A DNA stretch of 47,498 bases from NCBI GenBank assembly GCA_031403815.1, contig JANNGJ010000142.1, positions 1 to 47,498 on the forward strand. Reading direction: 5' to 3'. Origin of the DNA: Burkholderiales bacterium (GTDB taxonomy: Bacteria > Pseudomonadota > Gammaproteobacteria > Burkholderiales > Burkholderiaceae_C). Made by a program: the position numbers and the translations under genes. Positions 1 through 47,498 of the stretch are shown one piece after another; within the stretch, counting starts at the first letter, position 1, and every line of letters starts with the position of its first letter. The notes beneath the pieces were generated by a model, which made no database searches, had not been told where the DNA came from, and saw only the letters and a list, made by a program, of their open reading frames with translations.

Positions 1-311
<311 letters not shown>

Positions 312-346
312 TCAGCGGTGCGCTGGCGGGACCGCTGCGGGTGAGG

Positions 347-913
347 TCAGGGCTTGCAGCCGAGCTGGCCTTTGGATTTGTTCTCGAAGTAGCCCAGCGG
401 CGCCGCACACTCGGGCTTGGCCGCCGGCAACGCGGTGCCGGCCTTGGCCGTGCAGCTGAAGGCGCCGGTCTTCTTGTTCACACTCTTGGCATCGAGCTTC
501 CAGCCGTCGGGGCAACTCGGTCCCACGGACTTGGCGGGTGCGGCTGCGGTCATTGCGGGCGCCGATGCCGTGACCACCAACGAAGCAGTTTGGTTCTTGC
601 CGACACATTTCAGGGTCGGCAGCGCCGTCTTCGGCTCGATCAACAGTTTGTATTCACCGGCCTTGGCGTAGGTGCGTGTGGTCACCAGGGGCACATCCTT
701 CAGCTGGTTGATCTTGAAGTCTTGCGTCTGGCCATCGCCAAAGTGCACGCGCACGTTGCAGTTCGGGTTGTCGGCGTTGTCGAAAGTGCCCGTGATCTTG
801 ACGGGCTCGCCAACCTTGGCTGTCGCCGGCTCGAGCTTGATGCCCGACAGGGTCTGGGCGAGCGCCGCGCCGCACAGCAGCGATGAGACAACGAGGGCAA
901 CGATCTTGTTCAT
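347..913 (-). CDS. secreted protein with PKD-like domain and Cys-rich C-terminal part, function unknown
   Basis: ORF 347..1069 trimmed to the ATG at 913. MNKIVALVVSSLLCGAALAQ looks like a signal peptide. The middle part has a PKD-like signature (VHFGDGQTQDF...TRTYAKAGEYKLLI). The C-terminal third is Ala/Lys-rich, and the predicted mature part has six Cys. Confidence 0.6.
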   Translation of the reverse strand: MNKIVALVVSSLLCGAALAQTLSGIKLEPATAKVGEPVKITGTFDNADNPNCNVRVHFGDGQTQDFKINQLKDVPLVTTRTYAKAGEYKLLIEPKTALPTLKCVGKNQTASLVVTASAPAMTAAAPAKSVGPSCPDGWKLDAKSVNKKTGAFSCTAKAGTALPAAKPECAAPLGYFENKSKGQLGCKP

Positions 914-947
914 GGCAGGTCCTTGGTTTCGCATCGACAAGCTTTGT

Positions 948-3042
948 TCAACTGGCGAGCACCTTGCGCACCGTGTCTGCCACGTTCTGGGCCGTGAAGC
1001 CGAAGTGCTTGAACAAGGCCGGCGCCGGCGCGCTCTCACCATAGGTGTCGATGCCGACCACCGCGGCACAGCCGTACTTCCACCAGCCGTCCGTCACACC
1101 GGCCTCGACCGCAATGCGCGGCAACTTGGCGGGCAACACCTGCGTCTTGTAGGCCACGCTCTGGCGGTCGAACACCGTCGTGCTCGGCATCGAGACCACG
1201 CGCACGGCAATGCCGTGTTCCGCAGCCAGCAGTTGCTGGGCATGCAGCGCGAGTTGCACCTCGCTGCCGGTGGCGATGATCACCGCCTGCGCAGCCTTCT
1301 TCATGCCGACTTCGCCCGGCTCGGCCAACACATAGGCGCCCTGGCTGATGGCGTCCAGCGCCGCCTTGGGCAGGTAGGGCAGGTTTTGGCGCGACAGTAA
1401 CAGGGCGCTCGGTCGCGCGCGGTTGCCCAGCGCCACCGCCCAGGCCGCGGTGGTCTCCACCGTGTCGGCCGGGCGCCAGACATCCAGGCCCGGAATCAGG
1501 CGCAGGCTGGCAGCGTGCTCGACGCTCTGGTGCGTGGGCCCGTCTTCGCCCAGGCCGATGCTGTCGTGCGTAAAGACATGGATCACGCGCAGCTTCATCA
1601 GCGCGGCCATGCGAATGGCGTTGCGGCTGTAGTCGGCGAAGGTCAGAAAGGTGCCGCCGTAGGGGATGTGGCCGCCATGCAGGGCCACGCCGTTCATGAT
1701 CGCGGCCATGCCGAATTCGCGCACGCCGTAGTTGATGTGGCGACCGCCATTGGGCTCGCCAGAGGCACCAAAGCGCAAGGCCGTTGCGCTCGTCGTGTTG
1801 GTCAGGTTCGAGCCCGTCAGGTCGGCTGAGCCGCCCAGCATCTCGGGCAGGGCTTGGGTGAAAGCCTCGAGGGCGAGTTGGCTGGCCTTGCGCGAAGCCA
1901 CGGTTGCGGCCTGGGTGTGTGCGGCGAGCATCGCGTCCACAACGGTCTGGGCAAAGCCTTTGGGCAAGTCGCCGCGCGTGCGCCGCACGAACTCGGCCGC
2001 TAGGTCTGGAAACGCGGCCTTGTAGGCGGCCAGCGTTGCGTCCCACATGGCCTCGGCCTCGGCGCCACAGTCCTTGGCGTCCCAGGCGTTGTAGGCCGCT
2101 TCGGGGATCACGAAGGGCTCATGGGTCCAGCCGAGCGCGGCGCGGGTGAGCTTGATTTCGTCGGCACCCAGGGCCTCGCCATGCGCCTTGGCGGTGCCAG
2201 CGCGGTTGGGCGAACCACGGCCGATGCTGGTGCGGGCGACGATCAAGGTCGGCTTGTCGCTGCTGCGCTTGGCTTTGGCGATGGCGGCATCGACGGCGGC
2301 CACATCGTGGCCATTCACATCGCGGATCACGTGCCAGCCGTAGGCCTCGAAACGCTTGGCGCTGTCGTCAACGAACCAGGGCTCGACGCGGCCGTCGATG
2401 GAGATGCCGTTGTGGTCGTAGACCGCGATCAGCTTGTTCAGCTTCCAGGCCGCGGCCAGCGCCGAGGCCTCGTGGCTGATGCCTTCCATCAGGCAGCCGT
2501 CGCCGAGAAAGACATAGGTGTGGTGATCGACCAAGGCGTGGCCCGGCCGGTTGAATTCCTGTGCCAGCAGTTTCTCGGCCAAGGCCATGCCCACGGCATT
2601 GGCAATGCCCTGCCCGAGCGGGCCGGTGGTGGTTTCCACGCCGGGTGTGACGCCGACTTCGGGGTGTGACGCCGACTTCGGGGTGCCCCGGCGTCTTGCT
2701 GTGCAGCTGGCGAAAGTTGCGCAGCTCGCTCATCGGCAGGTCATAGCCCGTCAAGTGCAGCAAGGCGTAAAGCAGCATCGACCCGTGGCCGTTGGAGAGC
2801 ACGAAGCGATCACGCCCCGGCCAGTGCGGGTGCGCCGGGTTGTGGCGCAGGTGGCGGCCCCACAGCGCCACGGCGATCTCGGCCATGCCCATCGGCGCGC
2901 CGGGGTGGCCGGAGTTGGCTTGCTGCACGGCGTCCATGGCCAAGGCCCGGATGGCGTTGGCCATCAGCGCTTCGCGGCTGGCACTGGTGACGGGCGCCGG
3001 GGCAGCGGTGTCGGGAACGCGTTGGGTGTCGAGGCTGGACAT
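948..3042 (-). pseudogene. tkt: transketolase, reading frame interrupted by a 19-bp tandem duplication
   Basis: ORF-track pieces 2368..3129 (real start MSSLDTQ at 3042) and 948..2639 are the two halves of one transketolase. The N-terminal half ends ...[14 protein letters not shown] and the C-terminal half begins (G)[19 protein letters not shown]. Removing one 19-nt copy at 2643-2680 restores [20 protein letters not shown] in a single frame of about 691 codons. Confidence 0.9.
2643..2680. repeat. exact tandem duplication, 2 x 19 bp (gggtgtgacgccgacttcg), inside tkt
   Basis: Positions 2643-2661 and 2662-2680 are identical. The next 5 nt (gggtg) start a third partial copy. 19 nt is not a multiple of 3. 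Confidence 0.95.
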
Positions 3043-3183
3043 GCGGGCGGGCTCGGTGAGAGCGGCTGGAAGAGGACGGCAGAGGCGCGATTTTAGGGGC
3101 CGGCCCTCGCGTGACGGGCGAACTTTCAACGCCGCCTGCCGCGAGCCCCTGTCAAGCCCGTGCCACGCCTACACTGCGCGCCG

Positions 3184-4455
3184 ATGCCCATGGTCCAGCC
3201 GCCTGCCCTGATCCTCGCCGCCGGCCGCGGTGAGCGCATGCGGCCGCTGACCGATGCCTGCCCCAAGCCGCTGTTGATGGTGCGCGGCAAGGCCTTGATC
3301 GAGTGGCACCTAGAGGCCCTCGCCGCCGCGGGCGTGACCCAGGTGGTCATCAACACGGCCTGGCTCGAGGACCAGTTCCCAGCGGCGCTCGGCGATGGTG
3401 CGCGCTGGGGCCTGACGATCCACTACTCCACCGAAGGCCACGACCACGGTGGTGCCCTGGAAACCGCCGGCGGCATCGCCAAGGCCCTGCCCCGGTTGAC
3501 CGGCTGCGACAGCGACAGCTTCTGGGTCGTGTCGGGCGATGTCTTCCTGCCCGGCTTCGCCTTCGCTGCCGCCGACGCCGCCGACTTCGTCGCAAGTGGC
3601 GAATTGGCGCGCCTGTGGTTGGTGGCCAATGCGCCGCACCACCCGCAAGGCGACTTCGGCATCGACACTGCCACCGGCCTGGCCAGCGCCGCAGCACCGC
3701 GCCGCACCTGGGCCAGCGTCGGCCTGTTCCGCGCCGAGATGTTTGCCGGCATTGCCCCTGGAACGCGCTTGTCCTTGCGGCCCTTGCTCGACGCCGCGCT
3801 GGGCACCGCCCGCCTAGGAGCCCGGCGCTGGGACGGGGCCTGGACAGACGTCGGCACCGCAGAGCGGCTCGCGGCATTGAATGCCGGGCACGCTGGCGAC
3901 AGTCACGCCGTGGGCCTTTCAATGCGTCAACTCACCACGCCGCGCCTGCGCCTGGAGCCGCAACTCGCCAGCCACGCCACCGCGATGTTCGAGGTGCTCA
4001 GCGACCCTGCGATCTATGCCCACGAGAACGCGCCGCCGGCCTCGCCCGAGTGGCTGCAAGAGCGCTACCGCAAGCTGGAGATGCGGCAATCGGCCGACGG
4101 CAGCGAGCAGTGGCTGAACTGGATTCTGCGTGCGCTCGACGGCAGTTTGCTGGGCTGCGTGCAGGCAACGGTCGAGGCCGACGGCCAGGCCTTTGTCGCG
4201 TATGAGCTGGCCAGCGCGCACTGGGGCCAAGGCCTTGCGGCCGAGGCCGTTGCGGCGATGGTCGAAGAGTTGCATGAGCGCTACCGTGTGCACACGCTGC
4301 TGGCCGTGTTCAAGCGCAGCAACCTGCGCTCGCGGCGGCTGCTGGAGCGGCTCGGCTTTGGCGTCGCGCCAGCCGACGACCCGCGCCGCGCAACGCTCGA
4401 AGGCGATGAAGACCTGATGCTGCAGATCGCGGCGCGCTCACAGCCCCCCCGATGA
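3184..4455 (+). CDS. two-domain protein: MurU-like sugar-1-phosphate nucleotidyltransferase fused in frame to a GNAT (RimJ/RimL-like) N-acetyltransferase
   Basis: Single ORF 3160..4455. The N-terminal part has LILAAGRGERMRPLTD...KPLL, the nucleotidyltransferase G-x-G-x-R motif, and runs to WTDVGTAERLAALN. From about residue 255 (MRQLTTPRLRLEP...FVAYELASAHWGQGLAAEA...RSRRLLERLGF) it has GNAT motifs. There is no stop between the two parts. The start is ambiguous (GTG 3160, ATG 3184 or ATG 3190). Confidence 0.7.
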   Translation: MPMVQPPALILAAGRGERMRPLTDACPKPLLMVRGKALIEWHLEALAAAGVTQVVINTAWLEDQFPAALGDGARWGLTIHYSTEGHDHGGALETAGGIAKALPRLTGCDSDSFWVVSGDVFLPGFAFAAADAADFVASGELARLWLVANAPHHPQGDFGIDTATGLASAAAPRRTWASVGLFRAEMFAGIAPGTRLSLRPLLDAALGTARLGARRWDGAWTDVGTAERLAALNAGHAGDSHAVGLSMRQLTTPRLRLEPQLASHATAMFEVLSDPAIYAHENAPPASPEWLQERYRKLEMRQSADGSEQWLNWILRALDGSLLGCVQATVEADGQAFVAYELASAHWGQGLAAEAVAAMVEELHERYRVHTLLAVFKRSNLRSRRLLERLGFGVAPADDPRRATLEGDEDLMLQIAARSQPPR

Positions 4456-5075
4456 AGACGCTGACCTTCTGGTTCGACCCCATCTCCCCCTTCGCCTACC
4501 TGGCATTCGAGCAATTGCCGCAGGCGCTTGAAGGCTGCAGCTACGTGGTGGACTACCAACCCGTGCTGTTCGCCGGCCTGCTCGCGCACTGGGGCCAGAA
4601 GGGGCCGGCCGAGATCGAGCCCAAGCGGGCCTGGACCTTTCGCCATGTCGCGTGGTTGGCGCACCAGCAAGGCACGCCGCTGGACGCGCCCGCCGTTCAC
4701 CCGTTCAATCCGCTGGCGCTGCTGCGGCTGACCCTTGCCTGCGGCCCGAATCGGCGCGTCGTCGAGGCCGTGATGCGGCATGTCTGGGTCGGCGGCGGGA
4801 ATGCCATCGATGCTGACCGGCTCGCGGCCCTGAAACAGACCTTGGCGCCCGCGCAGGACCCCAACGCAGTCGAGGTCAAAACCGCGTTGCGCGCCGCGAC
4901 CGACGGTGCAATTTCGCAGGGCATCTTCGGTGTGCCCACCTTCGCGCTCGACGGTCGCTTGTTCTGGGGCATCGACGCATTGCCGATGCTTCGCGCGGCC
5001 TTGCTCGGTGACGCCTGGTTCGATGGCCCCGCCTGGGCCCAGGCGGGGCAGCCGCGCCCCGGCGTGAAACGCTGA
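4452..5075 (+). CDS. 2-hydroxychromene-2-carboxylate isomerase / DsbA-like thioredoxin-fold family protein
   Basis: 207-aa ORF with MKTLTFWFDPISPFAYLAF...GIFGVPTFALDGRLFWGIDALPML, the typical HCCA-isomerase/DsbA-family pattern. Its ATG overlaps the upstream stop (ATGA). Confidence 0.75.
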   Translation: MKTLTFWFDPISPFAYLAFEQLPQALEGCSYVVDYQPVLFAGLLAHWGQKGPAEIEPKRAWTFRHVAWLAHQQGTPLDAPAVHPFNPLALLRLTLACGPNRRVVEAVMRHVWVGGGNAIDADRLAALKQTLAPAQDPNAVEVKTALRAATDGAISQGIFGVPTFALDGRLFWGIDALPMLRAALLGDAWFDGPAWAQAGQPRPGVKR

Positions 5076-5103
5076 GGTGCTCACGACGGCTCATACGGAT
5101 TCG

Positions 5104-5250
5104 CGTTCGATCACACAAGTCACCGCTCGGGCCGAGCCTGTATTCCCGATCATCCTGAGCTTGTCGAAGGAAGCCCTTCCTTCGACAAGCTCAGGATGAT
5201 CGGAAACTCAAGCTCAGGGCGAGCGGTGCTTTCTCTACGTTCGATCGCAC
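5104..5250. repeat. palindromic REP/MITE-like intergenic element (about 125 bp) flanked by 9-bp direct repeats
   Basis: Perfect 28-bp inverted repeat at 5146-5173 / 5176-5203 (ccgatcatcctgagcttgtcgaaggaag). Imperfect outer arms at 5121-5137 / 5212-5228. Direct repeat cgttcgatc at 5104-5112 and 5238-5246. The element lies between the convergent HCCA-isomerase and pgk genes. Confidence 0.7.
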
Positions 5251-5257
5251 ATCAGTA

Positions 5258-6451
5258 TCAGCCGCCCGCGCGGCGCTGGAGGATCTCGAACGCCGGCAGG
5301 GTCTTGCCTTCGAGCACCTCGAGAAAAGCGCCGCCGCCAGTGGAGATGTAGCCGATGTCTTTCTCGATGCCGCACTTGGCGATCGCGGCCAGCGTGTCGC
5401 CGCCGCCGGCAATGCTGAAGGCGGGGCTGGCGGCGATGGCGCGGGCGATGGTTTCGGTGCCATGGGCAAAGGCGTCGAACTCGAACACGCCGACGGGCCC
5501 GTTCCAGACGATGGTGCCTGCGGCCTTTAACTGACCGGCCAACAGCGCAGCCGTCTGCGGTCCGATATCCAGGATCAGGTCATCTGCAGCGACATCCGCC
5601 ACCGCCTTGACGGTGGCGGGCGCATCGGCGGAAAAGGTCTTGGCGGTGACCACGTCGGTCGGGATCGGCACCGCCGCGCCGCGCGCCTTCATGGCCTCGA
5701 TCACGGCCTTGGCGTCGCCCACCAGGTCGGCCTCGGCCAGACTCTTGCCGATCGGCAAACCTGCTGCGAGCAAGAAGGTGTTGGCGATGCCGCCGCCGAC
5801 GATGAGGCCATCGACCTTGCTCGCCAGGCTCTTGAGGATGGTGAGTTTGGTGCTGACCTTGGAGCCGGCCACGATGGCCACCAAGGGGCGTTTGGGCTGC
5901 GCCAGCGCCTGGGTGACGGCATCAATCTCGGCCGCCAGCAGCGGCCCGGCGCAGGCAAGCTTGGCGAACTGGGCAATGCCGTAGGTGCTGGCTTCAGCGC
6001 GGTGCGCGGTACCGAAGGCGTCGTGCACGAAGATGTCGCACAAGGCCGCCATCTTCTTGGCCAGCGCCTCGTCGTTCTTCTTCTCGCCCTTGTTGACGCG
6101 GCAGTTCTCGAGCAGCACGACCTGGCCCGGTTCGACAAGCACGCCGTCGACCCAGTTCGAGCGCAAGGGCACATCGCGGCCGAGCAACTCGCCCAGGCGC
6201 GCAGCCACCGGCGCGAGCGAGTCCTCGGGCTTGAAAGCGCCTTCGGTGGGCCGGCCGAGGTGGGAGGTCACCATCACCGCCGCACCGGCCTCAAGGGCCA
6301 TGCGGATGCAGGGCACCGAGGCACGGATGCGTGTGTCTTCGGTGATGTGCCCGGCGTCATCCTGCGGCACGTTGAGGTCGGCGCGGATGAAGACGCGCTG
6401 GCCTTTGACGCGGCCCTGGGCGATAAGGTCGGTGAAGCGAAGGACATTCAT
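5258..6451 (-). CDS. pgk: phosphoglycerate kinase
   Basis: 397-aa ORF with MNVLRFTDL...[10 protein letters not shown]...TSHLGRP...[12 protein letters not shown]...STGGGAFLE, all hallmark PGK motifs. Confidence 0.95.
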
Positions 6452-6468
6452 GGCTGCAATTCTAGGAT

Positions 6469-6798
6469 TTACCAGCCCAAGCCGAGCCGGAGCAGGAGCA
6501 GCACCGCTGTGCCGCTGACGATGGTGCCCAGGATGCCGCGGCGCCAGAAGTAGTAGGCGCTGGCCACCGCGACGGCGGGCAAGCGTGCGTCTTGCCAGGT
6601 GTGAATGAGCTGGCCTTGTGTCAGCACCACCTCGGGCGCCACCACCGCCATCAGGGCCGCGAGGGGCGCGTAGCGCAGGCCCTGTTGCAGCCAGTTGGGC
6701 AAGGGCAGGTCGCGCTCGGGCAGCAGAAAGAAGGCCCGCGTCACCAGCGTCAGCAGGGCCAGGCCGATGACCGTGATACTGATCTCGGTCGGCGTCAT
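6469..6798 (-). CDS. azlD: branched-chain amino acid transport protein AzlD
   Basis: C-terminal 109 codons of ORF 6469..7440, starting at ATG 6798 ([27 protein letters not shown]...). It is a small hydrophobic protein and overlaps azlC by 4 nt. Confidence 0.8.
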
Positions 6799-7538
6799 GT
6801 CAAGTCGTCCTCGGGCAGGACACGGCGTGGTGTCGTGTGGTCCATCAACAGGCCGATGGCCACCGCCGCCGCGATCGCCACCACGATGTTCAGCTTCAGG
6901 GGCAGCGCGTAGGCGGCGACCGCAGCGCAGGCGGCCACGCCAGCAGCGACCAAGGTCGCCCGGTCGGTCACCTGGGAGTACATCAGGCCGAGCAAGGCCA
7001 GCGTGCCGGCGAAGCCCAGACCCCAGGCCGTCGGGATGCGGTCGGCCAGCAGGATGCCGGCGATGGATGGCACTTGCCATGCTGTCCAGTTGGTCACCAC
7101 GCCGCCCCAGAAGTAAGGCACCTGCTCCGGCGCAGGCCGGGGCTCGGGGAAGCGCCGCATGAAGATCACGTAGTTGAGGTCGGCGGTGAAGTAGCCCATG
7201 CGCAGGCGCTGCCAAAGCGGCAGGTGGGCCAGGTAGGGCCGCCAGCCGGCACTGAAGATGATGAAGCGCAGGTTGACGCACAGGGCCGTCGCCCACACGA
7301 CCCAGATCGGTGCGCCCCCGGCAATCAGCGGCAGGGCGGCGAGCTGGGCGCTGCCGGCGAAGACCAGCAGCGACATCAGCAAGGCCAGCGGCAGTGGCAG
7401 GCCGCTCTTGGTCATGGCCACGCCGGTCACGAGGCCCCACGCGGCGATGCCCAGGGCCACGCCGCTCATCTCGCGCGCGCCGCGCGCAAATTCAGGATGG
7501 CGCCACAGGGGCTGTGGCGCCGCGTCGGAAGACTTCAT
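6795..7538 (-). CDS. azlC: AzlC family branched-chain amino acid permease component
   Basis: ORF 6795..7691 trimmed to ATG 7538 ([12 protein letters not shown]...). It is polytopic and hydrophobic, with ...[16 protein letters not shown]... typical of AzlC, and is followed by azlD. Confidence 0.8.
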
Positions 7539-7561
7539 GTGCGGGATTGTCCCGCGCCCTC

Positions 7562-7700
7562 TCACTCCGCCAGAACGAAGCTCACCTTCATCGTCACCTT
7601 GTAGCCGGCGATCTTGCCTTTCTCGACCGCACTGCCTGGTCCTTGATCCAGACGCCCTTGACGGTTTTGAGCGTGTTGCAGGCGCATGCACCGCAATCGC
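7562..7700 (-). pseudogene. possible dodecin-like gene remnant (C-terminal part only, frame-broken)
   Basis: Reverse-strand frames give ...NTLKTVKGVWIKDQ and, after a frame change, ...AVEKGKIAGYKVTMKVSFVLAE-stop (stop at 7562-7564). The ending resembles dodecin C-termini (...G.V..YQVT.KVGF.LE). No intact ORF or start codon is present. Confidence 0.3.
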
Positions 7701-7703
7701 CGG

Positions 7704-8137
7704 TTACGTTCGCTGACGGATCGAGCCACTGCCGGCGACGCTGGCCTTGGTGAGCGAGGCCTCGATCTTGAGATCGCCCGAGCCGGCTGCAGAGATGGCA
7801 GTCAGCCGCACCACGTCGACCGTGACGGCGCGCGGGCCTTGCTGCGCATCCACTCGTCAGGCTTCCACTGGAAGCGCAGCGTGCGCTGTTCGCCGCTGCC
7901 TTCGACCACCGTGCTCAGCAGCAGCGGCAGCAGCGTGGCGTCGGCGCTCACCTGCACCGCTTCGCGGGCGCCCTGTCTGACCACGAGGTCGATGCCGCCG
8001 CGCACCGAGATGGCGCTGAAGCCACTCAGCTCACGGGTCTCGCTGGCCGGCTGGCCCGAGCCAGTGGCGGCCTGTGCCCCCGTGAGGGCGACCAGCAGGG
8101 CGGTGGCAATGAAAGGTCGGCGGGCGAGCAGGGTCAT
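7704..8137 (-). pseudogene. DUF2807-like exported protein, frameshifted
   Basis: ORF 7802..8188 from ATG 8137 reads MTLLARRPFIATALLVALTGAQA (signal peptide) ...LSGFSAISVRGGIDLVVRQG...VQVSAD... The sequence continues in another frame as GPRAVTVDVVRLTAISAAGSGDLKIEASLTKASVAGSGSI up to TAA 7704-7706. Restoring one G in the run at about 7837-7838 joins the frames. Confidence 0.55.
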
Positions 8138-8242
8138 GGCAGGATCCTCGGCGAGGGTGGCATCGAAGGCCCGACGATGCCGCGCCACGGCTGCACCGGC
8201 ATGCTGCGTGCGCCAGTCTGCCGCCCCGCCCGACGAGACGCC

Positions 8243-8647
8243 TCAGCCGTCCTGCTTCTTGGTCTTGGCAGACTTCTTGGCGCTGCCCTCTTCTCGCGTG
8301 GGCTCGACGGTTTTCTTGGCCGGGCTGTCGCTGGCTGGCTTGTCGGCCTTCTCGGCGGCGTCGGTCACGACGGCGCCTTGCGGCGGCACAGGCTCGATCT
8401 TGTTCTCGCGCATGTAGTCGTTCATCTCACGCCAGCCGCCAAACAACGCGGCCTTGTCGGCGCGCTTGTTGAGTCCAAAGCAGTCCTCGATGGCGCGCCC
8501 GGCATGCCGGCAGGCGCCGCCGATGGCCTTGCCCTCGGCCTCCTTGCGCGCTGCCACAGCCTCGGCAGACTCGCCGCCCGACAAGGGGCAGCCGGCCAGC
8601 AGGACGAGTGGCGCGAGCATGGCGGCGAGACGGATCGAGCGGGGCAT
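8243..8647 (-). CDS. lipoprotein, function unknown
   Basis: ORF 8243..9049 trimmed to ATG 8647. MPRSIRLAAMLAPLVLLAGC provides a lipobox (LAGC). The C-terminus is Lys/Ala/Glu-rich. Confidence 0.65.
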   Translation of the reverse strand: MPRSIRLAAMLAPLVLLAGCPLSGGESAEAVAARKEAEGKAIGGACRHAGRAIEDCFGLNKRADKAALFGGWREMNDYMRENKIEPVPPQGAVVTDAAEKADKPASDSPAKKTVEPTREEGSAKKSAKTKKQDG

Positions 8648-8747
8648 GGCAACGCAATGAAGGGGCTGTGCTGGCCATATCGGCAGCCTTGGCGCCGGAC
8701 TTGAGCGTCCGTGGCAAACCCAGGCCAGACGCGCCACGTCGCCCCGG

Positions 8748-9671
8748 TCAGCGCGATGCCAGGAAGGCTTCAATGCCCACGCGCCGACCGCCAGGGCGCT
8801 GCAATTCGAGCAAGGCCAGCGCGTGGCCGTCGCCACAGGACACGCGCAGGCCCGCGGCGCTGCGTTCAAGCGTGCCCGGAGCGGCAGCGAAGCCGTCGCC
8901 GACCCGCGCACGCCAGAGCTTGACCGACTGACCGTCGAGTTCGAAGTGACAGCCCGGCTGGGGGTCAAATGCGCGCACGCGGCGCTCGATCTCGGCCGCC
9001 GGCCGCGCCCAGTCGATGACGGCCTCGGACTTGGCCAGCTTGTGGGCATAGCTCACACCCTCGGCGGGCTGTGCCAAAGCTTGCAGCGCACCCATCTCGG
9101 CGTCGGCCAGGGCGGCCACGATCAGGCGCGCGCCCTGGTCCGCCAGCCGCGCCTGCAGGCTGGCGCCGCTGTCGTCAGGGCAGATCGTCTCGCGGCCGAC
9201 GAGCAACATGTCGCCGGTGTCGAGACCAGCATCCATCTGCATGATGGTGATGCCCGTGACGGCATCACCGGCTTCGATGGCACGCTGAATCGGCGCGGCA
9301 CCGCGCCAGCGCGGCAGCAACGAAGCATGGATGTTCAGGCAACCCAGGCGCGGCAACTCAAGCAGCCACGGCGGCAGGATCAGGCCGTAGGCGGCCACAA
9401 CCAGCACGTCTGGCACAGCCGCTTGCAGGACCTGGCGGGCGGCCTGGGCATCGGCGGCGTAGCGGCCATCAAGCTTGAGGCCCTGCGGCTGCAACACGGC
9501 CAGCCCGTGGCTCTGAGCGAACTGTTTGACGACCGACGCTTGCAGCTTCAAGCCGCGGCCGGCGGGTCGGTCTGGCTGCGTCAGCACCACTGGCACGGTG
9601 TAACCGGCCGCGCAGATGGCCGCGAGCGCGGTGGCGGCGAAGGCCGGTGTGCCGGCAAAGCCTACCCGCAT
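8748..9671 (-). CDS. fmt: methionyl-tRNA formyltransferase
   Basis: [16 protein letters not shown]...[15 protein letters not shown]...[20 protein letters not shown]. It lies directly downstream of def. Start taken as ATG 9671 (alternative GTG 9683). Confidence 0.93.
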
Positions 9672-9679
9672 GCAGGCGC

Positions 9680-10195
9680 TCACGCGCGCGGCGCTTCGTC
9701 GCGCGTCTTCTTCAGCATCTTGGTCTTGATGCGATCACGCTTGAGCAGGCTCAGGTACTCCACAAAAACCTTGCCCACCAGATGGTCCATCTCATGCTGG
9801 ACGCACACCGACTCGAGCCCCTCGGCGTCGAACTCGTAGTGGTGGCCATCGCGGCCGAGCGCGCTCACGCTGACCCGCGCATGACGGGGCACCTTGTCAT
9901 ACACCGCAGGCACCGACAGGCAGCCTTCGTCGCCCAGCACCATCTCGTCGCTGCGCGCGATCAAGGCCGGGTTGATCAGAACACGTGGCCGGTCGCGGGT
10001 CTCCGAGGTGTCGATCACGATCACGCACTCGTGCACATCGACCTGGGTCGCGGCCAGGCCGACGCCGTCGGCCTCGTACATCGTCGCCAGCATGTCGTCG
10101 ACGAGTTGGCGGATGCGAGCGTCCACCGCCGTGACCGGCTTGGCCACCGTGTGCAGACGTGGGTCGGGGTAGCGCAGGATGGGCAACAGGCTCAT
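9680..10195 (-). CDS. def: peptide deformylase
   Basis: From ATG 10195: [15 protein letters not shown]...GVGLAATQV...EGCLSVP...HEMDHL, the three deformylase motifs. Confidence 0.95.
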
Positions 10196-10470
10196 GGTTC
10201 GTGAAATAGTGCGCACGCGACGCAGCGCAAGGTGGGCGGGTCGCAAGCCCGGCAACGGGGTTCGTGAAAGGTGCCACGCCGAGTCAGTGCACGGGGCAGT
10301 TTCATTGCGATATCAAGGGTTTAGAGGCAGAATCTGCCAAACTGTATGAGCATTTTCGCTGGCCCTTCCGAGTCCCGCCAACGGGACGGCTCAAAGACCA
10401 CGAAGGCCTGACAACGGCACCATTTTCGCATCGCTGCCGACGTTGGCAGCGGCCCGGGGAGACTCAGTTC

Positions 10471-11625
10471 ATGATCCGAAGCCACGCCATCCGCATTGCC
10501 ACCTCCGCTTTCAGCAGCAGCCTGCTGCTGGCTGTTTGCGGTGCCCATGCGGCCACCTACCCGGTCACGCCGCAGCAGCGCAGCGCCGCGCAGCAAGTGG
10601 CGCAAGCCGGCGTGCCGCTGTCGGAACTGGCGCCCAACGCACCCGATTCGCACACGGTCAAGCGCGGCGACACGCTGTGGGACATCTCCAAGCTCTTCCT
10701 CAAGACACCCTGGCGCTGGCCGGAGCTGTGGGGCATGAACCTCGAACAGATCCGCAATCCGCACTTGATCTACCCGGGGCAGGTGCTGGTGCTCGACAAG
10801 TCGGGTGGACGCGCGCGTTTGCGTCTGGCCCAGGACGGCCCCGACGGTACGGTCAAGTTGAGCCCGCGCGTGCGCAGTGAAAGCCTGGGCGATGGCGGCG
10901 TGCCTGCCGTGCCGATGCACTTGATTGCGCCCTTCATGAACGAAGGCGTGGTGTTCACTGCCAATGAACTCGAGCGCGCGCCGCGGGTCGTGGCGGCACC
11001 CGATGATCGCGTCATGATCGGCCGCGGTGACAAGGCCTATGTGCTGGGCGAAATTGGCGGCCTGCGCGATTGGCGCGTTTTCCGCCAAGCCACACCACTG
11101 CGCGACCCGACCACGAAAGAGATCCTCGGCTACGAGGCGCGCTTCCTCGGCACTGCGAGCTATCTGCGTGAGGGCGGCAGCGCGGCTTCGGTGGGTGGCA
11201 AACCCGGCTTGGCCATCCCGGCAACCTTCGAGATGGTGAGCGTCAAGGAAGAAGTCGGCGTCGGCGACCGCCTGGCACCGGTGCCACCGAGAGACTTCAG
11301 CAACTTCGTGCCCCATGCCCCGAGCAAGCCTGTCAGTGGGCAGATTGTTTCCGTCTACGGCGAAGGCTTGATCGCAGGCCAGAACCAGGTGGTTGCCATC
11401 AACCGGGGCGCAGCCGACGGCATGGAGCGTGGTCACGTACTGGCCGTTCTGCGCGACGGACCGCAGGTCACAGATCGCACCTCGGCCGTACCGACCCAGA
11501 TCAAGCTGCCCGACGAGCGCCACGGCTTACTGTTCGTGTTCCGCGTCTTCGACCGGGTGTCCTATGGCCTGGTGCTCCAGGTGCAGCAGCCGGTGTCTGC
11601 CGGCGACCGCTTCACGCAACCCTGA
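10471..11625 (+). CDS. LysM peptidoglycan-binding domain-containing exported protein
   Basis: ORF 10264..11625 trimmed to ATG 10471. It has a signal peptide (…LLLAVCGAHAA) and a LysM motif (HTVKRGDTLWDISKLFLKTPWRWPELW...NPHLIYPGQVLVL). It sits in the conserved position upstream of dprA. Confidence 0.8.
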   Translation: MIRSHAIRIATSAFSSSLLLAVCGAHAATYPVTPQQRSAAQQVAQAGVPLSELAPNAPDSHTVKRGDTLWDISKLFLKTPWRWPELWGMNLEQIRNPHLIYPGQVLVLDKSGGRARLRLAQDGPDGTVKLSPRVRSESLGDGGVPAVPMHLIAPFMNEGVVFTANELERAPRVVAAPDDRVMIGRGDKAYVLGEIGGLRDWRVFRQATPLRDPTTKEILGYEARFLGTASYLREGGSAASVGGKPGLAIPATFEMVSVKEEVGVGDRLAPVPPRDFSNFVPHAPSKPVSGQIVSVYGEGLIAGQNQVVAINRGAADGMERGHVLAVLRDGPQVTDRTSAVPTQIKLPDERHGLLFVFRVFDRVSYGLVLQVQQPVSAGDRFTQP

Positions 11626-11670
11626 CCTGCCGCGGGTCGGCGCAGCGCGGACCCGCCCCAGGCGCCTGCG

Positions 11671-12771
11671 ATGGCCCGGCCGGATGACCTGGACGCTTGG
11701 CTGCAACTGCTGCTGACGCCGGGCATCGGCCGCGACAAAGCGCGCAAGTTGCTCGCAGCTTGCGGCTCGCCCCAGGCTGTGCTTGACGCGAAACCGGCCA
11801 GCCTGCGCCAACTTGCCGGCCCCAGTGCCACAGACCTGTTCAAGACGGCGCCGGAGGCGCACGCCAATCTGCTGGCCCGCACGGTGGCCTGGCTGGATGC
11901 CGATCCGGCGCGCCATGTATTGACCCTGGGCGACACCGACTACCCTGCGCTGCTGCTGCAAACCGCCGACCCGCCACTGCTGCTGTACGCGCATGGCAGG
12001 CTGGATTTGTTGAATGCACCGGCGATGGCCATCGTCGGCAGCCGCAACGCCAGTGCCCAGGGCCTGGACAACGCCCGCGCCTTCGCCCAGCATCTGAGCC
12101 AGGCTGGCCTGACGATTATTTCCGGCATGGCCCTGGGAATCGATGGCGCCGCGCACGAAGGTGGTTTGGCGGGCCGCGGCGGCACCATTGCGGTGGTCGG
12201 CACGGGGCTGGACATCATCTACCCAGCGCGCCACCGCGCGCTGGCGCACCGCATCGCTCAGCAGGGCCTGCTGCTGTCGGAGTTTGTCCTCGGCACGCCG
12301 CCACTGCAGGAGAACTTCCCGCAGCGCAATCGCCTGATCGCCGGAATGGCACGCGGCACCTTGGTGGTGGAGGCCGCCTTGGCCTCGGGCTCGCTGATCA
12401 CGGCGCGCCAGGCCCTGGAAGCCGGTCGCGATGTGTTCGCCATCCCCGGCTCGATCCACGCGCCACAGTCGCGCGGCTGCCACGCCCTGATCAAGCAGGG
12501 CGCCAAACTGGTCGACTCGGCCGACGACATTCTGGGCGAGTTGAACTGGGGGCCACCGGTTGCTTTGCCTGGCACGCCGTCGCCCGACGAGCCGGACCGC
12601 GACCACGCCCTGCTCGCAGCCTTGGGGCAAGACCCTGTGACGATGGACGCGCTGCTGGCCCGCACAGGCGACAGCGCCGCAGCGCTCAGCGGCCGCTTGC
12701 TCGCGCTTGAACTCGACGGCCGCGTGGCCCGGTTGCCCGGAGGGCTTTACCAGCGACGCAGCCCGGCCTGA
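11671..12771 (+). CDS. dprA: DNA-processing protein DprA (Smf)
   Basis: 366-aa ORF with ...AIVGSRNASAQG...IISGMALGIDGAAHEGGL...GTGLDIIYP..H..LA..I...G.LLSEF...P....FP.RNR.IAG.... It is followed by smg. Confidence 0.9.
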   Translation: MARPDDLDAWLQLLLTPGIGRDKARKLLAACGSPQAVLDAKPASLRQLAGPSATDLFKTAPEAHANLLARTVAWLDADPARHVLTLGDTDYPALLLQTADPPLLLYAHGRLDLLNAPAMAIVGSRNASAQGLDNARAFAQHLSQAGLTIISGMALGIDGAAHEGGLAGRGGTIAVVGTGLDIIYPARHRALAHRIAQQGLLLSEFVLGTPPLQENFPQRNRLIAGMARGTLVVEAALASGSLITARQALEAGRDVFAIPGSIHAPQSRGCHALIKQGAKLVDSADDILGELNWGPPVALPGTPSPDEPDRDHALLAALGQDPVTMDALLARTGDSAAALSGRLLALELDGRVARLPGGLYQRRSPA

Positions 12772-12817
12772 GTCCGTGCGTGCGGGTCATCGGGAGGCCC
12801 TGCGGTATAGTAATTTC

Positions 12818-13270
12818 ATGTTCGATGTGCTGGTGTATTTGTACGAAAACTACTGGCGACCGGATGCGTGCCCGGACCATGCACAGCTCACGCGCAAGCT
12901 TTCGGCGGTCGGCTTCGAGAGCGACGAGATCCAGGACGCTCTGAGCTGGCTGGATGGCTTGTCCAGTACCGCCGAGGCCTATGGCGGCGAGCAAAGTGCC
13001 GACGCCATGCGTGTGTACACGCCCGCCGAGCAGGAGTTGCTTGGCGAAGAGTCAATAGGCTTCGTCAGCTTTCTCGAATCCGCCGGGGTCCTGCCGCCGC
13101 CGATGCGCGAGATGGTGATCGACCGCGCGAGTGCGATCGGCGCCAATCCGATCGAGCTCGACGATCTCAAGGTCATCGTTCTGATGGTCTTCTGGAGCCT
13201 GGGCGAAGAGCCCGACGCGCTGATCCTCGACGAGCTGTTTGTCGCGCCCGAAGACCGGCTGATTCACTGA
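12818..13270 (+). CDS. smg: Smg (DUF494) protein
   Basis: ORF 12707..13270 trimmed to ATG 12818. MFDVLVYLYENYWRPDACPD...LSAVGFESDEIQDALSWL is the typical Smg N-terminus. Confidence 0.85.
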   Translation: MFDVLVYLYENYWRPDACPDHAQLTRKLSAVGFESDEIQDALSWLDGLSSTAEAYGGEQSADAMRVYTPAEQELLGEESIGFVSFLESAGVLPPPMREMVIDRASAIGANPIELDDLKVIVLMVFWSLGEEPDALILDELFVAPEDRLIH

Positions 13271-13296
13271 CGGATAGCGGGCAGCAAGTGCCCACA

Positions 13297-13322
13297 GAAG
13301 AAGGGCCGAAGGCCCGCTTCTC
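13297..13322. terminator. hairpin between convergent smg and DUF1631 genes (possible bidirectional terminator)
   Basis: gaagaagggcc-gaa-ggcccgcttc forms a GC-rich stem (gggcc/ggccc plus gaag/cttc). The U-tracts are weak and the hairpin overlaps the DUF1631 stop codon. Confidence 0.4.
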
Positions 13323-15570
13323 AATTCAAAAGTCTCGCAGGATCGTTGTCGAGCTTGGCCAGCGCGGTGCGCGTGGCCCTCACGGTCAACGCCTCGTCTT
13401 GCGCCGGCAGCAGCAAGCCCGCCTGCAGGAAAGAGGCCAGGCGATGCTGTTCAAACAACAGGCAGCGGCCACTGGCGGTGACGAACAGCGACAGGTGCCG
13501 ACGCATACCCTGCCAAGCTAACTGCACACCTTCGTTGCGGTTGTTGTACTCAAGCATGTACCAGCTACCGACCTGCAGTTCGCGCGCCCAGGACAACATC
13601 GCGGGCGTTGGCATCGAACCGCCCTCGCCCACGACTTCGAGATCGCCGCTGTCGTCGCCGGAGATGTCGAGCATCAAGGTCTGGTCGAGCTGCACATCGT
13701 TCGCATCGGGCAGCAGCTCTTCGAGCGCCTCCAGGCGCTCGCGCAACTCTTCGAAGCGCTCGGGTGGAATCGCCGCGGCCTTGGCACTGAAGGCAGCCGC
13801 CAGCGAGTCATTCAAGGAACGCACATGTTCGTCGCGCTTGGACGCCGCCACGCCAGCCGACTCCATGCCCTCACGCAACTGCTTGAGCAGCGGTGGCAGG
13901 CGACGGATCACGTCGGCGCGCTCCTCGCGCGAGACCTTGGCGCCGGCCGACCAGATCAGGTCCGTGGCGGCCTTGCGCATGGCCTTGGTCTTGTCGGACT
14001 GCGCGCCATGACGCACCGCCGCCAAGGCCAGCACGTCGGCCCAGACCTGGAACAGGAACTGGCGCACGCCCTCCTGCACCGGGACTTCATTGAGCATCTT
14101 GCGCAGCTCGATGGTGTACTGGATCGCCAGAGTCTCGCGCTGCTCGACCTGCTGGGCCAGTGACACGCCGCGCTTGGTGGCCGCGTTCTCGCTCTTGAAG
14201 TAGTGCTCAAGGAAGCGCTCGAACTCGGTGAGCACGGTCTGGAACACGCGCCGGCCGGTGTCGGGGTAGGCCTCGACGACCTGCACCACGCGCTTGATCT
14301 CGCCTTCGAGCGCGTCGCCGACGGCACTGGCCGAGGCATCAAAGCCCATCACGCAGGCGCCCATGCGGTCGATCAGACGCCGTGCAGGGTGGTCGATGGT
14401 GGCAAAAAAGTCGGGCTCGCCCACCGCCACTCGCAGCACCGGCATCTGCAAGCGCGCGAACCAGACGCGCACGGCCGACGGGATGCGCTCCTCCGTCAGG
14501 ATGCTCTGGAACAGCAAGGCCACGATCTCGATCGTGGCCCGCTCCACCGGCGTTTCCGCCGCCCGCTTGAGCGCCTGCTTGCGCAGGTTCAACTCTTCGA
14601 GCAGTTGCGGCGATACCGTGGCCGTGGCCGAGCCAGCCTCATTGCGGTCGATCCGCCGCTGCACGCCTTGCTGCGCCTGGCCGATCGCGGCGGCCAGTGC
14701 CGGCGAGACCGTGCGCTGGTGGCCCGCGCGTGCGGTGTCGGCAAATGCCGGCACTTGGCGCTCGATCATGCGGTTCAGGCGCGTCATGACCGCGATTGCG
14801 TTGTCGCCGCCGGGGCCGTGGACATCGCTGCCGGCGCCCGCGCCGCCCGAGCGCGTCATCAAGCGCGTTTCGTCGTTGACCAGGCCTGCGTAGCCGGTGG
14901 TCGCGCCGCCGCGAGAGCGCCGGATCAGCGGCCGTAAATCGATGTCGGGGAGCACGCGTTGTGCAACCAGCCAACTGTTGACTTCGTGATACGCCTCTTG
15001 CACGAGCAGGCCGAACTCTTCGTGCAGCACGGGCTGCAAGTCGCGCAGGCCCTTGTCCTCGAGGCCGGCATCAACCCAGGACTGCGTCACGATGCGCGCC
15101 AGCACGTGGGTGCGCAGCAAGTCGTGGGGGTCGAGCTCGTCGCGCATCTCGAGCAGCGCCACCCGGGTGCGCAAGTCGTTGAACTCCGACCCGGCACGGT
15201 CCATGATGGCCAGGGCCAGGCGCGAGGTCAGGATCTCCCGGTCCATGGTCTCGTCGTCGACCAGGGACAGCTTCTTCGTCGGGCCGCCGAAGTCGCTACT
15301 GCGTGCAACTGGCACGCCCTGACGCAAGGCCTCCTGCATGGCCGCGACGATGCCCTGATGCCAGGCCACGCCGTGCGCCTTGAGCGCGACGGCCGCATCC
15401 CGCAGCCGGCCGACAATGCCGGGATCGGCCGCAGCCGTGGTGGCGCGCTCGGAAGCCACAGCCCAGACCACGACTGACGTGACCAGCTGAGGCAGCCCTT
15501 TGACGAGCTCTTCCGTATACAGGCGGCGCGCTTGTTGGGCCAGGCTGGCTTGATCGCCGACAGTCGCCAT
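13321..15570 (-). CDS. DUF1631 family protein (large cytoplasmic protein of unknown function)
   Basis: 749-aa ORF from ATG 15570. The central segment ...RVWFARLQMPVLRVAVGEPDFFATIDHPARRLIDRMG... matches my memory of DUF1631 proteins. No catalytic motif was recognised. Confidence 0.6.
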   Translation of the reverse strand: MATVGDQASLAQQARRLYTEELVKGLPQLVTSVVVWAVASERATTAAADPGIVGRLRDAAVALKAHGVAWHQGIVAAMQEALRQGVPVARSSDFGGPTKKLSLVDDETMDREILTSRLALAIMDRAGSEFNDLRTRVALLEMRDELDPHDLLRTHVLARIVTQSWVDAGLEDKGLRDLQPVLHEEFGLLVQEAYHEVNSWLVAQRVLPDIDLRPLIRRSRGGATTGYAGLVNDETRLMTRSGGAGAGSDVHGPGGDNAIAVMTRLNRMIERQVPAFADTARAGHQRTVSPALAAAIGQAQQGVQRRIDRNEAGSATATVSPQLLEELNLRKQALKRAAETPVERATIEIVALLFQSILTEERIPSAVRVWFARLQMPVLRVAVGEPDFFATIDHPARRLIDRMGACVMGFDASASAVGDALEGEIKRVVQVVEAYPDTGRRVFQTVLTEFERFLEHYFKSENAATKRGVSLAQQVEQRETLAIQYTIELRKMLNEVPVQEGVRQFLFQVWADVLALAAVRHGAQSDKTKAMRKAATDLIWSAGAKVSREERADVIRRLPPLLKQLREGMESAGVAASKRDEHVRSLNDSLAAAFSAKAAAIPPERFEELRERLEALEELLPDANDVQLDQTLMLDISGDDSGDLEVVGEGGSMPTPAMLSWARELQVGSWYMLEYNNRNEGVQLAWQGMRRHLSLFVTASGRCLLFEQHRLASFLQAGLLLPAQDEALTVRATRTALAKLDNDPARLLN

Positions 15571-15630
15571 AGGGGATCGGTAGAGCCTTTGTTCCTGGGG
15601 TCTGTTAACTCTACACCACCACCCGCGCGC

Positions 15631-16665
15631 TCAGACCACGGCGCCTGCGTTGGGGTCGTTCGGGTCGCCGTCCTTTGCGGACAGTTTCACGAGGTCCTCG
15701 CGCTTGACGCCGAGCCACATCACGATGGCCGCGGCGACGAACACCGAGGAGTAGATGCCGAACAAGATGCCGATGGTCAAGGCCAAGGCAAAGTAGTGCA
15801 AGGTCGGGCCGCCGAAGATCAACATCGACACCACCATCATCAGCGTGCTGCCATGGGTGATGACGGTGCGGCTGATGGTGCTGGTGATGGCGTGGTCGAT
15901 GACTTCACGGGTGTTCATTTTTCTGAACTTGCGAAAGGCCTCGCGCACCCGGTCGAAGATCACCACCGACTCGTTGACGGAGTAACCCAGCACGGCCAGC
16001 ACGGCGGCCAGCACGGCCAGCGAGAACTCCCACTGGAAGTAAGCGAAGAAGCCCAGGATGATGACCACATCGTGCAGGTTGGCGACGATGCCCGCAACCG
16101 AGAACTTCCACTCGAAGCGGAAGGCCAGATACAGCATGATGCCCACGACCGTGACGCCCAGGGCCTTGATGCCGTCCCAGGTCAGCTCTTCACCGACCGA
16201 GGGGCCGACGAACTCGGTGCGCGACAGCTTCAGCGGCTCGCTGCCGCCCGCCGCGCTGCACGAGGGCCGGCTGACCTGCTCACCTTGCGGCGTGGTGTAT
16301 TGCTTGGTCGCCACCGTGCCCGACTCGGCCTTGCACAGGGCGTCGAAGACGCGACTGGCCAGCTCGTTTTGCTTGGCATCGCCACGCAAGGGCAGGCGGA
16401 TCAGCACGTCGCGCGAGGTGCCGAAGTTCTGCACCTGGACTTCGCCCAGACCCAGGCTGTCGACGGCTGTGCGGGTTCTGCCCAGATCGGCGCTGGCGGC
16501 GTACTCGACCTCCATCACGGTGCCGCCGGTGAACTCGATCGACAAGTGCAGGCCGCGCGTGGTGAGGAAAAAGACGGCGGCGGCAAAGGTGAGGAAAGAG
16601 ATCGCGTTCAGCACCAACGCATGGCGCATGAAGGGGATGTCACGGCGGATTCTGAAGAATTCCAT
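15631..16665 (-). CDS. secF: protein translocase subunit SecF
   Basis: 344-aa ORF with MEFFRI...IPFMRHALVLNAISF...GLHLSIEFTGGT...DRVRE.... It lies directly downstream of secD. Confidence 0.93.
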   Translation of the reverse strand: MEFFRIRRDIPFMRHALVLNAISFLTFAAAVFFLTTRGLHLSIEFTGGTVMEVEYAASADLGRTRTAVDSLGLGEVQVQNFGTSRDVLIRLPLRGDAKQNELASRVFDALCKAESGTVATKQYTTPQGEQVSRPSCSAAGGSEPLKLSRTEFVGPSVGEELTWDGIKALGVTVVGIMLYLAFRFEWKFSVAGIVANLHDVVIILGFFAYFQWEFSLAVLAAVLAVLGYSVNESVVIFDRVREAFRKFRKMNTREVIDHAITSTISRTVITHGSTLMMVVSMLIFGGPTLHYFALALTIGILFGIYSSVFVAAAIVMWLGVKREDLVKLSAKDGDPNDPNAGAVV

Positions 16666-16677
16666 CTTGCTCTCTCC

Positions 16678-18561
16678 TCAGAGGTCCGCGGCCGGCTTGG
16701 CAGCGTCGGGGCGCCAGACCTGGCCGATCGACACGCCCTTGAGTTTCTTCTGCCGGCCGTACCAGAGGTTGACCAGGCCACGCGAAAAGACCACCGCCGA
16801 GAACATCGAGGTCAGGATGCCCAGGCAATGCACGACGGCGAAGCCGCGTACCGGGCCGGAGCCGAACGCGAGCAGCGCCAGACCGGCAATCAGGGTGGTG
16901 ATGTTGGAGTCCAGGATCGTGCCCCAGGCGCGCTCGTAGCCCGTTGCGATGGCCGTCTGTGCGCTGGCGCCGGCGCGCAACTCCTCTCGCACGCGCTCGT
17001 TGATCAGCACGTTGGCGTCGATGGCCATGCCCAGCGCCAGGGCAATGGCCGCAATGCCCGGCAGGGTCAGCGTGGCCTGCAACATCGACAGCGCCGCCAC
17101 CAGCAACAACAGGTTGAAGGCCAGGGCGATGGTCGAGAAGACCCCGAACAACAGGTAATACAGGCACATGAAGACAGCAATCGCAGCGAAACCGTAGATC
17201 ACGCTGTTGAAGCCAAGCTTGATGTTTTCTGCCCCCAAGCTCGGACCAATGGTGCGCTCTTCGATGATCTCCATCGGTGCGGCCAAGGAGCCAGCGCGCA
17301 AGAGCAGGGCCGTATCGGCCGCTTCGACTGTGTTCATGCGGCCGGAAATCTGCACCCGCCCGCCACCGATCTCGCTGCGGATCACGGGCGCCGTGACCAC
17401 CTCGCCCTTGCCCTTCTCGAACAGCAGGATGGCCATGCGCTTGCCGACGTTTTCGCGCGTGATGTCACGGAAGATGCGCGCGCCCTTGGCATCGAGCGTC
17501 AAGTGCACCGCCGGCTCGTTGCCGTTCTGGCCATCGAACCCAGGTTGTGCGTCGGTCAGGTTCTCGCCCGTCAGGATGACCTGACGCTTGACGATCAGCG
17601 GCGCGCCGCCTCGCTCGACATAGCGCTCGGTGCCAAAGGGCACCGGTCCGGAGCCGACGGCTGCCGCTGCCGCTTCGGCGCTGTCGTCAACCAGACGCAC
17701 TTCCAGGGTCGCGGTGCGGCCGATGATGTCCTTGGCCTTGGCCGTGTCCTGCACGCCCGGCAGCTGGACCACCACGCGGTCGGCGCCTTGCTGCTGAATC
17801 ACCGGCTCGGAGACACCCAGCTCATTGACACGGTTGTGCAGGGTCGTGATGTTCTGCTTGAGGGCCTGGTCCTGCACGGCTCGCGCAGCCTGCGGTTTGA
17901 GCGTGCCGGCCAGTTTGAAACCGTCGCCTTCCACGGTCTCGGTCCAGACCAGGTCGGGCAACTGCTCGTTGAGCAGGCGTCGCGCTGAGTCGAGCGTGGC
18001 CTTGTCGCGAAAACGCACCTCGACCGTATTGCCGTCGCGCGCAATGCCGGCATGGCGAATGCTCTTGTCGCGCAACAGGATGCGCAGGTCACCGGTCAGT
18101 GCCTCGGCCTTCTTGGTCAGCGCCGACTTCATATCGACCTGCATCAGAAAGTGCACGCCGCCGCGCAGATCCAGCCCGAGGTACATCGGCAGCGCGTGCA
18201 GCTTCGCCATCCACTGCGGTGACCTCGACACCAGGTTCAGTGCCACGATGTACTGTGGATCGGACGGGTCGGTGTTGAGGGCCTTGGCTATCGTGTCCTT
18301 CGCCTTGAGCTGGGTGTCGGTGTCGACAAAGCGCGCCCGTACCGATGTGCCCTCAAGCGCGACAAAATCGGCGTTCACGCCGGCTGCCGTCAAGGCGGCC
18401 TGCACGCGCCCGACCAGGGCCGGCTCGACCTTGACGGTCGCCTTGCCCGAAGAGACCTGCACTGCGGGGGCCTCGCCGACGAAGTTCGGCGCGGTGTAGA
18501 GCATGCCAATCAGCAGCGCGATGACGAGCATCGCGTACTTCCACACGGGGTAGCGGTTCAT
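16678..18561 (-). CDS. secD: protein translocase subunit SecD
   Basis: 627-aa ORF with MNRYPVWKYAMLVIALLIG.LY..PN...LGLDLRGGVHF......GPSLG...I......DANVLI.ERVREE. Confidence 0.95.
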   Translation of the reverse strand: MNRYPVWKYAMLVIALLIGMLYTAPNFVGEAPAVQVSSGKATVKVEPALVGRVQAALTAAGVNADFVALEGTSVRARFVDTDTQLKAKDTIAKALNTDPSDPQYIVALNLVSRSPQWMAKLHALPMYLGLDLRGGVHFLMQVDMKSALTKKAEALTGDLRILLRDKSIRHAGIARDGNTVEVRFRDKATLDSARRLLNEQLPDLVWTETVEGDGFKLAGTLKPQAARAVQDQALKQNITTLHNRVNELGVSEPVIQQQGADRVVVQLPGVQDTAKAKDIIGRTATLEVRLVDDSAEAAAAAVGSGPVPFGTERYVERGGAPLIVKRQVILTGENLTDAQPGFDGQNGNEPAVHLTLDAKGARIFRDITRENVGKRMAILLFEKGKGEVVTAPVIRSEIGGGRVQISGRMNTVEAADTALLLRAGSLAAPMEIIEERTIGPSLGAENIKLGFNSVIYGFAAIAVFMCLYYLLFGVFSTIALAFNLLLLVAALSMLQATLTLPGIAAIALALGMAIDANVLINERVREELRAGASAQTAIATGYERAWGTILDSNITTLIAGLALLAFGSGPVRGFAVVHCLGILTSMFSAVVFSRGLVNLWYGRQKKLKGVSIGQVWRPDAAKPAADL

Positions 18562-18614
18562 GGGGCGGCAACCTTCACGGCACGTTGGCGGCGCGCAGCA
18601 GGCGCCGCCGCGGA

Positions 18615-18947
18615 TTACTTGATGGTGCCCTTGGGCAGCACCTGAACGACGGACGTGCGCTGAACTTGCACCTCGACATTGGCGGCCACTTCGACCGAGA
18701 CATAGGTCTCGCCGAGCTTGCTTATCTTGCCCAGCAGCCCGCCGCCGATGACCACTTCGTCGCCCTTGGCGATGGCGTCGATCATCGCCTTGTGCTCCTT
18801 CTGGCGCTTCATTTGCGGCCGGATCATGATGAAGTACAGCACCACAAACATCAGCACCAGCGGCAGCAGGCTGAACAGGGTCGACTCGGTACTGGCGCCG
18901 CCCGCGGCTGCGGGTGCGGTCTGGGCAAAGGCTTCAGAGATGAACAC
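18615..18947 (-). CDS. yajC: preprotein translocase subunit YajC
   Basis: C-terminal part of ORF 18615..19064. A GTG at 18947 gives MFISEAFAQ...LLPLVLMFVVLYFIMIRPQMKRQKEHKAMI..I.KGDEVV..GG..GKI, the canonical YajC sequence. It lies upstream of secD. Confidence 0.88.
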   Translation of the reverse strand: MFISEAFAQTAPAAAGGASTESTLFSLLPLVLMFVVLYFIMIRPQMKRQKEHKAMIDAIAKGDEVVIGGGLLGKISKLGETYVSVEVAANVEVQVQRTSVVQVLPKGTIK

Positions 18948-19180
18948 GTCAACGATCCTGGTAGTGAAGAGCCACAACAGAGGTGGCTCAGGCCCAGCAA
19001 ACCCACATCGGGGTTCGCAGGGACGGGAACCGTGAGCCGCCGCAGGGCGGCCCGGCTCGCGCAAGGCCGCGGATTCTAGTCTGAACCCTCATCCCGGGCG
19101 CTGGCTTTGCCCGTAGCTGGCGCAGGCATTGCCGCGGTCAGATCGCTCGGCACCGCGCCCAGGCCCGCTAGGATGGGCAG

Positions 19181-20413
19181 GTGACCCCTGCCCCCCTTTC
19201 CATCGCCATCATCGGCGCCGGCCCGGTCGGCTTGGCGCTGGCCTTGCTGGCCGCCCGCACCCTGCCGCAGGCCGCAGTCAGCCTGTTCGATGCCCGGGCT
19301 GCCGATCGGGATGTGTCGGGAGACCCACGCGCGCTTGCACTGGCCCTGGGCAGTGTCCAGTTGCTCGAACGCCTGGGAGCCTGGGACGGGCGCTGCGCAG
19401 AGCCGATCCGCGAGGTCTGGGTCTCGCAGCAGGCTGCGGTGGCGACAGGACCGGCCTGGCTCAGCCGAACGGGTGTGCACTTGTCTGCGGCCGAGTTGGG
19501 ACTGCCGATGCTGGGGGCCGTGCTGCCCTATGGGGCTCTGGTGGCGCCGATGCAGCAGGCCTGGGAGGCCGTTGCCGCGGCCGAGCCGCGGCGCCTGCAC
19601 AGCCGCTTCGGCGCACCCGTCTCGGCCCTGAAAGACGTGCCCGGCGGCGTGGAAGTCGATGCCGGGGTCGTCGACACCTTTGACCTGGCCGTGGTGGCCG
19701 AGGGCGGCGTGTTTGGCACTGACATGCTGGCCGATGTGAAGCACGACTACGGCCAGAACGCCTGGGTTGGCAGCGTCACCCTGGTGGGCGGCAAGCCCGG
19801 CCTGGCTGTCGAAAGGTTCACCCGCCACGGCCCCGTTGCGCTGCTGCCGCTGCCGGGGTCCGCCAGCAGCAGCGGTGAGCTGCGAAGCCAGCGCGCCTCG
19901 CTGGTTTGGTGCGTCGCGAACCACGACGACCCCGTGCGCGACCTGGACGACCGCCAGCGCCTGGCCGTGCTCAATACCTTGTTCGACCCGGCCGTGGGCC
20001 GCATCGACAGCGTGTCGCCATTGAAGTGCTTTGCCCTGGGCCTGGCGGCGCAACGCAGCCTGGTGCGCGGCCGCCAGGTGCGCATTGGCAACGCAGCGCA
20101 GACCTTGCACCCTGTCGCCGGCCAGGGCTTGAACCTCGGCCTGCGCGACGCCTATGCGCTGGCGACGGCCCTGCGCGACGCCGTCGACGCCCAACGCGCC
20201 GCGCCCGACCTCGACGCCGCGCTGTCACGCGTGGCGTGGCAGCGTGCGCCCGACCGCTGGGCCATGATCGCTGCGACGGATTTCCTGGCCCGCAGTTTCA
20301 CCTGGCAGGCACCCGGTGTGGCCGCCCTGCGCGGCATGGGCATGGCCGTGCTCGAAGCGCTGCCGCCCCTGAAGAACGCGCTGGCGAGACGCATGATGTT
20401 CGGCAGCCGGTGA
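19181..20413 (+). CDS. UbiH/UbiF/VisC/COQ6-family FAD-dependent monooxygenase (ubiquinone biosynthesis hydroxylase family)
   Basis: 410-aa ORF (GTG start) with IAIIGAGPVGLALALLLA-type dinucleotide fold and ...RIGNAAQTLHPVAGQGLNLGLRDA..., the family signature. Confidence 0.85.
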   Translation: MTPAPLSIAIIGAGPVGLALALLAARTLPQAAVSLFDARAADRDVSGDPRALALALGSVQLLERLGAWDGRCAEPIREVWVSQQAAVATGPAWLSRTGVHLSAAELGLPMLGAVLPYGALVAPMQQAWEAVAAAEPRRLHSRFGAPVSALKDVPGGVEVDAGVVDTFDLAVVAEGGVFGTDMLADVKHDYGQNAWVGSVTLVGGKPGLAVERFTRHGPVALLPLPGSASSSGELRSQRASLVWCVANHDDPVRDLDDRQRLAVLNTLFDPAVGRIDSVSPLKCFALGLAAQRSLVRGRQVRIGNAAQTLHPVAGQGLNLGLRDAYALATALRDAVDAQRAAPDLDAALSRVAWQRAPDRWAMIAATDFLARSFTWQAPGVAALRGMGMAVLEALPPLKNALARRMMFGSR

Positions 20414-20435
20414 GGCGCAAGCGCGGGGCGTGGCA

Positions 20436-21236
20436 CTACAGCCGGCGGTGCGTCAGGGCCGGCAGTTGTTGGCGCACCGCTGCGAGCCGCTGCACGTCAA
20501 CGTCGGCGAACACGACGCCCTCACCCTCGGGCAGCACCGCCAGCACCTCGCCCCAGGGGTCGATGACCATGCTGTGCCCCCAGGTGCGGCGCCCGTTCTC
20601 ATGCGTGCCGCCTTGGGCGGGCGCGATCACATAGCACTGGTTCTCGACCGCCCGCGCACGCAGCAGCAGCTCCCAATGGTCGCGGCCTGTGGTGTAGGTG
20701 AACGCGGCAGGAACACTCAGCAAGTCGCAGGGTGGCAGGCACAGCTGCCGGTACAACTCGGGAAAGCGCAGGTCGTAGCAGACCGACAAGCCGACGCGCA
20801 GCGCGCCGACCTGTAGCGCGACGGGCTGCTCGCCCGCCTCAAGAACCCGCGCCTCGTCGTAGCTCTCGCGACCGTTGTCGTAGCGGAACAGGTGCATCTT
20901 GTCGTAGCGGGCGGCCAGGCTGCCGTCGGGCGCGTAGACGCAGCAGGCGTTGCGCGCACGCGCGGGATCGGTCGTGCGCATCGGCAGCGTGCCACCGATC
21001 AGCCACAGCCCATGCAACTTGGCCTGCGTCGCCAAGAAAGCCTGAATCGGCCCCGCGCCCGGCGCCTCGGCAATGCGCAGCTTGGCGTCATCACGCCGAC
21101 CCATCAGGCAGAAGTACTCCGGCAGCGCAGCCAGCTGGGCACCGTCGCGCGCGGCCTGGGCAATCAAGCGCGCGGCGGCTTCGATATTGCGCTCGACATC
21201 GGGCGTCGAGACGGTTTGCAGGGCGGCGATTCGCAT
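20436..21236 (-). CDS. carbon-nitrogen hydrolase (nitrilase superfamily) protein
   Basis: MRIAALQ...ALPEYF...(K)...LSVCYDLRFPELY gives the Glu-Lys-Cys triad context. The start is ATG 21236 (or 21245). It lies just downstream of the yhdP-like gene. Confidence 0.85.
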   Translation of the reverse strand: MRIAALQTVSTPDVERNIEAAARLIAQAARDGAQLAALPEYFCLMGRRDDAKLRIAEAPGAGPIQAFLATQAKLHGLWLIGGTLPMRTTDPARARNACCVYAPDGSLAARYDKMHLFRYDNGRESYDEARVLEAGEQPVALQVGALRVGLSVCYDLRFPELYRQLCLPPCDLLSVPAAFTYTTGRDHWELLLRARAVENQCYVIAPAQGGTHENGRRTWGHSMVIDPWGEVLAVLPEGEGVVFADVDVQRLAAVRQQLPALTHRRL

Positions 21237-21247
21237 GAGCCCCATTC

Positions 21248-24200
21248 TCACTGCCGCGGTGCGGACGCGGCTGGCGGCGGCGGATCCAGATCGGGCAGCG
21301 GCTCGCCCAGCTTGCGTTCGACGCGCTCGACTTTCGGGTCGGCCCAGGACCCCTGCACCGTGAACTCACGGGTGCTGGCGGCCATCAGCGGGCGGCGCAG
21401 GAAGATCTGGGCGAGGAAGGTGCCCAGGCCGACGGCGGGGTTGATGACGGCATAGGCCAAAGACGCCGTGCCGGCGTTGATCTCGGGCACCACCAGCACG
21501 CGCAGGCTTTGCGTTTCGCGCGCAATGTCGGCGCTGCCTTCCATCAGCACGGCAGCCTGCACGCCGCGCATGCGCAGGTTGTTGGTGCTGGCCACGCCGT
21601 CGTCGATGGTCACGTCCCCGGTGACGTTGTCGAACGCGAAGCCCTCCTGAAACACGTCGCGAAAATCGAGCAGCAAGCGCCGCGGCAGGGCCTGCAGATT
21701 GAGCACCGAGAGCAAGCGGCCGGCCCCCGGACCCGCCTTGAGGAATTGACCGGCGTCGATGGCCAGGTTGATGCGGCCGTCCAGGCTGGGCACGTGCAGC
21801 GACAGCGGTGAACCCGCCCAGGACAGTTGGCCGCTCATGCGGCCCTTGCCGCCTCGCACGGTGCCGCCAAATCCCAGGCGGTCGAGCACCGCCCCGCTGT
21901 CGACCAAGTCGAGTTTGAAGTCCATCACCATGCGTTGCTGCCGCGCTGCTGCGGCACCCGCGCCGGCGGCGGCCGGTCGCCACTGGCCGGTGCCGGTCAG
22001 CAGCGCGTCGGCATTGGTGACGGCGAAGCGGCTCATGCGCCACTCGCGACCGCCGCCCTCAGCGGCGCGGTTCGCCGCCTCGATCTCGACGCGGCCGAAC
22101 TTCTTGCCACGCAGCTCGAAGTCGTCGATGACGATGTCCAGCGCCGGCACGCTGGCCGGCGCCTGGACCAGCAGGTTCTCGACCGACTCGGCATCGGCGG
22201 GCGGCAGGGCCAGCCGCGCCAACCGGGCATGGATCCGGCCCGGGTTGGTGGGCCCACCGGCAGCGCGGTACTCGACGTAGCCGCCGAGTTGGTCGGCGTC
22301 GAGGCTGCCGCGCCAGGTGCCGTCGGCGCTGTCCTGGCTGACACCCGCCACCAGGCGCGTCAACTTGCGCCCGCCCGAGGTCAGGGATTGCGCGCGCAAG
22401 GCCACCGTGCGCGGCAGGTAGCCGAGCTCGTTGCCTGCCGCGCCATCCGACGCGGCGGCTTGCAGGCGATCGGCCACGGCCTGCCAGGCATCGGCGTCGG
22501 TCGCGGGCAGGTTCAACAGGGCCTGCACCCCGCGCTCGGGCAGCGGCGGCAGCGCGTCGAGCACAGCGATGGCGCCCCGCAGCACTTGCGGGGTGTCACG
22601 CGACAGGTCGCGCTGGTACACGGCCTGGGCGATGCTGCCAAGCTCGACGCGCAGGCTGTCGCGCGCCACCTCACCCTGGGCTGCGGCGGCCAGGCGCGAC
22701 TCGATCCGCAGGGGCCAGGCCGCTTCGGCGGGCTTCTTCAGCGGCGCAGGCAAGTCGAGCGCCAGCCCGGTGAGCGGGCTGGTCAGCGTGAACTCGGTGA
22801 GGCCGCGCACGCTGCCCACGGCCAAGCGGTAGGGCGCCTGTCCGCTCATCGAGCTGGCCAGCCGCGACAAGGCCCCCAGCTCCGGCGCGCGCCGCAGCGC
22901 TTCGGCCGTGGCCACCCCTTGGGCGTTGAAGCGCAAACTGCCGTCGGGCTGCAGCCCGCCGTCGAAACTGGCGTCGCCGCCGAGCACGCGCGCGCTGCCG
23001 CCCGCCAGGGTGAAGCCCTGCTGCGTGAAGTCGATGCGCGCTTTGGCACCCGCCAGCAGCGGTGTGGCCGCCGACATGCGTACGTCGTTCCCGGCCAAGA
23101 CCAAGCGGCCCTTGACCGACGATTGCGCAGGGTCATGGGTCGGTATCTCGAGCTGCAACGACAGCTCGCCAAGGCCGGCGGCTGTGGTGTCGCGCAGCGC
23201 CTGGCCGGTCCAGCCCGCAATCGGGGTGCCATTGACGTAGCGCAGCAAATCGGCCGCCGGACCGCGGGCCTGCCCCTCGATGCGCAGCAGCCCCTGCGCC
23301 AGGTCGGGGATGCTGCCATTGACACGGCTCAGCTCGACGCCATAGACCCGGCCTGAGGCGTTGCGAATCTGCATGGCACTGCGCTCGAACAGCAACTCGC
23401 CGCTGACGCGCGTGAACGCCGGCCACGCCGATGGCCCGTCAGGACCGTCCGGGACATAGGCCACGGTCACGTCCTCGGCGCGCGCCGTGATCTTGAACTC
23501 GCCGCCGGGCGCTGCGGATGCGCCACTGGCACGTGGGCCGGCGAAGGGGAAATCCCACAGGTCCCCCTTGACCTTGAAGCTGGCGCTCGCGACGCGGCCC
23601 TCGAGCACCGCCTGCTGCACATAGCGACGCGCTTCTTCGGGCACACCCAGGGGCAGGTAACGGGCAACCGCAGCGGCGCGGCCGCGGGAGAGGGTGCCCG
23701 TCAGCTCGAGGCGGCCCGGCAGGCGGGCACCGCGGCCGTGGCCACTGGCCGCACTGGCCGCGCTGGCGGCGCTGGGCGTGCGCACGGTCGAGGCGGGTGC
23801 GGCCAGTGCACCGTCCCCGGTCTGCCATCGCAGTGCCGACACCTCGCCCTGCGCGTCGGGGTTGGCAAATCGCGTATCGGCCAGCGCCAGCTCGATCGCT
23901 GGCGGCAAGCCGGGCTGCGCCGAGGGTCGGATACGCCAGCTCACGTCCGTCGAGAACGTGTCGAACGCGACCTCGGGTCGCTCGAACACCCCCGGCAGAA
24001 TCAGGGCCCCTTTGTCGAGCACCAACCTGGCCTTGCCGCCCGTGTGCGTGGCGTCGAGCTCAATGGCCGCGTTGCGCCAGCCGGGCCGCCCGATCACGTG
24101 CGGTTCCGGCGACGCGGCCGCTGCGATGCCCGAGCCTGTCAGTCTGGCCTTGACGTGGTAGCGCGCCGGTGCATCGATGGCGCCGTCCCAGCCTGCGGCC

Positions 24201-25432
24201 AGGCCGCTGATCTGCCCACTTGGCGCGAGTTCCGCCAGCGCGCGCGCCAGGGTGGCCCCGAGCGGTAAGCGTGCCGCCACCTGGGCCATGCTCGCCAGGT
24301 CCAAGCGGTCGGCACTCAGCTCGCCGCCGATGAAGGGCGCTGCCGGCGTGGCCGCCTGGCGCAAGGCCAGCGCGAACTGGCTGCTCGGCCAGACCACGCC
24401 GTCGTCAGTGTCGAAGGCCAGACCGTCAGCCGCCAGCTTGAGCTGACCGCTGTGCTGCTCCAGGGTGATGCGGCCCTGCAAGCGGGTAACGGCCAATGGC
24501 TGCACGCCGGCATCAAGTCGCAACGCGACGGAGCGCAGCGCCAGATCGACTGTCGCGGCCTGGAACTCACCCTGGCGCAGGTCAATCCAGGCGCCAACCG
24601 CGCCCTCCCCCTGGCTGAGCTCAAAGGGCAGGTTGACGTAACGGCGCAGTTCGGCGACCTGGGCACGCGGCAAGGCCGCGTGCACGGTGCCCGTCCAGCG
24701 CCGCCAGTCGCCACTGGGGTCGAGCAGCGACTGTCGGAAGCGACCCTGCACACTGAAGCGTTCACCCCAGTCTGCCGGCGGGGTTGCGTCCAGGCGCAGG
24801 TCATGCCGGCGCAAGCCGTTGCGCACAACCAGGTCGACACTCTCAAGCGCCAACACGGGTGCGTTGCGCTGTTCATCGATCCAGCGCAGGCGCCCGTTGC
24901 GGACAACGAACTCCGACTGGGAGAAGAACCAATCGACCGCGCCACTGTCAGGATCGGTGCCGCTGGGCGGAATTTCGATGCCGGCGACAAAGAAGCGTCC
25001 GGCGCTGTCGCGCCGGATCTCGAGCGCGGCGCCCTCCAGATGCAACTGCTCGAAGCGTAACTCGAAGGCCAGCAAGGAACGCGCCGAGACGGCCGCACTG
25101 ACCTTGGGCAAGCGCAGGGCTTCGCGCTGTTGGCGATCCTTCAACACCACATTGCTCAACTCGATGGCCGGAATCCAACCGCCCGAGCGAACCTGGATCG
25201 CCTCGATGGTCACCGGCACGCCCAGCGCCTGACTGGCGCGCGCTTCGATCTGCGGGCGCCACTGCTCGATGCGAGGCAGAATGCCCCAATGCAGCACCAG
25301 CCATGCCAGCAGCAATAAGCTCCAGGCCCCGAACAAGAAGCCGAATGCAATGCGCCACGCCCAGCGCAACGCAGGGTGTCTGCGCCGCTCTGCGCGGCCG
25401 GCAGCAGCGGTTTGGGCGGGCGGGGAGGGCAA
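21248..25432 (-). CDS. yhdP: YhdP-family (AsmA-like, DUF3971-containing) large envelope protein
   Basis: 1394-aa ORF with one N-terminal TM segment (WRIAFGFLFGAWSLLLLAWLVL) and a long beta-rich repetitive body. The C-terminal ...MRGVQAAVLMEGSADIARETQSLRVLVVPE...QGSWADPKV is typical of the family. Its position between glnE and the nitrilase gene is the usual one. The TTG start at 25432 is uncertain. Confidence 0.8.
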   Translation of the reverse strand: MPSPPAQTAAAGRAERRRHPALRWAWRIAFGFLFGAWSLLLLAWLVLHWGILPRIEQWRPQIEARASQALGVPVTIEAIQVRSGGWIPAIELSNVVLKDRQQREALRLPKVSAAVSARSLLAFELRFEQLHLEGAALEIRRDSAGRFFVAGIEIPPSGTDPDSGAVDWFFSQSEFVVRNGRLRWIDEQRNAPVLALESVDLVVRNGLRRHDLRLDATPPADWGERFSVQGRFRQSLLDPSGDWRRWTGTVHAALPRAQVAELRRYVNLPFELSQGEGAVGAWIDLRQGEFQAATVDLALRSVALRLDAGVQPLAVTRLQGRITLEQHSGQLKLAADGLAFDTDDGVVWPSSQFALALRQAATPAAPFIGGELSADRLDLASMAQVAARLPLGATLARALAELAPSGQISGLAAGWDGAIDAPARYHVKARLTGSGIAAAASPEPHVIGRPGWRNAAIELDATHTGGKARLVLDKGALILPGVFERPEVAFDTFSTDVSWRIRPSAQPGLPPAIELALADTRFANPDAQGEVSALRWQTGDGALAAPASTVRTPSAASAASAASGHGRGARLPGRLELTGTLSRGRAAAVARYLPLGVPEEARRYVQQAVLEGRVASASFKVKGDLWDFPFAGPRASGASAAPGGEFKITARAEDVTVAYVPDGPDGPSAWPAFTRVSGELLFERSAMQIRNASGRVYGVELSRVNGSIPDLAQGLLRIEGQARGPAADLLRYVNGTPIAGWTGQALRDTTAAGLGELSLQLEIPTHDPAQSSVKGRLVLAGNDVRMSAATPLLAGAKARIDFTQQGFTLAGGSARVLGGDASFDGGLQPDGSLRFNAQGVATAEALRRAPELGALSRLASSMSGQAPYRLAVGSVRGLTEFTLTSPLTGLALDLPAPLKKPAEAAWPLRIESRLAAAAQGEVARDSLRVELGSIAQAVYQRDLSRDTPQVLRGAIAVLDALPPLPERGVQALLNLPATDADAWQAVADRLQAAASDGAAGNELGYLPRTVALRAQSLTSGGRKLTRLVAGVSQDSADGTWRGSLDADQLGGYVEYRAAGGPTNPGRIHARLARLALPPADAESVENLLVQAPASVPALDIVIDDFELRGKKFGRVEIEAANRAAEGGGREWRMSRFAVTNADALLTGTGQWRPAAAGAGAAAARQQRMVMDFKLDLVDSGAVLDRLGFGGTVRGGKGRMSGQLSWAGSPLSLHVPSLDGRINLAIDAGQFLKAGPGAGRLLSVLNLQALPRRLLLDFRDVFQEGFAFDNVTGDVTIDDGVASTNNLRMRGVQAAVLMEGSADIARETQSLRVLVVPEINAGTASLAYAVINPAVGLGTFLAQIFLRRPLMAASTREFTVQGSWADPKVERVERKLGEPLPDLDPPPPAASAPRQ

Positions 25433-25589
25433 GGTGGGGACGATAGACGGCAGGGCGACCCGCGGCGGCAGGCTGGGCGTCGGGCGCTGCCGCGGGCGCC
25501 CAGGGCTTCAATGGCACAGCGGCCGACATCGCAGACTGGCGCGCCGAGCCAATCTAGCACAGGGTCGCTGACAGACCCGCGCCGTCGCA

Positions 25590-28337
25590 ATGGGTTCCCC
25601 GAGCGTTTCGCCCCCGGCCGCCGTGGCGGCTGCCGAGCACAGCCGCTTCGTACAGCGCGTGCGTCGGCGTCACGCCGCCGAACTGGCTTGGTTGCCAGCC
25701 GGCTTGCCGACGGCGCAGTCCATCAGCGCCGTGGTCGCGCACGCCCTGGCCAGCGGCGGCTGTAGCCTGCCCAGCGCCCTGCGCGTGACGCGCCAACTGG
25801 TGCTGGAGCGACTGGCTGTGCTGGACATCGAACAGGCCGCCTCGCTGCAGGACGTGACCGCGACGATGACGACGCTGGCCGAGACCAGCCTCGAGATCGC
25901 GCTGGCCCAGGCCCTGGCGGATGCCGATGCGCGCCATGGCGCGCCGCTCAGCGCCCAGGGCCAACGCATCGAATTCTGGATTGTCGGCATGGGCAAGCTG
26001 GGCGCGCGCGAGCTGAACGTCTCCTCCGACATCGATTTGATCTACGTCTATGAAGAAGCGGGCCAGACCGAGGGGCCCGAGCCCGTCTCGGCGCACGAAT
26101 ACTTCTCGCGCGTCGCGCGCAGCCTGTATGCGCTGATCGGCGACAGCAGCGAGGAGGGCTTCGTCTTCCGCGTCGACCTGGCGCTGCGCCCGAACGGCAA
26201 CTCCGGGCCGCCGGTTGTCAGCCTGGCGATGCTCGAGGAGTACTTCCAGGTCCAGGGCCGCGAGTGGGAGCGCTTTGCGTGGCTGAAGAGCCGCGTGGTC
26301 GCCCCCCGCGCTGCGGTCACCAGCGGGCGCGCGCTGGCGCTGCGTTCGCTCGTCACCCCTTTTGTCTATCGCCGCTACCTCGACTACGGCGTCTTCGAGG
26401 GCCTGCGCCAGTTGCACGGCAAGATCCGCGAAGAAGCGCAGCGCCGCGCCGCAGGCCGGCCCGAGCGCAGCAATGACGTGAAGCTGTCGCGCGGTGGCAT
26501 CCGCGAAATCGAGTTCATCGTCCAGTTGCTGCTGGTGGTACGCGGCGGCCAGTTTCCCGAGATCCGCACCCGCTCGACGCTCAAGGCGCTGCACCGCCTG
26601 GCTGCACGCGGCCTGATGAAGCCGGCCACCGCGGATCAGTTGGCCGAGGCCTACAGCTTCCTGCGCCGCGTCGAGCACCGCATCCAGTACCTCGACGACC
26701 AACAGACCCACCTGCTGCCTGGCGCGGACGCCGACCTCGCCTGGATCGCCCGATCACTCGGTTTGACCTGCAACGCCGATGCCTGCGAGTTGCTCGACCG
26801 CCTGGGGCAGACGCGCGAATTGGTGGCCACGGAGTTCGACGCCCTGCTGCACGACGGCCAAAACACAACCGGTTCGGGCCCAGGGGGTTGCAAGACCTGC
26901 GGCCCAGGTCCATTGCCGATCGACGACGAAGCCTTTCTCGAACGCTTGCCACCCGCCTTGGCGGCGCGCACGCGCACCTGGGCTGCCCAGGCGCGCGTGC
27001 AGTCGCTGCGCGACTCCAGCAAGCAGCGCCTGGCGCGCCTGGTCCAGCGGGCGGCCGAGTGCGTCGAGAACGGCCGGTGCAGCGCCGATGCGGCGCTGCG
27101 CTTTGTCGACTGGATGGAGCCGCTGTTGCGGCGCGAGAGCTACCTGGCCTTGCTGGTCGAACGCCCCGAAGTCCAGCAGCGCCTGCTCGGCCTGCTCGGT
27201 ATGGCGCGCTGGCCGACACGCTACCTGATGCAACACCCGGGCGTGATCGATGAACTGGCCGATGCCCAGCTGCTGCACAGCCGCTTTGACCGTGACGCCT
27301 TCATTGCCGAAATGAACGATCGCCACGCCGCCTGGCATCGCTCGGGCGAGGCCAGCGAAGAAGCCCTGCTTGACGCCCTGCGGCGAGCCCACCACGCGGA
27401 AGTGTTTCGCACTCTGGTGCGCGATGTCGAAGGCCACATCACAGTCGAACAAGTTGCCGACGACCTGTCGGCGCTGGCCGATGCGGTGCTTGAGTGCACC
27501 ATCCGCTGGGCCTGGATGCATCTGCGCCAGCGCCACCGCGAAACGCCGCAGTTCGCCGTCATCGCCTACGGCAAGCTCGGCGGCAAGGAGCTCGGCTATG
27601 GCAGCGACCTCGACGTGGTCTTCGTCTTCGACGACCACGATGAAGCCGACGCCGACAAGGCGGTCGAGATCTACGGCGCCTTCGTGCGCAAACTGATCAC
27701 CTGGTTGACCCTGCGCACATCCGCCGGGGAGTTGTTCGACATCGACACTGCCCTGCGCCCGAACGGCAACTCGGGCCTGCTGGTGACCTCGATCGCTGCC
27801 TTCGAGCAATACCAGCGTGGCCGCGGCAGCAACACCGCCTGGACCTGGGAACACCAGGCCTTGACGCGCGCGCGCTGCTGCGCCGGCACACCGGCCTTGG
27901 CCGAGCGCTTCGAGGCGGTGCGCCGCGAAGTGCTGGCGGCCCCGCGCGACCATGCTGCGCTGGCGCTGGAAGTTGGGGCGATGCGCGACAAGGTGCGCGC
28001 CGCGCGGCCGGTCAAGGGCGGGCTGTTTGACGTCAAGCACAGCGCCGGCGGCATGATGGACGCCGAGTTCGCGGTGCAGTTTCTGGTCTTGGCCCACGCC
28101 GCGGCACACCCCGAGTTGCAGGCCAACGTCGGCAACATCGCCCTGCTGCTGCGGGCTCAGGCTTGCAGTCTGTTGCCGGCCGGCGTCGGCCAGGCCGCCG
28201 CCGACGCCTACCGCGAGCTGCGGCGGGCCCAGCACCGTGCGCGCCTGGACGAACAAGCGACACAGTTTCCCGCCGCAGGTCTGGCCCGTGAGCGCGACGC
28301 CGTATTGGCCCTGTGGCAGGCGGTCTTTGCCGCCTAG
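25590..28337 (+). CDS. glnE: bifunctional glutamine synthetase adenylyltransferase / adenylyl-removing enzyme
   Basis: 915-aa ORF with two nucleotidyltransferase repeats (GMGKLGARELNVSSDIDLIYVY and AYGKLGGKELGYGSDLDVVFVF), each followed by ...RVDLALRPNG / ...DTALRPNG. Confidence 0.95.
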   Translation: MGSPSVSPPAAVAAAEHSRFVQRVRRRHAAELAWLPAGLPTAQSISAVVAHALASGGCSLPSALRVTRQLVLERLAVLDIEQAASLQDVTATMTTLAETSLEIALAQALADADARHGAPLSAQGQRIEFWIVGMGKLGARELNVSSDIDLIYVYEEAGQTEGPEPVSAHEYFSRVARSLYALIGDSSEEGFVFRVDLALRPNGNSGPPVVSLAMLEEYFQVQGREWERFAWLKSRVVAPRAAVTSGRALALRSLVTPFVYRRYLDYGVFEGLRQLHGKIREEAQRRAAGRPERSNDVKLSRGGIREIEFIVQLLLVVRGGQFPEIRTRSTLKALHRLAARGLMKPATADQLAEAYSFLRRVEHRIQYLDDQQTHLLPGADADLAWIARSLGLTCNADACELLDRLGQTRELVATEFDALLHDGQNTTGSGPGGCKTCGPGPLPIDDEAFLERLPPALAARTRTWAAQARVQSLRDSSKQRLARLVQRAAECVENGRCSADAALRFVDWMEPLLRRESYLALLVERPEVQQRLLGLLGMARWPTRYLMQHPGVIDELADAQLLHSRFDRDAFIAEMNDRHAAWHRSGEASEEALLDALRRAHHAEVFRTLVRDVEGHITVEQVADDLSALADAVLECTIRWAWMHLRQRHRETPQFAVIAYGKLGGKELGYGSDLDVVFVFDDHDEADADKAVEIYGAFVRKLITWLTLRTSAGELFDIDTALRPNGNSGLLVTSIAAFEQYQRGRGSNTAWTWEHQALTRARCCAGTPALAERFEAVRREVLAAPRDHAALALEVGAMRDKVRAARPVKGGLFDVKHSAGGMMDAEFAVQFLVLAHAAAHPELQANVGNIALLLRAQACSLLPAGVGQAAADAYRELRRAQHRARLDEQATQFPAAGLARERDAVLALWQAVFAA

Positions 28338-28347
28338 CGTCGCTGCC

Positions 28348-28947
28348 GTGATCCCGTCGCCCGCGCCGCGCGCCTGGGCCTTGTGCTCACTCGGCTTTGC
28401 CTTGGCCGCGCTGTTGCTCTGGACGGCGCCGCGCGACATGCTCGACTGGCAAGCGCCTCTGGCCATGGCACAAGCTTGGCGCTTCTGGACTGCGGCCTTC
28501 GTGCACTGGAGCGCGCAGCACCTGCTGGCCAACCTGCTGGGTTGCGCGGCGGTCGCTGCCTTCGGTGTCGCGGCCCAGGTGCCGCGCCATGTCACCTGGG
28601 CTTGGTTGGTCGCCTGGCCGCTGAGCCATGCCGCGCTCGCACTGGCGCCTCAGCTGCAGCACTACGGGGGCCTGTCGGGCGTGCTGCACGCAGGCGTCGC
28701 GGCGGCAGCTCTGCACCTGGTTTGGCGCGCCGCGGGTCGCCGACGCAGCATCGGCTGGGCCGTGCTGACAGGCTTGTCCATCAAGCTACTGCTCGAGCGC
28801 CCCTGGCAGGGGCCGACGCAATTCGTGCCGGGCTGGGATATTGCGCTGGCGCCGCTGGCGCATGTGACCGGCGCGGTCAGCGGGCTGCTTTGCGGCGCCG
28901 TTGCCCAGCTGGTCACCAGCCGCCGGACACAACGCGCGGTGGCCTGA
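28348..28947 (+). CDS. rhomboid-family intramembrane serine protease (size and layout like rhombosortase)
   Basis: ORF 28237..28947. A GTG at 28348 gives about 200 aa. It is multi-TM, with W(R)FWTAAFVHWS..HLL.N, GGLSGVLHAG (catalytic Ser context) and a later LAHVTGAVSG (His). The long version of the ORF overlaps the end of glnE. Confidence 0.6.
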   Translation: MIPSPAPRAWALCSLGFALAALLLWTAPRDMLDWQAPLAMAQAWRFWTAAFVHWSAQHLLANLLGCAAVAAFGVAAQVPRHVTWAWLVAWPLSHAALALAPQLQHYGGLSGVLHAGVAAAALHLVWRAAGRRRSIGWAVLTGLSIKLLLERPWQGPTQFVPGWDIALAPLAHVTGAVSGLLCGAVAQLVTSRRTQRAVA

Positions 28948-29047
28948 TGCCAACACGTCAGGGCACACTGTCGATGCGGCCGATTGAGGCCCTCGGCAGC
29001 GCCCCAACCAACCGGCGTCCCCTGCTCACTCACCGAAGGAAGCATCC

Positions 29048-29716
29048 ATGACCCTCATCCTTGGCGGCTTTGCGCTGTCGAACTATGTCAACAAGGTCAA
29101 GCTCGTTCTGCTCGAGAAGGGCCTGCCCTTCACGGAGGAGCGCGTGGCCCCGGGTCACAAGCCCGACGACCTGCTGGCCGCGTCCCCTCTGGGCAAAGTG
29201 CCCTTCTTGCGCACCGAGCACGGCACGCTGTGCGAGAGCAGCGCGATCGTCGACTACCTCGAGGCGCTGGCACCCAGCCCCGCACTGTTGCCGGCCAACC
29301 CTTGGGCTGCGGCCAAGGTGCGCGAACTGGCGGTGTTCATTGACCTGCACCTCGAACTGGTAGCGCGTGAGATCTACCCACAGGCCTTCTTCGGCGGCAG
29401 CATCAGTGACAGCCAGAAGGCGCGCGTGCGCAAGCTGCTCGACAAGAACATCCTGGGCTTCAAGCAACTGGCAAAGTTTTCACCGTATGTGGCGGGCGAC
29501 ATGTTCACGCAGGCTGATTGCGCGGCCTACGTCTCGCTGCCGCTGGTGGCCCTGGCGAGCAAAATCGTTTATGGCGAAGACTTGCTGGCTGCCGGCGGTG
29601 TCGAATGGAAAGCCTACTGCGCGCTGATTGCGCAGCGCCCATCGGCGCAACGCGTCGACGCCGATCGAAAAGCAGACCAGGCGCGCTCGATCACAGCGGC
29701 CAGGGCCAAAGACTAG
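29048..29716 (+). CDS. glutathione S-transferase family protein
   Basis: 222-aa ORF. The N-terminal thioredoxin-like part has ...SPLGKVPFL....G..L.ES.AI.DYLE, followed by a helical C-terminal domain. Confidence 0.85.
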   Translation: MTLILGGFALSNYVNKVKLVLLEKGLPFTEERVAPGHKPDDLLAASPLGKVPFLRTEHGTLCESSAIVDYLEALAPSPALLPANPWAAAKVRELAVFIDLHLELVAREIYPQAFFGGSISDSQKARVRKLLDKNILGFKQLAKFSPYVAGDMFTQADCAAYVSLPLVALASKIVYGEDLLAAGGVEWKAYCALIAQRPSAQRVDADRKADQARSITAARAKD

Positions 29717-30570
29717 CCTGGCTGCGGCGCCGCCGGCGGCGCGAGTGAACGCAGCAACTCTTTGCGGTAGCGGTTGAGCTCCTGCACGCTGGCAAAGCTG
29801 CGCTCCATCAACAGGCTCATGTTGTGCAGGATGCGCTCGACGACCCTGCCTTCCCATACCGAGTCGAACTGGATTTGCTTGTCCAGCCACTGTTCGAGCC
29901 ACGCGGGGTCGGGCAAGCGCGACTGGACGGTGTCGCGCGGAAACAGCTTGGCGTTCACATGCAGATTGGTCGGGTGGAGCGCCTGCGCAGTGCGACGGGC
30001 GCTGGCCATCAAAACGCCGACCTTGGCGAACGCCGCACGGGCTTCGTCACCGAAGCGGTGCATGGCCCGCTTCATGTAGCGCAGGTAGGCGCCGCCGTGG
30101 CGAGCCTCGTCGCGGGCCAGGGTCTCGTAGATCGCCTTGATGACGGGCTCGCTGTGCCACTCGGCGGCACGGCGGTACCAGTGGTTCAGCCGAATCTCGC
30201 CGCAGAAGTGCAGCATCAGGGTTTCCAGGGCCGGTGCGGGGTCGAACTCGAATCGCACCGCGTGCAGTTCTTCTTCGCTCGGGACCAGATCGGGTCGGAC
30301 GCGGCGCAGGTACTCCAGCAGCACGAGGGAGTGTTTTTGCTCCTCGAAGAACCAGACACTCATGAAGGCCGAGAAGTCGCTGTCGTCCTTGTTATCACGC
30401 AGGAACATCTCCGTCGCAGGCAGGGCTGCCCACTCCGTGATCGCATTCATTTTGATGGTCAGCGCCTGCTCCTCGGTCAGCTTCGCGGCGTCGAAACTGG
30501 CCCATGGAATGTCCTGCTCCATGTTCCAACGCACCGCCTCAAGTTGCCTGAAGAGTTCCGGGTAGAGCAT
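29713..30570 (-). CDS. ferritin-like di-iron protein, soluble acyl-ACP-desaturase-like
   Basis: ORF 29713..30636 trimmed to ATG 30570 (MLYPELF...). It has two E-x-x-H di-iron motifs in helices (WFFEEQKHSLVL and LARDEARHGGAY) plus NAITEW...E and GEIRLNHWY. It lies 62 nt downstream of the carH/litR-like gene on the same strand. Confidence 0.6.
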   Translation of the reverse strand: MLYPELFRQLEAVRWNMEQDIPWASFDAAKLTEEQALTIKMNAITEWAALPATEMFLRDNKDDSDFSAFMSVWFFEEQKHSLVLLEYLRRVRPDLVPSEEELHAVRFEFDPAPALETLMLHFCGEIRLNHWYRRAAEWHSEPVIKAIYETLARDEARHGGAYLRYMKRAMHRFGDEARAAFAKVGVLMASARRTAQALHPTNLHVNAKLFPRDTVQSRLPDPAWLEQWLDKQIQFDSVWEGRVVERILHNMSLLMERSFASVQELNRYRKELLRSLAPPAAPQPG

Positions 30571-30632
30571 CGCCTGTCCTTGGTGAGTGCGGCTGAATTC
30601 TAGAGAGTATCGAGAGGGCGGTCGGGCGCCAC

Positions 30633-31547
30633 TCACACCGGCTCGCGGTCGTGCCAGGCGGTCAGTGCGGCCGTGATGTCACTCAAGCCGGACAGTACCT
30701 GCACGCCCTCGATCGCTCGGCGCTGTAGTACCGGCGCGCTGCCCCCGACCCAGACTTCCACGTGCGCAGGCAATTTAGCGCGCAATTCGGTGAGGCCCTC
30801 AGTGACCTGGTGCGGGTTGGTGCATCCGGTGTAGCTGAGCGCCACCACTTCACTGCGCAGGGCCGCCGCGGCACGGATGATGTCCCACACCGGTGTCTGC
30901 ACGCCCAGAGACGCGCAGCGGCAACCCTCGAGCGCCAAAATGGCCTCGGCCATCAACAAGCCCAAGCCGTGCGGCTCGCCCGGCACGGTGCCCAACAGCA
31001 CACGGGGGCGGCCGACACCGGCAGCCGGCAAGTGGTGCAAGGCATTGCGCAACACGACTTGCACAGATTCGGTATAGAGGTGCTCTTCAAAAACTTCGAG
31101 GCGGCCCTGCATCCACGCCTCACCCACTTGTGCATTCAGGGGCGCGACCACGTCGAGGACGAATCGGCCCAGGCCCATGCGCGCGAGGGCTCGCGCCATC
31201 ATGTCGCGCAGCAGTTCTACGTCGTGAAGGCGAATCGTCGCCATGAAGCCGCCCAGGTCGGGCGCAGCGCGAGCTTGCGCCTCGGGCGGGCGCGTCGGCT
31301 CGCGCAAGCCGCTGGCGCTCGAAAGCAGCTCGAGGTCGCCGGGCGCCATGGCGACGATGCGGCCTGGCCTATGGCCGGCATCAAGCAGGCGCTTGATGGT
31401 GCGCAGGCGCTCGACCTGCTCAAATGGGTAGCTGCGTTCACCCATGGCATCACGGTCCGGCAGCGGAAACCCGTAGCGGCGCTCCCAAATGCGCAAGGTG
31501 TCTTTGCTCAGCCCCGTGTCGCGCTCGACAGCCGATATCGACATCAT
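30633..31547 (-). CDS. carH: MerR-family, cobalamin-binding light-responsive transcriptional regulator (CarH/LitR type)
   Basis: ORF 30633..31718 trimmed to ATG 31547/31544. It has a MerR HTH (MSISAVERDTGLSKDTLRIWERRYGFP...YPFEQVERLRTIKRL). It has the helical-bundle motif W-x9-E-H (WMQGRLEVFEEH). It has the B12-binding motif set E-x-H-x-x-G ... S-x-L ... G-G (GEPHGLG ... VALSYT ... VGGSA). Confidence 0.85.
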   Translation of the reverse strand: MMSISAVERDTGLSKDTLRIWERRYGFPLPDRDAMGERSYPFEQVERLRTIKRLLDAGHRPGRIVAMAPGDLELLSSASGLREPTRPPEAQARAAPDLGGFMATIRLHDVELLRDMMARALARMGLGRFVLDVVAPLNAQVGEAWMQGRLEVFEEHLYTESVQVVLRNALHHLPAAGVGRPRVLLGTVPGEPHGLGLLMAEAILALEGCRCASLGVQTPVWDIIRAAAALRSEVVALSYTGCTNPHQVTEGLTELRAKLPAHVEVWVGGSAPVLQRRAIEGVQVLSGLSDITAALTAWHDREPV

Positions 31548-31672
31548 GATCGGTCGTGCCGTGAAGCTAGTTTGCACCTGCATCCCCTTGGCTGAATCTT
31601 GCGTAGACGCCCGGTGCGTGTTCGCCACAGGCCGTGACAGTGTAGGTAGAAACGACGTTCTGTACTGGACAA

Positions 31673-31686
31673 ATGTTGTGCAACAT
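31673..31686. promoter_or_regulatory. inverted repeat ATGTTG-TG-CAACAT, candidate regulator binding site in the carH / lipid-operon spacer
   Basis: 6+6 perfect inverted repeat read directly from the sequence. It shares the TGTTG/CAACA half-site with the repeat at 31731-31749. Confidence 0.35.
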
Positions 31687-31730
31687 GGGGATCGCTCTGG
31701 ATTCTTCGCCTTGTCCATGGAGAAATCGAT

Positions 31731-31749
31731 GTGTTGACATAGACAACAC
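31731..31749. promoter_or_regulatory. inverted repeat GTGTTG-N7-CAACAC overlapping the -35 box, candidate operator
   Basis: gtgttgacatagacaacac has outer 6+6 arms perfectly complementary, and the TTGACA -35 hexamer lies inside it. Confidence 0.4.
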
Positions 31750-31762
31750 TGGGTGGTAATAT
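31734..31762 (+). promoter_or_regulatory. near-consensus sigma70 promoter (TTGACA - 17 nt - TAATAT, with TG extended -10)
   Basis: TTGACA at 31734-31739, a 17-nt spacer, and TAATAT at 31757-31762 preceded by TGg at 31754-31756. It sits in a locally AT-richer stretch. Confidence 0.7.
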
Positions 31763-31920
31763 TCTATACTCCTTGGTTTAAGTTTGGTTGAGCTGCCGCC
31801 GATGTCACACCTCGTTGCAATCCTGTTGGGGGAACTTCATGCAGTGGCGGAGCTCCATGCCAAGGTATGGTTTTGCTTGCTGAGCGGCCTGCCAGTTCGT
31901 CTGGCTGCAATCTCCGAGCG

Positions 31921-31950
31921 CTTTTCCTCCTCCTCCCTCCCTCCCTCCTT
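31921..31950 (+). repeat. pure polypyrimidine compound microsatellite (CCT)3(CCCT)3-like mirror repeat
   Basis: cttttcctcctcctccctccctccctcctt contains no purine over 30 nt. cctccctccctccctcc is mirror-symmetric. Confidence 0.9.
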
Positions 31951-31985
31951 CGCTCGGGGGCGCCGCACGGCAACCTTTACTGCCA

Positions 31986-32020
31986 GGGGTACCGCTTCGC
32001 GCGGTACCCCTTTGTTTTTT
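31986..32020 (+). terminator. rho-independent terminator
   Basis: ggggtaccgc-ttcgc-gcggtacccc forms a 10-bp GC-rich stem followed by tttgtttttt. It ends 12 nt before the ATG at 32033. Confidence 0.8.
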
Positions 32021-32032
32021 CCGCGCTGAGCC

Positions 32033-33337
32033 ATGCGCCGCGTCGCAGTCATTGGCTCTGGCATCTCCGGCCTGTCCGTCGCCCACGGTTTGGCAGATGC
32101 GGCTCGGGTCACGCTGTTCGAGGCGGCGTCCTGGTTTGGCGGACACGCCCACACGGTCGATGTTCGGCTTGAGGGCATCCGGCATGGCGTCGACACCGGC
32201 TTCCTGGTTTTCAACGAGCGCACCTACCCCCAGCTGATCTCCCTGTTCGAGCGCCTTGGCGTCGACAGCGCAGCCTCAGAGATGTCGTTCTCGGTGCAAT
32301 CCCCTGCCACGGGCTGGGAATGGTGCGGCAGCGACTTGAACGGTGTCTTCGCTCAACGCCGCAACCTGGTGTCGCGACGCTTTCTGGGCATGCTGCTCGA
32401 CGTGGTGCGCTTCAACCGGCTGGCCACCGCCATCGCCGTTGGCCGCGGTGATGCCGAGCTCGACCAGCCCATCGGCGAGTTCCTGGACCAACACGCCTTT
32501 GGCTCTGACTTCCGCGAGGGCTACTTCCTGCCCATGATCGGCTGCGTCTGGTCCTGCCCTATCGAGCAGATGCTGCGCTTTCCGATCGGCACGATGATCC
32601 GCTTCTGCCACAACCACGGCTTGATTCAGTTGAGCAACAGGCCGCAGTGGCGCACCGTTCGCGGCGGCTCGCGGGCCTATGTCGCGAAGATGTTGGCCAG
32701 CATCCCGGACGCGCGCTTGGCAAGCCCTGTCCGTTCTGTTCAGCGCCTGCCACCCGGTGACGGCACGGCAGGCGTTGTCGTCGCCACGGACACGGGCAGC
32801 GAGAGATTCGACGACGTGGTGCTGGCCTGCCACAGCGACCAGGCGCTGGCGCTGCTGCGGGATGCCGGCCCCGAAGAACAGGCGGTCCTCGGGGCCATCC
32901 GCTACCACGCCAACCGCGCGGTCTTGCACACCGACACCACAGCGCTGCCGCGGCGCCAGCGCGCCTGGGCCGCGTGGAACTATGAGCGCGCGCCAGACCG
33001 CAGCCACGAGCAGGCCGGCGTGTGCCTGCATTACCTGATCAACCGGCTGCAACCGCTGCCCTGGAAGACGCCGGTGATCGTCTCGCTCAACCCACTGCGA
33101 CCGATCCGCGCCGACGCCGTGATCGGCGAGTGGGACTACAGCCACCCGGTGTTCGACCGTGCCGCGGTGCGGGCGCAAGCCCAGGTCCCTGCAATGCAGG
33201 GCCGCTCGCATGTCTGGTACGCGGGTGCCTGGACACGCTACGGTTTTCACGAGGATGGCCTGATGTCGGGGCTGGCAGTGGTGGCAGGCTTGCGTGCGAG
33301 TTGGGCCTTGCAAGGGGCCCGCGGGGTGGCGGCGTGA
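32033..33337 (+). CDS. NAD(P)/FAD-dependent oxidoreductase, amine-oxidase / phytoene-desaturase-like
   Basis: 434-aa ORF. MRRVAVIGSGISGLSVAH is a dinucleotide-binding fold, with ...GGHAHT... and a C-terminal ...YAGAWTRYGFHEDGL.... It is the first gene of the coupled operon. Confidence 0.8.
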   Translation: MRRVAVIGSGISGLSVAHGLADAARVTLFEAASWFGGHAHTVDVRLEGIRHGVDTGFLVFNERTYPQLISLFERLGVDSAASEMSFSVQSPATGWEWCGSDLNGVFAQRRNLVSRRFLGMLLDVVRFNRLATAIAVGRGDAELDQPIGEFLDQHAFGSDFREGYFLPMIGCVWSCPIEQMLRFPIGTMIRFCHNHGLIQLSNRPQWRTVRGGSRAYVAKMLASIPDARLASPVRSVQRLPPGDGTAGVVVATDTGSERFDDVVLACHSDQALALLRDAGPEEQAVLGAIRYHANRAVLHTDTTALPRRQRAWAAWNYERAPDRSHEQAGVCLHYLINRLQPLPWKTPVIVSLNPLRPIRADAVIGEWDYSHPVFDRAAVRAQAQVPAMQGRSHVWYAGAWTRYGFHEDGLMSGLAVVAGLRASWALQGARGVAA

Positions 33338-34095
33338 ACCCTTCGCCTTCGAACGCGCAGCTGGCCATTGGGTCGGTGCGCCACCTTCGCCTGCGTCCAA
33401 CGAAGCACCGCTTCGACTACCCGACTTACTTTCTGCTGCTGCCCTTGCGTTCGATGCGCGCCTTGCCAAGCCCGGCGCTGGCGCGCAATCGCTTCGGCCT
33501 GCTGGCCTTCCACGACAGCGATCATGGCGACGGGCGCGACGACTGCCTGGCCTGGCTCGACGAGCAATTGCTGCGCGAAGGCGTTGTCGATGCGGATGGC
33601 GAGGTCTGGCTGCAAACCTACCCGCGGGTGCTCGGCTACGCCTTCAAGCCTGTGAGCTTTTGGTACTGCCACCGCCGCGACGGCAGCCTGGCCGCCATCG
33701 TCACAGAGGTGAACAACACCTTCGGCGAGCGCCATTGCTACCTGCTGGTCGGCCCGGCCCTGGCCTGGGGCCAGGAACAACGGGCGCAGAAGGTCTTTCA
33801 CGTCTCGCCCTTCTGCCACATTGTTGGTGAGTACCGCTTCCGTTTTGCGCGCAGCCAAGGCCGCATCGTTGCGCGCATCGAGCACCACGACGCTGATGGT
33901 CCCTTGCTGCTGACCAGCGTCAGCGGTGCATTCGCCGCGGCTACACCCGCACGTCAACGTGCGGCCTTCTTTGGCCAGCCGCTGATGACCATCGGCGTGA
34001 TCCTGCGCATCCACTGGCAAGCGCTTCAGTTGTGGCTCAAGCGCGTGCCCTTCGTGCGCAAGCCCATCGCACCCGATCACTTCGTCACCCGCTGA
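33334..34095 (+). CDS. DUF1365 family protein
   Basis: In-frame part of ORF 33022..34095 from GTG 33334, which overlaps the upstream TGA (GTGA). It has ...VRHLRLRPTKHRFDYPTYFLLLPL...AFHDSDHG...FKPVSFWYC...VTEVNNTFGERHCY.... Confidence 0.75.
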   Translation: MNPSPSNAQLAIGSVRHLRLRPTKHRFDYPTYFLLLPLRSMRALPSPALARNRFGLLAFHDSDHGDGRDDCLAWLDEQLLREGVVDADGEVWLQTYPRVLGYAFKPVSFWYCHRRDGSLAAIVTEVNNTFGERHCYLLVGPALAWGQEQRAQKVFHVSPFCHIVGEYRFRFARSQGRIVARIEHHDADGPLLLTSVSGAFAAATPARQRAAFFGQPLMTIGVILRIHWQALQLWLKRVPFVRKPIAPDHFVTR

Positions 34096-34126
34096 AATTC
34101 GCAGCCCCATTCACTTCCGCAGTCCG

Positions 34127-35365
34127 ATGAACACGCCCGCCTCCAGTCTGTCCTCGCACGCGCCGGTGCGCCTCCCCCCAACCGCACCGGCGGCAGCTCG
34201 CGCCGTGCTGCGCTTGCTGTCAAGCCTGCGCCATGGGCGCCTCGATCTGCAATTGCCCGACGGCTCGCAGTCGCGCTTCGGCGATCCTCAGGCGGCTGGG
34301 CCGCATGCGGCGATCCGCCTGTTGAACTGGAACGTGTGCGCTGCGGCGCTGAAGTCGGGTGACATCGGCTTTGCCGAGAGCTACATCGCCGGGGACTGGA
34401 CCACGCCCGACCTGGCGGCGCTGATGAAGCTCTTTGTCGCCAACCGGGACGCGGTCGAGCATGTCATCTATGGCCAATGGTGGGGCCGGCTGCTGTACCG
34501 CGCCAAGCACCTGCTGAACCGCAACTCGCGCCGCGGCAGCCGCAAGAACATCCACGCCCACTATGACCTGGGCAATCCCTTCTACCGCCTCTGGCTCGAC
34601 CCGACGATGAACTACTCGAGCGCCTGGTTCGAGGGCGACCTGCAACGCAGCCTGCCCGCGGCCCAGCACGCCAAGGTCAGGCGCGCACTGCAGGAGTGCG
34701 GACTGCAACCCGGCCAACGCCTGCTCGAGATTGGCTGTGGCTGGGGCGCTCTGGCCGAGAAGGCGGCTGCGGAGTTCGCGGCCGAGGTCACGGGGGTGAC
34801 CTTGTCCAAGGAGCAACTGGGCTTTGCCCAGCAGCGCATCGAGCAGGCCGGCTTGTCGGAACGCGTGGCCTTGCGCCTGCAGGATTACCGCGACATCGAC
34901 GACGCCGCCTTCGACGCCATCGCCTCCATCGAAATGTTCGAGGCCGTGGGCCGCGAGTACTGGCCGGGCTTCTTCGCCACCCTGCGCGACAAGCTCAAGC
35001 CCGGCGGACGCGCCTGTATCCAGACCATCACGATCCGCGACGACCTGTTTGAGCGCTACGTCGCCGGTACCGATTTCATCCAGCAGTACATCTTCCCCGG
35101 TGGCCTGCTGCCCAGCCCGAGCCAATTCCGGGCCCATGCGCAGGCCGCGGGCCTCGAAGTCGTCAACGAGCTGGCCTTCGGCCCAGACTACGCCGAGACC
35201 CTGCGGCGCTGGCGTGAGCGTTTCCTGGCCGAAGAGTCGCAAGTTCGACGTATCGGCTTTGACACGCGATTCATGCGCATCTGGGAGTTCTATCTGGCTT
35301 ACTGCGAGGCCGCCTTCGACGGCGGCAACACCGATGTCATCCAGTTCACGCTGCGCAAGCCCTGA
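34127..35365 (+). CDS. cyclopropane-fatty-acyl-phospholipid synthase family SAM-dependent methyltransferase
   Basis: 412-aa ORF with ...HYDLGNPFYRLWLDPTMNYSSAWF..., SAM motif LLEIGCGWGALA, and ...SIEMFEAVG..YW..FF......L.PGG....Q.I.I. Confidence 0.88.
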   Translation: MNTPASSLSSHAPVRLPPTAPAAARAVLRLLSSLRHGRLDLQLPDGSQSRFGDPQAAGPHAAIRLLNWNVCAAALKSGDIGFAESYIAGDWTTPDLAALMKLFVANRDAVEHVIYGQWWGRLLYRAKHLLNRNSRRGSRKNIHAHYDLGNPFYRLWLDPTMNYSSAWFEGDLQRSLPAAQHAKVRRALQECGLQPGQRLLEIGCGWGALAEKAAAEFAAEVTGVTLSKEQLGFAQQRIEQAGLSERVALRLQDYRDIDDAAFDAIASIEMFEAVGREYWPGFFATLRDKLKPGGRACIQTITIRDDLFERYVAGTDFIQQYIFPGGLLPSPSQFRAHAQAAGLEVVNELAFGPDYAETLRRWRERFLAEESQVRRIGFDTRFMRIWEFYLAYCEAAFDGGNTDVIQFTLRKP

Positions 35366-35930
35366 CCCGGCCTCTCGCCGTCGCGCGCTGGTGGCCCTGG
35401 CCGCCTTCGCGACGGCCTGGCCTGTGGCGGCCCAGCCCAGCCCAGGTGTGGGCATGCCGGTGCCAGGTGAGGTTCTGGGCGATCTGCCGGGCGCCCGCCT
35501 GCAGGGCCAGGCGCGCCTGCGCTTTTTCGGCCTGCATGTGTATGACATCCGCCTGTGGGCGCCTGTGCTGCTCAGCACGGACGACGCATTGCGCAGGACA
35601 GCCGCACTGGAAATCGAGTACGCACGAGCGCTCAAGGGCTTGCAGATTGCCGACCGCTCACTGAGTGAGATGCGACGGGTCGCCGACTTCGAGGCCGCCG
35701 AAGGCGAGCGCTGGTTGGCGCGCATGCAGCAGCTATTTCCGGATGTCCAGGCCGGTGATCGCATCACCTTCGTCCACCGACCCGGTGAAGGTGGGCGCTT
35801 TCATGTCAACGGCCGGCTCGTTGGCGAGGTTCGCGACGCTGTATTCGCGCGCCTGTTCATCGGCATCTGGCTGTCGCCCCGCACCTCGGAGCCTCAGCTT
35901 CGCAGCGCCTTGCTCGGGTCGCCGCCGTGA
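35334..35930 (+). CDS. chalcone-isomerase-like family exported protein
   Basis: C-terminal part of ORF 34824..35930. The signal peptide RRRALVALAAFATAWPVAAQ is followed by ...RLRFFGLHVYDIRLWAP... typical of CHI-like (Chalcone_3) proteins. The ATG at 35334 overlaps the preceding gene by 32 nt, so the start is uncertain. Confidence 0.6.
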   Translation: MSSSSRCASPDPASRRRALVALAAFATAWPVAAQPSPGVGMPVPGEVLGDLPGARLQGQARLRFFGLHVYDIRLWAPVLLSTDDALRRTAALEIEYARALKGLQIADRSLSEMRRVADFEAAEGERWLARMQQLFPDVQAGDRITFVHRPGEGGRFHVNGRLVGEVRDAVFARLFIGIWLSPRTSEPQLRSALLGSPP

Positions 35931-37213
35931 GCGACGTAGCGCCGATCACGGCGCCCGCCGCAGCGGTCAGCGTGCGCAACGGGGTCACCTACGGCGCCCT
36001 TGGCTTTCCCTTGGCCTTCGTCGCCCTGCCGCTGTACGTGATCTTGCCGAACCACTACGCTACGGTCTTCGGCGTGCCCCTGGCCATGCTCGGCGTTTTG
36101 CTGCTGGCCACGCGCCTGCTGGACGCCTTTGCCGACCCATGGATCGGCCGCTGGACCGACACCTGGTTCGCGCATTCCACGCGCCGCGTGCTGGTGATCG
36201 GGGCCGCCGCTGCGGTCGTGTTGTCCTTCGGATTTCACGCCCTGTTCTTTCCCCGGGTCAGCGAGCCCACCGCATTGCTCATCTGGTGCGGCGCCTTTCT
36301 GGCCCTGACCTACCTTGCCTACAGCGTCCTGTCTGTCGTGCACCAGGCCTGGGGCGCACGCCTGGGGGGCGACGCGACACAGCGTGCCCGCATCGTTGCC
36401 TGGCGTGAAGGCCTGGCCTTGGCCGGCGTGCTGGTGGCCAGTGTGTTGCCGTCACTGGCGGGCCTGGGGCCGACCAGTGCCACGTTCGCCGTGGCACTGG
36501 TGCTCGGTGTGAGCCTGCTGACCATTGCGCCGCGCAATGCGGACGTGCGCACCAGCCGCCTTGCGCCGTCAATGCGTTTGCCGCTGGCCAATCCGGGCTT
36601 TCGGCGCTTGCTCTTGGTCTTCATGGTCAATGGCGTGGCCAGCGCCGTGCCGGCCACCCTGGTGCTGTTCTTCATCCGTGACCGCCTGCAATTGCCGGCC
36701 TATGAGCCCCTGTTCCTGTTCAGCTACTTTGCTGCTGGCGCGCTGTCGATGCCGCTGTGGGTTCGGGCCGTGGCGCACTTCGGTCTGGCGCGCTCCTGGC
36801 TGGCCGGCATGCTGCTCGCGATCGCGAGCTTTGTCGGCGCAGCTTCGCTGGGCGCCGGTGACCTGGTTGCATTCACCGTGATCTGCGTGGCCAGTGGCCT
36901 GGCGCTGGGCGCGGACCTGGCCCTGCCCGGCGCGCTGCTGGCCGGCGTGATCCAGCGCAGCGGGCACAGTGGCCACGCCGAAGGTGCCTACTTTGGCTGG
37001 TGGAACTTCGCCACCAAGCTCAATCTGGCGCTGGCAGCGGGTCTGTCGCTGCCACTGCTCAGCGCGTTTGGCTACACGCCCGGCGCGCGCGATGCCGGCG
37101 CCTTGCAGGCGCTGGCGCTGGCGTATGGCTTGCTACCCTGCGCACTCAAGCTGTTCGCGGCAGCTTTGCTATACGGCGCTTGGATGCGCCACCCTGTTGG
37201 AGACTCGACGTGA
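35927..37213 (+). CDS. MFS transporter
   Basis: 428-aa polytopic ORF with about 12 hydrophobic segments. The GTG start overlaps the upstream TGA (GTGA). Confidence 0.8.
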   Translation: MSDVAPITAPAAAVSVRNGVTYGALGFPLAFVALPLYVILPNHYATVFGVPLAMLGVLLLATRLLDAFADPWIGRWTDTWFAHSTRRVLVIGAAAAVVLSFGFHALFFPRVSEPTALLIWCGAFLALTYLAYSVLSVVHQAWGARLGGDATQRARIVAWREGLALAGVLVASVLPSLAGLGPTSATFAVALVLGVSLLTIAPRNADVRTSRLAPSMRLPLANPGFRRLLLVFMVNGVASAVPATLVLFFIRDRLQLPAYEPLFLFSYFAAGALSMPLWVRAVAHFGLARSWLAGMLLAIASFVGAASLGAGDLVAFTVICVASGLALGADLALPGALLAGVIQRSGHSGHAEGAYFGWWNFATKLNLALAAGLSLPLLSAFGYTPGARDAGALQALALAYGLLPCALKLFAAALLYGAWMRHPVGDST

Positions 37214-37773
37214 CATCCCTCGCCCCCACTGCACCCCTGGCCCGCCGCGGCGCGGCCATGCTTCTGGCTGCAACCGCCCTCGTACTGGCCGGCTGTGCCA
37301 GCGCGCCGACGCCGGCCGACTACGCGCGGGAGACGCCGCAGCTTGAGTTGCGCAAGTACTTCAACGGCCCCCTCACCGCGCACGGCATCTTCACCGACCG
37401 CTCTGGCAAAGTATTGCGCCGCTTCAGCGTCAGGATGACGGGCACCTGGAATGGCAACCAGGGCGTGCTGGACGAAGACTTCACCTACAGCGACGGTAAG
37501 AAGGAACGCCGTGTCTGGCGCCTTACCGATCTTGGCAATGGCCGTTACAGCGGCCGCGCCGACGACGTCGTCGGCGAAGCCGTCGGGCAGGCGGCCGGCA
37601 ACGCCTTGAACTGGCGCTACACACTGGCCCTGCCGGTCGACGGCCGCGTCTGGGAGGTGCAGTTCGACGACTGGATGTACCTGATGGATGAGCGCGTGAT
37701 GCTCAACAAGGCCGTGATGAGCAAGTTCGGCATCACCCTGGGCGAAGTCACGCTTGCCTTCACCAAACCTTGA
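37210..37773 (+). CDS. DUF3833 family lipoprotein (lipocalin-like)
   Basis: In-frame part of ORF 37000..37773 from GTG 37210 (GTGA overlap). It has the lipobox LVLAGC, then ...RKYFNGPLTAHGIFTDRSGKVLRRFSV...FDDWMYLMDERVMLNKAVMSKFGI.... Confidence 0.65.
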   Translation: MTSLAPTAPLARRGAAMLLAATALVLAGCASAPTPADYARETPQLELRKYFNGPLTAHGIFTDRSGKVLRRFSVRMTGTWNGNQGVLDEDFTYSDGKKERRVWRLTDLGNGRYSGRADDVVGEAVGQAAGNALNWRYTLALPVDGRVWEVQFDDWMYLMDERVMLNKAVMSKFGITLGEVTLAFTKP

Positions 37774-37784
37774 GTGGACTGCCA

Positions 37785-38570
37785 ATGCCTTTGAATCCGC
37801 GCATCACCCGCTGGGCCGACCAGGTGGTCTGGCTGGTGGGCGCTTCCACCGGCATTGGCCGCGCGACGGCCGAGCAGTTGCACGCCGCCGGCGCGATCGT
37901 GATTGCGTCGGCCCGTGACGCTGCCAAGCTGAGCCAGTTCACACAGGGCCGCGCGCGCGCATTTGCATTGCCTTTGGATGTCACTGACCGCGCAGCGCAA
38001 AGGGACGCCGCCGCCGCCATCGTCGCGCAGCATGGCCGCATCGACCTGGTGATGTACTGCGCCGGACACTACAAAGCCCAGCGTGCGACCGCTTTCGATC
38101 TGGACGAGATGCTCAGGCACCAACAGGTCAATGTCGTCGGTGCGCTCTATCTGCTCGACGCCGTGCTGCCGCAGATGCAAGGCCAGGCGGCTGCCGGCAA
38201 GCCCGCGCACATCAGCCTGGTGGCCAGCGTGGCCGGTTACCGCGGCCTGCCGAATTCGCTGGCCTACGGCCCGACCAAAGCCGCGCTGATCAATCTGGCC
38301 GAGACCCTCTATCTGGACCTCCAGCCGCAGGGCCTGGGGGTGTCGGTGATTAATCCGGGCTTCGTCGAAACCCCGTTGACGGCCGGCAACAAGTTCAGCA
38401 TGCCCGCCTTGATGACGCCCGCCGACGCGGCGCGCGAGATCGTGGCGGGGTGGGAAGCGGGCCGCTTCGAGATCCACTTCCCGAAGCGCTTCACACTGTG
38501 GCTCAAGGCCATGCGCTTTCTTGGCGATGGCGCCTACTTCGCGGCCATCCGCCGCTCCACCGGGTTATGA
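37785..38570 (+). CDS. short-chain dehydrogenase/reductase (SDR) family oxidoreductase
   Basis: ORF 37770..38570. It has VWLVGASTGIGRA (TGxxxGxG), ...SVAGYRGLPNSLAYGPTKAA (YxxxK), and ...VINPGFVETP. The start is ATG 37785, or TTG 37770 overlapping the upstream stop. Confidence 0.85.
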   Translation: MPLNPRITRWADQVVWLVGASTGIGRATAEQLHAAGAIVIASARDAAKLSQFTQGRARAFALPLDVTDRAAQRDAAAAIVAQHGRIDLVMYCAGHYKAQRATAFDLDEMLRHQQVNVVGALYLLDAVLPQMQGQAAAGKPAHISLVASVAGYRGLPNSLAYGPTKAALINLAETLYLDLQPQGLGVSVINPGFVETPLTAGNKFSMPALMTPADAAREIVAGWEAGRFEIHFPKRFTLWLKAMRFLGDGAYFAAIRRSTGL

Positions 38571-39013
38571 CCGGGGCACGCTCAGCCGACGCGCGGGTGC
38601 AGCGGGCGGTGATCTTCTTTGAGCAACTGAGTCCGGCGGACCTGCCGCGGCTGGGCGAGCTTTACGCTACCGACGCACGCTTCAAGGACCCGTTCAACGA
38701 CGTGGCTGGCGTACCCGCCATCACGGCCGTCTTCGAGCACATGTACCGCACGCTGAAGTCGCCCCGTTTCGTAGTGCTCGACATCGTTGCCAGCGGCGAC
38801 GACTGCTTCCTGACCTGGGACTTCCTGTTTCGCTTCAAGCGCTTTTCGCCGCAACTTGACCAGCGTGTGCGGGGCGCAACCCAGCTGCGCTTTGGCGCCA
38901 ACGGCCAGATCACCCTGCACCGCGACTACTGGGACGCGGCCGAGGAGTTGTACGAGAAGCTGCCCGCGATCGGACCGTTCATGCGCTGGCTCAAGCGCCG
39001 CGCGAACGCCTGA
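38567..39013 (+). CDS. nuclear transport factor 2 (SnoaL-like) family protein
   Basis: ORF 38450..39013 trimmed to ATG 38567 (ATGA overlap with the SDR stop). It has ...LGELYATDARFKDPFNDV.G...I..VF.HM......F...D......D..FL.W.F.F.... Confidence 0.65.
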   Translation: MTGARSADARVQRAVIFFEQLSPADLPRLGELYATDARFKDPFNDVAGVPAITAVFEHMYRTLKSPRFVVLDIVASGDDCFLTWDFLFRFKRFSPQLDQRVRGATQLRFGANGQITLHRDYWDAAEELYEKLPAIGPFMRWLKRRANA

Positions 39014-39016
39014 GCA

Positions 39017-39472
39017 TCAGCGCTGACCTTCGGTCAGCGTGTCGAGTTGGAAGCGGCCGGACTTGTCGACCAGCCAGATCTCGGTGTACTTGACCTCGCC
39101 CATGCGTGCGGGCGGAGGAAACGGGCTGGCCTTCTTGATCATCTCGACCGCCCAAGGCCCGACTTCGGCCGCGGCGGGCTGGCGCACCACGCGCACATTC
39201 TTCACGGCGCCGTCGGCGGCAATCTCGGTTTCGATGATGGCAATGCCGTACAACAGGGGCGGCATCTTGCCCTTGTGAATCTGCTTGCCATAGGCCGCAT
39301 ACAGGTGCCGTGCGCCGTCGCTGCGGTACTCAAGCGCCGTTTCGGCAGCCGACTGGCGCTGGAAAGCGCCGCCCACCGGGGGCGTGGTCTTGAACTGCGC
39401 CTGGGTTGGCGTGGCGATGAGCCAGCCCGCCAGTGCCAGGGCGCCAAGGAGTGGGGTGCGTTGGAAGTTCAT
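39017..39472 (-). CDS. small exported protein with TonB C-terminal-like domain
   Basis: ORF 39017..39502 trimmed to ATG 39472. It has a signal peptide (MNFQRTPLLGALALAGWLIATPTQA). The C-terminal ...GIAIIETEIAADGAVKNVRVVRQP...AVEMIKKASPFPPPA resembles the TonB_C fold. Confidence 0.5.
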   Translation of the reverse strand: MNFQRTPLLGALALAGWLIATPTQAQFKTTPPVGGAFQRQSAAETALEYRSDGARHLYAAYGKQIHKGKMPPLLYGIAIIETEIAADGAVKNVRVVRQPAAAEVGPWAVEMIKKASPFPPPARMGEVKYTEIWLVDKSGRFQLDTLTEGQR

Positions 39473-39544
39473 GACTGGCAGTCTAGGCAGGGCCTGCGCC
39501 AAACACGCGTGAGCTTGTGCACGGCACCCCGTGCGTTCGTTTGG

Positions 39545-40507
39545 TTACCGCAGCCAGCCCTTGCGCCGGAAGTAGAACAAAGGCACCGCCACCGAGATGG
39601 CCATCAGGGCGATGGCAAACGGGTAGCCAAAGCGCCAGTCGAGCTCGGGCATGTTGCGAAAATTCATGCCGTACAGACTGGCAATCAGCGTCGGCGGCAG
39701 CAAGGCCACACTCGCCACCGAGAAGATCTTGATGATCTTGTTCTGGTTGATGTTGATGAAACCGACCGTGGCATCCAACAGGAAGTTGATCTTGTCGAAC
39801 AGGAATGCGGTGTGGCTGTCGAGTGAGTCGATGTCACGCAGGATCTGACGCGCCTCCTCGAACTGCTCGGCATTGAGCATGCGGCTGCGCATCATGAAGC
39901 TGACGGCACGGCGCGTGTCCATCACGTTGCGGCGGATGCGGCCGTTCAGGTCTTCTTCCTTGGCGATGGCTGCCAGCGCCGCGCCGGCCTGCTTGTCGTC
40001 AACGTCTTGCGTCAAGACGCCCGCGCCGACCGCTTCGAGCGCGTCGTAGATGCCCTCGAGCGCATCGGCACTGTATTCGGCGTCGGCGTCGTAGAGCTTG
40101 AGCAGCACGTCCTTGGCGTCTTCGATCAGCGCTGGAATGCGCCGCGCGCGCAAGCGCAGAAGGCGAAACACTGGCAGGTCTTCGGCATGCACCGAAAACA
40201 AGACCTGCTGGTACAGGATGAAGGCCGCGCGCACGTTGCGCGGCGTCACGTCGTCGTCGATCAGGAAGTCGGAGCGGATGTGCAACTCGCCGTTGTCTTC
40301 CTCGTAGAAGCGGGCTGACTCTTCCAGGTCATCGTCGACGATGTCGTCCGGGATGACGATGCCAAAGCGCGCCAGGACCCAGGCCTTCTCTTCGACCGTC
40401 GGTGACTCAAGATCGACCCAGACCGGGTGCACGTCGGCCAGCGCGGCAGCGCTGTCGATCTCTTCCTGAACCAGCCGGCCATTGACCAGTGTGAAGACAT
40501 TGAGCAT
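39545..40507 (-). CDS. corA: magnesium/cobalt transporter CorA
   Basis: ORF 39545..40672 trimmed to ATG 40507 (MLNVFTLVNG...). The C-terminal part has two TM segments with the YGMNF signature (ASLYGMNFRNMPEL). Confidence 0.9.
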   Translation of the reverse strand: MLNVFTLVNGRLVQEEIDSAAALADVHPVWVDLESPTVEEKAWVLARFGIVIPDDIVDDDLEESARFYEEDNGELHIRSDFLIDDDVTPRNVRAAFILYQQVLFSVHAEDLPVFRLLRLRARRIPALIEDAKDVLLKLYDADAEYSADALEGIYDALEAVGAGVLTQDVDDKQAGAALAAIAKEEDLNGRIRRNVMDTRRAVSFMMRSRMLNAEQFEEARQILRDIDSLDSHTAFLFDKINFLLDATVGFININQNKIIKIFSVASVALLPPTLIASLYGMNFRNMPELDWRFGYPFAIALMAISVAVPLFYFRRKGWLR

Positions 40508-40895
40508 TGAACGCGGCTCCAGCGCGGGACCGCGCAGCAGGCAAAGGGGTCGCGAGGCCCGTGCACCGCCGCAACCCGAGGCGCCATGACCACCGCCGTG
40601 GCCGCGGGGGCATCGAGCTGGAGGCCACCTGGGCAGACGCAACTCAAGGCGGTGGCCCTGGCCAAAGACCATCGATTATGGCACCGCACATCGACGTCAT
40701 TTGGTGTCAGTATCTGTTCATGCCGTTGTCGCAGCTGGTCACCATTCCGTCACTGAAAAGCTCCGACCCAGAGCCCGGCACATCTTGCCTTCGGCCGCCG
40801 TCAGGGCCACACTGAATCGGCTCCAGCCCCATCTCCCCCCGCAGTACCCCCACCCCCTACTGCATCTCTTGCCACCCGTCCCCAAGGAGGATTTG

Positions 40896-41234
40896 ATGAA
40901 CCTGACGATCAGCGGACACCACCTTGAAGTCACCCCGGCCCTGCGCGAATATGTGCTGACCAAACTGGACCGCGTGACCCGGCACTTCGATCAGGTGGTG
41001 GACATCACCGTGCTGCTGACCGTTGAGAAGCAGAAGGAGAAGGAACGAAGGCAAAAGGCCGAGGTGACCCTGCATGTGAAGGGCCGCGACATCTACGTCG
41101 AACACGCCAGCGAGGACCTCTATGCGGCGATCGACACCTTGATGGACAAGCTCGACCGGCAGGTCATGCGCCACAAAGACCGCGTGCAAGATCATCATCA
41201 CGAGTCACCGAAGCGAGTCTCGGCAGGCGCATAG
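40896..41234 (+). CDS. hpf: ribosome hibernation promoting factor (sigma54 modulation protein family)
   Basis: An AAGGAGG RBS at 40884-40890 precedes ATG 40896. The protein reads [32 protein letters not shown]...[35 protein letters not shown]. Confidence 0.92.
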
Positions 41235-41257
41235 AGGTAAGTAAGTAAATGCTCTCA

Positions 41258-41280
41258 AGCGGCCTGCGGGCCGCTTTTTG
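41258..41280 (+). terminator. rho-independent terminator after hpf
   Basis: agcggcc-tgcg-ggccgct followed by ttttt, 24 nt after the hpf stop. Confidence 0.65.
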
Positions 41281-41457
41281 TCGACCTCGGCGGTCCGGCT
41301 GCGGCAGCGCAGCAAAAGCGCAACACCTCGCCTGCACACCGCCGAGAACGCTGGCGCGTGAGGGGGCGCTTCCTATAATTCGACGCCCTGTCACAGTTCC
41401 CGCAGTCAGCCGCCGGACCGCCCCCGTGCGTTGTGCGTTGCGGAAGGACCGCCCCCA

Positions 41458-41928
41458 ATGAATCGACTTGCCTCCATCCTGCCTGCCGCCAACGTCATGG
41501 TCGACGTTGAAGCCACGAGCAAGAAGCGTGCTTTCGAACAGGCTGGCGTGCTGTTCGAGAACCAGCACTCGATTGCGCGAGCCACCGTGTCCGACAACCT
41601 GTTCGCCCGCGAACGTCTGGGCTCGACCGGCCTGGGCCATGGCGTGGCGATTCCTCACGGGCGCATCAAGGGGTTGAAGAACCCGCTGGCCGGCGTGCTA
41701 CGCGTACAGCAGCCGATCGCCTTTGACGCGCCTGACGATGAACCGGTCTCGCTACTGATTTTTCTGTTGGTGCCAGAAGCGGCAACACAGCGGCATCTGG
41801 ACATCCTGTCCGAGATCGCCGAGATGCTCTCGGACCGCACGCTGCGTGAGCGCCTCAAGGCCGAGCCCAACGCGGCTGGCCTGCACAAGCTGATTGCCGA
41901 CTGGGAGCCGCTCAAGTCGGTGGCCTGA
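41458..41928 (+). CDS. ptsN: PTS IIA-like nitrogen regulatory protein PtsN
   Basis: ORF 41431..41928 trimmed to ATG 41458. It has ...RERLGSTGLGHGVAIPHGR... (phosphorylatable His context). It lies between hpf and hprK. Confidence 0.9.
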   Translation: MNRLASILPAANVMVDVEATSKKRAFEQAGVLFENQHSIARATVSDNLFARERLGSTGLGHGVAIPHGRIKGLKNPLAGVLRVQQPIAFDAPDDEPVSLLIFLLVPEAATQRHLDILSEIAEMLSDRTLRERLKAEPNAAGLHKLIADWEPLKSVA

Positions 41929-41949
41929 CCCCCGCCTGGGCTGCGCGCC

Positions 41950-42906
41950 ATGAAGCCCACCTCCATCAGCGCCGAAGCCCTGTTCGAGGAGCACCGCGAG
42001 GCACTGCATTGGGAGTGGGTTGCGGGCCACGCCCACCCCGAGCGCCGCTTTGACGAAGCCGCCGTGCTCGACGCCCGCTCCGCGGCCGACCTGATCGGCT
42101 ACCTCAACTACATCCACCCCTACCGGGTGCAAATCGTCGGGCGCCGCGAGGTCGGCTACCTGAGCCAAGCCAGCGACGAAGTGATTGAACGCAGGGTCGC
42201 ACGCATCGTCACACTCGAGCCGCCGATGATCATCGTCGCCGACGGGCAAGCGCCGCCCAACCGCCTGGTCGCGCTGTGCGACCGAGCTGACATCCCGCTC
42301 TTCGTGACCGCCGAATCGGCCGGTCACGTGATCGACGTCGTGCGCGCCTACCTGGGGCACTTGTTTGCCGAGCGCACGACGCGGCACGGCGTGTTCATGG
42401 ACATCCTCGGTCTGGGTGTGCTGCTCACCGGCGAGTCCGGCCTGGGCAAGAGCGAACTGGGCCTCGAACTGATCTCACGCGGCCATGGCCTGGTCGCGGA
42501 CGACGCCGTCGACCTCTACCGCATCTCACAAACCGCGCTGGAAGGCCGCTGCCCCGCTCTGCTCCTGAACCTGCTGGAGGTGCGGGGCATCGGCCTGCTG
42601 GACATCAAGGCCATCTTTGGCGAGACCGCTGTGCGTCGCAAGATGCGACTCAAGCTGATAGTCCACCTGGTGCGCAAAGAGACCATGGAGCGCGAGTTCG
42701 AGCGCCTGCCCTACGAGCCGCTGTACGAGGACATCCTGGGCGTGAACGTGCGCAAGGTGGTGATTGCGGTGGACGCTGGGCGCAACCTGGCCGTGCTGGT
42801 CGAGGCGGCCGTGCGCAACACGGTGCTTCAACTGCGCGGCATTGACACCTACGCCGAGTTTGTGCGCCGCCATCAACTCGCGATGGACCAACAAGAGAAG
42901 GACTGA
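41950..42906 (+). CDS. hprK: HPr kinase/phosphorylase
   Basis: 318-aa ORF with Walker [24 protein letters not shown] and ...LEVRG.G..D.... Confidence 0.92.
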
Positions 42907-42910
42907 GGCC

Positions 42911-43339
42911 CTACTTCGGCCGGTGCACGCAAGCCGGCTTGGTGCAGTTGGCGTACAAGGCCAGCGAGTGATCTTGCAGCGCAAATCCGCGCACCTGCGC
43001 GACGGCGCGCTGCCGGGTCTCGATCTCGGCGTCGTAGAACTCCTCGACCCGCCCGCAGGTCAAGCACACCAAGTGATCGTGGTGCTGGCCCTCATTGAGC
43101 TCGAACACCGACTTGCCGCTCTCGAAGTTGCTCCGCGTCAGCAGCCCAGCCTGCTCGAACTGCATCAGCACCCGGTAGACCGTGGCCAGGCCCACGTCAG
43201 CGCCGTCCGTCAAAAGCGCCTTGTAGACGTCCTCCGCAGTCATGTGCCGCACAGCCGCACGCTGAAAGACCTCAAGGATCTTGATGCGCGGCAGCGTCGC
43301 CTTCAGGCCGCTGCTCTTGAGTTCGTCGGCGTGCGTCAT
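42911..43339 (-). CDS. fur: ferric uptake regulator Fur
   Basis: From ATG 43339: MTHADELKSSGLKATLPRIKILEVF...HMTAEDVYK.L......GLATVYRVL.QFE.AGL...F...HHDHL.C..CG...EF. Confidence 0.92.
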   Translation of the reverse strand: MTHADELKSSGLKATLPRIKILEVFQRAAVRHMTAEDVYKALLTDGADVGLATVYRVLMQFEQAGLLTRSNFESGKSVFELNEGQHHDHLVCLTCGRVEEFYDAEIETRQRAVAQVRGFALQDHSLALYANCTKPACVHRPK

Positions 43340-43416
43340 CGATGGCAAGGGGGGCCAGTAGAATCGTGTGCATCATAGCCAGCGCTGCGCTGCCGATACC
43401 GCGTCGGCGCTATCCC

Positions 43417-44729
<1,313 letters not shown>

Positions 44730-44735
44730 CAGCGC

Positions 44736-45293
<558 letters not shown>

Positions 45294-45387
45294 AACCAGT
45301 TCGGCAAGTGGGTCGGTGCGGCCGAAGCCGAGCTTGAAGGCTTTGCCCACGACCTGCGCGAGATGCGCATCGACAAAGAGCGCTGAC

Positions 45388-47498
<2,111 letters not shown>

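Follow-up and report, generated by a model that had tools for sequence, protein, structure and literature searches.

The 47,498-nucleotide stretch of DNA analysed here (the window), whose host is a Rubrivivax/Aquincola-like betaproteobacterium from freshwater or soil, carries an eight-gene lipid-modification operon divergent from a gene for a B12-type LitR/CarH regulator (litR) and the gene for a di-iron protein that follows it. These genes are conserved as a block. On balance, sequence comparisons favour reading the locus as a membrane-lipid module for photo-oxidative stress, under light/B12 control by LitR and with a furan-type product; control of positions 32033–39013 by LitR, light or B12, and the nature of the lipid, are what we infer. 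New features of the module are the di-iron gene, both its most conserved gene and a mobile one, a spacer holding a sigmaE-type promoter-like element and a covarying RNA, and two operator-like motifs.

The gene block and its conservation

The block comprises the following genes, with the supporting evidence in brackets:

29713..30570, minus strand: soluble di-iron carboxylate protein, 285 aa (Pfam, ligands, PDB profile, AF2/Foldseek)
30633..31583, minus strand: LitR/CarH-type MerR regulator, 316 aa, class I type (complete AdoB12-binding signature, Pfam, CarH alignment)
32033..33337, plus strand: UfaD-like FAD-dependent fatty-acyl desaturase, amine-oxidase/phytoene-desaturase fold (Amino_oxidase 5e-15, NAD_binding_8)
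33334..34095, plus strand: DUF1365 protein, UfaO-like (Pfam DUF1365 2.8e-76)
34127..35365, plus strand: CFA-synthase-family SAM methyltransferase, 412 aa (Pfam CMAS 1.5e-87)
35334..35930, plus strand: exported chalcone-isomerase-like (CHI-like; fatty-acid-binding-protein-like) protein (Pfam Chalcone_3 3.9e-12)
35927..37213, plus strand: MFS_2 (GPH-family) transporter (Pfam MFS_2 1.7e-43)
37210..37773, plus strand: DUF3833 lipoprotein (Pfam DUF3833 1.1e-71; LAGC lipobox in translation)
37770..38570, plus strand: short-chain dehydrogenase/reductase, SDR (Pfam adh_short 3.9e-38)
38567..39013, plus strand: SnoaL/NTF2-like protein, last operon gene (Pfam SnoaL_2 4.5e-15; position kept across loci)

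An earlier note, made from the DNA letters alone, had proposed these families, and all its gene calls were borne out: each of the ten products (di-iron protein, regulator and the eight plus-strand genes) matched its predicted Pfam family. The junctions it had described as GTGA/ATGA or short overlaps are as it read them, with GTGA at 33334, 35927 and 37210 and ATGA at 38567, and the CMAS and CHI-like genes overlapping by 32 nt at 35334; TTGA joins the genes at 37770. In translation, the CHI-like protein has a signal-like segment, SRRRALVALAAFA, at its N-terminus.

About 70 Burkholderiales genomes share this layout, the divergent litR/ufaD arrangement being kept in 73 of 80 genome loci from several genera. 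Comparative genomics thus supports the idea, already put forward in the note, of a B12-type-LitR variant of the lipid module. Some loci keep the operon, the RNA described below and the di-iron gene without an adjacent litR. In variant loci a photolyase-related (DPRP/CryB-like) gene lies after litR in the same orientation, and gpx (glutathione peroxidase) and folE2 stand at the operon head, ahead of ufaD; these additions fit a light and photo-oxidative-stress regulon.

The di-iron gene (ORF 29713–30636, minus strand) starts at the ATG at 30570, which confirms the 62-nt gap to litR on the same strand, and the two are probably co-transcribed across it. Its product is a distant relative of acyl-ACP desaturases, as had been suspected: it matches FA_desaturase_2 (6e-8; AurF and rubrerythrin matches are weak), acyl-ACP desaturases come up in a PDB profile search (8e-6 to 6e-4), and the best 17 Foldseek PDB matches of its AF2 model (pLDDT 85) are all acyl-ACP desaturases (TM 0.51–0.60). 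The ligands E47, E78xxH81, E126 and E156xxH159 are conserved. With 76–93% identity across 80 loci it is the most conserved protein of the cluster. The linkage of its gene to the module is genuine, and the gene changes place: in 48 of the 80 loci it follows litR within the litR operon, and in 20 it closes the lipid operon as ninth gene. A distant homologue sits in a cluster of the form ACP / desaturase-like / CMAS / acyl-AMP ligase / KS.

Kinship with furan fatty acid pathways

The operon has the gene order of Rhodobacter RSP1091–1087, associated with furan fatty acids, which supports the previously proposed kinship with the sigmaE-ChrR and LitR light/singlet-oxygen lipid module; there the regulator is sigmaE-ChrR, whereas here it is a B12-type LitR. 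The families first named for these genes stand, but two identities had been missed: the amine-oxidase-like protein of the Rhodobacter module is the desaturase UfaD, and its 250-aa DUF1365 protein, RSP1090, is UfaO, the O2-dependent furan-forming enzyme, UfaD and UfaO together making furan fatty acids (PMC7380195). By position and domains the UfaD-like protein is equivalent to RSP1091 (430 aa) (PMC7380195, PMC5507510, PMC3546557). The DUF3833 lipoprotein is by position and size the counterpart of RSP1088, a 186-aa lipoprotein (PMC7380195, PMC5507510), and the SDR that of RSP1087, also an SDR (PMC5507510).

Three neighbouring R. palustris genes, those for UfaM, UfaO and UfaD, suffice for the furan pathway (PMC7380195, PMC5507510). 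The gene in the CMAS position is UfaM in that species, and in P. syringae it is the one that matches UfaM best (PMC7380195, PMC5507510). The CMAS gene of the window may be either UfaM-like or RSP1089-like, its product falling below the cut-offs of all NCBIfam equivalogs. This leaves room for another lipid (cyclopropane, methyl-branched or conjugated-diene) or for repair or removal of oxidised acyl chains, with the di-iron protein as key oxygenase. Such a product is possible, if clearly less probable than a furan-type one: the CHI-like, MFS_2, DUF3833, SDR, SnoaL and di-iron genes have no role in the known furan pathway, Rhodobacter can make furan fatty acids without RSP1087–1089 (PMC7380195), and the distant di-iron homologue pairs with CMAS in its ACP-based cluster without UfaD or UfaO. 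Against it, the UfaD-like, DUF1365 and CMAS genes are adjacent here and ordered as in R. palustris RPA2571–2569, the three genes sufficient for furan synthesis (PMC7380195), and a furan-type product remains our preferred reading.

LitR and the control region

The regulator ORF (30633–31718, minus strand) matches MerR_1 (2e-15), B12-binding_2 (2e-6) and B12-binding (2e-10) in Pfam and can be aligned over its full length with Thermus CarH (5C8D and 3WHP, E 1e-23), so that the identity first given to it holds. The start originally placed at 31547 is less likely than 31583, which gives the 316 aa of most homologues. The motifs W157-x9-E167-H168, E203-x-H205-x-x-G208, S250-x-T252 and G280-G281 are invariant among 22 homologues, the histidine included, and the second signature is spaced ExHxxG-x41-SxT-x27-GG; W-x9-EH and ExHxxG line up with the same motifs of 5C8D. 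The "S-x-L" of the note was misread. It is S-Y-T, which fits the SxV/T of CarH (PMC8156234). In its sequence LitR therefore bears the complete AdoB12-photoreceptor signature, the Wx9EH cap motif with ExHxxG…SxT…GG that defines AdoCbl photoreceptor CarH homologues (PMC8156234).

It is very unlikely that LitR instead senses B12 availability or redox state at a locus unrelated to light. B12-binding domains do occur in non-photoreceptor proteins, and the family itself is varied: Pseudomonas class II LitR needs no B12, its light signal coming from a partner LOV protein, and class III LitR (Burkholderia) lacks a B12 domain, so that any light sensing may work differently (PMC9758184). The invariant CarH-defining motifs, however, and the co-oriented photolyase-related gene directly 3′ of litR in related loci argue for a photoreceptor.

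The spacer (31584–32032) is indeed AT-richer, with 56% GC against 67% for the window, but it is no plain spacer. It holds:

31659..31673, unstranded: type-1 operator-like palindrome nearest litR (consensus TTTGTCC-W-GGACAAA)
31733..31747, unstranded: degenerate second type-1 copy, overlapping the -35 box
31734..31762, plus strand: sigma70-like promoter facing the operon (TTGACA-17-TAATAT, TG extension)
31748..31777, unstranded: type-2 operator-like element bracketing the -10 box (two 10-bp dyads, ACYNNNNRGT-N9/10-ACYNNNNRGT)
31831..31858, plus strand: sigmaE/AlgU-type (ECF) promoter-like element (GGAACTT-N16-TCCAT)
31877..31973, plus strand: conserved structured RNA core, about 100 nt, three helices (RNAalifold, covariation, covariance model)
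31877–31887 with 31963–31973, plus strand: RNA helix P1 (RNAalifold)
31889–31895 with 31901–31907, plus strand: RNA helix P2 (RNAalifold)
31911–31919 with 31952–31960, plus strand: RNA helix P3 (RNAalifold)
31985..32020, plus strand: intrinsic-terminator-like hairpin (11 bp) and U-tract, 13 nt before the ufaD ATG

The two motif types are unrelated conserved candidate operators, and binding of LitR to either is putative; the known CarH operator layout (tandem 11-bp repeats, nAnnTnnACAn) was not found in the control region. For type 1, the 74 intergenic regions yield 128 matches (15 after shuffling), mostly as pairs of copies 63 bp apart, and among metagenome loci it occurs in 15 of the 23 that have LitR and in 0 of the 34 that lack it; the window's own sites, with 2 and 3 mismatches, are not significant in the window alone. 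Type 2 gives 52 matches in 48 of the 74 loci (0.35 in shuffles). The sigma70-like promoter matches at 10 of 12 positions, two such sites being found where 0.4 were expected.

Among the predicted promoters ahead of ufaD, the sigmaE/AlgU-type one is the most conserved and most consistently placed. GAACYN-N16-TC has 41 matches in 39 of 74 intergenic regions (5.6 expected from shuffles), lying 194–330 nt upstream of the ufaD ATG in 37 regions and 194–266 nt in 34; among RNA-bearing loci it is found in 75 of 119 (1.6 expected). Conservation extends to positions outside the search pattern (a G precedes GAAC in 75 of 75, and the A of TCnnA is kept in 62 of 75). RNA would start near 31865.

The operon might belong to a sigmaE (envelope/oxidative stress) regulon only, with LitR controlling just its own unit (litR with the di-iron or cryB-like gene) and the divergence owed to shared ancestry, not to direct light control of 32033–39013. 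The consistent placing of the sigmaE-type promoter favours this, as does the distribution of the motifs: type 1 stays next to litR even where gpx separates litR from ufaD, and type 2 goes with ufaD, also where litR is not adjacent, while in L120 and similar loci gpx, the RNA and ufaD persist although no litR adjoins them. We nevertheless consider it unlikely, since the divergent pairing is kept across genera in those 73 of 80 loci, litR adjoins the operon even in arrangement-B loci, which have neither the RNA nor the sigmaE motif, and the window's sigma70-type promoter faces the operon and is overlapped by both motif types. Moreover, Pseudomonas LitR-family regulons include just such genes (phrB, ufaM, folE, cryB; PMC9758184).

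Downstream of the sigmaE-type consensus, the operon leader contains a covarying structured RNA. In the RNAalifold consensus of 44 sequences, compensatory changes support 22 of 27 pairs (179 cells, shuffles giving 55), and 93% of alignment cells are paired (35–46% in slid controls). An invariant CU-rich loop of about 30 nt (31920–31951), containing CCUCCUCCUCCCUCCCUCCCUCC, closes P3, and a single-sequence fold of the window reproduces the structure. The covariance model scores 132.9 bits at 31851–31992, has a single match per locus in 49 loci, matches 76 of 80 metagenome loci, always on the operon strand, and corresponds to no Rfam family. That the element is instead a small protein gene, or acts as DNA without a functional RNA, is highly improbable: ORF 31802–32029 (75 aa) does span it, and there is some similarity of an amino-acid-like kind between its 5′ part and the closest loci (L002, L003), but the helices covary, the matches are strand-specific, conservation peaks in a run of pyrimidines, and by eye that conserved stretch lies in another reading frame in at least one locus (L050). 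The terminator-like hairpin is present in 18 of 63 distinct RNA–ufaD junctions, and its stems covary.

A proposed mechanism

In the dark, oligomers of AdoB12-bound LitR would sit on the palindromes of the shared control region, repressing litR with the di-iron gene as well as the divergent sigma70-type operon promoter. Light would cleave the Co-C bond and release LitR from DNA, and both transcription units would be expressed. The second promoter, read by an RpoE/AlgU-type ECF sigma factor, would add an envelope- or oxidative-stress input and transcribe the leader RNA. Through its CU-rich loop, which resembles an anti-Shine-Dalgarno sequence, this RNA may pair with G-rich ribosome-binding or terminator sequences and so tune ufaD in cis; under this single pairing model the effect would be opposite depending on whether a terminator or a ribosome-binding site serves as expression platform. 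A terminated transcript, or an RNA that occurs on its own, may act in trans.

Phospholipid-bound vaccenate would be methylated (CMAS), desaturated (UfaD-like) and oxygenated (DUF1365/UfaO-like) to furan-type fatty acids. The di-iron enzyme may add or supply an O2-dependent desaturation or oxygenation on the acyl chain, and the CHI-like protein, DUF3833 lipoprotein and MFS_2 transporter may move modified or damaged lipids across the envelope. The furan-type fatty acids would scavenge singlet oxygen.

A B12-type regulator gene and its divergent lipid operon

The gene series proposed from the sequence in the earlier note, a CarH/LitR-type regulator and a di-iron desaturase-like gene on one strand and eight lipid-related genes on the other, was borne out in every gene by the ORF map and by Pfam and NCBIfam scans. 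The genes of the operon are also chained as described there, the junction overlaps being GTGA, TTGA, ATGA or 32 nt.

Genes of the cluster and their domain matches
29713-30570, minus strand: di-iron carboxylate protein, weak and partial FA_desaturase_2 match
30633-31583, minus strand: LitR-type regulator, Pfam MerR_1, B12-binding_2 and B12-binding
32033-33337, plus strand: Amino_oxidase (with NAD_binding_8), UfaD-like, Pfam
33334-34095, plus strand: DUF1365, UfaO-like, Pfam 2.8e-76; GTGA overlap with the ufaD-like gene
34127-35365, plus strand: CMAS (CFA-synthase family), Pfam 1.5e-87
35334-35930, plus strand: Chalcone_3 (CHI-like), exported, signal-like N-terminus, Pfam
35927-37213, plus strand: MFS_2 transporter, Pfam
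37210-37773, plus strand: DUF3833 lipoprotein with an LAGC lipobox, Pfam
37770-38570, plus strand: adh_short (SDR), Pfam
38567-39013, plus strand: SnoaL_2, Pfam

The MerR_1 domain of LitR (2.1e-15 in Pfam) aligns to residues 12-73 of Thermus CarH, and the whole protein aligns to Thermus thermophilus CarH (5C8D, 3WHP) with an E-value of 1e-23. The cap motif W157-x9-E167-H168, aligned with GEAW…EEHL of 5C8D, is invariant among 22 LitR homologues, as are the positions of the B12 motif E203-P-H205-G-L-G208, S250-Y-T252 and G280-G281, whose spacings are 41 and 27 residues. Wx9EH and ExHx2Gx41SxV/Tx22-27GG, with the lower axial His, together define the AdoCbl-photoreceptor homologues of CarH (PMC8156234). 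The earlier claim that the gene carries this signature therefore stands: the B12-domain models are matched, the axial His is present and the motifs do not vary among the homologues. Since LitR scores 111.7 bits against the NCBIfam CarH equivalog NF052513, far below the 400-bit cut-off, it is by sequence a relative of the curated CarH set and not an equivalog. Its close homologues number in the thousands in metagenomes.

Class I CarH/LitR proteins form an AdoCbl-dependent tetramer in the dark; light causes its disassembly and release from DNA. LitR shares with the class I AdoB12 CarH proteins of Thermus, Myxococcus and Bacillus the MerR domain and the B12 module with Wx9EH and ExHxxG. The described targets of class I regulators are mainly carotenoid genes (PMC9758184), whereas here lipid genes adjoin litR, without carotenoid genes nearby. 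In the types of target gene (photolyase-related, folE and ufaM-type lipid genes) the likeness is to class II LitR of Pseudomonas, through which a photolyase/cryptochrome, folE and a ufaM-type lipid gene are light-induced in Pseudomonas putida (PMC9758184). The LitR/CarH family also spans a class III, from Burkholderia.

A scan of one genome per species yielded 80 loci, all from Burkholderiales; the carriers include Rubrivivax, Aquincola, Rhizobacter, Methylibium, Polaromonas, Variovorax and many MAGs. Cultured strains with the locus are, among others, Rubrivivax sp. RP6-9 (L005), Methylibium sp. Root1272 (L060) and Rubrivivax gelatinosus IM 151 (L024). In this neighbourhood survey, which the earlier note had asked for, a UfaD-like gene is divergent from litR in 73 of the 80 loci (tblastn), and the same eight genes occur in the same order wherever the contig is long enough. 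A glutathione peroxidase gene (gpx), in some loci together with folE2 (GTP cyclohydrolase I type 2), lies on the operon strand between litR and ufaD in many loci, where it heads the operon (L042:8343-9852, L077:8428-9240, L120:5420-6019 and others); the window has neither gene. Otherwise the window is made up of housekeeping genes (transketolase, PGK, DprA, SecDF, YhdP, GlnE, GST, CorA, HprK, BamE and DapB), and the ORFs scanned in it include no photolyase, ECF sigma factor or B12 gene. Pfam gave no match for three ORFs (28383-29051, 45039-45677 and 45753-47318; 222, 212 and 521 aa), which may be either spurious high-GC ORFs or uncharacterised genes.

The operon recalls RSP1091-RSP1087 of Rhodobacter sphaeroides, which is divergent from rpoE-chrR (PMC3546557). 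In that species UfaD is an FAD amine-oxidase-like protein that desaturates 11Me-12t-18:1, and UfaO is a 250-aa DUF1365 protein that closes the furan ring using O2 (PMC7380195); the remainder of the operon encodes a 402-aa protein, a 186-aa lipoprotein and a 245-aa SDR (PMC7380195, PMC5507510). Both operons have the domain order FAD amine-oxidase-like desaturase, DUF1365, CFA-synthase family, lipoprotein and SDR, with sizes of 434/253/412/187/266 aa here versus 430/250/402/186/245 aa, and both diverge from a stress regulator and have an ECF-type promoter ahead of them. The kinship with the sigmaE-ChrR lipid module that the earlier note had suggested is supported by an equal gene series of near-equal sizes. 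The UfaD-like gene is likened to RSP1091 by domains (Amino_oxidase with NAD_binding_8), position and size. The two loci differ in several respects. The regulator is a B12-type LitR here and rpoE-chrR there; the ECF-like promoter here follows the AlgU/RpoE pattern GGAACTT-N16-TCnnA; the operon here has additional CHI-like and MFS_2 genes in its interior and a SnoaL gene at its end; and a di-iron desaturase-like gene and a structured leader RNA are attached.

UfaM is a SAM-dependent vaccenate 11-methylase of the CFA-synthase family, and the products of the Ufa pathway are 11Me-12t-18:1, 11Me-10t,12t-18:2 and 9M5-FuFA. Adjacent UfaD, UfaO and UfaM genes (RPA2571-2569) of R. palustris suffice for furan fatty acids (PMC7380195), and in P. 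syringae a cfa gene beside a DUF1365 gene is the best UfaM match (PMC5507510). Because these UfaM/cfa genes adjoin a DUF1365 gene, the CMAS gene of the operon is, by analogy, plausibly UfaM-like; its Pfam match also fits RSP1089-type and true CFA synthases, and its scores against the NCBIfam equivalogs are all below cut-off. We consider it slightly more probable than otherwise that the product of the operon is a furan fatty acid. The CHI-like protein, the DUF3833 lipoprotein and the MFS_2 transporter may handle lipids across the envelope. In membranes, furan fatty acids scavenge singlet oxygen; to our knowledge, the bacterial pathway is known from two alphaproteobacteria only, under sigmaE-ChrR.

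The linked di-iron protein

The di-iron gene lies directly after litR in 48 loci, as in the window, and in 20 others it is the ninth gene of the operon, after snoaL and on the operon strand. Since it switches transcription units yet stays inside the cluster, there is good evidence from gene order that it belongs to the litR/lipid-operon system. It also encodes the most conserved protein of the cluster, at 76-93% identity versus 53-76% for LitR and 29-75% for SnoaL. Where the gene is part of the operon, a photolyase-related DPRP (CryB/PhrB-type) gene follows litR on the same strand.

Loci with a DPRP gene directly after litR and the di-iron gene at the 3' end of the lipid operon
L027:10908-12449
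L046:11054-12634
L073:11295-12818
L079:11079-12659

In the window, a GST gene (29048-29716, plus strand) converges on the di-iron gene, their 3' ends overlapping by 4 nt. This neighbour is kept in most loci in which the di-iron gene follows litR, and also in a metagenome locus that has lost litR and the operon (L142).

The earlier note had called the protein acyl-ACP-desaturase-like. Soluble acyl-ACP desaturases (PF03405) use an acyl-ACP substrate and carry out ferredoxin-dependent desaturation. The six-ligand motif E, ExxH, E, ExxH on a four-helix core is common to them and to the di-iron protein, whose ligands E47, E78/H81, E126 and E156/H159 show conservation of 90% or more, also among relatives at 26-45% identity. 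The Pfam match to PF03405 covers only about 50 residues (156-206 of the submitted ORF; profile positions 174-224 of 325). Searching the PDB with a family profile retrieved DesA2 of M. tuberculosis (8e-6) and the ivy delta-4 and castor delta-9 enzymes (2e-5 to 6e-4), all over the di-iron positions 38-184 only. An AlphaFold2 model (pLDDT 85, pTM 0.86) has a fold similar to that of acyl-ACP desaturases across the whole chain: these enzymes occupy Foldseek ranks 1-17 (TM 0.51-0.60, E 3e-4 to 4e-3) and are followed by R2-like ligand-binding oxidases (R2lox) and aldehyde-deformylating oxygenases, which also act on or bind long acyl chains. The ligands, the profile matches and the Foldseek ranks therefore make the name right as a distant relationship, but not in the sense of a regular member of PF03405. 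Identity to the desaturases is only 13-18%, the length is about 285 aa versus 330-360 aa, and the di-iron proteins form a narrow, very highly conserved family apart. This family has 460 representatives (E ≤1e-3, among 1.84 billion proteins), mostly fragments of one cluster.

Among the distant homologues P0256, P0292, P0296, P0375, P0352, P0360 and P0294, the contigs were short or unrelated for all but the last. P0294 (37% identity) lies between an FA_desaturase_2 paralogue and a CMAS methyltransferase, in a cluster (L201:6766-12947, also L202 and L203) made up of an ACP, the paralogue, P0294, CMAS, an acyl-AMP ligase and a ketosynthase. By its gene content this cluster looks like a dedicated ACP-based fatty-acid tailoring pathway. 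Any specific role given to the di-iron protein is tentative, and we hold it with rather low confidence.

Promoters, operator-like motifs and a structured RNA in the spacer

The spacer between litR and the operon is not empty: it holds promoters, operator-like motifs and a structured RNA.

Elements of the spacer
31659-31673: type 1 motif, two mismatches
31733-31747: type 1 motif, three mismatches, over the -35 box
31734-31762, plus strand: sigma70-like promoter TTGACA-17-TAATAT, facing the operon
31748-31777: type 2 motif, bracketing TAATAT
31831-31858, plus strand: sigmaE-type promoter GGAACTT-N16-TCCAT
31877-31973, plus strand: structured RNA, by RNAalifold and covariation (covariance-model match 31851-31992)

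Two operator-like motifs emerged from a comparison of 74 intergenic regions in which counts were set against shuffles. Type 1 is a 15-bp palindrome, TTTGTCC-W-GGACAAA, with 128 matches versus 15 in shuffles; it is mostly present as two copies 63 bp apart near the litR start. The two window copies are not significant by themselves, and no further convincing site was found in the window. Type 2 consists of paired 10-bp dyads, ACYNNNNRGT-N9-ACYNNNNRGT, with 52 matches in 48 loci versus 0.35 expected, and its 9-nt spacer frequently resembles a -10 box. In loci where gpx separates litR from ufaD, type 1 keeps near litR and type 2 near ufaD. Among metagenome loci, type 1 occurs in 15 of 23 with LitR and in 0 of 34 without, and type 2 is confined to those with ufaD, some of which lack an adjacent litR.

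Type 1 includes the TnnACA core of the CarH half-site, and in some loci type 2 reads TGTACA, as in the class II LitR site T(G/A)TACA-N12-TGTA(C/T)A. Both are built otherwise than the Thermus/Bacillus CarH operator, with its three to four tandem 11-bp direct repeats (nAnnTnnACAn) over the promoter; no such tandem repeats were noticed by eye in the spacer, and the flanks of the type 1 palindrome are unconserved. Judged from these patterns, either motif is a candidate LitR operator. That the LitR operator could be assigned to either of the two is the main weakness of the claim that LitR directly gates the operon. Type 2 hints at a further regulator or at an unusual LitR operator.

The sigmaE-type promoter has the form GGAACT(T/C)-N16-TC..A, which we take to be the RpoE/AlgU-type ECF consensus. 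This pattern lies about 200-260 nt upstream of ufaD in 37 of the 74 genome loci and is found in 75 of 119 RNA-bearing loci versus 1.6 expected, so placed that related loci have it at a fixed distance upstream of ufaD and the RNA. Positions that were not part of the search, the G before GAAC and the A of TCnnA, are conserved as well. A strict TCnnA form of the pattern has no match in the window because the -10 box there is TCCAT.

In the consensus structure that RNAalifold predicts from 44 sequences, helix P1 (11 bp) closes the element, P2 is a hairpin that varies, and P3 (9 bp) carries an invariant pyrimidine loop of 30-32 nt, UUCUCCUCCUCCUCCCUCCCUCCCUCGUU. In the window the loop (31920-31951) holds CCTCCTCCTCCCTCCCTCCCTCC, and the anti-Shine-Dalgarno-like motif CCUCCUCCC is exposed in it. 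Pairing holds in 93% of cells and falls to 35-46% with slid partners. Compensatory changes occur in 22 of 27 pairs; the compensatory cells number 179, versus 55 in column shuffles, and none of 500 shuffles reaches 179. Two small-ORF readings of the spacer (31784/31802-32029 and 31867-32172) have no Pfam match and were rejected because the compensatory changes favour an RNA.

A covariance model found exactly one copy per locus in 49 of 81 sequences, on the operon strand and just upstream of ufaD, and none in loci where the di-iron gene is the ninth operon gene. Scanning metagenomes for exact matches to the loop sequence gave 80 loci, of which 76 match the RNA model at high score, four of them being cut by contig ends; ufaD directly follows the RNA in 46 of these metagenome loci, and the di-iron gene is divergently upstream in most. 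Folded alone, the window RNA forms the same helices and a strong terminator (31985-32020). Such a terminator is present in 18 of 63 distinct RNA-ufaD junctions; in the others the RNA extends into the region of the ufaD ribosome-binding site, in many cases rich in GGAGG or G. The rest of the window has no G-rich stretch complementary to the CU loop.

In the metagenome loci L142 (1700-2900) and L107 the order is CorA, RNA with terminator, di-iron gene and GST: litR has been lost together with the entire lipid operon except for a 16-codon remnant of ufaD, and the RNA and the di-iron gene are kept. In L001 (9089-9749), which has the most similar LitR of all genome loci (76% identity), only a SnoaL-like gene follows the RNA, the other seven operon genes being missing between CorA and litR. 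Because the RNA is kept in L142 and L107 without the operon and only SnoaL follows it in L001, it is, judged by its gene contexts, a leader and in places also a free-standing gene. In four further loci (L155:10600-13347, L094, L118 and L148) the RNA is on its own: ufaD is missing downstream, a GST gene converges on the RNA, and a divergent di-iron gene lies about 830 nt away, with no Pfam-recognisable ORF in between.

No relevant family was matched in Rfam 15, either at the gathering threshold in the window and seven related loci or at E ≤5 in 31540-32060; the latter search also gave no match to ar14. We found no paper on the loop sequence in a bacterial context in the literature searched. The nearest analogues are the cuckoo/CcsR RNAs of alphaproteobacteria, which consist of two to four tandem hairpins with CCUCCUCCC loops (PMC4615179, PMC8034643). 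Photo-oxidative stress induces CcsR1-4 through an RpoHI/HII promoter, and these RNAs increase resistance to organic peroxide (PMC4615179, PMC8034643). The likeness is one of working principle: in both cases a hairpin loop displays the anti-Shine-Dalgarno-like motif, the promoter belongs to a stress-sigma type and there is an association with photo-oxidative stress. The RNA is not a member of their family because its architecture differs, a P1-closed junction with P2 and a single 30-nt CU-rich loop on P3 standing in place of tandem hairpins. It also differs in its betaproteobacterial host and in its fixed place upstream of ufaD and near the di-iron gene, with no DUF1127 partner seen.

A probable light- and stress-controlled lipid module

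Taken as a whole, the locus is probably a light- and stress-controlled module for furan-type lipids. In the dark, AdoCbl-bound LitR would repress the shared control region, and light would release it, so that both transcription units are switched on, litR with the di-iron gene (or with the cryB-like gene) and the divergent operon. The sigmaE-type promoter would provide a second, stress-driven entry and would transcribe the CU-loop RNA, which might modulate expression of ufaD, or of other mRNAs, via its anti-Shine-Dalgarno-like loop. The CMAS, UfaD-like and UfaO-like enzymes would convert vaccenoyl chains of phospholipids into furan-type fatty acids, the di-iron enzyme would carry out a further O2-dependent acyl modification, and the exported binding proteins and the MFS transporter would handle the products.

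A more far-reaching joint reading, which we regard as unlikely, takes the leader as a new class of bacterial riboregulator and the di-iron protein as a previously unknown O2-dependent fatty-acyl-modifying enzyme. The RNA, sigmaE-driven and about 100-160 nt long, would couple envelope or photo-oxidative stress to lipid remodelling through its invariant 30-nt loop, acting in cis on ufaD and also in trans, and would have arisen independently in betaproteobacteria as a functional counterpart of the CcsR RNAs. The di-iron protein, its constant companion, would extend the furan fatty acid pathway or feed into it, with a B12 photoreceptor in control.

The enzymatic core and light- or singlet-oxygen-controlled lipid remodelling are already known. 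In the literature searched we found no description of the module being paired with a class-I-type B12 LitR, of the di-iron family linked to it, of the additional carrier and transporter genes, of the operator architecture or, above all, of the leader RNA, and curated models do not cover them; no bacterial paper was found there on CarH with cyclopropane or on DUF1365 with MerR. The embedded RNA motif may represent a new family.

The locus places the enzymatic core of the furan pathway beside a B12-based photoreceptor in a large and environmentally abundant group of Burkholderiales; for the di-iron protein, as for LitR, thousands of metagenomic homologues were found. It adds, in testable form, a di-iron enzyme that may be a new lipid modifier, possible periplasmic lipid carriers with a transporter and a strongly covarying RNA motif without an Rfam match. 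The operator candidates have an architecture unlike the Thermus/Bacillus paradigm, and the targets of class I CarH/LitR regulators would widen from carotenoid synthesis to membrane fatty-acid chemistry.

Follow-up and report, generated by a model that had tools for sequence, protein, structure and literature searches.

The cuckoo sRNAs of Alphaproteobacteria (CcsR1-4/RSs0680 of Rhodobacter sphaeroides and ar14/C14/NfeR1 of Sinorhizobium) carry the anti-Shine-Dalgarno (anti-SD) motif CCUCCUCCC in hairpin loops (PMC4615179). Each has two to four simple hairpins, 24-50 nt in size and next to one another, every one of which bears the motif in a loop of 9-27 nt; multiloops are absent (PMC4615179). 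The identical motif is found in a hairpin loop of the RNA described here, at 31929-31937 of the window (the whole stretch of 47,498 nt of Burkholderiales DNA that was analysed), and there is further likeness in expression by an alternative stress sigma factor, here judged by motif, and in the link to photo-oxidative or other stress (PMC4615179); the mechanism, pairing with ribosome-binding sites, would by analogy be the same. In contrast to the cuckoo RNAs, the window RNA has one motif hairpin with a loop of 25-31 nt, its three-way junction is enclosed by a helix, P1, it belongs to Burkholderiales, and its promoter is of GGAACTT ECF type rather than RpoHI/HII. The Rfam covariance models of the cuckoo families match neither the window at gathering scores nor 31500-32300 at E<=10, and as sequence homology is undetectable, convergence is likely.

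The toxic small RNAs (tsRNA, RF02278), known from Burkholderiales and from Betaproteobacteria more widely, have pyrimidine-rich loops that are proposed to bind ribosome-binding sites. While the window RNA is of the same bacterial group, tsRNAs are 57-92 nt long with several copies per genome and it is larger, single-copy and at one syntenic position; the RF02278 model gave no match in 31500-32300 at E<=10.

With the sigma-E-dependent sRNAs of enterobacteria and Vibrio (RybB, MicA, MicL and VrrA), which act through 5′-end seeds against outer membrane protein or lipoprotein mRNAs, the window RNA shares the position of its gene directly behind an RpoE-type promoter, GAACTT-N16/17-TCnnA. By analogy, an sRNA gene so placed points to a repressor arm, made of non-coding RNA, within an envelope-stress sigma regulon. 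There is no similarity of sequence or structure, the sigma dependence of the window RNA is a matter of motif, and its candidate seed is an internal CU-rich loop instead of the 5′ end.

Leader-derived RNAs with a double output, in which the DNA of an operon leader also gives a short, terminated RNA, and translationally coupled leader ORFs are represented by SreA/B of Listeria, mgtL/mgtP of Salmonella and tnaC-rut. SreA/B are riboswitch-terminated, and mgtL/mgtP are leaders with proline codons. The window locus would resemble them in this double use and in having a proline-codon leader ORF upstream of a structured region and C-rich tract. Unlike theirs, however, its short RNA has an internal promoter of its own and is operon-free in some genomes; its upstream ORF (uORF) is long (75-130 codons in different loci), has an unconserved peptide and ends at the start of the first gene, and no alternative pairing was found for the RNA.

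The structured RNA and its CU-rich loop

The RNA, absent from earlier catalogues, is structured and is widely conserved in Burkholderiales. Its covariance model, R1, finds a single copy in the window (113.7 bits, E=1e-32). Of 80 species loci of Burkholderiales, 62 carry the domain, again once, and it is also on seven further, orphan contigs; neither the window nor the 7-kb loci hold a second copy. About 110 nt long, it is composed of a 5′ GUUUU stretch, a junction of three helices with conserved nucleotides CUGMAAUCC and GGGCGC, the CU-rich loop, and a 3′ CUUUAC spacer (Table 1).

Table 1. Coordinates of the RNA, its signals and the neighbouring genes in the window
Feature	Position	Strand	Details
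Divergent LitR/CarH-like regulator	30633..31550	-	MerR HTH and B12-binding domains (Pfam); context, outside the RNA
sigma70-type promoter	31734..31762	+	-35 TTGACA 31734-31739, 17-nt spacer, TG 31754-31755, -10 TAATAT 31757-31762
uORF	31802..32029	+	75 codons, MSHLVAILLGELH...SSSSLPPSFARGRR...PLFFPR (stop), from translation
Putative internal ECF (RpoE/AlgU-type) promoter	31831..31858	+	-35 GGAACTT 31831-31837, 16-nt spacer, -10 TCCAT 31854-31858
Conserved structured RNA domain	31870..31989	+	match of covariance model R1
P1 5′ strand	31878..31888	+	UGCUGAGCGGC, partner of 31962-31972
P2 hairpin	31891..31905	+	GCCAG-UUCGU-CUGGC, covariation
P3 hairpin	31911..31960	+	stem 31911-31920/31951-31960, closes the CU-rich loop
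CU-rich loop	31921..31950	+	CUUUUCCUCCUCCUCCCUCCCUCCCUCCUU, 30 nt, closed by the P3 stem
P1 3′ strand	31962..31972	+	GCCGCACGGCA, partner of 31878-31888
Intrinsic terminator	31985..32020	+	11-bp stem 31985-32011 (8 GC pairs), 5-nt loop, then UUGUUUUUU
First operon gene	32033..33337	+	FAD amine-oxidase-like oxidoreductase (RSP1091/UfaD-like), Pfam

Covariation supports all three helices. P1, the outer helix that closes the junction with P2 and P3, has 11 pairs with compensatory changes in nine and 95% of cells paired; in P2 all five pairs show compensatory changes (79% of cells paired), its loop varies in length and one orphan copy has a longer P2, and in P3 the changes affect eight of ten pairs (94%). 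Taken together, 22 of 26 base pairs have compensatory changes, the observed values being reached by none of 500 shuffles, and 91.5-91.8% of cells are paired in the domain against 38-53% in slid controls. The excess of G-U (124) over A-C (20) among helix pairs indicates an RNA transcribed from the plus strand. The folding energy of RNA 31858-32022 (165 nt) is -65.8 kcal/mol, with z=-4.09.

An earlier reading of the sequence only had proposed a promoter-to-terminator unit encoding an RNA of about 250 nt and folded into a long 5′ hairpin, a short hairpin and a stem presenting a 30-nt CU tract. Under the covariation check that it called for, the short hairpin (now P2) and the CU-loop stem (P3, with the tract in its loop) hold up, and P1 had been overlooked. 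The long 5′ hairpin (31771-31865) is unsupported even in the four closest relatives, where its consensus energy is -2.3 kcal/mol; conserved blocks in that region (GTTGCAA, GGGAACT and TCCATG) are promoter-like, and it holds the ECF promoter. What is conserved, instead of the 250-nt unit, is the three-way junction of about 110 nt just after that promoter. That the RNA could not be recognized as a known family agrees with the Rfam searches: the whole window gave no match at gathering scores, and cmscan of 31500-32300 at E<=10 gave two chance-level matches only, both to unrelated eukaryotic families.

In addition to CCUCCUCCC, the loop holds several overlapping anti-SD-like CCUCC units. The CU tract is nearly invariant between genera, and CCUCCUCCC is kept in most of the 62 element-bearing loci, with shortening of the tract in a few. 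Its units follow one of two orders, (UCC)3-4(UCCC)3 or UCC-UCC-UCCC-UCC-UCCC-UCCC. The loop is unpaired in predicted folds, its 20-nt core is unique within the window (0.01 matches expected by chance), and neither the window nor any locus has another CU tract. A scan of metagenomes with the bare CU pattern yielded mostly unrelated low-complexity DNA, with the true element in one of 80 loci (L160).

A partner for the loop in cis was sought in several ways. There is no conserved purine-rich candidate within approximately 3 kb on the RNA strand, and RNAduplex of the loop against the downstream leader gave inconsistent partners, on which grounds cis anti-SD or antiterminator pairing was rejected. 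The window has no G-rich ribosome-binding site, and duplex energies of the loop with the window's gene start regions, where start-codon calls are uncertain, are unremarkable.

Promoters and stand-alone copies

The motif GGAACYY-N16/17-TCnnN stands ahead of the element in 54 of 62 operon-linked loci (49 with N16 and five with N17), compared with seven of 1206 background segments, and also in seven of seven orphan copies; both settings have a promoter motif of the RpoE type, as in sigma-E-dependent sRNA genes. It is 22-115 nt upstream of the RNA domain and is read in no fixed uORF frame, as befits a DNA-level signal. The published consensus for RpoE/AlgU is GAACTT-N16/17-TCCAAA (PMC4336711), and that for sigma-E/ChrR is TGATCC-N16-CGTA (PMC5507510). 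From its match to the former and not the latter, the internal promoter is probably of the envelope-stress RpoE/AlgU class, and inspection of the aligned upstream regions revealed no apparent promoter of sigma-E/ChrR type. The -10 of the window, TCCAT, departs from TCnnA. Transcription from this promoter would start near 31865.

The window also has, further upstream, the sigma70 promoter with TG extension that the sequence-only reading had picked out, and it is real: it scores 10/12, and the scan gave two promoter-like sites against 0.3 expected in shuffles. In a regex scan TTGACA was common to the window and its closest relative only. This promoter is possibly the source of a longer transcript under the control of LitR, the divergently encoded regulator. 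As to LitR binding, the sole site resembling the class II operator T(G/A)TACA-N12-TGTA(C/T)A, at 31712-31735, has three mismatches and is no better than chance. The suggested tie of the RNA to a light response is indirect: of 80 loci, only about 36 have a LitR homologue adjoining the element, and the promoter of the RNA appears to be of the sigma-E envelope-stress type and not a LitR or sigma-E/ChrR one.

The orphan contigs have the ECF promoter and the RNA with no co-directional gene downstream and with a convergent gene facing them. In L160 and L201-L207 the order is CorA, a TonB_C-like gene, the element on the opposite strand, GST and RuvB. These contigs are without LitR, the diiron gene and the operon; the operon or a second copy of the RNA could sit elsewhere. 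The TonB_C-like proteins of the orphan contigs are 66-100% identical to that of L160. Among orphan copies the element itself is 87% identical and the 60-nt flanks are 59-60% identical, which points to an autonomous non-coding RNA gene. No consistent uORF is present in them. The earlier choice between a trans-acting sRNA and a leader is affected on both sides: the seven stand-alone copies, having no downstream operon, strengthen the sRNA option, and the leader idea is right in part as the window operon can be reached only by transcription through the RNA and terminator.

The uORF, the 3′ hairpin and the operon start

In all 62 operon-linked loci the element is 50-170 nt upstream of the first gene and on the same strand. 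In the window the oxidoreductase gene is followed by genes for DUF1365, CFA-synthase-like, Chalcone_3-like, MFS_2, DUF3833 and SDR proteins. The strong intrinsic terminator previously called between RNA and operon is confirmed, its stem being followed by TTGTTTTTT and its end being separated from the ATG at 32033 by 12 nt; a U-rich spacer precedes it. Most of the 61 loci scanned have a stable hairpin in the same place, in many of them adjoining the start codon, but its sequence is not conserved and a U tract accompanies it in about 11 only, the strong U-tract terminator being confined to the clade of the window. The U tract is absent in approximately 50 of the 61 loci linked to the operon, and to yield a discrete short RNA these would require processing or weak termination. 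No consistent mutually exclusive pairing of the hairpin with either the CU-rich loop or P1 was found, and the combination of a conserved intrinsic terminator and an exclusive antiterminator that marks an attenuator is lacking here.

The interval had been thought to contain no credible ORF. It is in fact spanned by a 75-codon frame that takes in ECF promoter, RNA domain and terminator and has its TGA 3 nt before the ATG of the first gene. In 53-54 of 63 loci no more than 13 nt separate the stop from the start codon of the first gene, and the frame is open through the element in 52 of 53 where 33.7 are expected (P<5e-6), or 16 of 17 when loci are non-redundant (P=2e-4). An in-frame ATG 8-80 nt upstream of the ECF -35 is present in 36 of 46 loci, the other frames having one in seven and five; in the window there is no obvious Shine-Dalgarno (SD) sequence at the uORF start. 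What is conserved is the existence of the uORF and its start and stop positions, not its peptide: substitutions by codon position (263/238/238 upstream and 45/58/65 downstream) show no bias, indels are mostly not multiples of 3 (1, 2 and 4 nt are common), and the frame in which the aligned RNA is read differs from clade to clade. On this evidence a small protein or leader peptide of conserved sequence was rejected; the comparative statistics suggest that the frame is translated. A conserved short ORF after the ECF start site was also considered, and on inspection no conserved start codon was seen. An NUG where P1 begins has the right frame in one clade only.

The start codon of the first gene has no SD in the window (CCGCGCUGAGCCAUG), and the SD core is missing in 50 of 60 element-bearing loci; the comparison of its presence in element-bearing (10/60) and element-less loci (4/18) is not discriminating. 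The arrangement expected of a translationally coupled uORF, a frame open from a conserved start with its stop overlapping or near the downstream start, is present here.

Readings of the locus

The reading that we prefer, and to which we give about an even chance, is that an ECF-driven sRNA of anti-SD type has been co-opted into a translated operon leader. An untranslated ECF transcript of roughly 155 nt (about 31865-32020) would fold into the three-helix domain and end at, or gain stability from, the 3′ hairpin. It would then act in trans, a step that we infer purely from anatomy and analogy, its single-stranded anti-SD-like loop forming base pairs with ribosome-binding sites rich in GGAG and so repressing or remodelling translation of target mRNAs during envelope or oxidative stress. 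It would share its mechanism with the CcsR/NfeR1 cuckoo sRNAs of Alphaproteobacteria and its regulatory logic with the enterobacterial sigma-E-dependent sRNAs. In the window, as in most of the relatives, the sRNA gene is at the same time part of the leader of a light/oxidative-stress lipid operon, where a second, upstream promoter (in the window the sigma70 promoter beside LitR) would yield a longer transcript carrying the uORF. Ribosomes translating the uORF through the sRNA domain and hairpin, to its stop 0-13 nt away from where the SD-less first gene starts, may melt the domain and terminator and so permit read-through and translational coupling. One stretch of DNA would then have two outputs, one promoter giving the sRNA and the other the operon mRNA. 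More tentatively, and with the balance against it, this could be the first sRNA family of RpoE/AlgU envelope-stress type to be described in Burkholderiales, with a multivalent anti-SD loop and, in most genomes, a second life of gene and terminator as a uORF-translated operon leader, such that a stress promoter makes the sRNA and a light promoter makes the lipid mRNA.

To our knowledge, the group of Burkholderiales concerned has hardly any characterised regulatory RNAs. If the preferred reading is correct, a large and environmentally abundant set of bacteria (Rubrivivax, Rhizobacter, Piscinibacter, Caldimonas, Variovorax and relatives) would have a covariation-backed RNA family that is a candidate non-coding arm of an ECF stress regulon beyond enterobacteria. 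The CCUCC-repeat anti-SD loop of the alphaproteobacterial photo-oxidative-stress sRNAs would recur, probably by convergence, and would do so next to the operon that in Betaproteobacteria corresponds to the singlet-oxygen lipid operon. Furthermore, a uORF with unconserved peptide that runs through an sRNA gene and stops at an SD-less gene start would be an unusual arrangement for obtaining two outputs from a locus. Cultured carriers with the operon-linked arrangement exist, for instance the PET-degrading Piscinibacter (Ideonella) sakaiensis 201-F6, Rubrivivax sp. RP6-9, Variovorax sp. KBW07, Rhizobacter sp. Root404 and Caldimonas caldifontis.

An invariant loop of 25-31 nt exceeds, in length and in strictness of conservation, what a simple anti-SD seed needs, and would also fit binding of a protein or of another conserved RNA. 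The best placed of the alternatives, though still an unlikely one, is that an autonomous RNA binds protein rather than ribosome-binding sites, its multivalent loop with five to six overlapping CCUCC/UCCC units serving as landing pad or sponge. The partner would be a protein with affinity for pyrimidine-rich or C-rich RNA, and candidates are Rho, ribosomal protein S1, proteins of KH-domain or cold-shock type, and factors recognising the CCUCC at the 3′ end of 16S rRNA. The loop is far longer and more invariant than a typical seed, some 20 positions being nearly invariant between genera whose proteins are about 65% identical, only the order of UCC and UCCC units varies, as though repeated short motifs matter, and the loop is presented by a conserved three-way junction in an RNA whose orphan copies show autonomous function. 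Yet the known protein-sponge RNAs of bacteria have GGA or CA motifs and not CU, the orphan neighbourhood (GST, TonB_C-like, CorA and RuvB) links no candidate protein, and the motif in the loop is identical to that of base-pairing sRNAs that have been studied experimentally.

It is rather improbable that the RNA has no trans function and is purely a cis-acting leader or attenuator of the lipid operon, with the CU tract as a Rho-loading (rut) or ribosome pause site and translation of the uORF across it deciding whether transcription and translation reach the operon. Rho prefers G-free, C-rich RNA tracts, of which the CU tract is one, and it is proline-rich in every frame (SSSSLPPS, LLPPPSL and PPPPSLP). 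The constant position and strand of the element relative to the first gene (62/62) suit this explanation, as do the statistically solid uORF with conserved in-frame start and start-adjacent stop, the SD-less first gene and the terminator 12 nt before its ATG in the window. A pure leader should, however, decay where there is nothing to lead, and seven orphans keep promoter and domain with neither a downstream co-directional gene nor a uORF. Moreover, rut and pause sites normally need neither a covarying three-way junction nor invariance at the nucleotide level, the U-tract terminator is in about 11 of 61 loci only, and neither antiterminator pairing nor a purine partner in cis was found.

A riboswitch-like leader that senses a ligand or signal, with the three-way junction as aptamer and the following hairpin as expression platform, accounts for the conserved junction, the covarying helices and a hairpin before a metabolic operon, but is highly improbable: orphan copies control no gene, the hairpin is unconserved in sequence and no mutually exclusive pairing of it with P1 was found, no Rfam riboswitch matched, and conservation is highest in an unstructured loop of 30 nt, unlike in typical aptamers. 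Least credible of all, to the point of being nearly negligible, is a 75-aa small protein with the structure as a by-product of coding, or a chance microsatellite or DNA element (H-DNA or antisense G-quadruplex), since, for all the conserved ORF start and stop and the polypyrimidine/polypurine repeat with GGG runs on the opposite strand, codon-position substitutions are even, indels are mostly not in threes, frames depend on clade and orphans have no ORF, while the covariation of three helices and the G-U excess bespeak a plus-strand RNA and the tract, unlike variable microsatellites, is invariant in length and sequence.

The RNA domain and its loop

Comparison over 80 related loci, gathered via oxidoreductase homology from Rubrivivax, Rhizobacter, Piscinibacter, Caldimonas, Ideonella, Aquincola, Variovorax, Xenophilus, Paucibacter and Albitalea, shows an RNA whose helices covary and meet in a three-way junction, and whose invariant loop of CCUCC repeats is predicted to be single-stranded. 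The sequence-only reading had placed a 30-nt CU-rich tract inside a stem and a short hairpin before it, and both are present; the tract is single in the window (chance expectation 0.01 matches), and the comparison ruled out a variable microsatellite. Paired cells in the MAFFT alignment amount to 91.5%, versus 38-53% with partners slid, and compensatory changes occur in 22 of the 26 pairs, values reached by none of 500 shuffles. The covariation check which that reading had proposed thus supports three helices, P1, P2 and P3. The pairing result was the same when a covariance model served to align 67 sequences. G-U combinations outnumber A-C by 124 to 20, which places the RNA on the strand of the operon. 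Among the single-stranded parts, conservation is seen in GUUUU 5′ of P1, in the junction CUGMAAUCC, in GGGCGC behind P3 and in a CUUU-rich spacer that follows P1. Folding, likewise proposed earlier, gave P1-P2-P3 plus the terminator for the 165 nt of 31858-32022, which begin slightly ahead of the putative ECF start (-65.8 kcal/mol, z=-4.09; equally stable shuffles 0/200).

Features of the RNA and its surroundings (window positions)
Feature	Position	Strand	Remark
LitR/CarH-type regulator	30633-31550	-	Pfam; MerR and B12-binding; upstream of the RNA
Diiron desaturase-like gene	upstream	-	Pfam
Sigma70 promoter	31734-31762		TTGACA-17-TAATAT with TG extension
uORF	31802-32029		75 codons
ECF-type promoter motif	31831-31858	+	GGAACTT-N16-TCCAT; conserved inside the supposed 5′ hairpin interval; GTTGCAA ahead of it
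P1	31878-31888 with 31962-31972	+	alignment A1 (MAFFT); missed by the sequence-only reading
P2	31891-31895 with 31901-31905	+	alignment A1
P3	31911-31920 with 31951-31960	+	alignment A1; closes the CU loop (31921-31950)
Terminator	31985-32020		UUGUUUUUU tail; ends 12 nt before ATG 32033
FAD amine-oxidase-like oxidoreductase	32033-33337	+	Pfam; first operon gene
DUF1365, CFA-synthase-like, Chalcone_3-like, MFS_2, DUF3833, SDR	downstream	+	Pfam; rest of operon

A search with the covariance model R1 found the RNA in 62 of the 80, once per locus and each time upstream of the oxidoreductase on the same strand, and no second copy in the window. At the element's usual position L025 has a weak match (2840-2959, 20 bits, E=0.003) that may be a decayed copy. 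The window's genome is absent from the species collection searched, its nearest relatives there being uncultured Burkholderiales with 78-79% oxidoreductase identity; for kinship among the loci, slid-partner controls and non-redundant subsets were applied where possible.

The RNA had not been recognized as a known family, and Rfam agrees: at gathering scores no family matched in the whole window, and at E<=10 the region 31500-32300 gave two chance-level matches only, both to unrelated eukaryotic families, with the betaproteobacterial toxic sRNA RF02278 not among them. By definition cuckoo RNAs come from Alphaproteobacteria and consist of two to four simple hairpins side by side, without a multiloop (PMC4615179); the window RNA departs from that structural definition and does not match the family's covariance models. 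To sigma-E-dependent sRNAs the likeness is in promoter logic only. The RNA is accordingly classed as a putative sRNA that is driven by a stress sigma factor and has an anti-SD loop rich in C and U, and its embedding in a putatively translated operon leader is unusual.

Promoter motifs and the hairpin before the operon

The near-perfect sigma70 promoter reported earlier is present, and a promoter scan gave two promoter-like sites versus 0.3 in shuffles; it is common to the window and one relative, L001, only. The long hairpin proposed for 31771-31865 is not conserved in the four closest relatives (consensus energy -2.3 kcal/mol). Within that interval lies instead an ECF-type promoter motif, from which transcription would start near 31865. 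GGAACYY-N16-TCnnN precedes the element in 49 of 62 loci, with an N17 spacer in five more, whereas the GGAACYY motif occurs in only 7 of 1206 background segments; in loci with N16 the -10 box is 22-115 nt from a reference point just inside P1. As the motif falls in differing uORF frames from locus to locus, it is a DNA-level signal. It agrees with the RpoE/AlgU consensus GAACTT-N16/17-TCCAAA (PMC4336711) and does not fit that of sigma-E/ChrR. The latter's promoters, TGATCC-N16-CGTA, serve the singlet-oxygen core regulon of Rhodobacter and Pseudomonas syringae, to members of which the oxidoreductase, SDR and CFA-synthase types of the window's operon correspond (PMC5507510); the furan-fatty-acid literature has DUF1365 alongside these genes (PMC7380195).

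A GTTGCAA or TGCAA block is conserved 8-15 nt upstream of the ECF -35 (window 31814-31820; L001-L006, L016 and others), in place of which stand-alone copies have GCAATCTAGGGGG in common some 30-50 nt upstream of the -35; either may be an activator site or extended promoter element. Where the window has its sigma70 promoter (equivalent region 31734-31790), many other loci (L009, L011, L012, L014, L016, L017, L029, L031, L037, L055, L058, L060 and others) have a palindromic AT-rich operator-like motif, e.g. GACTGATCGGTTATATTTAATACCAATCAGTCA, about 100-170 nt upstream of P1; at its centre is a -10-like TATATT, and 10-14 nt beyond the motif comes the ccATG that opens the uORF. The motif probably serves as operator and promoter for a regulator common to the divergent diiron gene and the operon, and does not fit the class II LitR consensus. 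By the Pseudomonas LitR consensus, T(G/A)TACA-N12-TGTA(C/T)A, the sole operator-like site near the promoter is TGTCCA-N12-TGTGTT at 31712-31735, which has three mismatches and abuts the -35; the window's seven such sites are not above chance (5.8 expected).

In many loci (L005, L014, L019, L027, L037, L038, L045, L049, L056, L073) a glutathione peroxidase gene (+) ends right before the operator/promoter region, about 100-300 nt upstream of P1. The diiron gene is 80-92% identical across genera, and together with the conserved GST these genes give an oxidative-stress neighbourhood.

The strong intrinsic terminator of the sequence-only reading stands, with a stem of 11 bp (eight GC pairs) rather than a 10-bp GC stem. 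In most of 61 loci the CUUU spacer leads into a stable GC hairpin, which in many ends no more than about 10 nt from the start codon, and the U tract of a canonical intrinsic terminator occurs in only about 11, namely the window's clade and a few others.

Orphan copies and the proposed action of the loop

The promoter-RNA module persists as an orphan. In one metagenomic match, L160, a full-scoring element (110.7 bits) that has the ECF motif is flanked by GST and by a convergent TonB_C-like gene, two genes with orthologues in the window (29048-29716 and 39017-39502); LitR, the diiron gene and the operon are all absent from its contig. Contigs of homologues of its TonB_C-like protein yielded six more orphans, five of them distinct (L204 duplicates L203); distinct orphan loci are stated as seven counting L160, the listing being L160 and those five. 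Their gene order is CorA, TonB_C-like, element (opposite strand), an optional 570-aa ORF, GST and RuvB, their TonB_C-like proteins are 66-100% identical to that of L160, and two more distant homologues have the operon-linked arrangement of the window. All orphans score 99-115 bits with R1, and every one has GGAACTT/A-N17-TCAGA, TCACA or TCATA 83-99 nt upstream. Mean identity among them is 87% in the RNA domain versus 59-60% in the adjacent 60 nt, and no consistent uORF was found. Promoter and RNA being conserved without the operon beside them, the module is maintained with no gene to lead into.

Between GST and the orphan RNA three contigs have a called gene of 571-579 aa (L201:4873-6612, L202:2901-4616, L203:4832-6553) with no Pfam match, and it is absent from L205-L207. 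The CorA/TonB_C-like pair (window 39017-40672; L201-L209) is a stable synteny anchor, adjoined in some contigs by the orphan RNA and in others by the lipid operon's 3′ end; compared with the orphan state, the window also has LitR and the diiron gene to one side of the RNA and the seven-gene operon to the other.

By motifs and comparative patterns, on which all statements about expression rest, the ECF transcript would be a small RNA acting in trans via its loop. Pairing with ribosome-binding sites rich in GGAG would be the simplest mode, one already proposed and studied for CCUCCUCCC loops in the cuckoo/CcsR/NfeR1 sRNAs (PMC4615179). The main rival has the RNA equally autonomous with the loop a protein-binding platform. 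That the RNA is purely a cis-attenuator or rut site is unlikely, for though this explains the uORF well it leaves the orphans unexplained.

Probable translation through the leader

The interval had been held to have no credible ORF, but the 75-codon uORF runs through it. In linked copies its stop adjoins the start of a first gene lacking an SD: a stop codon, mostly TGA, overlaps or is <=13 nt from the oxidoreductase start in 53-54 of 63 loci, and 50 of 60 element-bearing loci have no SD core there. The stop's frame is otherwise stop-free across the RNA domain in 52 of 53 loci (33.7 expected, P<5e-6), and in 16 of the 17 with dissimilar spacers (10.3 expected, P=2e-4). Of 46 loci, 36 have an in-frame ATG at a distance of 8-80 nt ahead of the ECF -35 (other frames, 7 and 5), all 36 being open as far as the stop. 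The peptide itself is not conserved: substitutions fall evenly on the three codon positions (263/238/238 upstream, 45/58/65 downstream), indels in multiples of three are in the minority, and in one clade the frame on the aligned RNA is shifted, giving LLPPPSL and not SSSSLPPS. By these comparative statistics selection would act on translation across the leader, not on its product. Transcripts that start at the window's upstream sigma70 promoter would be translated through the sRNA domain and terminator, suppressing folding and termination and bringing ribosomes to the first gene.

In all loci the CU tract gives consecutive prolines in every frame (SSSSLPPS, LLPPPSL, PPPPSLP), including a CCU codon, presumably rare in such GC-rich genomes, and there, in whichever frame, uORF translation would run into a potential EF-P-dependent pause. 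Element-less loci (L015, L018, L024, L025, L044, L077) also have a TGA a few nt upstream of the oxidoreductase start, the open frame to it being mostly short (22-32 codons in three, 82-93 in the others), and in L015 and L044 the oxidoreductase is preceded by a true SD, AAGGAG; coupling to an upstream ORF may predate the RNA or be independent of it.
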